A stretch of DNA of 63,213 nt, filler included, from Pelomyxa schiedti (Eukaryota; Protista; Evosea): assembly GCA_020536535.1 (NCBI GenBank). It is 7 parts of 7 records of this genome, joined end to end, with 100 filler letters (N's around TTAATTAATTAA, not from the genome) between each part and the next. Parts side by side here need not be neighbours in the genome. Positions count along the whole stretch, not along the records: positions 1 to 29,643 come from JAHLWZ010000483.1; 6 more parts are not named here. One strand, written 5' to 3'. Below the pieces are notes generated by a model. That model saw nothing but the letters and a program-made list of their open reading frames with translations, was not told where the DNA came from and made no database searches. Each line of letters opens with the position of its first letter. Within the stretch, counting starts at the first letter, position 1. Shown here piece by piece: positions 1 to 63,213 of the stretch. Made by a program: the position numbers and the translations under genes.

Positions 1-180
1 CTGGCGGACGAGTGTCGGTTGGTCGGCGAGGAGGCGCGCCGGGCTGCTGGCTCCGCATCGCCGATGCAGCGCGGTCGCCAGGGCCAGGAATTGACTGCGA
101 GCACTCAGGTGAACAACAATAACGGGGTCGTTGCTACTTGTTGCATGTTTGATGATGCCGATGGAGCCTCCTTCCGTCAT
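1..180 (-). CDS. 5' end of lineage-specific tandem paralogue (copy 1), runs off the window
   Basis: ATG at 178-180 (MTEGGSIGIIKH...); near-identical to 682-840, with the same N-terminal LHRRCGASSPARLLADQPTLVRQ motif as 1005-2288. Confidence 0.7.
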   Translation of the reverse strand, partial: MTEGGSIGIIKHATSSNDPVIVVHLSARSQFLALATALHRRCGASSPARLLADQPTLVRQ

Positions 181-348
181 GGTTGGTAATTCGCCTAAAG
201 ACAAACATGTGATTTTTGCCTTCTCAACGGAAGTACTCTCCACATAACAAACAAGCCCCAACAAGTATTACTTGGTCTGTTTTAGCTCGTTCGTTGAAGT
301 GGAGTGCTGATGTTCCCTACATTTATGTGTAAATCAATGTTGTGGGTT

Positions 349-840
349 TCATACAACAAACCCAAAAATTCGCTGCATCGACTTGGGTGGGAGATTGGTG
401 AGGGAGATAATGAGATTTCCAGTTGAGGCATCAGTCACATTGATGGCTGTTCCATCCTTTGAGGAGTGGAACAGGAACCCACACTCCGCTGTGGCGACCT
501 TGGCGCTCCCAAGTGGGAAGCTCCTCAGGTGAACTGCTGTGATGCCACTGGAGACTACCCACAGCTGGTACTCGGTTGGTANNNNNNNNNNNNNNNNNNN
601 NNNNNNNNNNNNNNNNNNNNNNNNNNNNNNNNNNNNNNNNNNNNNNNNNNNNNNNNNNNNNNNNNNNNNNNNNNNNNNNNNCTGGCGGACGAGTGTCGGT
701 TGGTCGGCGAGGAGGCGCGCCGGGCTGCTGGCTCCGCATCGCCGATGCAGCGCGGTCGCCAGGGCCAGGAATTGACTGCGAGCACTCAGGTGAACAACAA
801 TAGCATGTTTGATGATGCCGATGGAGCCTCCTTCCGTCAT
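349..840 (-). CDS. lineage-specific tandem paralogue (copy 2), body collapsed in a 100-N gap
   Basis: N-terminus MTEGG...PTLVRQ at 682-840 and C-terminus PTEYQLW...IFGFVV at 349-581; the C-terminus is nearly identical to that of 1005-2288. Confidence 0.75.
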   Translation of the reverse strand: MTEGGSIGIIKHAIVVHLSARSQFLALATALHRRCGASSPARLLADQPTLVRQXXXXXXXXXXXXXXXXXXXXXXXXXXXXXXXXXXPTEYQLWVVSSGITAVHLRSFPLGSAKVATAECGFLFHSSKDGTAINVTDASTGNLIISLTNLPPKSMQRIFGFVV

Positions 841-1004
841 GGTTGGTAATTCGCCTAAAGACAAACATGTGATTTTTGCCTTCTCAACGGCAGTACTCTC
901 CACATAACAAACAAGCCCCAACAAGTATTACTTGGTCTGTTTTAGCTCGTTCGTTGAGGTGGAGTGCTGATGTTCCCTACATTTCTGTGTCAATGTTGTG
1001 GGTT

Positions 1005-2288
1005 TCATACAACAAACCCAAAAATTCGCGGCATCGACTTGGGTGGGAGATTGGTGATGGAGATAATGAGATTTCCAGTTGAGGCATCAGTCACATTGAT
1101 GGCTGTTCCATCCTTGGAGGAGTGGAACAGGAACCCACACTCCGCTGTGGCGACCTTGGCGCTCCCAAGTGGGAAGCTCCTCAGGTGAACTGCTGTGATG
1201 CCACTGGAGACTACCCACAGCTGGTACTCGGTTGGTAGTGACACACAGAATGTGGTTTCATTCAGTTGTGACAGGAGATATGCACGTTTGCTCAACTTCT
1301 TGAAATTTCCTGTGGTCTCTTCAACGATGAACAATTTCGAACTGAAACTGAAGCAGGACGATTCTGTAAGTACAATGAATGCCCTTGAAACCCTAGAGAA
1401 TGGATCTCTGGAAATTTTCCTGCTGTTGAAAACGAGGACTTTTTCAATTAAACCCAAGGCTGTGGGCTTCTTCCACTTTGTCTCACTCAACACCTTTGCA
1501 CCACCCCCAGAAAATGACTGAGCAACGTCAATCACCACAAAAACAGGGCCTCGAGTAACTACCAGTCCCTCATCCTGGTCACTTCCGTTGAAGAACAGGT
1601 GGAATGGCTCAACAGAATCCAAAGTAGAACAGCCATCACTAGTGTTTCCAATGTGCCTGCTAGCCCGATCCCAGATGGAGAAGATATCCAAGCCAGTCTT
1701 GCGCATGTCACCAACCAGCAGCCACTTGCTGTTTACAGCGTGAATTGAGTGCGAGCAGTCAGTGTGCCCAATGAGCTGTGATATCTTCTCACTCCCAGTA
1801 ACGGTCTGGATCCAGTAGCCAGTTCCCGGCAGTTCCCGGTGTGCTTCCACCACATGTACCTGTCTCTGTGCCGGTGCAGTACCGCCCCCAACACCCCCCG
1901 GTGAACAAGGACCCATGACACATGTACCACAGAGAGATGTATCATCAGTGGTCCACACATCACTGACACGAGTGGAGCCGGGAGCCACACCACCAAGTAT
2001 CCCACAGGCACTGAATGACACCAATGTGTTGTCTAGGGTGTACATGTCACTCCGCCGCCGTCGTAGTACAACACCCCACGTCCTGGAAGTTGTTGAGCGG
2101 CACAACCAGTCCCATAGTTGGCGGACGAGTGTCGGTTGGTCGGCGAGGAGGCGCGCCGGGCTGCTGCCACCGCATCGCCGATGAAGCGCTGTCTCCAGGG
2201 CGACCATTTGGTCGCCCGCACTCAGGTGAACCACAATTGTGGGCTTACTCGATGCCGAGCCATTGTCGCTGAAGTCGCAATCTGTCAT
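1005..2288 (-). CDS. lineage-specific 427-aa hypothetical protein (tandem copy 3), intronless
   Basis: long open ORF; N-terminal motif ALETALHRRCGGSSPARLLADQPTLVRQLWDW followed by a beta-rich, propeller-like C-terminal region. Confidence 0.8.
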   Translation of the reverse strand: MTDCDFSDNGSASSKPTIVVHLSAGDQMVALETALHRRCGGSSPARLLADQPTLVRQLWDWLCRSTTSRTWGVVLRRRRSDMYTLDNTLVSFSACGILGGVAPGSTRVSDVWTTDDTSLCGTCVMGPCSPGGVGGGTAPAQRQVHVVEAHRELPGTGYWIQTVTGSEKISQLIGHTDCSHSIHAVNSKWLLVGDMRKTGLDIFSIWDRASRHIGNTSDGCSTLDSVEPFHLFFNGSDQDEGLVVTRGPVFVVIDVAQSFSGGGAKVLSETKWKKPTALGLIEKVLVFNSRKISRDPFSRVSRAFIVLTESSCFSFSSKLFIVEETTGNFKKLSKRAYLLSQLNETTFCVSLPTEYQLWVVSSGITAVHLRSFPLGSAKVATAECGFLFHSSKDGTAINVTDASTGNLIISITNLPPKSMPRIFGFVV

Positions 2289-2374
2289 GTTATGTTGAAC
2301 TGGGACTTTTGATTAGCATTTATAGAGTTCAAAACCGCAACAGCCTATTAGAATGTCTTTGTTATTTTCCATAT

Positions 2375-2709
2375 TCAAAAGGTGCTGTCAAAATCTTTGA
2401 ACCAATTTTTATAGTGCCGTGCTGGAGGCAGTGCGATGGTGCTGGTAATATCACATACAGGGGTCATCTCCATCAGAACATGTGATTCTACATCGATGAT
2501 AGTGACGGTGCAGGGCCTCCGCAGTTTCCTGCACTGAATCAGGCCATTCCCAATAAACTGCACCTGTGAAAGGGGCGGTGCATGTATAGTGTGCTTCACA
2601 GTGTGGGGGTCATCCACCGAGAAAACTTCCCACACATTCTCACTAGTCTCAATTGCGAAGTGGTTGGAATCAACCTTTTCCACATTGCAGAACTGGTGCT
2701 TGAGAGTGA
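2375..2709 (-). CDS. C-terminal fragment of a hypothetical protein whose 5' part lies at 28858-29366
   Basis: open frame TLKHQFCNVEK...KDFDSTF*; 2589-2709 is identical to 28858-28978. Confidence 0.6.
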
Positions 2710-2834
2710 NNNNNNNNNNNNNNNNNNNNNNNNNNNNNNNNNNNNNNNNNNNNNNNNNNNNNNNNNNNNNNNNNNNNNNNNNNNNNNNNNNNNNNNNNNN
2801 NNNNNNNNNTGAAAATTGAGCAAACAATGTTTTA

Positions 2835-5800
2835 TTAGTACAGGAGGGGGGCTTTTTTAGCACCCACCAGTTCCCTGGTTTTTGCAGCCAGTTGTTCCAC
2901 ATTGACAAAGAAGAAGGGGTCCCTCTCCTGGGGTGATGTTGGTGGTGCTGTCACTGTGTGCGATCCCGAGGATGATTCACTGCTGAAAAGAGGTTCTTCT
3001 AGTGCATAGTATTGTTGTCGGGCTGTGGAATTATACTTGAGGTGAGTGGAACTGGATGGAATATGTTGATTAGAGCGGTACGGACCTGTAAAGAATGATG
3101 TGTCAGAGTCGTCTGTAAGGGAGTCACTGGGTACAAATGGAGGTGTTTGTAGAAGAAGTGTTCTCCAGTCTATGCCCTGGAAAAACGGGTGCTGCTTGAT
3201 TTCGTGTATTCCTTGGGTATAATGTGATCGCGCTTATCGGTATGGCTAAATTTACCTTTGGCTCCAAGCCGCTCTTCTGGTTTCACACACAGAAGCCTAT
3301 CAATAAGATTTCTGGCATCGGGAGAAATGGAAACACTGAAATCGGGTCCTTTGACAAGATTAATAGCTGGGATGAGTAAAAAGTATCTTACTTTTTGTAA
3401 GGATGTTTTCAAAAACGGCTTTTACTGTGTCCCCAGTAAATGGAGGAACACCAGTCAAAAATTCATATAAAACAACGCCGAGTGCCCTGATTCACGAAAT
3501 TAAGGGGGGGGTGGAATAGGGCATTACTCTCACCAATAATCAACTTCTGGTCCTGTGAAACAGTGAAACATGATGACAAAAACTGTTGGACGAACCATGT
3601 TTCATGCCAAGGAGAACTTCCGGAGCGAGGTAGTCTAACAGTGAATGTGATTGTTTGGAAGGTCAGAAGTTATTGGACCTGGAGTTCCGGGTGCACTTGG
3701 ATCGGTCTCAACTAATTCCATGCACCCAAGAGCAAGTTTGAACGATTGCTCTACGCCATAGTGAGTTATTGCAGGAGAACCAACGTACTTTTTTGGAGTC
3801 CATTTTGGGACAGTCCAAAATCTAATTTTGTAAGTACTCATAAGTTTTGAAGTACTGGCTGGTGCCTGTTAATTTGATATGCCCATTATTGTCAATAAGA
3901 ACGTTATCCGGTTTTAAATCTCTAAAAGGATAATGAGTGATATAATTTATTGAGGATAATGGGTACCTATGAATAATCCCCTCCTTGTGCAGGTACTTCA
4001 GAGCAAGTACTGAGTAAATAAATATTTATTTCAATTCTTGAGAGGAAGAGAGAATTCTGATGACTAACCTATTTCGGCAATATACATCCTTGCCATATCT
4101 TCGTCAAATACAGTGAACTCTTGTAAAAGGGAAAACAAATCCCCTCCAGGATAGTACTCCATAACAAAATATACATATTGCTACAGCTGTGAGAAATGGG
4201 GGAAAAAAGGGGGAGTATAACCTTAGATGAAAAGGAATAAAATAACTTGGCAACCTAACATAGTGTTAGGAAGGCCAGAAGTACTTGATACGCACGAATG
4301 GGTTTCCTGTCTTCTTTAGTATGTCCCTTTCTGTGTGCAAATTTGCAGGGTTTTTATTCGCCGCCTCTGATCTATTCAGGACCTGGGGTATTGTGGGTCA
4401 CCAGAGGGAGAGCATTACTATGTAAAGTAACTTTAATGCAGTAAATGTCCCCTGTTGTGCGCTTTCGTGCAAGAAAAACCTTTCCAAAGGCACCCTTTGT
4501 GAGGGGTTTCACAGCCTCAAAGTCTGAGATAGAAACTCGTGGCTACACACATAAGATGCCGCAAGAAATGTTGAATGTGTACAGGCATGGTATAAGAATT
4601 TGATCTGGACCTTGTTGTTCCCCTTGATGAGAGCAGTACTCCTGAAGAGTCTAAAGAAAATGCACTTGGAGAAATTGCTTGTGTGAGTTGGGCATATTGC
4701 TCGCAGGACTCTAATACATCTTTCTTCTTGAGAATCTGCTTGAGTTGTTGACAGTACCACAAACTAAAAATAAACTCACCAGGCGATGAATTACTTTAGT
4801 TGCATCAGGTGGAAAATGCTTTGTGTATCTAGAGTCAACCATGACTCGAGTCAACTGAACCTCTGCTTGCAATAGCATTGACAATTCGGTGCAGTCTATT
4901 GCTCTATTGAAGTAAGCCAATTTTTTTGGGATGGTGTCAAGAAACTTTTGTACGATATCTCTCACAGAAGTGATTAAATTCTTTTGGGAAGTTTCTGTAT
5001 CTGGCAATTCTGCGAGTTTTGTATTCAGGGCATCACATACCTTGTTTTCATTAAGATGAAGTGAAGGAAAAAACAAATACTTGTGCAAATTTTTCGTCAA
5101 TCGAGAGTGCTTTCATGTCCCCCTGATTGGCAATGGCACAAAATCTAGAGGAAGTCATTAACATCTTTCACAATCAACTATTGGCGGACACGCTATGCAT
5201 CTGCATGACTTTAACAGGTATCATTTGTTCACAAATTCTACACAGTAAGGTTTTTTCCGACCCTTCAACCTGCATGTAAAGTGTAAGAATTGTTAGGTTT
5301 CATGTCAGCATACCGGTACTACCGGTTGAGGGATATGGTTTGAGGATGAGAGCTGCAAATTCGGAATTTGCTAGGATAGCATTGTTAGTCACTTGGGGGG
5401 AAACAATTTTACTCCTACGGGAAATTTGGCCTTTCTGGAAGGATCACTGGTTGCTCGCAGGGGAGGAGATGCTGAGGGAGAGCTTGTGGGAGAAGCTTGT
5501 GGTAAGCTGAGTTTCGGCGGCACAGGGCTTGGTTGTGTCGCTTCTGCGAGTGTATTTCTATCAAAAATCTCCGACTTTTGTCTGTGACAAGCCCCAATTC
5601 GCTTTTAAAAATACTAATGAATTCAAATAATACTGCAGAAAAGGTACCTGGGGACGTGTCTTCTCTTGGAGTTGAGTGATTATCAAAACCAAATACATTA
5701 ATTTAACAGCCATGAGACGGCAATCCTCACTCAAGTCTGTCAACTTCCCCATAGTGTTGTATAATACTGCACTATGTGCGGAGGCAGGAATAGAATGTCC

Positions 5801-6919
5801 ATGCCATAAACTCTGCCTGCAGTCTTCTGCAAGCCTTCGAAGCATTTCCAGCACTTCCCTGCTGGTTTCTTCATCCACGCACTCACACGATCCTTCATTT
5901 GTGGCCCCTTCCTGTGCCGTATCTGAATTTTCGCCATCTTTTGGAGAGCTGTTCCAGAATTCACAACCAGGCTTGTGTGCCCGTGGAGTTGGCGTCGCAA
6001 TAACCTTGTCAACTTGTTCTAGATACTCGTCTAGCAGCGTGCAAATTGTGGAGGCATGGTGCTCGTTGAAACACCCGCGGGTGGCGCTCTGTAGTGATAT
6101 TCCCGATGACGACATGTTGAGCGATGAAGTCATAAACGAAGACGAATCAGCCAACATACTCATCGCCTCTGAAGATAGCTGCATCGAGGCAGACAGAGAA
6201 ACCTCTTGCAATGCAGTGTTCTGTGCCAGAGTTCCCCTCGATAAAGCCGAGGGGGAGGGAGGTGCCTTCCCAGGTGAACCAGTACTAGACACCGAATTGC
6301 TGGCAGTACCGCTGGCACAACCACTTCCACTCGCAACTGGCAGAGCCCCACCAGAAGGAGCGATAGTAGAAGAACCAGAACCAGAAGCCGTAGTAGCAGC
6401 AGTATCAGTAGAAGTAGGCGATTTGTTGTTGTTATTGTTATTGTTATTGTTGTGGTGCAAAAGTGATATTGCCTTGGCGTTATTGAGAGCGAATGCGGAC
6501 CTCAAAGGTGGTGCAGATGACATCAAATTCTGTCCAATTGCGAAACTCTCTGCCCTCTTAAACACCCTCCTTATAGGCTGAGGAGGAGTCGTTCCGGGAA
6601 TCGTGGGAGTCGCCGCCGTCGTGGTGGCGGCCGCAGCTTTGGTCGTCGCTCCCGACGACGATGTTTTCGGCGTCGGTTCAAGGGACGCGCCGGGGTTTGG
6701 TGTCAGCGGCGGCGGCGCGATGGGCATCGACGGCGGGGCTGGCGGGAGGCGCGGCGCGGTGGCGGTGGAGTGGGGTGGCGGGACGATTATGGGATGCAGT
6801 GGCGGAGGGGCGCCGGGGGGCGGCGACTGCGGGGGCGCCGGGGGCGCGACCGCGGCGGTACTTATGGGAGGTGGTTGTTGATGTTGTTGACTGTGGTGAT
6901 TGTGGTGATGATGGTGCAT
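2835..6919 (-). CDS. AGC kinase of the IRE/IREH1-Greatwall(MASTL)-Rim15 family, multi-exon, Pro/His/Ser-rich N-terminus
   Basis: exons translate to [88 protein letters not shown] and C-terminal [13 protein letters not shown]; stop at 2835-2837. Confidence 0.9.
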
Positions 6920-7599
6920 GGTGGATGTCGTAGTCAGTCGCGTGTCTCCTGAATCAACAATTTATTCAGTTGTTGACTGTTTTTATTCCGATTGGGGGTG
7001 AGTACGTTGATGTTCTCGCGGGCTGGGTGTACAATCCCATTGTCACTGAGGAGACTCTGGGAGAACCTCTTTTCATCTGCAAAGTTATCCATTCCGTTAG
7101 TGTACGGTGCTTTTTTCATCCGGGTTTCTTCCCACAATCAAGGTGATCCATCGTCAATGACCTCACAACCGAAACCACAAGTCGTGGTATTCAACCCCAT
7201 TCTCTCTCACTCACGTGCCAAATGCGGGGAATTATCGCAGTTGCGACTTCATTGGTTTTGGAAAAAGGGCAAGTTAACCTCCGCCATTAGGCCAGTGGAA
7301 CAAACATCAACTGGACGATGCGAAAGGCCTCATCACGGGTTTGCCATTCGCGGTTCGGAACAATTGTAACCTTCCTTTCGCCCGAAAGTGCAAGTTTCAC
7401 GGCAGCGAAATGTACGAAATTCCGTTTGTACGCAACTTCAAATTCACACAGGCAAAGTGGACGTCTTTTTTCTGTTATGCACCAAACACCCACAGCACAT
7501 CACTAACAGTAAAAAAAAACAAAACAAAACAGTGTATAGGTTACACTACACCGCACATAAGCCAACACAAACAAACATAATAGACAACAACAAAATAAA

Positions 7600-8735
7600 A
7601 TGGATAAAATGAACGTTGGAGGGGGGATTGGTGTTGCACCAGTGGCCTTGTTTTTTGCAGCACATGTTGATAGGACGAACACAAAGTACATGGATATGGG
7701 TGCCAGTAACATTGCACATTCCTCGCTTGGTGCTGTTCCTGTGTTGTTCTCGTCCATCGTGCCAAGTGACATCCCTTTGTTCGACTACCTATTAAGGTTT
7801 TTCCCTTTTTTTTTTTCTGTTACTGTGGCCTGTGCGGCTATTTACATTCTTCTTAGGTTCACACAACACCTGTACATACCACAACAATGCTGCGTTTTTT
7901 CTTGCATATTGGCACTTCGAGCGATGGAGAACGGGTTGCTTATAACCCACAACAATGTACACAGGATCATCCTTATCTCAATCCTCATTGCATCTAAGTA
8001 TGTAACACTCACTTTGAAAATTAATGCCCGCTATACATCGCGCTTTATACACTAGTAGTATAAAGTAGTATAGTGTAGTATAGTATTCTTATCGCTGATT
8101 TGTCTTGCAACAGGTTCTTGCTGGATGAATTTCAACATCACACCAAATTCGCTCTTGTTGGAGGAGTGACTGTTCACGAACTCAGAGCTTTGGAAGTAGC
8201 CTTTCTTAGGATCATCTCCTTCAACATATGGGTGGAACCCGATGAATTTAACAAGTTCAGACTACAACTATACTCATTCGCTTCATCCATTCTCCCCTCG
8301 CCGGTCGTAACACCAAACCCATTACCACAACACCAGCTCCATCAATTCACAACAGAGGCCCAAATTGGCCAAATGCAACATGCAATCGAGCAAGAGAATT
8401 CCAGGCTGCAGCTGCTTTTAGCACTGGCTCAGCAACAAACTGCATATCATTCATCACAATTCCAAATCCGGCCAAACAATAGCAACCAACACCAACAGCA
8501 AACCACACCACAGTGGCAAACCGTTAATATTACATACAATCACGGCTGGGAAGTTCCATCCTACAAAATCACTATCACCGCACCAGTTTGCACTGAGAAC
8601 CAGCAGTGCGGATACAACGCATCAATGCGTTGTTCCACAGATAACGCTGGAGTCAGTGTTATGTGGCCACAGCACCATCAGATAGGCTTTGTGCCGAATC
8701 CTATGCACCAGTCTGTAAAGTGGTCCTGTGGCTGA
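7600..8735 (+). CDS. PHO80/cyclin-U (cyclin P)-type cyclin with Gln-rich C-terminal tail
   Basis: IPLFDYLLR, ITHNNVHRIILISILIASKF, FALVGGVTVHELRALEVAFLRIISFNIWV; GT-AG introns at 7797-7856 and 7998-8113. Confidence 0.88.
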
Positions 8736-8919
8736 GCTTCCAATGTGGAGAGCTATGATATTGATTTGTGGATTATAGTGAGTGTTGTAAAACAAAACCA
8801 TAAATAACAACCGATAAAAGAGAAATAATTTTTGCATAACAAACAAAAGACCTTTTTTCTTCTTCCCGGAATTTCCAACTATTATTTACATGTACCCGGT
8901 ACGGTGTACCTACTCCTTC

Positions 8920-11504
8920 TTACACGTCTTCGTTAGAGATAATCACGTGCCCATTTCCCCTCGCGCTGCCGTGCATCCTTGTGTTGGGCGACCACCTCCA
9001 GAAAGATCCCCCTCCGCCGCCCCCGCCGCCCCCGCCCACCAGCCTCGCCCCTGGGCCTCCCCCGCTGAACCCGCCCCCGCCTCCCCCGCAGCACTCGTCC
9101 GCGAGGCTCCCCCCGCCGCCGCCGCCAAACCCCCCGGTGGCGATGGTCCCCCCCGAGCAGTCCGGGGCGCCCCCTCCGCCGTGGCCCCCGTTCAGCGGGG
9201 AGATTCCGCTGGCGCTGCCCCCCATCCCGTTGGTCAGCCACCCTGCCCCGGCCCCCGCCTCTCCCCACAGGTATCTGACCTGCAGTTCCGCGCATGTGCC
9301 CAGGGGGGTGATGGTGTCCCTGGGGATGCTGTTGCTGGTGTTATCCCCCCCCTCGCCACTGGCGCCGCCGTGGCCATGCACACCTCCACCGCTGAGCAGG
9401 GAGGTCCCGTGTGTGCCGTTGGGCGATAGGCTGGCATGCATGCCGTTGGAGTGCTGGCCGGCGCCACCTCCGCCTCCTGCACATAGGAGGACCTTGCCGT
9501 TGGTGTTCCAGTATGTGGACCTCCAGGGTTCGGGATTGGGGCTCAGAACCACTCCTGACTCCCATACAAATGTGCCACCTCCACCTCCTCCAGTCCTCTG
9601 GCTGGAGCCACCTTGCTGCCCAACTAGGATATTGAGCACTTTGCCCTCATCCATTTGCAGTACAACTGAAACCACTGCTCCCACGCCACCTGTGGTGCTG
9701 TATGAATTTCCCCCACTGGCTCCAACTGCTGTGATTTTCCAGGTGCTGCTTATTGGAACTGTCCACTGCTGGATTCCTCTTGCAAGCCTCACATTCGATT
9801 GCAGTGGCTCTTTGTAGTCAACTAGTGTTGGAGGAACTTGTTGAACCCCGTTGCAACAAGTGAACGTGAAGGAGTGCACTTCCCTTTCCGGTGTTCTGGG
9901 AACCTGAATGAGCTCTGGTATTGGTTTTGGTACTACTGGACATGTAGGTAGTCTTCTCTTGGTTCTTTGTGGAGGAGGTGGTGGAGGCGGTGGAGGGGGT
10001 GGAATGGGTGATGAAATGAGGGACATTTGCCTAATGGATTCCAGCAGGGAAGGGTTTCCGGGCCAGCTAATCTGAGGAAAATGACTGGGCCCAATGGCAG
10101 ACAGGTCAACACTCTCTGTGCACATTGAATTGAGGATTCCGGTGAGTTGTTCCAGCTTTTCTCGGCTTCGGAGGAAAACTGGTACGTGCGGTACAGAGGC
10201 AGATGCTGATGCAGAAGCAGCAGTAAAACCCGCTCCAGAGGGAGAAAAGGAGGAATTGTATGCACATTGGAGGTACTCCTGCAAGAACTTTGTGGAAGCA
10301 GAGTGTAGGCCAGCTCCTTTGCATACATAATCCCTCTGGGTCTGTAATTCCGTTAGTAAGTGCTTCCTTTTTTGCTGTGCCTCATCCATCAAGGTGTCAA
10401 AAAAAGAGGTTATATCTCTTTCAACTTGGTCATTGAGCCGTTGCCAACTTTGGGTTCTGTTGTCCAAGGAATCTAATGCAGAACTGACCTGATTCATAAA
10501 CAAGGTATAGACCTCGCGTGCAGATACAAGCTGCTTGATAATTCTATCATGTGCATCTGACAGAGATAAGCACTCGCGAAGGTGGTCTCTGTGCTTTCCG
10601 AACTGAGTACATGAAGGGCATATGAGAGCTTTGCAGTTGCCGCAATAAAGAGTCAGTTGTTGAGAGTGTTCTTGGCATGTAAAGCTCTTTCCTACCTGGA
10701 AGTCGTTGAGGCTTTTCTTTGTATGACCACGCTGGAATGCAAATTTATGAGAGGCAGAGAAGCAATCTTCGCACAGCGGGGAATCGTTGCATTGACTACA
10801 GAAGAATGTAGCCTGTTTTCCACAATCACCGGCACACAGAGGATACTCCGTGCAAACGGTGGATTCCTCAGNNNNNNNNNNNNNNNNNNNNNNNNNNNNN
10901 NNNNNNNNNNNNNNNNNNNNNNNNNNNNNNNNNNNNNNNNNNNNNNNNNNNNNNNNNNNNNNNNNNNNNNNGAGGCAGAGAAGCAATCTTCGCACAGCGG
11001 GGAATCGTTGCATTGACTACAGAAGAATGTAGCCTGTTTTCCACAATCACCGGCACACAGAGGATACTCCGTGCAAACGGTGGATTCCTCAGGACATTGT
11101 GGGACAACAACAATACACCGCTTCATAGCCTCTTTCACAGCTTTGTCAACACACCTTTCTTGAGTGAGTGGATGAGCCAAAAAAAAAAAAAAATTCAAAA
11201 AAAGTCCCACACACGATGATGGTTCAGAAAAGTCCACATTGATGTTGATTACATCGCTGCACTTTGGGCACTTGACTCCCACAATGCAGGACCCGGAATT
11301 GCAGTCAGCGATTCCCCGTGCGGCAACAACCCAGCGGTGAGCCACAGCCACCCCGCAGTTGACGCACGACGTCATCCCACAACAGGGCCACGTCACCGCC
11401 TCAATGGCACCGCCGCCGCCGCCGCTGCCGGCACCGCGGCACACTCCACAACGCCACATTCCCTCCCTGTTAGCCTCGCCAACTGTACTGCTCGTTAATT
11501 GCAT
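8920..11504 (-). CDS. TRIM-like protein: RING-like, B-box 1, B-box 2, coiled coil, Pro linker, ALK/LTK-type glycine-rich domain
   Basis: CGVC..PCCG..CVNC..CPKC; CAGDCGKQATFFCSQC..CEDCFSASH; CQEHSQQLTLYCGNCKALICPSCTQFGKHRDH; FTCC..GIQQWTVPISSTWKITAVGASGG..VLNILVGQQGG..GGGGGGTFVW. The 121-bp duplication around the 10872-10971 gap indicates contiguity. Confidence 0.85.
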
Positions 11505-11657
11505 GTGCACACACAACGTACTGGGGTGATGGTGTTCTTTGCTTGTTGTTGTTGGTTGCTGTGGGACGAGGCGTCGGTTGGGCAACGACGAAATTTGTGA
11601 TCGAAAATGATGGGAACGAAAAGGAGGGTTGGGTGTGATGAGGTTTTTGTTTTAGTA

Positions 11658-12887
11658 CTATAGGAGGATGCCTAGGGTTATTGCTACTGCAATTGCAACT
11701 ACAATGGCGAGGGCGATGAACATGATTATGCAGAGCTTGCTGCGTGATTTTTTGACACTTTCGTGTGCGGCTCCAAGTTCCTCGACACCTTTCTCCACAG
11801 CTACGTCCGCTCCAATGATGTCGTCCTCGACCTTATCTTGTGTGAAGTGTGAGTTATGGGTCCGCTGGGTTCCCGTGTGTGTTCTATTTTGGGGGGCAAC
11901 ATACTGACGAGTTCTTGTTGTTCGGAAATAAGTTTAGCCAAGTCGTGAACGATGTCATTCACCGCAACTATCTCGGTCTCTAGGGATTGAATAGAATCAT
12001 TTCGGTCCAGTATCAACTGGTCATTGAAGTCAAGCTGATTTCCGACTTGTTCTATCTCATTTCTTGACAAATTAAAGTTGGTATTGTTATTTATGATGAA
12101 CAAAAGATTGCGGTACCTTTGAGCATCTAGTAGCGGCGTTCGCTCCGCTTCACCTTCATCTCTGAGTTCAATTACTCCACTTTGATAAGTGTATTAACAA
12201 TACCTCGCTAGGCTATGCTTCAATGGAATAGGCTGAGCAGCTTTTGCCTTTGCCTGTGTGCCCAGTTTTCCAAATGTCTCACTGTACCGCATGAGGTCTA
12301 CACGAAGTCTCTCTCGCCGGGCCTTTATCTACAAATATCCTCTTCAGAAAGGAATACTATGTGGGTGGGAGGAACCTCTTTTTCCGAGTATCCATCACAT
12401 GCAGTGACTGGAAGTAGTAGTATCGACTTAAAAAGAACCGCCCCGTCTCTGCATTGCTTCTCGCATTGAGAAAGTAGTGCAAACCTTTTTTTTTTGTTTT
12501 TGATAAGGTTGGGAGTTATAAAGAAAAGAATAAACTAGGTACATTCTGGCTCTGTTTTCTTTTGAATCTCTGCTGGTTCCCATCATTTCCAGGAGTTCTG
12601 TTACATTCCCTTCGATTTGAATAATATTGTCTATCTATTCCATCGTTAGGCCTCCTGGCAACCCTATTTGACCACGTCACCATCATCTGCAGCCGATTCA
12701 ATTGTGAGATTATTTTCTCTGTGGGCTCGTCAACAACTATTCCCGCGGAGTGCGAGGAACTCACAGTGACGCCGCTAGAGAGCCCCGAATGCGAATTAGG
12801 GGATGAAAATGACGTCGGAGAGGCAGCACCCCCTCCTCGCGACAGAGGTTTCGCGTTGGGGTTGTTGGCCAAATCATCAAAGCTCAT
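11658..12887 (-). CDS. syntaxin (Qa-SNARE), syntaxin-7/12/PEP12-like, multi-exon
   Basis: SNARE motif ILDRNDSIQSLETEIVAVNDIVHDLAKLISEQQE..DVAVEKGVEELGAARK followed by a C-terminal TM segment CIIMFIALAIVVAIAVAITLGILL*. Confidence 0.88.
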
Positions 12888-13057
12888 TTCTGCCTCACCC
12901 CTGTCTCTTCGGCTTTTTCTTGTCTGCGAAGCGTCTGCTGGGGTTCCCCTAATTCAGTTTGGGTGATGGTTTTGGCCAAGATGTAGGCAAGACGCCCAAA
13001 TTCAATTTGGGTGGAGCTCCATTGCGTGAGATTCGATCTAAAGTGCAAGCAACCTCA

Positions 13058-13138
13058 CCCTGCCACGGAGGAGACGGGGGTTCGACTCCCCCCTTGTGCA
13101 AATTCCAGAAGCACAAGTGGTCTAACGGCATGATTCCT
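13058..13138 (+). tRNA. circularly permuted tRNA-Gly(GCC): 3' half 13058-13100, 10-nt spacer, 5' half 13111-13138
   Basis: joining 5' half + 3' half gives a 71-nt cloverleaf with 7/7 acceptor stem (GCACAAG/CTTGTGC), D arm with GG, 5/5 anticodon stem CCTCC/GGAGG, loop CTGCCAC, 5/5 T stem with TTCGACT and discriminator A; no 5' half is visible upstream. Confidence 0.85.
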
Positions 13139-13727
13139 TATGGTTGCTTGTGCGCTCCCTTGAGACGCTAATCACTCCAAACGAAAAATGTCTCTCTGGG
13201 ATTCAGATTGAGCTCTGTCCTCACCCCCACCCCTTGTTCTTTTTTTTTTTTGTCGTCCATTTCTTTACAACGCCTGTTGTGCTGTCAAAGTGTCCGTCTG
13301 CGACAGGTGCCAAAGATCCAGTGTTCATCACATTTAAAATCGATTTTCAGGAAATAAATAAGAAGGTGAGGAGTGACGTCGTGTGGCGATATAATATATT
13401 GGTCGTGTGAGGACGCATGTGGAATCTGTTGCTTGTGGTGCCTACGTGGTTGCCTTCTTTGCTTAACAGTATAGCAATAGCAATTATTTACGGTGGATAC
13501 AATGGTTGGTCCTTTTTTTTTTTCCCCTCCCCCGTCTTCCTCCTCTTGTGGTTTTTGCAAATCGCGTTGTTTTTTTTGCATTACAAATGGAGCCTTGACT
13601 TTTTTTTTCCCTTCCTTCCTACGGAATTCTTTCTTTGTGGCATGCTGACCGATTGATTAATAGTATCACCACCAATGGGTATAGTACATTTACTACCTTT
13701 TTTTTTTTTTTTTGTTCCCTTTCTTAC

Positions 13728-14240
13728 ATGACCTACCACTCTCCACAAAAAGGAACAAGTGATGCTGACTACAGGATGGAGCAAATGTCGGCATTCCAGC
13801 TTTTACTAACCGCTACAAGAATATCAACAGTAGGTTTGGCAAGAGCAGTTAATAGCATGTTCTTACCTGGGGTGAGCTTTTTAATTCATTTTTGAAATGC
13901 CGGTTTTTCTTTTTTTTAATCTTGATTACAGTGTTTGTACTGCATGGGAGTATTTGTTGTACTGTGCTTTGGGGCGATGCTCAGTCTAATGTCAGTGCAA
14001 GAGGGATACCGAACCAGACGTAGGGTTCTCAAGAGAGTGTTGATCTGCTTTATCGGAACTGTCATCATTCAGCTACTTCTGCCCTCTTTCCTGCAGCCGT
14101 ATCTCCCGGCCTGGGGAATGCTTTACACCGTATTTTCATATGCGCTATGGATTTGGTCAAGCATTTTTGAACCCAGACCCGCCGCGTATGATGTCGTGAA
14201 ACCCCTACCACCACACGACACCAACACAAAGAGAGACTAG
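13728..14240 (+). CDS. small hypothetical multi-pass membrane protein
   Basis: GT-AG intron 13872-13931 joins the exons in frame; several hydrophobic segments; start uncertain. Confidence 0.5.
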
Positions 14241-14422
14241 ACTATGTATAAAACCGACCAAAATAAGCTGGGACACACTATCCCATTTTGCTTCAAAGCT
14301 TTTTGCTTTTTGAAAAAAAAAAAAAGGAACAGTATAACCACAAAAGGATTTCTTTTTATGAGCATTTTTTTGGGTGGGCCAAAATTGGTGAGTGTTTGAC
14401 ACCAAACATCTCTACCTGGGGC

Positions 14423-16532
14423 TCATTGTAATAAGAGCTTCTTAGCGTCATTAGCCTGTTGGGCTTTCTTGCCTCTGGATGGAACAATCACCAAAGCAAG
14501 CAAGAATCCAATAGCTACCAGTCCGGCACAGGAGGCGAAAACAACCTTTTTTGAGGTTAGTATAGTGTGAGAAGAATTTGAATTTGTTCAACTTACAGTG
14601 TAGCCTATGTGCTCATACATTTGCTTGAAGCCCTCGCTTAATGAGGTACTGTTGCTGGAAGAAGTGAAAACAGAACTGCTGCTCGAGTGCGGAATTGCCC
14701 AAAGCTGTAGCACACTTCCTTTGGAAAGGGTAAGAGATAGATAACAGTAAAATTAGAATGCGGACTTACCAACACCGAATTGGCCTATCAGCTGTCCAAA
14801 AGTTGCCATCAGAGCAAACTCCCCAAGGAATTTCCCGCTATCGCGGTTGCTTGGGAGGCAGTCACAGGCCAAAGCAGTCTCCACACAGGGATAAAGTCCT
14901 CCTCCAAGTCCATACACCGCAACTATTAGATTGTTATGTTTTGGTAGATAGAAATAAACTACTAACCAGCAACCCAAACACCAGCGAGGTTTTGTACAAA
15001 AGCCCAGAGGCCAACTGCAACGGCAAGAATGCCCAAGCCGGCAACTACGAAGGGCTTTCTGCTAAGTCTATCACTCAGCATTCCAGTTGGAATCGCAACA
15101 ATTATGGCTGTGAATAAAGTTACCATTCCCATTTGTCCAACAACCTAGCAGAGCTTAAGTGGTACGGAAATATTTGAATTCATCATACAGCTTCTGCATT
15201 AGATATCTGCAGTGTATCTCCGACCCAATATTGCATATAAGTAGCTGCACCTGTACTGACATAGTACAGCACTCGAATAGCCAACAGGAGGGTAAAGTCA
15301 ATGTGCCTCAAGGGAGAAAACCTTAGAACGTGTGAGTAGGAATAATAGAACGTGAAGTGAGTACATGAATGGAGTGATAACACTTTTGATGGACTTAATT
15401 CTTTTAGAAGCACAAGATGTCCCGCTTTCAATATTTCCTTCTTCAGCTGGCTTTGGGGGTCTGACAAACGCTTTTTCTCGTGCAAATAAAATCGTTGGAA
15501 TAAGAAGCACAATGGACAAGGCAGCGAATACGAGAAGGCAAATCCATGTTGAAATTCCCAGTCCAAAAAGCCCAAAGCCTGTGTGACAAATAAGGTTCAA
15601 AAACTTCAAGAAAGTGTTAGAATACCGAGTGCACTGCCAATCAGGTTGTACAGGCCCATTATGCCATTTGCAATTCCATGTTGAGTTTGGGGAAGCAAGT
15701 CAGTGAACAGCGTAGGAATGAGAGAATTTCCGCAAGCAACCCCAAAGAACTGCAGTAGATAAGAAAAGCGATGAATGACTTAGAAAAATACCGCGATAAC
15801 ATAGCCAACGCCAACAAGCCAGAGAGCTTTGACGGCACTTCCAACAGTCCATACTACGCACCCAACTGTCAACATGAGAGCTGCAAAGGAAATAAATAAT
15901 CTCCTTCTCCCTGTGGGTATTCACAGTTAGGAAGGCATTGACTTTTGGTGCACCAACCATATCTAAAGGTGCAACCATCAGAGAGGTAGACAATAAGTAA
16001 GCCTAGTATTTGCATTGCAGACCCACAAGCCGAGATTATTCCCGTGACCACAGAGGCCTTATCCGGAGCAAGATCAGCAACGTCTGCCGGTAGTGCTATC
16101 ATAGAACCGCCTTGGTTTACAGCCGAACAAGCAGCTGCCCACTATTTGTTGGTCAGTATTAATATTACCGAGAAATTTGTATATGGTAATTATTACATTT
16201 ATAGGAAAGTGTGTTTTTATTCAATTAATGGATGATCAAAGGGGAAGAAAACTCACAGCAAGCATTCCGGCGATCAAGTACCACTTCACTTTATTGGATT
16301 CCTCAGATTTGGTGGCGTTCTTCCCATCGTCATTCTTATCAGGCACAGGCACAGGCATTCCCTTTTGTGGTGTTTGGTCCATAATCTTAACAACATCCTC
16401 CACCCCACCACGCCCCTCCTCCTCATCATTCTCTTTGTTGTTGGTGTTGTTTCCACCTTCAATGGTGGTTACCTTTAAATGCTGCTGTTCCTCATCATCA
16501 TTTATTTGTTGTTGTTGTGATTGCGGTTCCAT
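14423..16532 (-). CDS. MFS transporter (SLC45/sucrose-symporter-like or MFS_1), multi-exon
   Basis: many TM exons; MFS motifs IVYLSDGCTFRYG and GMLSDRLSRKPF; TALACDCLPSNRDSGKFLG. Confidence 0.82.
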
Positions 16533-16977
16533 TTCGTAATAAATGCAACTGCACGGTTCGTACGGCGTATATTCTGATGATATTGATGGTGTTGAGTTGT
16601 TACTGGTTTTCAATACACGACGAAATGTAAACGCTGCCGTTGGTGTCGGTTCGGTTTTGAATCGTTGTACGGTTGTATTCGTTGGGTGTTTTGTTTCGTG
16701 TTTCGTTTCGTTCGTTGTTAGTTTGTGTGAAACCTTTGTGCTGGGCTAGTTCATTTGTTTATAAGTCTCATCTCCCCACAACTACAAAAAAAAAACAAGA
16801 CCAAAGTGCCACCCCAAATCCACATCACCACAACGACCCATTATTTTTCGTTTTTTCCCCTCACCTGCTGTGAGGCTCTCGTGGGTCTTTTGGGGAAAGC
16901 ATTGATCTGTTATCCGTTCGCTGAAACAAGATCAATCACACGGAACTGTGAAATGAATGGAATCCACCAGTGTTTAT

Positions 16978-18076
16978 TTATGGGTTGTTGATGTTTGGTG
17001 GTTGTGGTGGTGTCAGGGTGTTGTTGCGGGGCCGGGAGGCTTCTGCCTGGGCTGCCCATAATTGTATTTGGGGGTGTGTGAATACTGTGCGGGTGGAGTC
17101 AAAGAACTGCGAGAGGTCAAGGTGAGGTTGCTCACGCTCATACTCTGCAGCTTGCACTATCTGTTGTGAAAATGTTAGAATTGGTTTCGCTGAAGTGCTT
17201 GTGAGGAGTTGAGGGATCGCATTTATTATCCTTATTATTTTTGTACGGCTATTATGTTGGTTTATATATTTGGTTTGTTGAGTTAGAGTCTAGGAGGGGT
17301 GGGACCGGCTAACCATTTCTAGTTTGTCCAATTGCTTTGCAATCTTGGCTTCTGGTGAGGTTCCTTCTTCAAACTCACGCCACAGGTCGCGGGCGTGTCC
17401 CATTGCGGCGAATGAAGCGCACATTGCATCAAAGGCATGTGACTCACGAGATACTTTATCGCTTTCAGCAACATTGTCATGTGGAGTGATGTCTCCAACA
17501 ATGGATTCCGCCACGTCGTGAACCAGGCACATCTTCACCAGCTTATCTTTATTCCAGTCAACTGCACACGAGTTAAGCCACTCCCCCAATTCCCTAATCA
17601 ACGTCAATAACAATTAACTTCTTTATAATATTAATCTCTCCGTTGCCATTCCCTAATAACAAGTAGTCATAAAATTATGAAGGACGGCCCATAGGCCCAT
17701 AATCTCAACCGCCCCGCTGACGTTTCCATCATATGCTATTGATGGAAAAGTCCGCGGTGGCGGTGTGGTTGTAGTAGTAGTATGTGGCTGTGATAACCAA
17801 TCATCTTGGCAATTAATTAATAAACACACCGGCGACGTTCCCATCGTCAGACAGCAGCATGGCCAGCAACGCGGTCCTGTGCATGTGCTCGGCAACAGAT
17901 TCGACTCGGCTACTGCTGACACTCGTACTTGTGGTACATGACGGCGGGGGAATGGTGTCAAGTACCCCGGACCTGACCCACCCAGTCCGTCGCAGTGTCT
18001 TGAGGCGGCGCAAGTGTCCCATGATCCCTATGAACCCATCCCCGCTCCCCGTCGGTTCTCGCCCTTGTGCTGACAT
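16978..18076 (-). CDS. HDDC2: HD-domain 5'-deoxynucleotidase, HDDC2-like
   Basis: LKTLRRTGWV, ESVAEHMHR, KMCLVHDVAESIVGDITP, WREFEEGTSPEAKIAKQLDKLEM, LQAAEYE. Confidence 0.9.
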
Positions 18077-18190
18077 CTCTTTCGGCGAGAAAAGATTTGG
18101 GCTACGCGATGATCATCAGAAAAAACTTACAACAAGTGCTTGATGTTGAACAAACAAAGGAAAAGAGAGACGGATTGGATGGGACCAAGC

Positions 18191-20685
18191 TCAGCAGCTG
18201 CAAATGCTGTCAACGTGTTCCTTTGTCATCAGTCCTCTGGCACCGAGCTCCTTGGCAAACCACTGCTCCACTTTGGTACCGTAGGCGATCTGATCCCTGA
18301 ATGATGGGATCGAGGTGCCTTGCTTGTTGTACGGCACATCAGGCGATGCACCACTCTTCAGAAGCGCATTCAGCGTGTGGGAATTCAAGTTGCTTTGATG
18401 CAGAACCTTGGCCATTATGGCACCGGCAACATCAGTACTGAAGGAGGGCGACTTGGCCAGTTCCAGGATCACCTGGGACACTTTGTAGTCATAGTAATTC
18501 TCACACCTCTTGGAGAATAGAGCATCCAAGGCATCACCAGCTGTTGCGGAGGCCCCCTTTTTAGCTAGCAGTGTGCAGCAGTCACTCCAATTGTTCTTGT
18601 GAACAGCAGTTACAAATGGAGTTTGGCCGTTGGGTCCAGTTTCGTTAACATCAGCCCCTGCTGCTAGTACAGCTTCTGCTTTGGCTTCCATGTCATCTTC
18701 TGAGCTGAGTGCTGCACTCACGTAGGTTTTGTGTTCTGGGTGCTTGCTTGTTGGTGCGGATACAAGTGGGGTTGACTTCTCAAACCCCTTGAGGAGGATC
18801 TTGAGAGTATCTGGGTGGCCATACCTTAGCGCTGAGAAAAGAACCTTCTTCTTCTGTTTCCCTTGAAGAATTGTTGGATCAGCACCGGCTGCTAAAAGCC
18901 TCTCAACGGCAAATGAGCCCTTTGAGACGGCAGCAGCCCAGTAAAGTGCTGTGTGGCCTGTTTCATCAGGTTTATTCACGAGAGGCGCAACCTTGGCAAA
19001 CACAACATCAAAAGCTTCCTTTTGAATTTCCTTGCTGAAACAGAGAGCACGGAACCCTCTCAGCGGGTCAGCCCCATCATCAAGCAGCTTCTGAATGACA
19101 GTAGTGCATTGCCCGAAGCAAGAGGCAGTGAATACATCGAGAATGGGGGCCTTTGGGCCATCGGAAGGGTGTCCTGTGGCTGTAACAGCCAGTGAGAGGT
19201 CCGCACCACTTGACTTTATAACACTAAGTACAAAATCAGAAAGCCCCTGAGTGCATGCTTCCAGAAGAGGAGTGACTTGGTACTGGCAATCTCTAATAGT
19301 AATAGGAGTGGTGTATGTCATATCAGCGCCAGCTTCAAAGAGTGCTGCAGCACAATGACTTCTTCCCTTCTGCCGAATAGCTTGGGACATCAGCCTCATC
19401 TTCCGCTCTGTTAGTAGGTCAGAGTTGATGTCAATAGCCTTGCTTGAGACTGCATGATTGACTAAAATCTTGAATACATTAATTCCAGCTTCCAAGGCAT
19501 AGTCCCAAGCTGTTTGACCAGATTGGCTCTTTATAGTTGTGTCACCGCCGGCCTCCAGCAACGCTTTCACTGCCATTGGGTTGGATTTGCAGATAGCGGC
19601 GATAAGAGGAGTTGAGGTTCCAACTCTCTTGATAAAGTTGGAGTCAGAGATAGAGCGGGTCATGACTTGGTTTGGGGAAGCGCCGTGCTTGAGCAACTCT
19701 TCAGCAACGAGGGCATCATTTGGCTTGCGGGATTCTATAATTTGGGCATCTCTGTTGAACCGCTCCTCGTTTGTGTAGTCTGGGTCCTCTCTGTCAAACA
19801 CCATCCAAAGTGGAGAAGGATCGCCGGAGATATCGGCACCGCCGGCAATCAACATTTTGACAATATCTAGGCTACAGGCGCGGAAACAGGCATAAGCCAA
19901 TGGTGGGACGTTACTGCCTAGCCTCCACGTCTTGAGAATCTCCCACTTACATGGCCGCTCTTGAAGAAGTAACTTTACTGTGGGTACAGAATCTGTTTTC
20001 ATGGCTTCATAAAGTTGCCTGACTTGATCCGCAATGTAACCCTCGGGGAGTGTCCAATTTATCAGCAAGTGAACTTTCCCGGATGTTACTCCCTTGCACA
20101 GTTTGTTAGCCATCCTGAATGAAAAAATAAGCAAGCTTACCTTGAGGTCTATCCACACATCGTTGTCAACATTGGAAGGGTAGCTGAACACATCCAAATC
20201 AAAGTTCCCAAGTTTATCACTTCCAATGAAGTCTTTATCCTGTGCGTACTTAAGTTATGTATGAGGAAAAGTACAAGGGTTACCCAGCACATCAAATGAA
20301 TGAGTTCATTTTCCGCCAAGGAAAGGGAAGCAAATTTTTCATTCCACTGGAAGTAATGTAAGAAAAAGAAATCGAAGTTACGACGTTCACACACTGTAGG
20401 GTTGAGGTTCTTATCAATAACTTTTGTGCGCAATTTCTTGTTCTTCCCGTACACTAACTCAACGTATGGGTCTATCACAAATTGCCAATTAGTCCCGATA
20501 TTAATAATTGATCCCTAATTTAAATTTTTTATTTTTTATATCAAATTTTTGTACAAGATAAGAGTTTTCAAATGCAGACGGAACGAGCACACACCCGAGG
20601 AGCCATTTGAGTCCGCGGAAATCAGGTCCTTGGCCTCAACAACAGTAATTGATGCCTCAAATGTGAGGGCACTTGCACTTGCCAT
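18191..20685 (-). CDS. C2-domain plus ankyrin-repeat protein
   Basis: spliced N-terminus ITVVEAKDLISADSNGSS/DPYV..RTKVIDKNLNP; about 10 ankyrin-like repeats (TPLIAAI, TALYWAA, GADVNETGPNGQTPF) in the large exon. Confidence 0.85.
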
Positions 20686-21036
20686 TGCGTTGTGTATCTG
20701 TCAGTACCACCCAATCCTTGTTGCTTTCTCAATTTGCTTTTCTCTGCCCTCTTTTCGTTGATGCTGACCTGACGTCTTTGCAGAGAAGAGCTTTCTTAAA
20801 CGAAAACTGAGGGAATAAAAAACCCAGAAACGCCGATCCTGACGATGATAACGACTAGGTCATGACGGCATCAAAAGCAAAAAAATTCTCCAGACTTGAA
20901 CTGAAATGACAGTTTTCTACTGTGACAGTTCACTTATGGATGCAACACACAGGATGGTGAGATTCGCCCCTTTGGGATCCGCGTTTGTTGTTCTCTCTGG
21001 AGACAAATCAAAAGTCTCACCAACCAGTACGAATTG

Positions 21037-22219
21037 ATGATGCGGAAAGGCGACAGCACGACGGCGACGGGTGCGGATGTGGTTGCTGTTCGGGACGTAG
21101 AGGACGACGTCAACGGGTGGAGTGCCGACGTAACGGATCTGCTGTCGCTCGTTGCGAAGGACGCTGTCACTGCCCAGCAATCCGCAGAACAGTTCTATCA
21201 ACTCGACTCAAACGTGCGTGTGAAAGCCAACCAACTCCCCCCCGTGCTCTTGTTCATTTATGTTCAATGTTTTTTTTTTACTGAGATTTTTTTTTTTACA
21301 CTTGGAGCGCTCCTCCTCCCTCTTTTTTTTCTTTTAATTCTGGAAATCAGGTTGAAATTCTATTGCAGCAAGTTACACAAGCAAAGAAAGCATGCGCGTT
21401 GGCGGAGAAGGTTTTTATTTTCGTCACTCTCATGTGCTTTTTCACTACAGCTCCCACAGAAACTTACTCAAGTCGAGCAAGACCAACGGGACATGTCCGA
21501 AAAAATCAGTCAATTAGAGAAGGGTCTCCCAGCAGAGGGTTCCCTCGACAAAGAGTGTGCATTATGAAAAAATGGCATATCATTTTAACTGTATGACACA
21601 AAGAGCAGCAAGGTTGAGCCTGTTTGTTGACAGGATGGTTGAGCTTGAGCAACGCCTGGAATTATTGGATCCTCAACTCGCAGGCGGGCTTGCCCCAGGC
21701 AGCAAGTTGGACCAGGAACTACAAGAATCACTTGGGGACATTGCTCAGATCAACCAAATAATCGAGGAGATCAGTGAGAAAATGCGCGGTGATGCCGACG
21801 ATGACAGCTGCTACGGCTATGACGATGGATGCTATGAAGAACAAGAAGCAGAGCCCGAGGAAGAGGTAGCATACCGGTCCCCCAACAACCCAACGCCCCC
21901 GCAACACTTCACCCCCCAGCTTCCACAACAACACCAACCACAATTCATTTCGCGCATATCTCCTTCTCCAACACAAAGGTCACCGGTTCTACACACATCA
22001 CCACCGCTTCTATCTCCGCGGTCCCTATCCGCTTCCCGCAAAACACCCTCGCCCACATCCACATTCACAAACAACTCAGCCGGACTTCCACCACCACTGT
22101 TCCCGCTGCACCGGGGATCATCACCAACCTCAAACTCCACCCCAACAATAACAACAGGCAAAGGTCACTCAGCCTCATTGACACCAATCACACTAGGCCC
22201 CAGGCCTCAATACTTTTAA
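21037..22219 (+). CDS. hypothetical coiled-coil protein with Pro/Ser-rich tail, multi-exon
   Basis: three open exons separated by T-rich introns; heptad-like LVELEQRLELL..LGDIAQINQIIEEISEKM. Confidence 0.55.
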
Positions 22220-22355
22220 ACCCAGAACGTAACATCAAACAATCAATCATCCTCGAGTCGAAAAAGAAAAGGAAGAGAAACAGTAAAAGAAAGCAAGTCC
22301 TGTATTGTCAAGACATTGCAAAGTGTCAAAATCGTAGGATTTATTTCTTTCCTAG

Positions 22356-22646
22356 TGTGACGAGGTGACTTCGCGTCGCTGAAGTGCTCAGTACGGTTCT
22401 AATCACTGATGGATTTCTGGGAAAACTACTGAGGGAGATTCAGGCGACACCTAGAACTGATTCTAGCGCTTTTATAAGGCGGGAACACCATCGTAGTTAA
22501 TCCAAGCAAAAGCTAAAGTAATAAACAATAAACTCTTGTGTTTGTATTCGGGTTCTTTCTCCCTTACTACACAAGTAAAACAACAACCATCGACACACAC
22601 CCCACTGTGTGGTGGTCACTATCCCAACCCAATCTACCTCGGCACA
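22356..22646 (+). mobile_element. solo LTR, 291 bp (copy 1)
   Basis: TGTG..CACA termini with a 10/11 inverted repeat; flanked by CCTAG/CCGAG (4/5 TSD); TATA-like TTTATAAG at 22471, AATAAA at 22520 and 22527; homologous to 53466-53726 and 63093-63213. Confidence 0.8.
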
Positions 22647-22922
22647 CCGAGCATCACAAGTCCTCAAAAACAGTGGGACAGGGCAATAGCACCAGATCTT
22701 CATCAAATGAAGCCACGAAACCTTCCAGCACATGGTCCAATAGATGAGCCTCTGGGAAACGAAGCCTTATCTCCTTCCCCAAAGAAAAACCCTAACGCAT
22801 AATTTTTTTTTTTTTTTTGATTTCGTTTCACCTGAAAAAGAGTGTGGTTTGGAGGACAAAACCGTACCAACACCCATACGACCGACAACCATAATTGCGA
22901 ACCAACATTATTATCTGCCACC

Positions 22923-25900
22923 ATGGATTTGGTAATGAAACGACGTCAGCAGCGGTTGCAGGCATGTCATCAGTCATCCCACAATACATATTACACTCGC
23001 ACAGGGTCGACAAATATATAAACTGAATTGTAACATTATTTGGTAATTTGGTTCCTATGTATTGTTTATTTTTCCCCAGCAAGAAAGAGAGATGGCAGCA
23101 CTGTTAGGGGGTGGTGCTAGTAATACTACTGAAGATATCACTGCTACTTCAGTACCATCAACTCCAGTTCCACCTACTACATCAGAGAAGCCTGTTGTAT
23201 CTGTGGAATCAAGTGTGTCATCCTCAGTGACATCAGTGGGTGGTGCCAGTGAGGTTGATTCATCATTGGGCACACTGAGTGTCACTGGTGGGGGTGAAGT
23301 AGAGCCTACACCAGTGGTGGAGCCCTTGACTCAGTCAAAGCCATCAGTTTTGAACGATAGCTACGAGGATATTCTATCCTCATATAGGATTCGCCGGCCA
23401 AGGACTAGCTTGATTTCAGATTCCACTAGCACTCCTTCCTCTAGTGTTGCGCCTGACCCAACACCTAGTTCTACCATCAGTATAACTGCTGAGACAGAGC
23501 GCACCCTTTCTCCCGCCAACACTTTGTCCCCAACTGTTGACGATAAACCTGCTCCACTAACAAATATTGATAGCTCCACTTCAGCTACTCCTCTGGAAAC
23601 CCAGAATAGTTTACCTTCGGAAGTAGAAGAGAAGAGCTCCATAAAATCCGATAGCGCTGAGTCTAGCACCACTGTCAAAGAGGAAACTCTTGTACCTCCT
23701 CCCTCTTCTGAAAGTACCCGCGCACAGTCACCTCCGTGTTCCATCCGCGAAAACCCAGTACCATCTGCCAATATAACAGCAAGTGTTCTTCCAGACGCCG
23801 ATGAAGCTTTCCTCAGTTCTGTAAAAATTCGAAGGCCAAGGATCTCTGTTACCAGTACACCAGAACTTCCATCAACTCCAACCCGCACCAGAACTGCCGA
23901 TAGTGACACGGCAAAGGAACTAGAAGCATTACTTCAGCGTAAACCTATATCCATTTTGACTGAAATTCAGCAGCGTGATATCTTACCCAAGACTGACCTC
24001 AGCTCTGGACCTTCACTGTCCGCCAGGGTACGCTCAAGATCCCCGTCACCTGCACCTGAAACTCCTGTTCCGATCCCCGCTCCTGTTCCTGCAACTGTCC
24101 CCACCGACGCTGTGACTCCTGATGAATCTGATGAAAACATGGCTTTTCTTTCATCGCTTAAAATCCGCCGGCCAAGACTTGGTGTCCACACACCAGAAGT
24201 TGCACCCTCCACTCCTGTCATTACCTCAGCCCAACGCAGAAATTACGACGGAGGTCCAACAGCGGAAGAGTTGGAAAAAGCACTCCAACGCCAAACCTAT
24301 ATCCCTCAAGCCCTCAAAGAGGAGGACATTGCTCCAGCCGTGGCGGCCACACCCGTAACTCCGGCAACACCTGTCCGATCTTATGCCGCTCCCCTATCCT
24401 CCTTCACTTCCACTCCCACTGCCACTCCTACAGTGCCAACAACACCTCTCCCTGCAGATGTTGTCTACGAGTCCTCCCTTGCTGCAATACAACGAAGGAG
24501 GATAGAGACCACTCTGAAATAGTGTGCATGTTCTAAAACAAAAAAAAGCGTACCTAATCTTTTGTAGCATAAACACTGGCACTGAAACATACACGAAGAC
24601 TACTGATAGTACTACAAAAAGTCTGGAAGAATACGAGATCATGCTGAGGCAAAAAGAACTTGAATCAGATGTGAAAAAATTGAAAAAGCAACTTGACGAT
24701 CGACTTGCAGCACAAGAGTACCCGCCTCACATCCAATCAAAGTTTTCTGACAAAGAACTACAGTGGCACAGCACTGCTAGTTTCTCAAGCTCAATCCCGC
24801 AACGAAGAACTTCAGAGCCAAATTGATGAAATGACAGTCCGACTGCAAACATATGAACATATAACTCCTCGACTACTTTCCAACACAGCCCCAGCAAAAG
24901 TTTCAGCACTTCCGGCACCACCTCCTAAATTAGGTTAACTCCGCAACACACTTCTTTGCATCTAATCCCAATTTCAGAACAAGCGTACAGTGCAGGAGAC
25001 CAAGTCTTTGCACAGTTTGGGAAAGATTGGTACACATCAAGCAAGGTACTTGACTTTGATGGCGAATCTTACACGCTTTCCATTGGGGACACAGCTGAGC
25101 GTGCCACCATGTCAAAGTCAAAAGTGTTTCCAACAATCACCAAGGTAATCTGTCAAAACTGAAAAAGTGTTTTTAACTGGAATATTAGATGATAGATGAC
25201 ATCCGCTTGGCCATAAAACGGGAGGCGGAATTGAATGACAGGCTCCCGAGAATGACGGAGGCCTATGAAGCACAGATTGCTGGAATTACCAAAGAAATTG
25301 AAGAAGTAACTGCTGACATTGAAGGTTTGTATTGCCCGCCGGTAATGAACAATCTAACATACATGCAACAGATTACAAATTTTTCCTTGGGGAGGACTTC
25401 TGCTCCACTGTGGACAACAACCCTGAAAACCAAGCCACAAAATCCTTCCAGGAAGAAACCAATACCATGCTATATCTCACCAAAGAAGTCCAGGTTTATA
25501 TCCACACATCCAAACCAAGCACCAACTAACACATATGAATGAAGGCTCTTAACGAATATGCCATCAGCCGAACCAAGTGGTATGTTGGAAAAAGTAAGGA
25601 CAGTGGAAGTGGGCTTCTTGCAAATTTGCTGGATCCGCTAGCTGCTCCACAGGACCTTCCTCCAGCAACCAAAGAAGAAGCTCTCCGGACTTCTATTTTC
25701 CAGTTCTTTGATGAAAAACAAAACGCCGCAGAGGTAGTTCACGCTTCCTCCCACTCTAAAGTAAATCATTTTGTTTCCTACAGATAGAAGACATTGTAAA
25801 CCATTCATGTGATTATTCCCGCACGAAAACTAACTACAACATCATACATACACCCAACTCCATTTCCGTATTTTCGGGTACTGACACCCTCCTGGAAGCC

Positions 25901-26401
25901 AATATAAAGGACACTCTAGCCACAGTAAGTTCTCCTTTCTGAAAATGCAATACACTGATTGATTTATGCCAAACTATAGTCGTCAAGAGTGACACAACAA
26001 GTTGCATTGCCAACTGGACTTCGTGCTAGGAGAGAAGAAAACAAACCCAAGCCACTTGATACAGCCCGTTTCCGGCTGACTCTCAATAGCTGGCACTCTG
26101 TGGTATCTTTTTATATTCTACAAAAAAACCACCAAAAATCCTCAAAAACACAAACCTTTTTGCCCAAAACTTATCCACGCAAAAGGGAAAGCCAGCAATG
26201 TCTGAGGCACCAATATATCCATATGCCATTTTATCTAATGGAGACACATCGGAGCTTGGCCTTGATCCAGCGATTCCACCAGAGGAGTACCTCACTGAGC
26301 CGGAATTCGAAACAGTGTTTGGAATGCGCAGGAGTGTATTTGATACACTTCCAGAGTACCACAAGACATTCCTTCGCATACAGAGAAAACTTGTAACCTG
26401 A
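22923..26401 (+). CDS. large Ser/Thr/Pro-rich protein with coiled coils, Tudor-like segment and C-terminal villin headpiece, multi-exon
   Basis: headpiece PEEYLTEPEFETVFGMRRSVFDTLPEYHKTFLRIQRKL; YSAGDQVFAQFGKDWYTSSKVLDFDGESYTL; the apparent stop at 24520-24522 is removed by the GT donor at 24522/24523; first exon uncertain. Confidence 0.75.
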
Positions 26402-26539
26402 ATCAAACACTAAAATAGAGTTACTGTCGGATTAAATTGCTTAGTTCTTCTGTCTGGTTTAAAGGATTTACAAACCAAACAGCAAACTTGCTTATGTTTG
26501 TTTATTTTTCAAGCCCCCTTGAAACAAGCGTCGTATTGT

Positions 26540-28733
26540 TTAGAGGAACTTGAAAAATAAACAAACATCATGGACGTTGGAGAAGCCCTCAACAAAATCA
26601 ATTCTGTCAAGGATTCCAGTCTGTGGTAAGTTAACACAAAGTAATGTGAGAAAGTGCATGCTTGATCCGCATCCATTCTCTCAAATACACAGTCGACTAC
26701 GTGGCTGAGATGTGCTAGCACATTTCTGTTCAATTCGGGATTGCCTTCTTCCACTGACATTCTCTAGAGAGCATATTAGTCACTTTGCTTATTCGGAAGA
26801 AGATTTACCTTCTTTACAACAGCACGAGCCAGGTCGCTGAGTAAATTCGTGAAAACAGGCAGAAAGGAAGGAAAAGTGTACAATATGAGTTCCTTTGAGA
26901 GAGTACCATCGCCAGTTGGGTCCCAAATCTCAAATAACTCTGCGAGGGCGAATAAGTAAATCCCTTGCTGGAGGAAAAGAACTGTTTAGTTTGCTCTCTG
27001 TAAAACAATTATGCAGTTGGCATAAATTCAAAAAGAGTACCCATATTTCCGGCTCGAAAAAGGGTGTCGGTGAGAAAAAAGTCCTTCAGCTCCATTTTCC
27101 TGTGTTTAGTTGATATTATTTTGCTTGGAATAATAAAACGCAGAGTGACAAACCCGGTGCTCAAAGGATCGAAATAGTGAAACATCTGAGAATGTAAGTG
27201 CGACCGAAATTTGGAGTGCCTATGCACACATTTTCAGCTATTTCTGGCATGGTAAAGTTGTTGATTGCCACTGTAAATTCGTTGTAGGAAACCTTCCCAT
27301 CCCTCTCGGATGCTCTTCTTAGTCTCTTGTATACAATATCCCCTTTTGGTGTATCCATTTACAAGTCAACAAATAGCGGCATACTTTTCTCTTCGGGAAG
27401 TACCAAGAATGTCCCTATTAAATTAAATAATTAATACGTTGCGTTGCCTGTGAAACAAAAAAAGGGGAAAACTGGTGAACCCATAATAACAAGTGCCTAC
27501 CATTAGAACGTGGTCGTGTTGGTGTTGCGCAACAACAATAGTTACCCGGACCCAACGCACTTCCCATAAACTTGCTTATGAAAACCGATCACCACGACTC
27601 CCAGCTTCCCCCCAAATACCACACAATCAACACTATCGGCTGAATATCCCCCTTCAGGGGCTAACACAACTACATGAACTCCCGTGCAGGTCGAGGCCTT
27701 TGCATCATTTTATCATGAAAACCAAATATCCGCATCACCTTCTCAATGCAGTGTTTCCCAGTTTGGTCAAAGAAAAATCCAAGACAACCGTATCGACACC
27801 AACAACCAATAACGAAGTAATGAGGGCACCACCCCACCTTTTCGAGGTCAATGATTAATTGATGGGTTATGCCGTTATGTTAAGCTCTAAACTAAAGTTG
27901 TAAATACAGAATGTGCTTAATTTATGGGTTACCCTGTGCCCGTGGATGATGTCAATAGAGGGTCTGTATGTCGAAGCCTCGTGTGAGGTTTTTTGGGAGT
28001 TTTTCTTCTGGGCAATATGCTGGTCTATTCTTGCAGTGTTGATTCATGGTGCATCTGGCGCTGTGGAACTACTTTCAACAAGGGGAGAAGCGCCTGATAA
28101 TCGCAATGAAGAGAGCCCCACTGAGCACGACGTAGTTATATGGGTTACAGAGACCGCTGTGTACTTGCCTGTCATTGTCTACGGTGCCATTCAGTGAGTA
28201 AAAGCTCTTGTTTAAAATATGTCGAACTAAGTCGCACCAACGAAACAGCATTCCAGAATTTATGAAACAACACTGCTCACTCCCACAGACTGTGATGGTC
28301 TTCACTTGTTATGCTTTGTTCTGTTGCCGATGGCTCTGGGCCCTGTCCGGTTCCTTCGAAATCCTCCTGGCAGAAATCAAAAACTGCATCCACAAACGCA
28401 CACAAGTAGCTGATGATGTTGCCACCGTGTGACGCACTCACCAAAAAAAGCGGCATCCCCCTTGCCCTGATTTTTTTTTGATCGTTCATTCTCACTCATT
28501 CGTGAAACTGATTGAGGGATGAAGGGGAGCTCACTAGGGTTAGTCGGGGACACACGCACATGGGAGCGCAAGTGGCAGGGCGACATACGACCGGGGCATG
28601 TGCTCGACGCGCGCAGCCAGATCGTAGCACTGGCAGCACGGGGGCGGGGACGAGGGAGCGTGGGTGTGGGCGGCGAGCAGGGAGAGGGCGCCGAGGGTGC
28701 GGACGTACTGTCTGAGGTGGTGCTAAGGCTCAT
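26540..28733 (-). CDS. multi-EF-hand calcium-binding protein, many short exons (5' extent uncertain)
   Basis: EF-like loops ERDGKVSYNEF, FDPLSTGFVTL, WDPTGDGTLSKE and DADQTGILDRIDF (the last after splicing 26621-26661). Confidence 0.6.
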
Positions 28734-28821
28734 TAGGCCCTATGTGGTGTCGACCCACGCCATCGTGGTAATACGCCTAAGGAACATTGGTGGCATGTGG
28801 GTTGTGGGACTGTCTCAGACT

Positions 28822-28825
<4 letters not shown>

Positions 28826-28862
<37 letters not shown>
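28826..28862. repeat. (GT)n microsatellite, about 18 units
   Basis: direct reading. Confidence 0.95.
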
Positions 28863-28864
<2 letters not shown>

Positions 28865-29366
28865 TCACAGTGTGGGGGTCATCCACCGAGAAAACTTCCC
28901 ACACATTCTCACTAGTCTCAATTGCGAAGTGGTTGGAATCAACCTTTTCCACATTGCAGAACTGGTGCTTGAGAGTGACCTGCTCACCAGAAGCTGGGTA
29001 CATTAAGCAGCCAAGTCCCGGCCTGTAGCTTCCAATGGATTTGGTGTAAACAGCCGGGTTCCCATCTCTGGTAACAAACAGGTGTTCTGATGGTGCCGAA
29101 TTGTACCATTTGACCATGTCTTGCGTAAATATAAGTGACCCTCGTGCGGCGTAGGTCAGCTTCACGTTGACTTTCCAAAGCCAAGTCGCCCTGAGTGATG
29201 AACCCATAATTGTGAGCTCGTCGGTTCCGTCCTCTGGTGACTGCCACAGCTCCAGGTGCCAACGGCACCCGCTTCGCTGCCCTGATGACAACGGCAGAAT
29301 CACGGGAACGCGGTGATCTACTTCATCTGTGTTCTTGCTTATGTTGATGTAGCTTGTGCACTCCAT
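28858..29366 (-). CDS. hypothetical protein, 5'/middle part, truncated by (CA)n; its natural C-terminus is at 2375-2588
   Basis: open frame; 121-bp identity with 2589-2709. Confidence 0.55.
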
Positions 29367-29525
29367 TACCCACCGGCTGTTGCATACAGCAACAGACTCA
29401 TGGGACAGATTCGCACAGAATGTCTTCCACGTTACTCCTGGTCAAAACAAAAAAAAAAACTCAAGTGAATTGAATTCACGACTGGAACATATAGTTTATT
29501 AATGTAATTTGCGGCACCAAACCAC

Positions 29526-29643
<118 letters not shown>

Positions 29644-29743
29644 NNNNNNNNNNNNNNNNNNNNNNNNNNNNNNNNNNNNNNNNNNNNTTAATTAATTAAN
29701 NNNNNNNNNNNNNNNNNNNNNNNNNNNNNNNNNNNNNNNNNNN
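29644..29743. other. artificial contig linker N44-TTAATTAATTAA-N44
   Basis: palindromic 12-mer with stops in all six frames, centred in 100 nt of N; repeated six times in the window. Confidence 0.97.
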
Positions 29744-31208
29744 CTTTTTTTTATGTTGCTCTTAATCTAACTCAATATTTAACAGTGCTGACAGGCCAGT
29801 TAAAGCCACTATTTGTCACAATAAGCACTCCCAAGTGTTGTGTGTGTCTGATGAAGAGAGCCTTCCTCGACAACAAGCCTCTTTGAGGCTCTTATGCCAT
29901 TTATTCATTGCCTCAGCCAGTTCTTGTTTGAGAATACTTGGGGGACCATAGAATTCAGCATCTGACCAAGAATGTTAGGTGTGGTGATGGATGTGACGAC
30001 GGGTGTGGTGACGGGTGCGGCGACGGGTGTGGTGACGGGTGCAGTGACGGGTGTGGTGACGAGTGCGGCGACGGGTGTAGTGATGGTTGTGGCGACAGGT
30101 GCAGGGTTTACCTCTTTGTATTTTTCAATTAAATTCATAGACAGCAAAGAAGAACTTGATGAGTTTCTATCACCAGAGTTGTCACTATCAACATTTATGA
30201 CATCTATACAACATTAATATATTAAAATCAAGGCTGCATTACCATCATCTTCTGATGAAAAGGCTTCATCATCCAAGCTGGAAACAGGGTAATCCCTTGG
30301 TGATCCAAAATGTTGAAGTGAGGTTGAGGGTGCATGTTTATGTGGTACACAAAGAGCATGTGAATGTTTAGGTTTTTTAAGTTCTGGTGGCTGAATTGAT
30401 TTTGAAGATTTGGGTTTTTTATTTTGTGACAATTTGGGTTTTTTGGTTTGTGAAGATTTGGGTTTTTTAGTTTTATATTTTGAAGGTTTTTTTGTTGATT
30501 TTGGGGGTATGTTTCTTTTTGGTTGAGAGGAAGCAGGTACTGCTGATTGTTTGCTTAGCTAAAGGGACAACACTGTAGTAGTGTGTGTGTAGCAATCCAG
30601 TTGAAGTACCCTTTGTTGCACTCATCCCACCAGTTACACCCATCCTGGCACTTGTCGCTGCACCTGTCGCCGCACCCATCACCACACTCGTCGCCACACT
30701 CGTCACTACACCCGTCGCCACATCCGTCGCCACACCCATCGCTGCACCCGTCGCCACACCCATCGCCACACCCGGTGCCACACCCGTCGCCGCACCCGTC
30801 GCCACACCCGTCGCCGCACCCGTCGCCACACCCATCGCCGCACCCATCACCGCACCCGTCGCTGCAGTAGTCGCCACACTCGTCGCTGCACTTGTCATCA
30901 ATGTTGTAGCTCCCCCCATGGCAGCCACCACACATTTCACTGCCGCACCAGTTGCCACCACGCCGGTCCCTGCCCCACTGAAAGCACTCACCACATTTGT
31001 TGACTCTGTTGTTGCCCTGTTGTCACCGCCATTGTTCCCCCTGTCGCTGCCGTCGTCACCTCCCCATCGTCCCACCCAACAACGCACTTGTCACCACACT
31101 TGGAGGCACCAATAACGACGTTCCTGTGTCTACCTCAGTTGTTGCTCTCGTTGGTTTATTGCGTCCCATCACTATGCAACAACCAATTTTTTTTTCTTGT
31201 CTTTAGTA
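29744..31208 (-). mobile_element. second copy (internal part, inverted) of the 53183-55178 TIR element, lacking the solo LTR
   Basis: reverse complement aligns to about 53437-54991; single AACAA at 31178-31182 where the other copy has the LTR flanked by TTGTT. Confidence 0.85.
30650..30880. repeat. 12-bp minisatellite (GCACCCGTCGCC-like, APVA frame); an inverted array of the same unit lies at about 29990-30095
   Basis: direct reading; unit number differs from the homologous arrays at 54002-54190 and 54661-54700. Confidence 0.85.
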
Positions 31209-31308
31209 NNNNNNNNNNNNNNNNNNNNNNNNNNNNNNNNNNNNNNNNNNNNTTAATTAATTAANNNNNNNNNNNNNNNNNNNNNNNNNNNNNNNNNNNN
31301 NNNNNNNN
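31209..31308. other. artificial contig linker
   Basis: TTAATTAATTAA at 31253-31264 within Ns. Confidence 0.97.
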
Positions 31309-31507
31309 CCTCCCCCTCTTCCCCCTCCTCCTCTTCTTCGTCCCCCTCCCCCTCCTCCTCCTGCACCTCCTCTTGCCGTTGCTCGCCACATCCGGCTGCC
31401 CCGTGGCTGCGCTGCTCTACGGCACCGCCATTCCCCTGCCTCTCTTCCTCTTCCTCTTCCTCTTCTTCCTCCTCTTCTTCGTCGTACAAATCGTAGTCGT
31501 CTGCCAT
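31309..31507 (-). CDS. 5' fragment of an acidic (poly-Glu) protein, truncated by the contig end
   Basis: MADDYDLYDEEEEEE... Confidence 0.4.
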
Positions 31508-31639
31508 CGGGTTTGATTGATTCCAACATCAACGAAGCAGAAAGCTCCGGAGATCGGATGCAACTTGGAAGGAAGACCAAACAACATTTTTTTTTTTAAT
31601 TTAACGTTGGGGTGTTGGTGGTGGGTGGTTTGATAGATC

Positions 31640-34038
31640 TTAGCGGCTCGTTCTTGTTGTTGGGTCGTCTAGTTGTGACATGAGGGAAGTGATGCGGGCA
31701 TCCAGGTACTCGTGGACGCCGTAGATCTGGCCGACATATTGGTACAGTGACACGTCAAAGTCGTCGGCCGTGTATCCGGCAGACACCATGTGGTACAAGT
31801 CATTGACTGCAGTCGGCGCTGCCTGCACGTGCATTGTTTCTATGCGCTCGAAAAATTCGCCGTCGACCTGTTGTAGTGTGAGTACCGTGCAATTTCCACT
31901 TTGGTCATTAATTGGGGCTTTTACTCCCAAATAGAGATATCGTTTGGGGCGTTTTAAGTTGTAAGAGCATAAGGTTTCATGAAACGATAAATCTTTAAAA
32001 ATCAAGAAGATTGATACCATAAAGTATTTGTTGAGGAGATCCCAGAAGTAATTTGTGAACGAATCCCTAAAGGACTTCACATTCATAACTCGAACAAACA
32101 GCACGTTGGGACTGTACTTATATGGATTGATTTCAGTGTAGTCCTGTTTGTTTCATTGTTGATACAAGCGAGCAACGGTCATGGGCTTACCATAACAGGT
32201 TGATCCATTACATCTGGAAACCCGAAGGATAGATCAAGGTCTTGCCTCCAATAGACAAATTGGTTGGCACTATTGAGAAACAAGAAGATGTTGTTGCATT
32301 CATTGTTTATACCATCCCAGTTTGACGTAGATATTTCCATAATGACCCTATAATGAAACTTTTACTTCAATCTGGGAGACCTGATTGACATACGCTCTTA
32401 AGAAGCTATCCACATCAAGAACCTTGATGGCGAAGTTAGACTAGTTGAACCAGGTTTATAACTACCTTTGAAATTTGACTCTCAAATGACTCATCTGGAG
32501 AGTTATTCAACACATATAAGAAATTTATGAGTGCCGTGTAGTCACTGGCTTCATCTGTTTCTGGATCATAACATGGCCCGCCAAAGCAAGTTAAGTTCGT
32601 ATAATCACTCGGGTCTGCCGACTTATCAACTGAAATAACGCACGAATTCCATAGTACCTGAGCCCCAGTAGGTAAAATTTGCCCCCAAATTTGTTTTGTA
32701 AACAGGTGTATCAGAATAGCCCATCCTAGATTTATAGAACTGCTCATCCATAACCTTTTTTTTTTGGAAAAAAAATTATTTTCATACAGTCTGCACAGTT
32801 CAACTTACTTCCGAAACAATGTACAATCCCCAGCTCCTGTCATTTACAAATACTTCTCCATATGAAGTTCGATATACCGGGCTATTCATAGAGTACGAAA
32901 TTGACGCGGAGGCCATCTCTCTAACCCAAGAAGGGTCATAGACAGCTTAATGTATCGCTTAGCATCAATATCTTGTATTGCGGGAAATTACCCGACTTCA
33001 AAGCCAAGTGCTTGAGTTGATACCACTTACGGCCAGACACAAAGGTACTAAAACTCAGTTTCCAGCTCTTCTTCGGAAACGCTTTTGTGGTTGATCTAAT
33101 GAAATTAGAATCAAATTATTTCGAATAGGTTTAATACCCCAAAACGCGAATCCCTACATTGTTAACCACCTCACCAAGGTTGCCATTGTAAAACCACATA
33201 GTGCAGGGGAGGTAAGTATCACTTTGATAGTTGATTGGGTTGAGTAAGTAATCTAAATCTGAACTTGCCATAGTAATCCTAATTTGAGCAACAACTACAC
33301 TCAAACGTTACACTTTGAAGTTAGTACAATGGGAAGGAACCTGATGTGTTGAAGACTGGATGATCTAATCCGTACTCATCCCAATCAGAAAACCTTTCAC
33401 CTGGCACAGTCTCCACCACCTGAGGAAGGGATACAACTTGCGTTCCACAATCCTACATATTTTAGGGCATAATATTGTCCTACATGAAGGTTACCTGTCC
33501 GGTGTATCCAGTAGAACAAATGCAGGTTTGCTTCCCCGCAATGCTTTGGCACGTTCCATGTCCATTACAACTGTTAGGGCACTGAACGATAGTACATGCA
33601 TCGCCACCCCAGCCAGAATTGCAAGCACAACCGCTGCTCATGCAAACTCCGCGGGAAGAAGTAGGCCATCCACCACAAGCCAAAGGGCAGCCGCATTGAT
33701 AGGGATACTCAACTCCCATTTTGTCTACGGCATACAGGCACAAGCCAATTGGATTATAACCCATTGGAGACCTTGTAGTGGGGCAGAGCATATCGTTGTA
33801 TGTAGTTCCATTTTGCGTGCACACATAAGGCGGTAACCCTTATTGAAGGTGTCATTAGGAAAAGAATTGACCAGAAGCTTCTTCCGATACAAACAAATCA
33901 ATAGGATGCACGGCTCCTACCCTCCGGAGTTGAAACGTAACACCGCTGCGGGCAGTCACCTGCTCCCTCTATTGATACCACGGCATAACACACACAACCC
34001 CACAATAGCAGGCTCTCAACCGCCGTGTATTTCGCCAT
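31640..34038 (-). CDS. secreted EGF-repeat plus CotH-family kinase protein, multi-exon
   Basis: signal-like MAKYTAVESLLLWGCVCYAVVSIEG; EGF repeats CACNSGWGGDAC and CPNSCNGHGTC..CICSTGYTG; CotH signatures DYTALINFLYVLN..VDSFLR and NWDGINNECNNIFLF..VYWRQDLDLSFG. Confidence 0.8.
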
Positions 34039-34252
34039 GCCCCTATGCCCTTTCGCTAGTGTGTATTTTTTATTTTTATTTTTCTCCCCGTGGATCGTTG
34101 AATCCCAAACCCTGGCGTTTTTCGCCGTTATTCAATTCATGCACACTTGAAACTGACGGACGTAAAAGGAAGGATCAGTGCTGATGGTGCCGTAGCGATT
34201 AGTAACTACCCGATTTTGAAATCTTTGTTAGACTCGGGATGACACGAGTTAA

Positions 34253-35303
34253 ATGGAGCCGAAGCGAGAGAGCACTGTGACGAAACTGCAGGTGCCTTCG
34301 TTGCTGGCTGTGGAGCATGTTTGTCAACATAATATTGAGGAGGTGCTGAAGGTACACGGTGTGTGGAAGCCAGTTCTAATTGCGTGGCAGTGGCACAAGA
34401 AAGTAGAGGAAGAAATTGAGAACTGGTTTTCCAACTTGCAAGGTGAAGTCACACGCCTCTTCCAGTTGAAACAGAGGGAACTCATTCGTAATGCAATTGA
34501 AAACTCACAGGTCCGTTTCCTTTATAAAGTCAGACCAATACTAGAGTATTTCTTACCACCTAAAGAAATCCTTGGATGCGTTGTCCCTACTCCAAATAGG
34601 GCTCTGTGCCCCCAAACAACAGGTAGCTCTTACAATATGTATGTCCAATTTGGTCACTTGGAGCTAGTTGCTCGCTCATAGGGAAAGATTCATAGGGGAA
34701 TTCTCCCATGCTCTCTCCAACATCGGTATTCACAGAGGAGTTCACATTATCAACTTGCCTGGCAGTGTACACAGTCACATCCTTGAATACCTTCCAAACG
34801 AGTCCCTCTTAAACCTCAGGCTTGTATGCCGAACCTTTGCGTTGGAAGTACAGGAAGGTAAGTGCTTCCTTCTTCCCTATGCTCCTCACCAAATTCTATC
34901 AGAAATATCCACTGAGCCATTACACGGTGTGTGCTACATCGCCTTTGATGGGTACACTGTCACCCTACAAAAAACCGAGGGCGCATTGAGCAATAGGTGG
35001 ATGGAGATGAGTTTTGCGGGGAGTTACCAGGATGGCAAGGCACATGTGTCCATCACATTCCCCAAACAACTATGTTCATCACCAAAGCTGGTTCAACTTA
35101 CATTCCTCAGTGAGCAAAAGGAAGAACTTTCAACCGCAACTGTGCTATTTCCCCACAACAAACTGTGTGAAATGGTCAAGACTAAAACTGGGGTCAAAGT
35201 TGGACAAGGCAGGCCAAGAGGCTACATTAAGTACTGTGTTTCACACACCCCTCTATTTGCCACATTTGGCAGGGAGTCCGATTTTGTTGAAAAACACAAC
35301 TGA
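34253..35303 (+). CDS. F-box protein, multi-exon
   Basis: INLPGSVHSHILEYLPNESLLNLRLVCRTF. Confidence 0.7.
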
Positions 35304-35399
35304 ATTAAGAAGAATACTTTGAACAAATTTGTTTATATTCATATTTTTGGTGTGTTTGGTGAAGGTGGAAAAATTCTGAAGGGTTCGGCTATGTTGTAC

Positions 35400-36797
35400 C
35401 ACTTTTGTTGCTTGACCTTCAATGGTGCCCAAGAAGGATTTTAACAGCACTTGTTGTGTCAACCAATAGCCGTAGTTACAAGTGCATGAGGAATTTGTTG
35501 GAATATATTCAGGTATCAGAACCAGTCAGCTTGGTTCCTGAGTTGGCTTTTTGTTTGTTTTTGTTAGTGGAAAGGTGTTTTACTAGAATCGCATACATGT
35601 TGTGGTATTGGGCAGGAGGGTGAGAGGAGACGTGTCAGTGTCAGAAGGAGGCTTTGCGGTAATAGTAATCACAGGGGGCCCTCGGCCGGACTCGCGGAGA
35701 TGGTGAGATGTGTGTGAGACACTACTTGGAGTGCCATTGGTTTGTGTGTTTACATTGGTACTTGATACGGATTGAGTTGGAGAGGGAAGAGGGATCGACA
35801 GATGTGGCTTTGGCAGCCGGGAGACTGTGAGTGGAGATGATAGTAATGATGGAGATGAAGTACGTGCAGGGAATGATTGCGAGGGAGAAGAATTAGAGGT
35901 ATTATGTGATGTGCCAATGCCCATCACTTGGTTGGAAACCATCACAGAGCCCAAAGAGGCACTAGATGTGTGGTGGTGTGGAATGTGAGTCGGAGGAGAG
36001 TGTGAGTATGACGCTGCAGTGTGATGCATTTGTGGTACTGGTGTCAGACCAGTGCAAGAAACTGAAGATGTGGAGGTAGATGGCAGGAGTGGAGTTGCTG
36101 ATGGAACAGTGGTCAGGGTGAGTGGTGTGGTACTGAACGAAAGCTCACTTGCCAGTATGTCGTCAGCTTTCTGTGCTATTTCTTGTGCCAGCTGTTTAAC
36201 CCTGGCAGCTTCATCTGCGCTGGTGTTTTTCTTCTGTGCATCGAGTGCAGAGTCCTTTATTTGTAGACTTTTTGCCCTTATCTAAAACCACCACGATCAC
36301 AGATGTATAATGACACCCACAAAATTGGTTAGGGGGAAAAAAAAAAAAGGCGATGATGAGCAAGTACTTGTGCCCACGAGTTTTGCAAGTAAACTCGCGC
36401 TTCTTCTGCGGACATAACGTAGTCTTGCGCGTCGTAGATCCACCGTATTGTGTCTATCACAGCCAACAGCAGCACCACGCCTTGCTTCTCTCGATTAAAA
36501 TGACACAAATGAAATTGGTTCCCGCCCTTCCACCGGCTCCGGGCACTCACGTCAAACAAAGATAACAAAATAAAATTAAAAAAAAAACCAACAGCACCAA
36601 CACGGTATCGGGATCCCGGTTGTGGTTTGTTCTCCACACAAGATTGAACTCGTGCTTTTTATCTTTTCCCCGAAGATCCTTCCAATCCCCAAAAGGCAGC
36701 ACTGCGGGTTATGAGAAGATTGAGTACTTCGTGTGTACTCATCTACATCTTGTGTTTGTTTCTTATGTGCACTACCATGCTCTGAGGCACAACTCAT
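35400..36797 (-). CDS. hypothetical protein with Ser/Thr/Pro/His-rich C-terminal half, multi-exon; 3' end uncertain
   Basis: successive open exons (MSCASEHG.., IDTIRWIYDAQDYV.., AARVKQLAQEIAQKADDIL..). Confidence 0.45.
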
Positions 36798-36887
36798 TAT
36801 GGGAACCCTGGCTCCAAGCTGCTTACTCATCACTGGACCACAAGCCTCATTCAGACTCATTGTAACTGGTTTCCCAAACAACAACAA

Positions 36888-37871
36888 ATGATTCACTCTA
36901 TTGATGCACCACCGGTGGTCACGGTGCTACGAAAGGAAGTGATTCACGAGGGCAAAAAATTGTGCTTCTACAAGTCACATTTCATTGACCAAGAGGACAA
37001 GAACACAGAACGCGTAAGTCGCGAAACACCTAATATCTCTGCTCTGAACTAATTAACTGTGCTCCTGTAACAAACAACACAGCATATTTTTATTTATTTG
37101 GCTTTTCCAAAAACCAAAAAAAAAAATACAAAACAAATTAAAACTTTCGCAGGTGTATGAGTGTTTCGATAGGACTACAAGGGGAGGGAATGCTGTTGAT
37201 GGTGTGGATATGGTGGGCATAGTGTCCAGAAAAGGGCACCCGGACTGCATTCTTTTAGTTGTGCAGTACCGTAATCCTGTGCGCACTTACGCTTTGGAGT
37301 TCCCATCTGGTTATATAGTTATTTTTGTTTGTTTATACTGTTATAGCATAAATTTCACAACAAAACACCTTGAAACACTCTTTTATTTAACTGTTTGTAG
37401 GAACTGTTAACCCTGGAGAAGACCTTGAGGCGGCCGCAAGAAGGGAACTGCTGGAAGAAACCGGATTCCATGGTGGTGATATTGTCTCCAGAAGTCCCGT
37501 TGTCGCCTACGATTGTGGCCTCACATCTGACAACAGTGTTTTATACGTTATGAAGGTGCAACCCACCCCACCATCCGAAGTTTGGATTCGTTGTAACATT
37601 ATCTTTCTATAGATAGACGGGGATGCTCCGGAAAACCTGGTTCCACAACAACACCTCGATGAGGACGAGCATATTGGTGTCCTGCAAATACCTTGCCAAA
37701 GCCTCATGCAAACGGTGCAAGGTATCCACCCCATTCCCCAAAACAATCCCAACAACTACAAATGCAACAAACTCACCAAATACTATAGCCTACAGCAAGG
37801 CCGGATATTCCATCGATGCCAAGGTTTACTCCTTTGCTCTGGGGTTCCAATTGCAACCCTTCAAACTGTAA
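36888..37871 (+). CDS. NUDT5: Nudix hydrolase, ADP-ribose pyrophosphatase NUDT5-like
   Basis: LLVVQYRNPV..LEFPSG/TVNPGEDLEAAARRELLEETGF (Nudix box), QHLDEDEHI, YSIDAKVYSFALG; four GT-AG introns. Confidence 0.85.
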
Positions 37872-37995
37872 CCGCGAAAAAACAAAAATCGAAACAACGC
37901 TTCCATCAAATTTTTTTTGATTCCGGAAGTGGGTTTTTTTTCTCTTATTTATACCCAACAGATTCCATCGTTTGTAATAGATCTGCGGCCAAGAG

Positions 37996-39400
37996 ATGTC
38001 GTCAGTCTCGTACACTGGCTCCTCGTCGTGCTCGTCATCGTCGTCGAGTCCTGCCCGACGTAGAGTGGTCACCACGGGTGCGGCGCCGCCTCCCATAATA
38101 GACTCTGCCACAAAAGGCACCGCCGCAAGCGAAGTCCCTGTGGCAAACGGCGCAGAAGGTGCACCTACTTCGTCGGCGGCTTCTTCGGCGACTGCGAGTG
38201 TGTCCCGAAAAAGCCCGAGAAAAAGCGAGGAATCCGGCACCCCTGGGGTGCTGGCATTTTGCCCAGACTGCGGAAAGAAATCCATCGGCAAGTTTTGTCA
38301 CGGTTGTGGGAGGAATCTGAGCACATCGAATTCAGACATCTCAGTTCCGTCTCCGTCTTCTTCTTCTTCTTCTTCAACATCTTCTTCGTCTTCTTCGTCG
38401 TTGGCAAAACCGTCGAAGAGCCCGAAATTGGCTGTTACGAGACAAGAATGGTCTGCTCCTAGAAAGTACTTTTTCTCGATTTTTTTTTTTTCCCCCTATT
38501 ACTACAGCTACAATTACAATTTACATACAATTTGCATGGCAGAATATTGTATTTTGATAATCCCCCAAAGCTCACTGTGGAGGAACAAGGGGGTTTGTGC
38601 CAGGGTTGTGGTGCTGACCTTGCTGCCCAGGGAGGCGGTGTCAGTGCTCCCCGTGCTCGGCTGTGTGAATACACACAGCGTTATTTCTGTACCTTGTGCC
38701 ATCAAAACAAGCGATACGTCATTCCGGCACGTATTCTCAGAAATTGGGATTTTAGACCATACCCAGGTTTCGTTTCAACCTATCAATTCCATCCCCAACA
38801 TTTCGCATTAGTATCCAACTTTGCCTTTGGATTCCTGCGAGGTTTATTTGAAGAGCCAGCGTTTGATATCTCCGCAATAAATCCTTCTTTGTATACCTCT
38901 GTACCTGTACTTGCAGATATTCATGACAAGCGGCACCAATTATGTTTGCTCAAACAGGTATGCAATAGCATATGTGCAATTGAAGTGACTAAGGGGGAAA
39001 TACACCCAGTTGATACAAAGCTGCCCAGCTGCCGCTGCACCTAAGCTTTGCATGCAACGCCTGCCCCACTACTTGATTGATTCCATGTCAGATATGTATT
39101 CGCTGCAAGACCTCACAAATGCCGCTCTTCTGCGTGATACTTTGCATGAGATTACTGAAGACTGGGCAGTACATGTTGCTACCTGCCGTGTATGTAGAGA
39201 GAAAGGTGTAAAATGTTCTGTGTGTACTCATGGGAAGCTTCTCTACGACTTTATGATGCATTCTGTAGTCAAGTGCAAGCACTGTTCTGCACTCTTCCAC
39301 AGGCAAAACTCTTTCCCGTTTATCTCCTACATCTTACCACCTACAAAGGGACTGTATTGTAAGTCACAGAGACTGCCCCAAATGCAATAAGCGACTATAA
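37996..39400 (+). CDS. Rubicon-homology (DEF8/PLEKHM1/RUBCN-type) zinc-finger protein with N-terminal zinc ribbon
   Basis: CQGCG..RLCEYTQRYFCTLCHQNKRYVIPARILRNWDFRPY..HVATCRVCREKGVKCSVC..CKHCSALFHR..CPKC. Confidence 0.88.
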
Positions 39401-39469
39401 ACCTCTATTAATAAACAAAAACGAAACATTTGTACCGTTTCTATTTTCCTTTTTTTTCTCTTACTTGTG

Positions 39470-40337
39470 ATGAGTAAGCCAACAATTTTCCACCACAACT
39501 GCTCAAAGGTACGACAATATCGCCAAGCAATGAGAAGGTGGAGGATTCCAGAAGAGGTCAGACCGGCCAGATACGAAGTTGTGATACACAATGTGAGTGG
39601 GATTCCACACAAAGCAATGGCACAAGCATCAGGAACCAACAATGCAGCAGAGCACCACGTGTTTTTGGCCTGGGGGGATAAATCGTGGTCAAGAGTGAGG
39701 TCACAACCAGCAACAGTGGAGTATGATGAGTCAGGGATGCAACTGCAGATTGAAATGGGCGGGGGGAACACGCACCAGCTGGAAAATCAACAGCAGGTGA
39801 TTGTGGGAAGGGACTGGGGAATGGCCAGGCTGAATTGTTTGGTTGTTGTGGAACCTGAACTGAGCAGAGAAGTGAGGAATGAGGGGGGTGGTTCTGGTGT
39901 AGGGGGAGGAAGCCTGAGGGAGTGCAGTGAGTGGAAGGCCCAGCCGGTTTCACTGAGGCTTCAGGTATCAAGGAGAGTTGGTGGTTTCATTGAAAAAGTC
40001 GAAACAGTAGCAAAGGTTCCAGAATTACTTTTTTTGATTAGAATATTTCTTATGACATGAATATATTTTATAAGGTAAAGGTGTATTCAGAACTCAAGTG
40101 AGGTTTCCCTAGACTTATGGAAGAAAAATGACATAGGGCCAATTGGAAGTGGATAAGTACCCGCCAATGATGTATCACAGCCAAGACATTGTTCTGGAAA
40201 TGAGACTGAGTGAAGGAATGGGGCCAGGAGTATACGTAGACCAACACGGGGATCCCACAATCGTGCGCGCCTTCGCCTCCCTTAGAGCTACGTGGACCGG
40301 CCCGACCCGCGTGCGGCACGCCTGGAAGCTCTTCTGA
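39470..40337 (+). CDS. hypothetical protein (possibly C2-like beta-sandwich)
   Basis: two open exons with a plausible intron; no recognised family. Confidence 0.45.
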
Positions 40338-40470
40338 TTATTGTTCGCTGCCATCAACATTTCTGTCCGTTGAACGGGCACTTCTGCGAACCACCAGTTA
40401 AAAGAAAATCAAGCGGTTTTTTTTTGGCTGCTTGTTTGCCAAGCAACCAAACAACAGCAACAACAAGATC

Positions 40471-40746
40471 ATGAGCGGGGACTCCAGGGGACCGGCGTCG
40501 CGCGGCGCCGAAATGCAACTGCGGACGATCCCGGGCGGCTCGGTCGTGCGGGCCGAGAGCGCGGCGGTCGAGGTCGTCGTCAGCGGGTTTCTTGCCGAGA
40601 CGAGGGTGACGGCCGTGTTCCGGAACGACACGGACGAGCAGGTGGACGAGTGCGAGCTCGTCTTCCCGCTGAGCGAGGGCGCGGCGGTCTGCGGCTACGC
40701 GGTGGACGTGAATGGGTCCATGGTGGATGCAGTCGTGGTCGAGAAG
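40471..40746 (+). CDS. first exon of a VIT-domain protein (truncated by contig end)
   Basis: VVVSGFLAETRVTAVFRND..ECELVFPLSEGAAVCGYAVDVNGSMVDAVVVEK followed by a GT donor. Confidence 0.8.
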
Positions 40747-40800
40747 GTTTGCTCATTGATCATTGCTCGTTGCTGTTTTTGCTTTTACTTTTGTTGCTGT

Positions 40801-40941
40801 TGCTTTTGCTTTTGCTTTTGCTTTTGCTTTTGCTTTTGCTTTTGCTTTTGCTTTTGCTTTTGCTTTTGCTTTTGCTTTTGCTTTTGCTTTTGCTTTTGCT
40901 TTTGCTTTTGCTGTTGCTTTTGTTGCTGTTGCTGTTGCTGT
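40801..40941. repeat. (TTTTGC)n hexamer microsatellite with (TGTTGC)n variants, intronic
   Basis: direct reading. Confidence 0.95.
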
Positions 40942-40959
40942 TGGAATGGATGCCATTGC

Positions 40960-41059
40960 NNNNNNNNNNNNNNNNNNNNNNNNNNNNNNNNNNNNNNNNN
41001 NNNTTAATTAATTAANNNNNNNNNNNNNNNNNNNNNNNNNNNNNNNNNNNNNNNNNNNN
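40960..41059. other. artificial contig linker
   Basis: TTAATTAATTAA at 41004-41015. Confidence 0.97.
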
Positions 41060-43170
41060 GATTAACTTGGGGGGGGGTGAATGGAAACCTGTATTCCTGC
41101 ATTTATCCTCACCAGACCTTCCAGTGGTGTTCCATTATATTGTGACACAGCTCCGCTTCCTGGCCCATCTCTCCCTGTTGCTCCCAGTGTTGTGAATCGC
41201 GCAGTTTCTCCTTTGAAAGGCCTATTTACTGTGGCACTGAATGGGGAACCCTTGATGTTGCGCCAGTCACTCCCCACTCCTATCTTTCCCTGTATCAAGG
41301 TAGCGATCTTTCCAGGCTGTGAGATTCTCCACGACACGGTGTGAGTGTCATTGTCCACAGTGGCTCTGGCTCCCTCTGCTTGTGGCGGGTCAAAGATAAC
41401 ACGCCACTCTATTGGATAATGAACATTCTTTGGATCAACAGGCTTGTCCACAGAATCCCTTAGCTAAAACAAAGGAGTGAGCACTTGTAAAAAGAGTAAC
41501 GAGGGCGGCAATTTACCTGGATTTGATATTTCATTTCACTGTTACAGATGAAACATGAAGGAAGCGCTGCGATTAAACATTTGGAAATATCGACAGAGAA
41601 TGCAAACAGAGTTGCTGGGCTGTTGAGGAGTGGCACCCATTTTGTATACAGGGGTGGTGCACATCCCTCCACCACAAGGGTGTGCTCACCAACGGAGTTG
41701 AGAGTAACCATCAATTGGGTCACCCCATCACAGATAACCGCTGAGGGAGCTGCTTCTTCACTTGTTGATGCTCTTTGCAAGGATGAGCGTATTTGCATCA
41801 CCTTTGGAATGACGGAAAGTGAAGGTTTACTCACAGGTTCCCCGTTGGAGAAGTGTGGCTGTTTATATCATTCATTAAGAAAAGGAAAGAAAAGTAGCAC
41901 GTACCATCACTTGTATGGAAAGAGGGGCCCCAATGTAACATAGATTAGGAATATCCACCAGCTTGGTCTTAGTTAGATCAATTGCTTGGCACTGTTAATT
42001 GTGCATATTGAGGCCCCTGTGAAGTGGTACCTTTGACGTCAAGGTGCCCCACTTCATGACTACCAATGGTCACACTGTGTTTGCCGGGGACTTTGGGTGT
42101 GAAAGAAATTAACGTAGATGCAACTCCACTGTTTTCATTGTACTCCCACTCAGGATTGGTGAAGGTAAATTCTCCTTGTTTGGGTCAGCACTCAAAACAA
42201 GCCCAGGGGTTGGTACGTACCATTTGAAAAGTACAGTGTGAGAGTAAAACAGGAAAGACTTGGAACAACCAGGGCCGGTGTTATTGCCGTGCCGCTTGTA
42301 TCAACAACGTTTGACACTTTGAGAGTGAAACTAAATGGGATGCAGGCAATTGGGTCTGCTCCCTGTGTCACTTCTGTTGTAAACTTCCCTTCACTCAGTG
42401 CAACACCTGTGGGGTATCAACACACTAAGGTATTTCACAAGTGGCCAATACCAAAGGCAAATTTCCCAAAGGCCTGAATCTCCTGTCCACATTTGGCACT
42501 TGAAAATACTCTAACAGTCGGTGAGCAGCAAGGGGCATCCACTATCTGCGATGGAGGAAAGTTAATACATACTCCTTGCGTTGTTTGTTAGGCCTAACCT
42601 TCACTTTCTTGAGCATTGTGTTGAGCCATTCCATGGTGGTGCTTGAGACAGATAAAGCAAGACCATAGTTGACGCTGTGAGTGAGCATGTTACAGGCGTT
42701 CACGGCTCCTTCCAACACTTGGCTGTGCTGCTGGAGCAACTCAAGCTGCGCTTTGAGAATAACATCTTAAAATTATGAATGTTAAACCAACGGATTGATG
42801 CTTTAGGCTCTCCACACCTGATGTTATTTCAATGTTCTTTGACTCGGATAAGAGGGTTTTTTGTCTCTGGTTAAGCAGTTCATGGAGCTCAAGGAAGATT
42901 TTTTCTATGTGCTCTCGAGCTTTTGTGAAATTCTGCAGGGATGCAGTTACAGTGAGACGGGACGAATTGAAGTAGAGGCACTCACATCAGCAAGTTCTTT
43001 TCTGGTTTCAATGACGTGTTTTGCAGCATTTTGCAGCCTTGCAATCTCGGTGGAGGTGGCTTTGGTGGTACTTTCTACATCTTGCCTCATGTTGTTGAAG
43101 GCTGTCTCAAGAGAAACTGATGGATGTTGAATCCCCGTGACAGAGTCCTTGTGAGGACCATTGCACAAGC
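41060..43170 (-). CDS. TRIM-like fragment: B-box end, coiled coil, filamin-type repeats, start of an ALK/LTK-type glycine-rich domain (both ends missing)
   Basis: CNGPHKDSV..LETAFNNMRQDVE coiled coil; filamin ends SFTPKVPGKHSVTI and NIKGSPFSATV; then ARFTTLGATGRDGP..GLVRINAGIQ, which matches the recalled ALK segment FTTCGASGPHGP..GIQIW. Confidence 0.72.
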
Positions 43171-43270
43171 NNNNNNNNNNNNNNNNNNNNNNNNNNNNNN
43201 NNNNNNNNNNNNNNTTAATTAATTAANNNNNNNNNNNNNNNNNNNNNNNNNNNNNNNNNNNNNNNNNNNN
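43171..43270. other. artificial contig linker
   Basis: TTAATTAATTAA at 43215-43226. Confidence 0.97.
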
Positions 43271-44488
43271 TGATGTAAATCTCGCCGGAGTCGTGGTCGC
43301 AGTCGACTTGCCAGCCGTAGTCGAAGACAAGGTCGTCCCACCAGCACCCTGTCATGAAGATTCCAACTCCGGTTGTGTACTCTGGGGCACACTCGCTATC
43401 GGCGAAGGTAATCTCGTAAACTCTGAGGAGAAGTTGGGAAAAAACAAGTCCAACTAGTGAGAGCTACACACCCTCCCTTGGCATAGGCCTCGAGTTCATC
43501 CTGGCCGATGCAAGTCTCGTTGAACCAGGTCTTAAGGATGGTGTCTTGTGTTTGCTCCACACATGTTCCCTCCTCAGTCGCACCGCAGAATCGGGTGTAG
43601 TATCCCTCAGCCTCAATTGGTGAAACCTCAGTGCATCCTGAGTAACGACAGTGGGTACAAGCAAACCCGATTAATGTAACTGACCTGACTCGCTGTCTAG
43701 GTACGACTCGGTCCACCAGACAGAGTTAGTTGTCATATCACCACAAGTCATCGTAAAGGTGTAGGTTTCGCCAGTGACGAGGAAGTCGTCCATGGAGGTC
43801 GACCCAAGGTCGAAGCAAGTATCACCAGCAGTCTCGTCGTAGGCATCTACAAATGCGACTCCACTGCAGATTGAACCTGTGTAGCTCCAGGGTTTTGAGT
43901 CTTTGTCAACACAGTCCCCGAAGTAACCAGAGGCAGTGTAGCAGCCGTATCCCTAAACTGTGTAAGCGACCCAGATTAGGAAAAGACGACGAACCATGAT
44001 GTTTCCTTCCCGTGGGTAGCAGTAGCCCCAGTAGGCGTAGTCTCCAGCGGTGACACACTCTACAGTTGCAGCCATTTTCATAACAGACTCACCGGAGCAG
44101 TCGGTTGAAGTAAACAGAGTAACTTCCATAGGACTAATTACCATTAGTATAGAGTAAAAGTATATAAATGCTTACGCAGAGGTGAACCCCACATCTGTCG
44201 ACCAGACGGGTTCGTCATCGAAGCACCTCCAAGTTTGCCATGTGGCACTTAGAGTGTCGTAAATGCTTCCAGGGTACTCATAGCAGTAAGAAACATTGGA
44301 GTAGACAGCTTGGAGAACATCGGTTTCTACACCGGAATTAGCCAAAAAGGAAAATTAGGAAGTCAAAGGTGAAACCAGTGTCATCACTCCAAAGAGTCCA
44401 GACTTGGAACTGTGGATTCGCAGGTACACACTCGAGGAAGTAGTACCCAGACCCGTAAGTGCTGCTGTACGGTTCGAAACAGTAAGGG
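43271..44488 (-). CDS. internal fragment of a Cys/Tyr/acidic-rich, probably extracellular protein with many short exons
   Basis: recurring [FYW]x4-5C[ST]G-like units (FTSTDCSG, YTGSICSG, WFNETCIG, FADSECAP) and regular GT-AG introns. Confidence 0.55.
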
Positions 44489-44588
44489 NNNNNNNNNNNN
44501 NNNNNNNNNNNNNNNNNNNNNNNNNNNNNNNNTTAATTAATTAANNNNNNNNNNNNNNNNNNNNNNNNNNNNNNNNNNNNNNNNNNNN
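44489..44588. other. artificial contig linker
   Basis: TTAATTAATTAA at 44533-44544. Confidence 0.97.
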
Positions 44589-44637
44589 CTTGCGTCTTGG
44601 ATGCACAATAAGGGAAAAACAATACCTTTCCTTCTGC

Positions 44638-46769
44638 TAACAGATGGTGTCAGTGCGGGTCCTGCACTGATGCTGCTGGGAGGCAGTATTCCTATCTTCG
44701 TGGGTCTCAGGTAGTTGGTAAGGGTCAGGTCCTCTCTGTTGGTTACCCCCTCTGACCTGTGGCCCAGTATGCTATTGTCTAATCGTATGGCTATGGTCCA
44801 ATCTAACCTTCTAAATTCGATCTCTTACGCCTTTTACCCTGTTTGGACCCGTTGTCATAATTTTAGCCAATTTCCTTATTTGTGGTGGGGAGGAACTCTT
44901 TCGGTACAACCCTGCACGTTTTGCCACATGGGCATGGTTTTTTTTTGTTCACCACTTTGGTCTTGTGGAAGGTGATGGTAGAGTGCGCTTTTGTTTAGTG
45001 CCTTTTCCGTTTGCAGGCCTCTTACCCGTGGGTTTCTTTCGGACATCTTTGGATCTGGATTTGGACTGAAGCTGCCGTGGCTTCTTGGCCATCACCTTGT
45101 CATATGTCTGGTTAATAAACTCACGTGCAGTGTCATCTTGAAGAAGTTGTTCTGTGAGAAGTTTGCCCCTCATTCTCTTTGGTGCCGCGGAGAAGTGTTC
45201 AGAGGCATGTGGTACTACCGTTCCAAGCTGTGATGTGTTAGTGAAAGAGGCAAGCAGAAATTTGTGGGAGATACCTCGAACTTCTTGGGAATAACAAACC
45301 GCTTGGGAACTGATGAGTGGGAGGCAGTGTCCTTTGATATGATTGACCTGATAATTGTTGGGTTGCAAAAAAGGGGTAGGACCAATTTACCGGTAAACAC
45401 TGAGCAGCATCAAGTGCTTTTTCACATCTGAATTAACATGTTTCCTGTTATTCTTCTGCATGTTGCGTGAGGTAAGCGAAAAAAAAAGTGTGGTGACGGA
45501 CCTGCCTCTGTTCCAGTTTCCGTTTCATAAGAGACGGTGAAAGGGCTGGAGCCCGGGGCTTTCGTTCAGCACCTTTGAGAAGTCCTTTCCTAAGAAGATT
45601 TAAACTCAATAGCGCTAGCTAAGAACAAATACTTTCTGATAAGAGCTTCCACTTCTTTTTTTTCCTGCTGGGCAGAGAGCACACTCGGCACCAGGTCTTA
45701 GAGGAGTTGGAAAACAAAAAAAAAAGTTGTAATGCAGTATACCAAAACTGTTTGGCTCCGCACCTGTAAGGAATGGTAAGTTACATCTACGAAAAGGTAA
45801 AAACCTACTTGAAGTTGCTACAGGCTTCTTCAAAATGCTGTGGAGAGATGGGGGTAACTCGGAGAGCCAATTTTCTCTGAAGAGCTTCGCCTCTGAAAGT
45901 GACAAAACTGGCGCAGCCGGCTGCCGAACCTCAGCCTCACCCTCAGCAGCCTCCTCATCCCCGCTGTTAGTCTCATTCTCATCATCATTCTCCTTCTCAT
46001 CCTCATCCTCAGCCCCACTCTGGTCCAGCTCAATCCCATCATCATCATTATCATCATCTTCTTCTTCTTCATCTTCTTCTTCGCCCTTCTTTTCAGCATC
46101 ATCATCACCACTGTGGTTCTCACCATCGTCGGCATCGTTGTACGCAGCGCGAGGGGGATGGTTCCTCGCGCTCGCGGTGGCGGCGCCGCTGGCGCCGTAC
46201 ACGTCTGCGCGCCTGGCCACCCGCTCGGCCCTCGTGCGCTCCGCGGCCACCCGCACGCGCTTGGGCACGCTGAGCCCCAGGAACCCCTCGCCCCGCTCGC
46301 CGCGGCGCTCCTTGGCCCGCATCACCGCGCTCTCCTCGGGCGTCTTGACGTACGGCCTGGCCCGCGGCGCGTACGTCCCCCGCGCCTCGTCGACGTCGTC
46401 GGCCGGGTCCAGATCCCCGGCGCCGGCCGCCGGCGCCGCCTCGCCGCCGCGCCCGATCGCGTCCGCGTCGTCGTACAGGAACGCGTCGTTCTTGGCGCCC
46501 TCGTCGTCGCTGTCGAAGTCGAGGAACGTGCGGCGGCGCTTGCGCACGCTGGTCGCGGGGGATATCGGCGTCCCATGATCGGGGTCGGGGGCGGAGGGGG
46601 TCGTGGCCTCTTCGGCTGCGGTGTCGGCAGACTTGGCGCTGCGACCTTTCACGCCCCAACCGACGTCTAGGGCGTCGTCTTCCTCGCCTTGGTCCATGCC
46701 CCGCAGGGGCGCGAACGTCGTCGCGTGACGGCGTGTGTATCGCCGCAGAGACTTGCTCACAACGGGCAT
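44638..46769 (-). CDS. hypothetical low-complexity protein (GC-rich first exon, long D/E tract, K/R-rich C-terminus), multi-exon
   Basis: 384-aa open first exon with NLS-like RKRRR; downstream open exons at 44949-45368; extent approximate. Confidence 0.5.
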
Positions 46770-47058
46770 TTTGATTAATTTATCTGTTACTGCAACTGCA
46801 GTTCAACAGGCCAATATTGGATGGCTCCGAAGCAAAAATCTTGCCGATGAGATAGAGAACACGGGAACCCTCCAACCCTCCCACGCACCCAAAACCAGGA
46901 TAGACTTTTTTTTAGCAAACTTTGGCTGCTTCTTTAACTTAAGTTAAAAGGGTTTTCCTGAGACTTTGGGGAAAATTGTCTGAAGAGTTTTTTTTTTGCT
47001 CGAGCCTTTTATGCTGCGAAAATGCTGATGGCTGTCGTGATATCAAAATCAAGTCCAC

Positions 47059-47760
47059 ATGTGGCGATCGTCACAGCCAGCGACAATGTTACAATTCATG
47101 GTCAACGCAACTTTCACACATTGGCACAGGCATCCCTTGAAACGCGTCGGCAGGCAATTCCGGTTTGATCCTTTGAACTTGTTGCAAGAAGGTGCTGGCT
47201 ACAAAGAGCTGGAGGAGGAGCGGTGTGATTTGTCCCACAGTTATGCCCTTTCTCTGTGGAAGTTATACCACAACGAAGGAAAAGACGCTGCTGCCGAAAA
47301 ATTACACAGGTCCTTCTCACAGCACTTTAAACCCAACCAAGTAAGTAACTCTAACTGCCCCCAACACTAACATGGGCCTATGCTAGACGGAAGCGTGGGA
47401 GATATTGGAGCCATAGCTTTTTTCTTTCAAAAAGCCGGCTGGACAAGGAAGAGAAAGTCCAGTTTTATACCCATGTGTTACCGTGTCATCTGTCCCCACA
47501 TCCTGGTAACTTCAACATCCTCCATGATGTCTACTCACTTTTCCTTAGGCGCTAACAGTGTTGTGGTATTAGATAATATGCCCCAGCACAGACAACAAAC
47601 ACCAGAGATTGCTTCTGCAATATCGGCAGCTGGAAGCTTTATTGCATGGAATCCCCCAGTCCCCAGACCTAAATTTAATTGAGAAGTTCTGGGATGTGGT
47701 TTCAAGTCGAATCACACAGTTGCACTTGGAATTACTGACAGGTTTTACTTGGTTCTACTT
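47059..47760 (+). pseudogene. decayed IS630/Tc1/mariner-type (DDE_3) transposase
   Basis: VVVLDNMPQH..(frameshift in the C run at about 47651-47655)..PQSPDLNLIEKFWDVV; D-to-E spacing about 35 after repair. Confidence 0.75.
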
Positions 47761-48164
47761 CATTCATGATCGAACTTTGCCGCGAACAGGTAAGTATGGA
47801 GTGCGGCGATGTGCGGATGTTGACGATCTAATATTCTGCTTGGAAACAACACGGATGTCACGCCATTCATTGCATGGTGTTCGCCACTCATTGCATGGTG
47901 TTGGGTTAGATTGACTTCACTGAAACAACTTGGTAAAAGAAAAAAGACTTGGATTTTTCCCCATCACAAGTTTTGGTTTTCATGGTATTGTGTGGAATGG
48001 GGAGGCTCTTGTGGGCCTTGTAGACAGTCAGGCGAGTGGGGAGAGGTAATGGGAGTGCCAGAAGATGGGAGGGATCCAGAAGAGCTTTTGGGGGGACCAT
48101 TATGGGGCAGGAGGGAACTGGGAGGGGGTAAGTACAAGCCAGGAGAGCTAAAAGAGCTGGAAGG

Positions 48165-48335
48165 GGAAGAATAGGAGCCTGAAGCGGCAGTAGAGCCAGA
48201 AGGGGAAGAATAAGAGCCGGAAGATAAAGAATTGGAGCCGGAAGGCAAAGATTTGGAGCCGGAAGAAAAAGAATAAGAGCCGGAAGGCAAAGAATTGGAG
48301 CCAGAAGGGAATAAGAGCCGGGAGAGGCTGAGAAA
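48165..48335. repeat. degenerate 21-bp tandem repeat (GAGCCGGAAGGCAAAGAATTG-like) inside Ser/Pro-rich minus-strand ORFs 47906-49049
   Basis: about 7 imperfect units encoding heptads such as NSLPSGS, YSFSSGS and YSSPSGS. Confidence 0.75.
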
Positions 48336-50799
48336 GAGTTGGGAGGTGCCAGGAAGGAGCGAGGAGAGGCTGGGATGTAGCTTGGGGAAACGCCAAGAGG
48401 AAAAGGGGTGTATGGAGCCGGACTGAAATAAGCAGTAGGAGAGGATGGTTGATAGCTTGTAGGTTTGTTTTGAGAGGAGCCTGACTGATGCTTTGCAAAC
48501 TGGGAGGAGCTGGCACAATAAGGGGAACCAACAGAAGCAGGTGATGTTGTACAGCTCGTGGGAGGAGTCATATTTTGCTCTGCTTGTGACCTGGGAGGCA
48601 CAAGCTGGGAGGAGCTTGTGGTATGGGTAACATAGACACTTGTTGTGGGGGAAGTGGAAGACATGAAACGGAGATACCGCTGGAGTCTCAATTTGTGGAG
48701 AAGACACCAGGGAGGAAGAAGGAGGCAACAATTGTGATGGAGGAGGAAGCAGTGCTTGCATTTGTGGATTCTGTTCCTGTGCAGCAACCCACTCTCGAAC
48801 CAACTGAGAAACATGTGCATAAAACACATTCATGAACTCCCCACGGTTTGGGAGATTAACGGTCACTGTTGTGTAAGGCCCGCCAAACTGTTCTGAATAA
48901 CCAGTTGTTTCCTTGTGTGGTGCCGAAAAAGATTCCTGACAGTTTTGCAAGACTCCTTGCCAGCAGAATGTATGTCTTTTCGAGTGAGGGCCTGGAAAGT
49001 CTTGAGGAAGGACAATGGCATTGATGGAACTTACCATTTTCACCTTCATCTCTGTCTTTACTCCTTTTCTCTGCTTTCATTCGTTCTGCTTCAATGCCCA
49101 CTTTCATCTCTGCTGCCTTCTCCCATACCTGCATAATAATAATTAGGAAGGGCAAGTCGGAATGAACTTAAATCAAAACTAAAGAGGCACAGGGAGAGCT
49201 ACCAGGACTTTTCAAATAAGCAGCAACCCGGTTTGCTGAACAGTTCGCAGGCAAGGTGGGAACAACAGTCTCTCCAATAGGAACACTCAAAGCAAGAGAT
49301 GTCCTACAACACAGTCAAATGATCAAATGAGAGTGAGCAAAAAATTACACACTTATTATGGACCAAGCTGGCATATGCACCAAGCCGTCCATCATGTGTG
49401 GACTTGATGTGATCTGCAAAGAAACCACACTTTGAGCAGCAGTAAGGGTTTCTACGTTTGGTGGGTTGGTTGTGTGCCATGAATAAGCCCAACAGAAAGT
49501 GTTTTTGTGCAGGCTAAGAACAAATTACTTGAATGAGTTAGAGGCAACAGTTGGTGCCTTTATAACATGTAGCTTTTCACTTTCTTCGGTGACTTGTTTT
49601 CTGCCACAATCGGTGCTGTACAGTGTTGTTTGCACTTGATTCACAGCCACAACATGCAAGTTTTGTCATTGTTCGTTGCGGCGCTTCTGGGTCACCCTTC
49701 ACTTCATTCGCCACCCAATCGCCGCTGTTCGTCACCATTGCAGCACATAAATCGACCCGTTTTCCTATAAAAATGATTATTTCGGACACTATTGCCAATG
49801 TTTGCCCAAAGCTCCCCGAAAACGAGTTTAAGTTTTTTCAGGACACTTATAGAGTTTGTTTAACTGGTTTTCGAGTTGGTTGTATCCCCGTAAGAGGGTT
49901 GGCCGCGTTGTGAAAACGTTAACTTTAAGGCGCCGAGGAAAAAAGTTTACGGAACGTTTTGTGGCCTTTTAAACGAAGCGGAAAAAACCATTTTTATCAA
50001 AAAAACCTGGGGGCAAGGTGTGACCATGCCGGTGGTGTCACCATGTCGGCGATGGTAGGGACGCGAGCTCAAGTGAGAAAGGCAAACAGACCAGCCGTGG
50101 TGGTAGATGCCTTTTAAACGATGTCAATCAGTTTTGTTTTCTCCAATGTCTCGTGAAGTGTGAACAAATAAATCGCTGTAATTAATCTAATACGTAGTCA
50201 GGGACTAATCTAACTCCACAGTCACCCCCAACACTACCGCCACGTCGGCCGACTCTGCACATTGGTATGTATCCTCTTTGAAGGGAAAATCTCACTCTGT
50301 CAAGGGCAAGATTGAGAGTTCCCAAGGGAATCACGTCGTAGGTACCAGTATTTCCGCACTGAAATCTAATGATATCTTCATATAGATATAGAGGCGGGAG
50401 CGGATGTTGTACATTCATCCCCAGGTTAATGCTTAAATCAAATACAAGTGGGAAAATGACAGTTTCAGGAAGACTTAATTAGTTGACTACCACAATCACT
50501 GGACATGTAATATTCTTTGTTTTTCGTTTACCATTCTCACATAGTGGCAGACTGACTTGTGGACAAGACAGCAGAATAAAGAATGGCAACCCCTTCTCCC
50601 ACCCCTTGGACTCTGGCTGGGGTTCCCCTCTATCTCCCCACACACTTGTAGCTCATTTCACGTGTATCGTAGTGGCTACTCTCACCCACTTTTTCCCCTC
50701 TGTATCTGCCTTTTCAAAGGCCTGACAAAGGAAATTCACTCCCCAAAGTAATGAATCCTTCCAAATTGTTTTTTTCAAAAAAAAACAGAATTATTTTAC

Positions 50800-51900
50800 A
50801 TAGCCATGTTTGAGAGGGAGAAGAGTGAAAATGGAGGTGAGATACAGGGAGAGTTGTTGGGTGGGGTGATAAACAGGAGATGGAACCCACTCCACTGGCA
50901 AGTAGTCTGTCACCTAATTAAAGTATGTGAGACTGAGAAAGAAAAAAAGAAGCCACACACCAGTGTACCAAGGTGCCAGAAATGTAGAAAGGGTATTGTG
51001 TGCAATACCGGGGACCCTGCATTGTCAACAGGCAGCATGAGGAGATGGTTTGGAGCAAACTGTGATCTCTCCTCAGGAAGGACAGCCTAAATCCATCCGG
51101 AAAAAAAGTGGGAATGCATAAAGTTAGATTCAAAGATCAGAGCTCTGAGGAAATAAACAGATGCGCAGAAGGGGCTTCTCCAATGGGAGGGAGTGAGGGT
51201 TGACACTCACTTCGCATCCTGGAGACCCGCCTCTTCCATCGAAACTCCAGTCATTGTTGACAATCTTGACGCAAACTCTGTTATGTTTTAAATGAAGGTG
51301 ACCGGTAATGCTTGCCGTTGCACTCATCGTGAAACAGAATTAGAACGGAAGTGATGGTAATGATGCATACAACATCCAGCAAATGTTCTTGTATTCCATT
51401 CCATGGCACTCTACCTATTGGCGATTGATTGGCTGAGGCCATGTGCTCCCTTCAACAATTTTTGTCATTAATAGTGGTGGTCATTGACAGTGGTAACTCT
51501 GGGGCACTGGAGAGATGTGGCACTCTTTGTTCACTTAAGCATTGCAAATAAAGGTCCCTCAAGAAAGTGGTCGTGGTAGAGGTAGCTATGTGTGGTCTGG
51601 TGATTTGTTTCCAAGAAAACTTGGCCACAGCCACGACGCCACGCATACGCAAGGGGACCTGCTGGTCCGGTGCGGTGATTCGAGGGTGAATCATGTACGC
51701 CGATGCGGTACTTCGAGGGCAATCAACGCTGATGATTTGTGGTTGAGATGCCTAAGTTCAGATCAATGGACTGCTTTGGTACCAGAGCTTACATATCACA
51801 GGTCCTTTGTGACACCAGAGCCCTTAACATTGGTCAGCATTGCCTCTTGAGTGTGAAGGAGGATAAAAAAAAAAAAGTCCGTGCACCCAATCCCGTAATG
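50800..51900 (-). CDS. possible hypothetical or decayed gene, multi-exon
   Basis: short open exons with splice-like boundaries; no family recognised. Confidence 0.25.
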
Positions 51901-53465
51901 CCAAGGACTCTGAGCCTGAGATGAAAAGTAGAGTTCGTACATTCCTGCACTTACTAAAACACTTGCCGCATGTTGTATGCTACGATTCTCATAATTCCTG
52001 CACTAATAATCTCATTTCAGAGTGGATTCTGCTGCAGGGCCGTCATGCCTTGCATTAAGGAGGTGCTGCTCCCTTAACCCCTGAGTTTTACAAGGCACTT
52101 CATATTACATGGCCACTCCACAGCTTATCTAGATTTCACCCCCACCCTCCCACTTTCGTTCACAAGTTGAGGTGTTTTGTACCAATGCATCTCGTGTTCT
52201 GTAACCTGAGGTACAAACTGACTTTTTCTTAACGGGAAAATTGTGCACGCACTCACTGGCATCTACACATTCCACCACTCTCGTGGCCTTTCTTTGGAAC
52301 TCTGTCTGGTACAGAGTGCAAACATCCACCATCCAAAAAAGTAATCCTGCACCGTTTTTCACAGCGTTGTTATTTCAAGCAAGTAATTGGCGGTACCGTA
52401 TAATTTGGTTGCCAAGTACTTGCTCCCAAGAAAAGGAGGCACAAACCTACTGTTTTTCTAAACAAACTATCAAGTAACTTGAATAACAACCCTTTGGTGG
52501 TGCAAAATAACCAACCGCGTGAACAAACAACCAATTAAAGCGCCATGCAGTGTGCACAACTAACCTCATTAATTAACATTGACCATTTTTACCAAAAGGT
52601 TTACCCTCATGGGACTTCAGGGATCTAGAGGGGTACTACCTGTACCTGCACCTGTACCTGCACCAACACTAACAGCTAGAATTGGAGAAGAAGCGGTCAG
52701 AGCAGTTGCAACCATAATTGAAGAGTTGGGAGGACAAGGCCGCTGTGAAAGCATTTTCTTCTTCGAGCTGGGTGGAGTGCAAGAAGGCAATGATGTGCAG
52801 TGAGAGGGTGCCCCAACACAAGCTGGAGACCCTCTTGAGCAGTTACAGGAAACAAATGATCGACTTCCACCTTCCAGAGGCCAGTGTCGATGCCATTATC
52901 ACTGCCATCAAGTCCTGCCACCGGCACCACGGGTTCGTGACATGTAAGTCAATTGATGGTAACGCACCGTTATTGGAGGGAAATCTCGTGAAGAGGTTCT
53001 GTCACACTGTGAGAGATATTGCCAGTACCGCACACCGAAGACTGTGTGTGAAAACATTGAAAAGATGTATGGCCTCCCAGCTCGGCCCCCGGCTCTTCTT
53101 TCTGAAGGTGAAAAGATTAAGGTGGAAGAAGTTGATTGAGTGGGGAAAAAAAAAAGGTATTAGTTTCGTTGTGGCTGTCCAAGCATATCTGGATCAATGG
53201 GCGGTGATTTTTTTTCCCGATCAAGTTCCTGTAAACGGCTCTGCCCCGTTTTTTTGGGCGGTGATCCAGTCAAAAAGCTGTGAAAAATCACTGCCCGGGG
53301 CGGTGATAAGTGGTTTGCACCTAGCTGTTATTCCTCACTGCAAAAGGCCTGGTCTTGCTTATTTGTCCCAGACAAACACGATGGGGTTATTTGATCCCTG
53401 TGTTACTGGGTATAATAGTGAAGATCTTGTTCTAGGACTAAAGACAAGAAAAAAAAATGGTTGTT

Positions 53466-53726
53466 TGTGGCGAGGTGACTTCGCGTCGCTGTAGTTCTAA
53501 GTACGGTTCTAGGCGACACCTAGAACTGATTCTAGCGCCTTTATAAGGCGGGAACAACACCATCGTAGTTATTGCAAGCAAAAAGCTAAAGTAATAAACA
53601 ATAAACTCTTGTGTTTGTATTCGGGCTTCTTTCTCCCTTACTACACAAGTAAAACAACAACCATCAACACCCCAGCACACCTCACAGTGTGGTGGTCACT
53701 ATCCCAACCCAATCTACCTCGGCACA
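53466..53726 (+). mobile_element. solo LTR, 261 bp (copy 2), nested in the TIR element
   Basis: TGTG..CACA termini; perfect 5-bp TSD TTGTT (53461-53465 and 53727-53731); empty site at 31178-31182. Confidence 0.9.
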
Positions 53727-54001
53727 TTGTTGCATAGTGATGGGACGCAATAAAGCAACGAGAGCAACAACTGAGGTAGACACAGGAACGTCGTTATTGG
53801 TGCCTCCAAGTGGTGACAAGTGCGTTGTTGGGTGGGACGCTGGGGGAGGTGACGACGGCAGCGACAGGGGGAACAATGGTGGTGACAACAGGGGCAACAA
53901 ATGTGGTGAGTGCTTTCAGTGGGCAGGGACCGGCGTGGTGGCGACTGGTGCGGCAGTGAAATGTGTGGCTGCCATGGGGGGAGCTACAACATTGGTGACA
54001 A

Positions 54002-54190
54002 GTGCGGCAACGGGTGCGGCGACGGGTGCGGCGATGGGTGCGGCGATGGGTGCGGCGACTGCGGCGACGGGTGCGGCGATGGGTGCGACGACTGCGGCGA
54101 CGACTGCGGCGACGAGTGCGGCGATGGGTGCGGCGACGGGTGCGGCGACGGGTGCGGCGACGGGTGCGGCGACGGGTGCGGCGATGGGTG
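54002..54190. repeat. 12-bp minisatellite (GCGACGGGTGCG-like)
   Basis: direct reading; homologous to 30650-30880. Confidence 0.85.
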
Positions 54191-57100
54191 TGACTGGTGG
54201 GAGGAGTGCAACAAAGGGTACTTCAACTAGTGCCACACACACTACTACAGTGTTGTTCCCTTTAGCTAACAAACAATCAGCAGCACCTGTTTCCTCTCAA
54301 CCAAAAAGAAAAATACCCCCAAAATCAACAAAAAAACCTTCAAAATATAAAACTAAAAAACCCCCAGAACCTAAAAAACCTAAACATTCACATGCTCTTC
54401 GTGTACCACATAGACATGCACCCTCAACCTCACTTCAACATTTTGGATCACCAAGGGATTACCCTGTTTCCAGCTTGGATGATGAAGCCTTTTCATCAGA
54501 AGATGATGGTAATGCAGCCTTGATTTTAATATAATAATGTTGTATAGATGTCATAAATGTTGATAGTGACAACTCTGGTGATAGAAACTCATCAAGTTCT
54601 TCTTTGCTGTCTGTGAATTCAATTGAAAAATCCAAAGAGGTAAACCCTGCACTTGTCACCACAACTGTCACCGCACCCGTCGCCACACCCGTCGCCACAC
54701 CCGAGCTTTGTACTCCTTGTTTAGCCCAAAGCTAAACCCCTCAGTTCACTATTGGTGTGAACATTCTTGGTCAGATGCTGAATTCTATGGTCCCCCAAGT
54801 ATTCTCAAACAAGAACTGGCTGAGGCAATGAATAAATGGCATAAGAGCCTCAAAGAGGCTTGTTGTCAAGGAAGGCTCTCTTCATCAGACACACACAACA
54901 CTTGGGAGTGCTTATTGCGACAAATAGTGGCTTTAACTGGCCTGTCAGCACTGTTAAATATTGAGTTAGATTAAGAGCAACATAAAAAAAAGTTTTTTTC
55001 TTGTGGTTAACCCAGGGCGGTGATTTTACTGCTCAACCACCGCCTGGGGTGGTGATCCGATTTGGCTGCAAAAAGTGCATCATCACCACCCAAAATCACC
55101 GCCTGGGCAGTGATTTTGGGCGGTGATGATACACTTTTTGATAGGGAAAAAAATCACCACCCACTGATCCAGATATGCAATGTGACAGAGAAAACATGAT
55201 TGCGATTATTATCATTGTTAATTCTTCATGTTGAAATGAGGTCTGGCTTCTTTCAGCTTGCCAAATCATATCTGGTTCATAAGGGTGAAAATTTTTCCTC
55301 AGGAAAAGCCTCTATGTTTTAAAAAACTTCCGCCCAGGGCAAAATGATCGTTTCTGCTGTATTGTATTGTGTTTGGACTTTGCCCAGGGCGAAAACAACA
55401 AGTGCCTCAAACAACGTTGTTGTCTCAGGATGCACAGTGTATTTGAGGTTGATGGGTGTTTTGCCCCACTCAGATTATACATTGCCTTCACCAAGGGACC
55501 CTCAGAAATCTAATAGTCACATTTCTGGTGATTGCCTGCCTAATAACAAACCACCATCACTGTGATCAATGTTGCGTGTAGTGTTGTGGTTTGCTGTGAT
55601 GTTTTCGTGCGACCCGACAACAACATAAAAGCGGCCATTCCCCTATCAGATCTACCCGATTCAACCCGAAAAAAAACAATCCGAAACTAAGGTGTGGAGG
55701 TGTTCGGAGGTTTGAAAATGGGTGGGAGAGGAAGAGGAAAGAAAGTGTCTGCATCACAGCCTCAGGCAGCACCATCAACAACCCCATTGGCTTCACAACC
55801 TGCTGATGTCCGTGTTCATCTTCGTCACCGTTCCTCCCATTCATTTACCCCTGGCACAGAGGGCTCTGAGAACTTTGACACATCATTTTGTGTTATGTTT
55901 TTAAATTAACTAAATAGGTTTGATTATTAATCACTAAGAGATAATAGTTCCACCTCCACCTTTGTTGCCTTTGTGTCCAACACATCCCAAAGTTGTTGTG
56001 TCTTCATCAGGTATTTTTTTTTGCTTTATACTCAATGCTATAGTCTCTGTTTCCAATAATGAAAATGTCTCCATTGACCACAATGTTTCTTTTGCCTTAA
56101 TATTAATAAAACCTAAACTTATCAAGGCTGCAAACAGCACTATTTCTTCTTCTGAAAGCACCAAGAGCACAACTAATTCTGCCTCTTGTGCTGATATCGT
56201 AAATGTGACAGTTCCCATTTTGGAGAAGAACCAACTGGGCAATAACAGTGGCTCCCCAAAAGGTATCAAAATTCCTGTCTCCCTGATGTAGTAATGTAAA
56301 AAGATTGGTTGAAGATCTTTCGACATCATGTCACAATAAGTGAATCATTGCCTGGTAGCTGTTTCCGACAAGACGACTTCCAAGATGAAGGTTATCCTCA
56401 AGTCCATGAAGTGCTTCTTGAATGTCAAGGTCTTGCCAAGATGCTTCAGCCAACAGATCCACAATTGAAAGAGGTGCAAACATACATAAACCACTTATAA
56501 ACAGTAGTTGAGACAAGACAGAAACTGAGTCATCAACATAAAGTGAGAGAAAAGAAAACAACCAAAACAAAAAAACATACAGATGAAGAATGCAAAGATG
56601 AGTCCTGGACTGTAGATGAAGACACAGTCACTGCTCCAACAGATGGCTATCAGTACTGGGAGAGAGCCACCCGCTGGAATTCAGCCAAGGAAGTCATCAT
56701 GGCTGCTGAATTGGGGCAGAAAATTGAAGTGGCAGGCTTCGAGGAACCAGTCTATTTGGTGGAGATCTACAAATCCATAACCAAAGGGCAAGAGGATGCA
56801 GAGTTAAAGATTTCTATTATTGAAGCTAACAACACAAAGCCACACAAAATGTCCATGTCCAAAATCACCAGAACCTTTACAGTATTCCAACAAATAAAAC
56901 ACAATTGTATCTAATTTAATCTTCAACAGACTATTGACAAAGAAGCAGCTGTGTATGGTGCAACACTCTGGGAAAAGCACAGATATCGTTCTCACAAAAG
57001 AGTTGTGGAAGAGGGTGAGTCAATTACACCATCAAGTCAGACAACCCCCTCTAAACCATCAACAACAAAAGCCTCTCCACCTCCAAACAAGAAGGCAACT

Positions 57101-57426
57101 AGAAATGTATCCCCTGCTAAACCTGTGTCTCTTCCCATTGAAAAACCATCTTCAGCATTTGCTCAAGTCACTCAAATGGCCAAGAGCAAAGGGTCTGATC
57201 AAACTCTGTCTACAACTATGCATCTTTGTGTTAATTCGATAAATGTACCACTGTAACTTAATTCTCTTGATTCACATAAGTAAATAGATGAGATGCCATG
57301 AAGAAGCACAAGGTTGGCAACAACAAAATGCCCAGTTGGTGAAGCTTCTAGAAGAGAAAGAGCAAGCCTGTAAGACTTTCCTTTCTGCCTTCCAAAAGAA
57401 AGGAACTTAAATAAATAGGAACTTCA

Positions 57427-58200
57427 TTGCTTTCTTCTGAAACAACCACACATTCTGCCTTTCAAAGAGCTGTTGAACAGGCACAAAGTGACATTGTGCA
57501 TGCAGTGCAGTTCAGTGCTTTTGTGAAGCTGCAACTGGGACTCTCCAACAGCAAATGGAACCTTATGTGTTCACTGTTAGGTTTCCCACAGAGGAAGATT
57601 GCAATTTCACAGTGTGTGAAAGATCACAGCAAGTGGGCACATGTTTCTGCAATACCTGGCATGAATGGCGCCTTTGCTTCTTGTTCAGCTGTTTTTTTAC
57701 ACTTGAAGGATAACATCACTCAAAGAAAGGCTTGGGACCTTCATGGGCTCAATCACATTTTGGTAATGGGTTTCATTGATGGTCGGCTCTTATGGGGCAA
57801 AAATCTTTTCTATGGCTTGAGCGTCTCCTCTGTGACTGACCCACAACAGTTCTACTGTTTTGGGAAACTACCAGATCCAATATGTTGGCTCTTTGTTTGC
57901 TCTTCACAACTCAGTTGAATCCTTCTGTGCACTATTGGTGTGATCACTCACAATTTCACCCTTATGAACCAGATATGGGCTTGAGTACTCAAACCATTTG
58001 GAAACCAAGTTAATGTCGGGACCGTTGTGGTGGTTTCCAATGTAGTACCAAAGTGTGTTGTTTTGTGCTGCTGGGTACACAGCACCCAGCAGGGAGTGCA
58101 TGGAAGAAACTCCATGCAGTTTCAAACAAAGAGGCACAAAGTATTTTATTCATCTTGGAATGGATGGATCCATTTGGGTGTGTTTGTGTTGAGGTTTTTT
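57427..58200 (+). pseudogene. possible decayed CMC/Chapaev/Transib(RAG1-like) transposase fragments
   Basis: VKLQLGLSNSKWNLM, ILVMGFIDG, and in another frame GGFQCSTKVCCFV, resembling recalled GLQxGYTKYCCFLC-type motifs; not verified. Confidence 0.3.
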
Positions 58201-58299
58201 GTATATTTGTATAGAAATGAGGTGACTTGGTGTGTGTTTATAAAGGATTCCAAAGTCAAGGGAAAGGTCTTGGGTATCTAATGTGCCTCAACGCAGGTA

Positions 58300-58341
<42 letters not shown>

Positions 58342-58441
58342 NNNNNNNNNNNNNNNNNNNNNNNNNNNNNNNNNNNNNNNNNNNNTTAATTAATTAANNN
58401 NNNNNNNNNNNNNNNNNNNNNNNNNNNNNNNNNNNNNNNNN
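58342..58441. other. artificial contig linker (preceded by a 58-nt T run)
   Basis: TTAATTAATTAA at 58386-58397. Confidence 0.97.
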
Positions 58442-58576
58442 CAACAGAAAAAATGACGAAGAGACACTTGAATTACAGTCATTTGATTACCCGCAGAGAA
58501 GGCGAAATATCAACTTGTGCGTGCCCGTTGGACTTTTTTCGCGGAGTGCGTTGGAGAGGAGGACCCAGGCCATACG

Positions 58577-61500
58577 TCAGTCTGCCACAGTGAAATCACC
58601 ATCATTGTCGAACACAAAACACTTGCCGGAACCCTCGACCACGATGACGGCACGGCCGTCCTCGCCGTGGCCCCTGCCGTGGTTACCGCCCTTCCCTGCT
58701 TTGTTCCCGTTTGCCTTGGTGGAATCTGGGTCACCCCAGTTGGCACCCTCCTGGCCCCTCGCGTTGATGGTGATGAACGTGCCCTCGATCACGTGGGTGC
58801 ATGACGCAGCGCCGCCCCCGCCGCCCCCTCCATTCTCACCACCTAGGCCCCCGGCTCCGTTGCCACACACCCCATCGACTCCCTTGCCTCCGCATTTGAC
58901 TTCCTGCAGCTGAGACTCACCTTCCCATGTTGCCCAGCCAGGCTTCCCACCACGTCTGGTCGTGCACCCAGAGCACGGGCAGGCCGTCCCGCCTCCTCCG
59001 CCGCCGTTCTGGCCCGCCCCGCACTCCTTCGTGGATCCTGGCGGGTCGGCGGCCTGGCCGCTGCCCATCCCACCCTTCCCCACGACGCCGTCCCGCGTCC
59101 CGCCGCCGCCCCCACCCCCAGCCCCGCAGTGGTACCCGCCGCTGCCACCACCCCCGCCTCCAGCACCCAGAACCACGGCGTCCCAGAACCTCCGCGCCGT
59201 GATGTGTGTGCTCCCGCCACCGCCTCCTGCCTCGTAGTTGGTCCCGCCGTGGCCCCCGTTTGGGGCGCCACCCCCGCCCCTGTGCAGGTCGTCGGGGGCG
59301 CAGCCGCCGCCGCGGCCAACCACCACGTGGAGCACCTCCCCTGGGAGTGCTGCGTATCTGGCTGTTGCGAACCCGCCTCCGCCTCCGTGGTTGCCTGTGG
59401 AGTGCTCGCCACCGCCGCCTCCTGCGCCCCATGCCTTGAGTGTCAATACAACTATGAGAGAGGGGAGGATGAGAAATACGACAGGGAGGGAAAGGTTCGG
59501 TTGTGCTGGGGAGGGGGGGGGGGGGGGGGGGGGGGGGCGAAGCTACCTTTGTCAAAGAAGACAAGGGACTGGGCGGAGCGGCCGGAAACATTCACAGCAA
59601 GGGATCCTGACACGGCACCGTCACTGCCCTGTAGACCTTGCATCGGCACAACACAGGTGATTATGCTGCCGGGTTGGCTAATCACAATATCAGTGCAAGG
59701 CACACCTTTTCAGTGTGAGTGTTTAGAAACCCAAATATTATCCATACCATTGAAAAGGACTGTGAGACGGTCAGTTGTTGTTCCGAACCCTGACCCACTG
59801 ATCGTGATTCTGCCTCCTTTTTGGATTCTTGTGACACTTGTTATCTGGGGTCCTGGCTGCAATGTCATGGAAACCATTTAATTAAGGAAAGGAGAACCTT
59901 TGAGAAACGAAACCAATGACTCTGCACACTGTCCACCAACACCAAGAATCATTTTTGAAATGTTACCGGCATTCATCTCTGCAACTTCTGTGGGAAATGT
60001 GCATGTTATCTCCTTGTGTGGTTTGCTCACAATAACGTCCCTGCACACGAAATCTGTAATAAATCTCTGAGTATTGACAGAAAATGGAAACCAACCCACC
60101 TCCCACAGTCACAGATATTGCCCCTGGTGAGTCGCCAAACCCAGTCCCAGTGATGACAGCTGTCCCACCTCCGGGTTGAACAGGCGTTACATTATGAATT
60201 CCGGGTCCTATTTTCTTGTGAGCAGTTTAAAAAGTAGGGAATTGAAACCAGAGTAAGAAAAGAGCAAAGTTTTCTCAGGGAGGGTAGGAACTCCCAACAC
60301 AGTCATTGTGACACCAAGGTTGGTTCCAACGCCGGATGGAACGGAACAAGTGAGAGTGCTCCCAGGATCTGCCAAATTGATTTCCGTGCAAGGTCTTTGA
60401 TCAACGGTGACAGTGATGTCCCGGTGTGTTGCTGTTGGGCACCATGTCCCTGAAATGGTGGCCGTTCCTCCTTCTGTTCCAACTCTCGAAATGCTCGTTA
60501 TCGTCGGATCTGTTTGGGGAAGAATGAGAAATGAGCTCACAAGGCAAAGAAGTATACTCAAAGAAATATAGCACAGGGCTGGGACTGTGGATTTCAGTTT
60601 CAGAATGTCAGATGTTGCTGTGGTAACCAATGCCGTTGTGTTGGGGGAAAGATCCTCTTCGTCCAGGGAAGTAACCTTACAGTAACAGTAAGTTGTGTCA
60701 AATCCACCCCAACCAACCTTACGAAGAGTGTCTATCCTTGAAGAACGTTGGATGATTTGGTGAGGGTTTCCTCGGTCCAATATAGATTGAAACTGGGAAA
60801 TAAATGACTCCAGTTGTTGCATTGCAAGGTGCACAGACTCTTTCTGCGTTGCCAATAGGTCCACTTTTGTTCAGAACAGATGGTGAGAGCAAGTATAGTT
60901 ATTGAGGTGCGTACACTTTTGTGTGCTGATTGTCTTTGATTCCTGGAGGAGATACTCTTCACGCTTTTGCAACATACTGATGACTGCACTGAATTCCTTA
61001 TGGATTGACTCCTCAAACCGTCCATGGACCTGTTTCGGAATTATATCACGAGGGAATATTGTCAATCAGCTCACATCTCTGATATCTTTTGAGACGGAGT
61101 CAATTGCTATGGTTGACTCGGCCAGAGAGTTCACCGACTTTCGCAGGTTTTTGATGAACTCAATTATTTCTTCTTTCTTTCTTTCACAGTAATCTTCCAG
61201 TGAAGTTATGCTGTGACCCTGCATCGGAAAATAACCTCAATTTTCTTCTTGGGTTTTTTGGGGAAACCTTGTGAGTGGAGAACGCACAAGTTGTGCATAT
61301 AAATTCGCTATCAGAGGCACAGAAAAGCCTGAGTTTCTTCTTGTGTACCGCACATACCACTTCAAATATCAGAGTTCCAGGAGGAAAAAGAAAAGAAAGC
61401 GCACCATTGAAACAAGGAGGCGCCGGTGTTTGCATTTCAGTTTTTGTGTGCTTGGAAAGCCATGGAAGACAGTGAGCCTTTCCCCAGCACGATTGACACA

Positions 61501-62059
61501 GGCAAGTTTCAGACCCTGATATTTTGGTGCACTGTTCGCACCTGTAGTGTGGCACTTCCCCACAAACTGTACATTTCACTTCCTCCTCAATTGGATGTGT
61601 TCCTGTCCCTGGCACTCTGCCTGACTGCACTTGTTTGAAATCCGTATAAGCCAGAAGTAGAAAAAGGGGGAGAGAGATGGGAAAAAGAACGGAAACCATA
61701 CGGCTGTCGTCCGGCAGATTAATTATCATGGGCAATTTCACGGCGCGGTGCTGGGCGTTGCACACCCCACACGCAACGACAACACCACCCCCCAGATCTA
61801 CCTCCACAACTGCCGCCGCTCTTTCTCGCTCAGCGGCTGCGGGAACAAATGATGGGACGTGGCGGGAGGAGCGCAAACGCATGCGGAAAGCGAGGAGGGC
61901 GCCGTGGCACAAAAGGCACACCACCCCACGGTGCCCGCACGCCAGGTCGATCCCGAGGGAGCAACCAGGCCCCGTTGTTGGCCAGTCGCACACGCAACAA
62001 CACAATGGTGGGGTGCCTTGCGCGACTGGTCGGGTCATCGTCGAAGTGACACCCGCCAT
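58577..62059 (-). CDS. TRIM-like protein: RING, B-box 1, B-box 2, coiled coil, about 3 IPT/TIG domains, glycine-rich domain; multi-exon
   Basis: CCVC..LACGH..CLLC..CGVC; CTVCGEVPHYRCEQC..CQSCWGKAH; CAVHKKKLRLFCASDSEFICTTCAFSTHKGH; IPT PTITSIS..TISG, PQITSV..ITISGSGFG; TLKAWGAGGGGG..VLHVVVGRGG..GGGGGST. Confidence 0.85.
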
Positions 62060-62134
62060 CACAACCACCAGAAACAAAACGGTTTGTTCGAATGGTTCGT
62101 TGAACAGAGTTACTCTGTAACGCAAAGGGTCATG

Positions 62135-62869
62135 TCACTCTGTCACGGTGAAGTCACCGTCTTGGTCAAACACCAGGTGCTTGCCGGAGCCCTCTACCAC
62201 AATGACAGCACGGCCGTCCTCGCCGTTGCCCCTGCCGTGGTTACCGCCCTTCCCTGCTTTGTTCCAGTTTGCCTTGGTGGAATCTGGGTCACCCCAGTTG
62301 GCTCCCTCCTGGCTCTGTGAGTTCTGTGCAGCAAACGTGCCCTCGATGACGTGGGTGCACGAGGCGGACCCGCCGTCGCCGCCACCCNNNNNNNNNNNNN
62401 NNNNNNNNNNNNNNNNNNNNNNNNNNNNNNNNNNNNNNNNNNNNNNNNNNNNNNNNNNNNNNNNNNNNNNNNNNNNNNNNNNNNNNNTGGGAAAAAGAAC
62501 GGAAACCATACGGCTGTCGTCCGGCAGATTAATTATCATGGGCAATTTCACGGCGCGGTGCTGGGCGTTGCACACCCCACACGCAACGACAACACCACCC
62601 CCCAGATCAACCTCCACAACTGCCGCCGCTCTTTCTCGCTCAGCGGCTGCGGGAACAAATGATGGGACGTGGCGGGAGGAGCGTAAACGCATGCGGAAAG
62701 CGAGGAGGGCGCCGTGGCACAAAACGCACACCACCCCACGGTGCCCGCACGCCAGCTCGATCCCGAGGGAGCAACCAGACCCCGTTGTTGGCCAGTCGCA
62801 CACGCAACAACACAATTGTGGGTTGCCTTGCGCGACTGGTCGGGTAATCGTCGAAGTGACACCCGCCAT
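62135..62869 (-). CDS. upstream tandem paralogue of the RING-B-box-IPT-glycine-rich gene (5' and 3' ends only; body lost in a 100-N gap)
   Basis: 62488-62869 is nearly identical to 61678-62059; 62135-62387 encodes a C-terminus homologous to 58577-58830. Confidence 0.75.
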   Translation of the reverse strand: MAGVTSTITRPVAQGNPQLCCCVCDWPTTGSGCSLGIELACGHRGVVCVLCHGALLAFRMRLRSSRHVPSFVPAAAERERAAAVVEVDLGGGVVVACGVCNAQHRAVKLPMIINLPDDSRMVSVLFPXXXXXXXXXXXXXXXXXXXXXXXXXXXXXXXXXXGGGDGGSASCTHVIEGTFAAQNSQSQEGANWGDPDSTKANWNKAGKGGNHGRGNGEDGRAVIVVEGSGKHLVFDQDGDFTVTE

Positions 62870-63092
62870 CACAACAACGTCGCTGACAGAAACAAAACGG
62901 TTTGTTCGGAATGGTGGGTACCATTTTTCCCAGAAGGACCCTCTTTGGCTTAAATCCACCAAAGCGGGGTCAGGTGTACCACTTCCAAATGGCCCCATGC
63001 AATCCATTTTGGAAGTCCACAGACAAAGGTACCCACAGTGGGTTTTTCTTCTGCACAGAACCAAAGGCAAAAAAAAAAAAAGAAACAGAAGT

Positions 63093-63213
63093 TGTGCCGA
63101 GGTAGATTGGGTTGGGATAGTAACCACCACACTGTGAGGTGTGCTGGGGTGTCGATGGTTGTTGTTTTACTTGTGTAGTAAGGGAGAAAGAAGCCCGAAT
63201 ACAAACACAAGAG
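63093..63213 (-). mobile_element. LTR copy 3 (3' end only, runs off the window)
   Basis: reverse complement matches the last 120 bp of the other copies, ending ..CTACCTCGGCACA. Confidence 0.85.

Follow-up and report, generated by a model that had tools for sequence, protein, structure and literature searches.

In the literature searched, reports of circularly permuted tRNA genes are confined to red and green algae, green-alga-derived nucleomorphs, and one crenarchaeon (for permuted nuclear tRNA genes, see Soma 2007; Maruyama 2010; PMC3978253; PMC12633428). A 2014 review counted 34 such genes in C. merolae, Ostreococcus, Micromonas, the Bigelowiella nucleomorph, and Thermofilum pendens, with junctions at 15/16, 20/21, 37/38, 50/51, and 59/60. 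Further chlorarachniophyte nucleomorphs and Auxenochlorella were added later, and a 2026 review names no further lineages. In the permuted, split, and ectopic-intron tRNAs described, the junction forms a bulge-helix-bulge (BHB) motif with two 3-nt bulges and 4 bp between them. Permuted tRNA genes are discussed either as a trait of ancient origin or as a peculiarity of algae linked to splicing endonucleases that recognise the BHB. A further class, the YrlA RNAs, is said to resemble circularly permuted tRNAs, and RNase P cleaves a YrlA variant whose acceptor stem has 7 bp (bioRxiv 10.1101/312249).

Here we describe a locus in Pelomyxa schiedti, an anaerobic archamoeba (Archamoebae, Amoebozoa), that is a candidate for the first permuted tRNA gene outside Archaeplastida-derived genomes and Archaea, with a new junction in the anticodon stem. 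Full-text literature searches returned no report of a permuted tRNA gene from Amoebozoa, and neither this host group nor a junction at 29/30 is on record, as the initial annotation of this DNA had stated. For its further remark that archaeal introns or splits are known at 29/30, the closest case documented is the split tRNA-Lys(CUU), which is joined at 30/31.

The locus lies on contig JAHLWZ010000483.1 (29,643 nt; assembly GCA_020536535.1), which is nuclear DNA of P. schiedti and provides positions 1-29643 of the window, that is, of the whole stretch of DNA analysed (63,213 nt, filler included). The proposed amoebozoan host lineage was confirmed by a protein match to this P. schiedti contig: the ankyrin/C2 protein encoded at 18191-20197 has 97% identity to a P. 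schiedti protein on it. The genes of the contig have introns and encode eukaryotic domains. The tRNA unit sits in a 530-nt gap between two divergent protein genes, and all coordinates and sequences initially assigned to it agree with the window. According to the P. schiedti genome paper, which nowhere mentions tRNA, the assembly derives from single cells amplified by MDA. A second run of the same sample yielded a 13-kb DNA contig that covers 12400-13687 with a single difference; the joint across the 10-nt spacer is covered by DNA contigs of one sample only. Cultures of P. schiedti exist, as do A-tailed single-cell RNA libraries. GGU and GGC together account for 48% of the glycine codons in five long open reading frames of the window, and tRNA-Gly(GCC) is therefore needed by the cell. 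The features of the region are as follows:

12887, minus strand: ATG of the syntaxin gene, one border of the 530-nt gap
12947-12963 and 12995-13011, no strand assigned: two copies of the 17-nt near-palindrome CCCNAATTCARTTTGGG, found by repeat and pattern search
13009-13042, plus strand: distal leader, present in RNA (X5 RNA contig)
13043-13054, plus strand: leader strand of the flank helix, GTGCAAGCAACC, pairing with the trailer strand
13055-13057, plus strand: UCA, leader side of a 3x3 internal loop, with a putative cut after 13057
13058-13100, plus strand: tRNA 3' half (43 nt, positions 30-73 according to ARAGORN on the rejoined sequence), comprising the rest of the anticodon stem, the loop CUGCCAC, the variable loop AGAC, the T arm, the acceptor 3' strand, and A73
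13101-13110, plus strand: 10-nt spacer AATTCCAGAA, which closes the acceptor stem in the precursor and has no T run
13111-13138, plus strand: tRNA 5' half (28 nt, positions 1-29), comprising the acceptor 5' strand, U8, the D arm with G18G19, and C27-U29 of the anticodon stem; an RNA 5' end lies at exactly 13111
13139-13141, plus strand: UAU, trailer side of the 3x3 internal loop, with a putative cut before 13139
13142-13153, plus strand: trailer strand of the flank helix, GGTTGCTTGTGC, pairing with the leader strand
13154-13234, plus strand: distal trailer, present in RNA (X5 contig 8), with its 3' end 2 nt past a predicted terminal helix
13240-13251, plus strand: T12 run, a likely RNA polymerase III terminator
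13417, plus strand: start of a gene for a 176-aa membrane protein, the other border of the 530-nt gap

The 3' half, the spacer, and the 5' half follow one another on the same strand, the order expected of a permuted gene. When rejoined, the two halves fit exactly, with neither overlap nor gap, and ARAGORN recognises the resulting 71-mer as tRNA-Gly(gcc), in agreement with the initial proposal of a tRNA-Gly(GCC) gene permuted at 29/30. The call persisted up to 115% of the default score threshold, as it did for a bacterial tRNA-Gly used as a control. ARAGORN also finds a tRNA with the alternative junction 30/31, in which the first U of the trailer serves as U30 opposite G40. The junction is thus at 29/30 or, less neatly, at 30/31. 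All stems of the rejoined tRNA consist of Watson-Crick pairs (acceptor 7/7, T 5/5, anticodon 5/5), and the conserved nucleotides U8, A14, G18G19, U33, A37, G53-T54-T55-C56, A58, and C61 are present. The core is slightly unusual in that A15/C48 replaces the standard Levitt pair and U13 faces U22. The discriminator A73 is of the eukaryotic type, and the sequence following it at 13100 does not encode CCA. The T arm of the 3' half carries a perfect B-box-like GGTTCGACTCC. The two near-palindromes are 48 nt apart, the second ending 32 nt before the leader helix; judged from sequence, they may possibly be a promoter or factor-binding site of the tRNA gene or of the divergent syntaxin gene, and their membership in the gene is uncertain.

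In its genomic order, the gene escapes standard searches. ARAGORN found no tRNA in positions 1-29643 of the unrearranged window. The tRNA model was silent in an Rfam scan of the unrearranged gene, which assigned T-arm fragments to tmRNA and gave weak matches to Tymo-TLS and YrlA. The window contains the 28-nt 5' half a single time, with zero matches expected by chance. No protein shares words with a 70-aa open reading frame (12959-13171) that overlies the gene.

The two halves are flanked by sequences that can pair with each other. The leader/trailer helix comprises 12 contiguous pairs, two of them G-U, and UCA/UAU lies between the helix and the junction; both helix and 3x3 loop were found just as first described. 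We compared the helix with 200,000 pairs of 30-mers drawn at random from the window, allowing any of 49 offset combinations, and at least 12 contiguous pairs occurred in 0.06% of them (p ∼6e-4). The predicted centroid fold shows the permuted architecture, with flank helix, T arm, and spacer-closed acceptor stem, for both 13030-13166 and 13001-13240. The minimum free energy (MFE) fold of 13001-13240 has a z score of -2.26, and a fold held to the full permuted cloverleaf is 4.7 kcal/mol less stable than the MFE fold, which is ordinary for tRNAs. In the MFE fold of 13001-13240, GGGUGG at 13009-13014 is predicted to pair with CCACCC at 13227-13232, forming a terminal helix.

We then searched for the BHB motif. 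The strict register was taken from the canonical 37/38 junction and consists of a helix, a 4-nt H strand, a 3-nt bulge cut after its second base, and another helix. An exhaustive search of 13000-13245 gave no solution cutting at 13138/13058 or at ±1, and the 29/30 register allows a single H pair out of four. A relaxed search of the BHB (H of 3-6 bp, bulges of 1-6 nt) yielded nothing beyond a 3-bp UGA/UCA pairing. That no strict BHB can be drawn had been noted before; the result now extends to relaxed forms. A motif of mirror topology, based on a 4-bp pairing of the trailer UGGU with GCCA of the anticodon, was rejected because it has the wrong handedness. Instead, the flank helix forms a three-way junction, abutting the anticodon stem right at the 29/30 nick; across U-U and C-A mismatches it could be lengthened as far as an A-U pair at the junction itself. 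As far as sequence and predicted pairing go, end recognition, if it occurs at all, must be non-standard, and because a BHB is absent it would differ from that of all described permuted, split, or intron-containing tRNAs.

RNA from the locus was found in run X5, a single-cell library made from a different cell and sample than the DNA. The P. schiedti single-cell transcriptomes published in 2023 were obtained by in-vitro tailing with poly(A) polymerase followed by a modified Smart-seq2 protocol (PMC10579272). We took runs X4 and X5 to be these in-vitro-polyadenylated single-cell libraries. The procedure records the real 5' and 3' termini of RNAs that carry no poly(A) of their own. Two RNA contigs of similar depth cover the gene. 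One contains the leader and the 3' half (13009-13097) and then enters Nextera adapter; the other, contig 8, contains the 5' half and 96 nt of trailer (13111-13234; 124 nt). The joints of the leader to position 30 and of position 29 to the trailer are thus both present in RNA.

At its upstream end, contig 8 consists of Nextera adapter and GTACATGGG, directly followed by 13111, which is position 1 of the tRNA. GTACATGGG is the 3' end of the Smart-seq2 template-switching oligo. Because this oligo directly adjoins 13111, the position marks a genuine RNA 5' end, and strand invasion by the GGG of the oligo can be ruled out since the bases upstream are CCAGAA. At the downstream end, 13234 is followed by AAAAA and Nextera adapter. 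The library was A-tailed in vitro and the A5 tail therefore marks a genuine 3'-OH end; for the same reason, we rejected natural polyadenylation, and with it a Pol II transcript, as an explanation of the tail. The added tail maps 13234 alone; 13009 is the mere start of a contig. Both ends of RNA coverage coincide with the predicted terminal helix, leaving a 2-nt 3' overhang. The 3' end lies 6 nt before T12, and no run of at least 4 T occurs between 13009 and 13239. T runs terminate RNA polymerase III. No assembled RNA contig bridges the spacer (13098-13110), which proves little in a tagmented library with poor capture of mature tRNA. A back-joint from 13138 to 13058, indicative of a ligated 29/30 junction or a circle, was likewise not found among the assembled contigs, which cannot prove its absence. 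Taken together, the locus is real, is transcribed, and is cut at tRNA position 1, where RNase P, the presumed enzyme, would cut.

Compared with the permuted genes of algae and nucleomorphs, the P. schiedti locus shares the upstream position of the 3' half on one strand, the lack of an encoded CCA, the pairing of leader and trailer, and an acceptor stem closed by a short spacer (1-74 nt in the known genes, 10 nt here). It also has a T stretch downstream and a spacer free of a terminator, as they do. It differs from the algal genes in its heterotrophic amoebozoan host, in the position of its junction inside the anticodon stem at 29/30, and in lacking a BHB or BHB-like motif. Moreover, whereas a circle-first order of processing has been proposed for Cyanidioschyzon, the P. 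schiedti RNA suggests that the acceptor end can open before the junction is joined. The tRNA-iMet and tRNA-Tyr genes of Thermofilum pendens also show the permuted order and a very short intervening sequence, but they are archaeal, have the junction at 59/60, encode CCA, and possess a BHB (PMC3218864).

[quoted passage not shown] With 12 contiguous pairs, the latter falls within the flank pairing expected of split tRNAs (∼12-14 nt). After the cut at position 1, the P. schiedti RNA would be a two-piece complex held together by the 12-bp helix, like an archaeal split tRNA. Unlike P. schiedti, the archaea have separate, distant genes for the two halves, a canonical hBHBh' motif, and a heterotetrameric endonuclease (PMC3218864). 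The P. schiedti halves are only 10 nt apart on one strand with no promoter-like gap and are not distant genes, although they may still be transcribed separately. The only full-length Rfam match to 13046-13153 was YrlA (RF02553), with 15.4 bits against a gathering score of 69 and E = 1.2. In YrlA, too, the paired ends enter at the place of the anticodon stem, and T arm, closed acceptor stem, and D arm follow in the same order. YrlA, for its part, is bacterial and linked to Ro60/Rsr, lacks an anticodon loop, and is not converted to tRNA (bioRxiv 10.1101/312249). No Ro60-binding motif was recognised in the P. schiedti RNA.

Searches for further copies or relatives gave the following results. An exact 35-mer of the 3' half had no match in JGI metagenome contigs, and a relaxed anticodon-arm/T-arm pattern retrieved from them just three ordinary bacterial tRNA-Gly genes with encoded CCA. 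Other P. schiedti sequence was reached at eight loci through paralogues of proteins encoded in the window (∼118 kb, non-duplicate). ARAGORN detected no tRNA of any kind in these contigs, and a T-arm/acceptor scan recovered the target itself and no convincing permuted candidate in the ∼118 kb. For Mastigamoeba, 219 tRNA genes are reported. This implies a density of ∼1 tRNA gene per 260 kb. The lack of tRNAs in ∼118 kb fits this density and is uninformative on conventional tRNA-Gly(GCC) genes. As a tRNA-derived repeat, SINE, or dispersed pseudogene, the element would count one copy in the window and none in the ∼118 kb of other P. schiedti sequence. A candidate target-site duplication (ATTCAATTTG at 13000, ATTCAGATTG at 13201) was rejected: it is imperfect, its palindromic motif recurs at 12952, and no poly(A) lies next to it.

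We consider it somewhat probable (roughly 55%) that the locus is a working, expressed, circularly permuted nuclear tRNA-Gly(GCC) gene of P. schiedti whose ends are joined in a manner not involving a BHB. A precursor of approximately 13009-13234 would be transcribed from the plus strand, probably ending at T12 and then being trimmed back. In this precursor, the upstream 3' half and the downstream 5' half would fold into the spacer-closed acceptor stem, the T arm, and the D arm, and the 12-bp leader/trailer helix would set position 29 beside position 30 within the anticodon stem. The cut at position 1, observed as an RNA end, would be made by RNase P; RNase Z would cut after A73, followed by addition of CCA. 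Leader and trailer would be cut off at the 3x3 loop, and a tRNA-splicing-type endonuclease together with a ligase would seal the 29/30 nick. The captured RNA is opened at position 1 and retains its trailer, and the acceptor end was therefore opened before junction joining in at least some molecules. This would make the intermediate a two-piece one resembling archaeal split tRNAs, and the pathway not circle-first. Ligation of 29 to 30, which is central to the reading as a working gene, we infer, and with it the undescribed maturation pathway that the initial annotation suggested. A more far-reaching version is possible, though we hold it only tentatively: the tRNA could be essential and could be made by a BHB-independent route, perhaps also in other Archamoebae, with RNase P acting first, a split-like complex held by the flank helix, and an endonuclease and ligase then removing the flanks and sealing the 29/30 nick.

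The reading as a working gene is favoured because the halves are exact, the stems intact, and the significant flank helix dominates the fold ensemble, and because RNA from another cell starts exactly at position 1 and ends before T12. It is weakened by the absence of the ligated joint, a circle, or spacer-spanning RNA from the contigs and by the absence of a BHB, as well as by the possible inheritance of 7 of the 12 flank pairs and the atypical A15/C48 and U13-U22. Comparative support is lacking because the ∼118 kb hold no second example and the metagenomes no relative. Several of these points would suit an expressed relic instead, in which a tRNA-Gly(GCC) gene was duplicated in tandem and lost its outer parts, is still transcribed and cut by RNase P, and yields halves that are never joined; the unjoined products would be degraded while conventional genes elsewhere supply tRNA-Gly(GCC). 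In the origin model for permuted tRNA genes, too, a tandem duplication loses its outer parts. The acceptor 3' strand (CTTGTGC) recurs unchanged in the trailer strand, and the first 7 nt of the leader (GTGCAAG) match the acceptor 5' strand (GCACAAG) but for two transitions, which turn a C-G and an A-U pair into U-G and G-U and so keep the pairing. To judge from this resemblance, the flank helix is probably what remains of the outer acceptor strands after an ancestral tandem duplication. Such leftovers, the missing BHB, the atypical core, and the fact that all RNA pieces seen are unjoined are what a relic would show. Duplication would explain seven of the flank pairs without selection, but neither the inner 5 bp (CAACC/GGTTG) nor the matching break points: two independent deletions at exactly complementary positions, 29 and 30, would be a coincidence of ∼1 in 70. 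In addition, the stems of the tRNA body are all intact despite the divergence of the putative remnant; if the leader is a duplication relic, the 2 changes in 7 positions there against intact body stems suggest selection on the body. We consider an expressed relic rather unlikely.

Less probable still is a non-coding RNA that mimics a tRNA and acts unligated, in the manner of YrlA, its permuted tRNA-like module, borne on a stem of the paired 5' and 3' ends, recruiting tRNA-binding factors. This analogy draws on YrlA being the sole full-length Rfam match, on its likeness to a permuted tRNA and the RNase P cleavage of its 7-bp-acceptor variant, and on the coincidence of the transcript ends 13009 and 13234 with the predicted terminal helix. 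But the match stays far below the gathering score (15.4 versus 69 bits; E = 1.2), and an RNase P-type cut divides the RNA in two. The Ro60-binding motif was not recognised, and the loop CUGCCAC, in an anticodon stem completed precisely across the junction, has no counterpart in YrlA. The architecture of YrlA is nevertheless a warning that an RNase P cut alone does not prove tRNA production. Finally, the permuted order could be absent from the amoeba chromosome and have arisen as a chimera during assembly or whole-genome amplification. The genome comes from chimera-prone, MDA-amplified single cells, and the spacer joint is seen in DNA contigs of one sample only. However, RNA contigs of a different cell independently show the leader|30 and 29|trailer joints, which excludes an amplification chimera for both, and a chimera would not set A73 10 nt from G1 and at the same time create complementary halves plus a 12-bp flank helix. 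We regard this last explanation as very improbable, and leave the remaining probability to readings other than these four.

A working permuted tRNA-Gly(GCC) gene at the P. schiedti locus would mean that a second eukaryotic supergroup either evolved or retained permutation, and that the junction can lie within a tRNA helix. The ends of a permuted tRNA could then be defined without a BHB, which would cast doubt on gene finders that rely on the BHB and on the supposed universality of this signal. Standard annotation (tRNAscan-SE, ARAGORN, Rfam) will miss such genes, and 'missing' isoacceptors of protist genomes may hide as permuted genes. Should the BHB-independent route prove true, tRNA gene permutation would have originated independently outside the algae, and ends would be recognised in a new way during eukaryotic tRNA splicing.

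The 12-bp helix formed by the two flanks of the permuted tRNA-Gly(GCC) unit (13043-13054 paired with 13142-13153) has the same dimensions as an acceptor plus T-stem minihelix. Of its pairs, 7 are copies of acceptor-stem pairs and 5 are additional, and the GGTTG within it is similar to the start of the T-stem/loop, GGTTC. Speculatively, the helix may direct trimming of the RNase P/Z type at its outer end (13043 and 13154). Furthermore, positions G34-A37 of the anticodon loop (GCCA, 13062-13065) are complementary to UGGU in the trailer (13141-13144). This pairing recalls the anticodon-intron helix, but its topology is wrong for a bulge-helix-bulge.

A repeat search and a pattern search of the window identified the following element:

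12947-12963 and 12995-13011, 17-nt near-palindrome CCCNAATTCARTTTGGG

The two copies, spaced 48 nt apart, are located immediately upstream of both the permuted tRNA unit and the divergent syntaxin gene, and a partial third copy is found at 13201-13210. The element could be the site of a dimeric factor or an upstream promoter element. At position 12976, the window differs from a contig of the same sample's second DNA run (C>T); the cause is either polymorphism or an error in amplification.

On other contigs of this genome, JAHLWZ010000636.1 and JAHLWZ010000836.1 (loci L006 against L007 and L009 against L010) share gene content and gene order along a stretch of more than 40 kb, and the lengths of their products are almost equal. 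The pair represents either haplotypes that were not collapsed or a duplicate assembly.

The Rfam scan returned a weak match of a long hairpin (26480-26587, minus strand) to the plant MIR5185 model (30 bits versus 102) and a match of a CA-repeat region (28820-28906, minus strand) to a viral sisRNA model. The two scores fall well short of threshold, and the matches are probably meaningless.

One protein-coding gene of the window carries a glycine-rich domain:

8920-11013, minus strand, B-box protein gene with an ALK/LTK-type glycine-rich domain (PF12810) at the C-terminus of the protein

Its first-exon region is broken up by a scaffold gap (N run, about 10870-10970), across which ORF translations contain about 34 X. 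P. schiedti possesses a small family of such PF12810-type proteins (P0015-P0021), in which the domain is combined with a B-box, a TRAF/Sina zinc finger or a PI3/PI4-kinase domain in one fusion protein.
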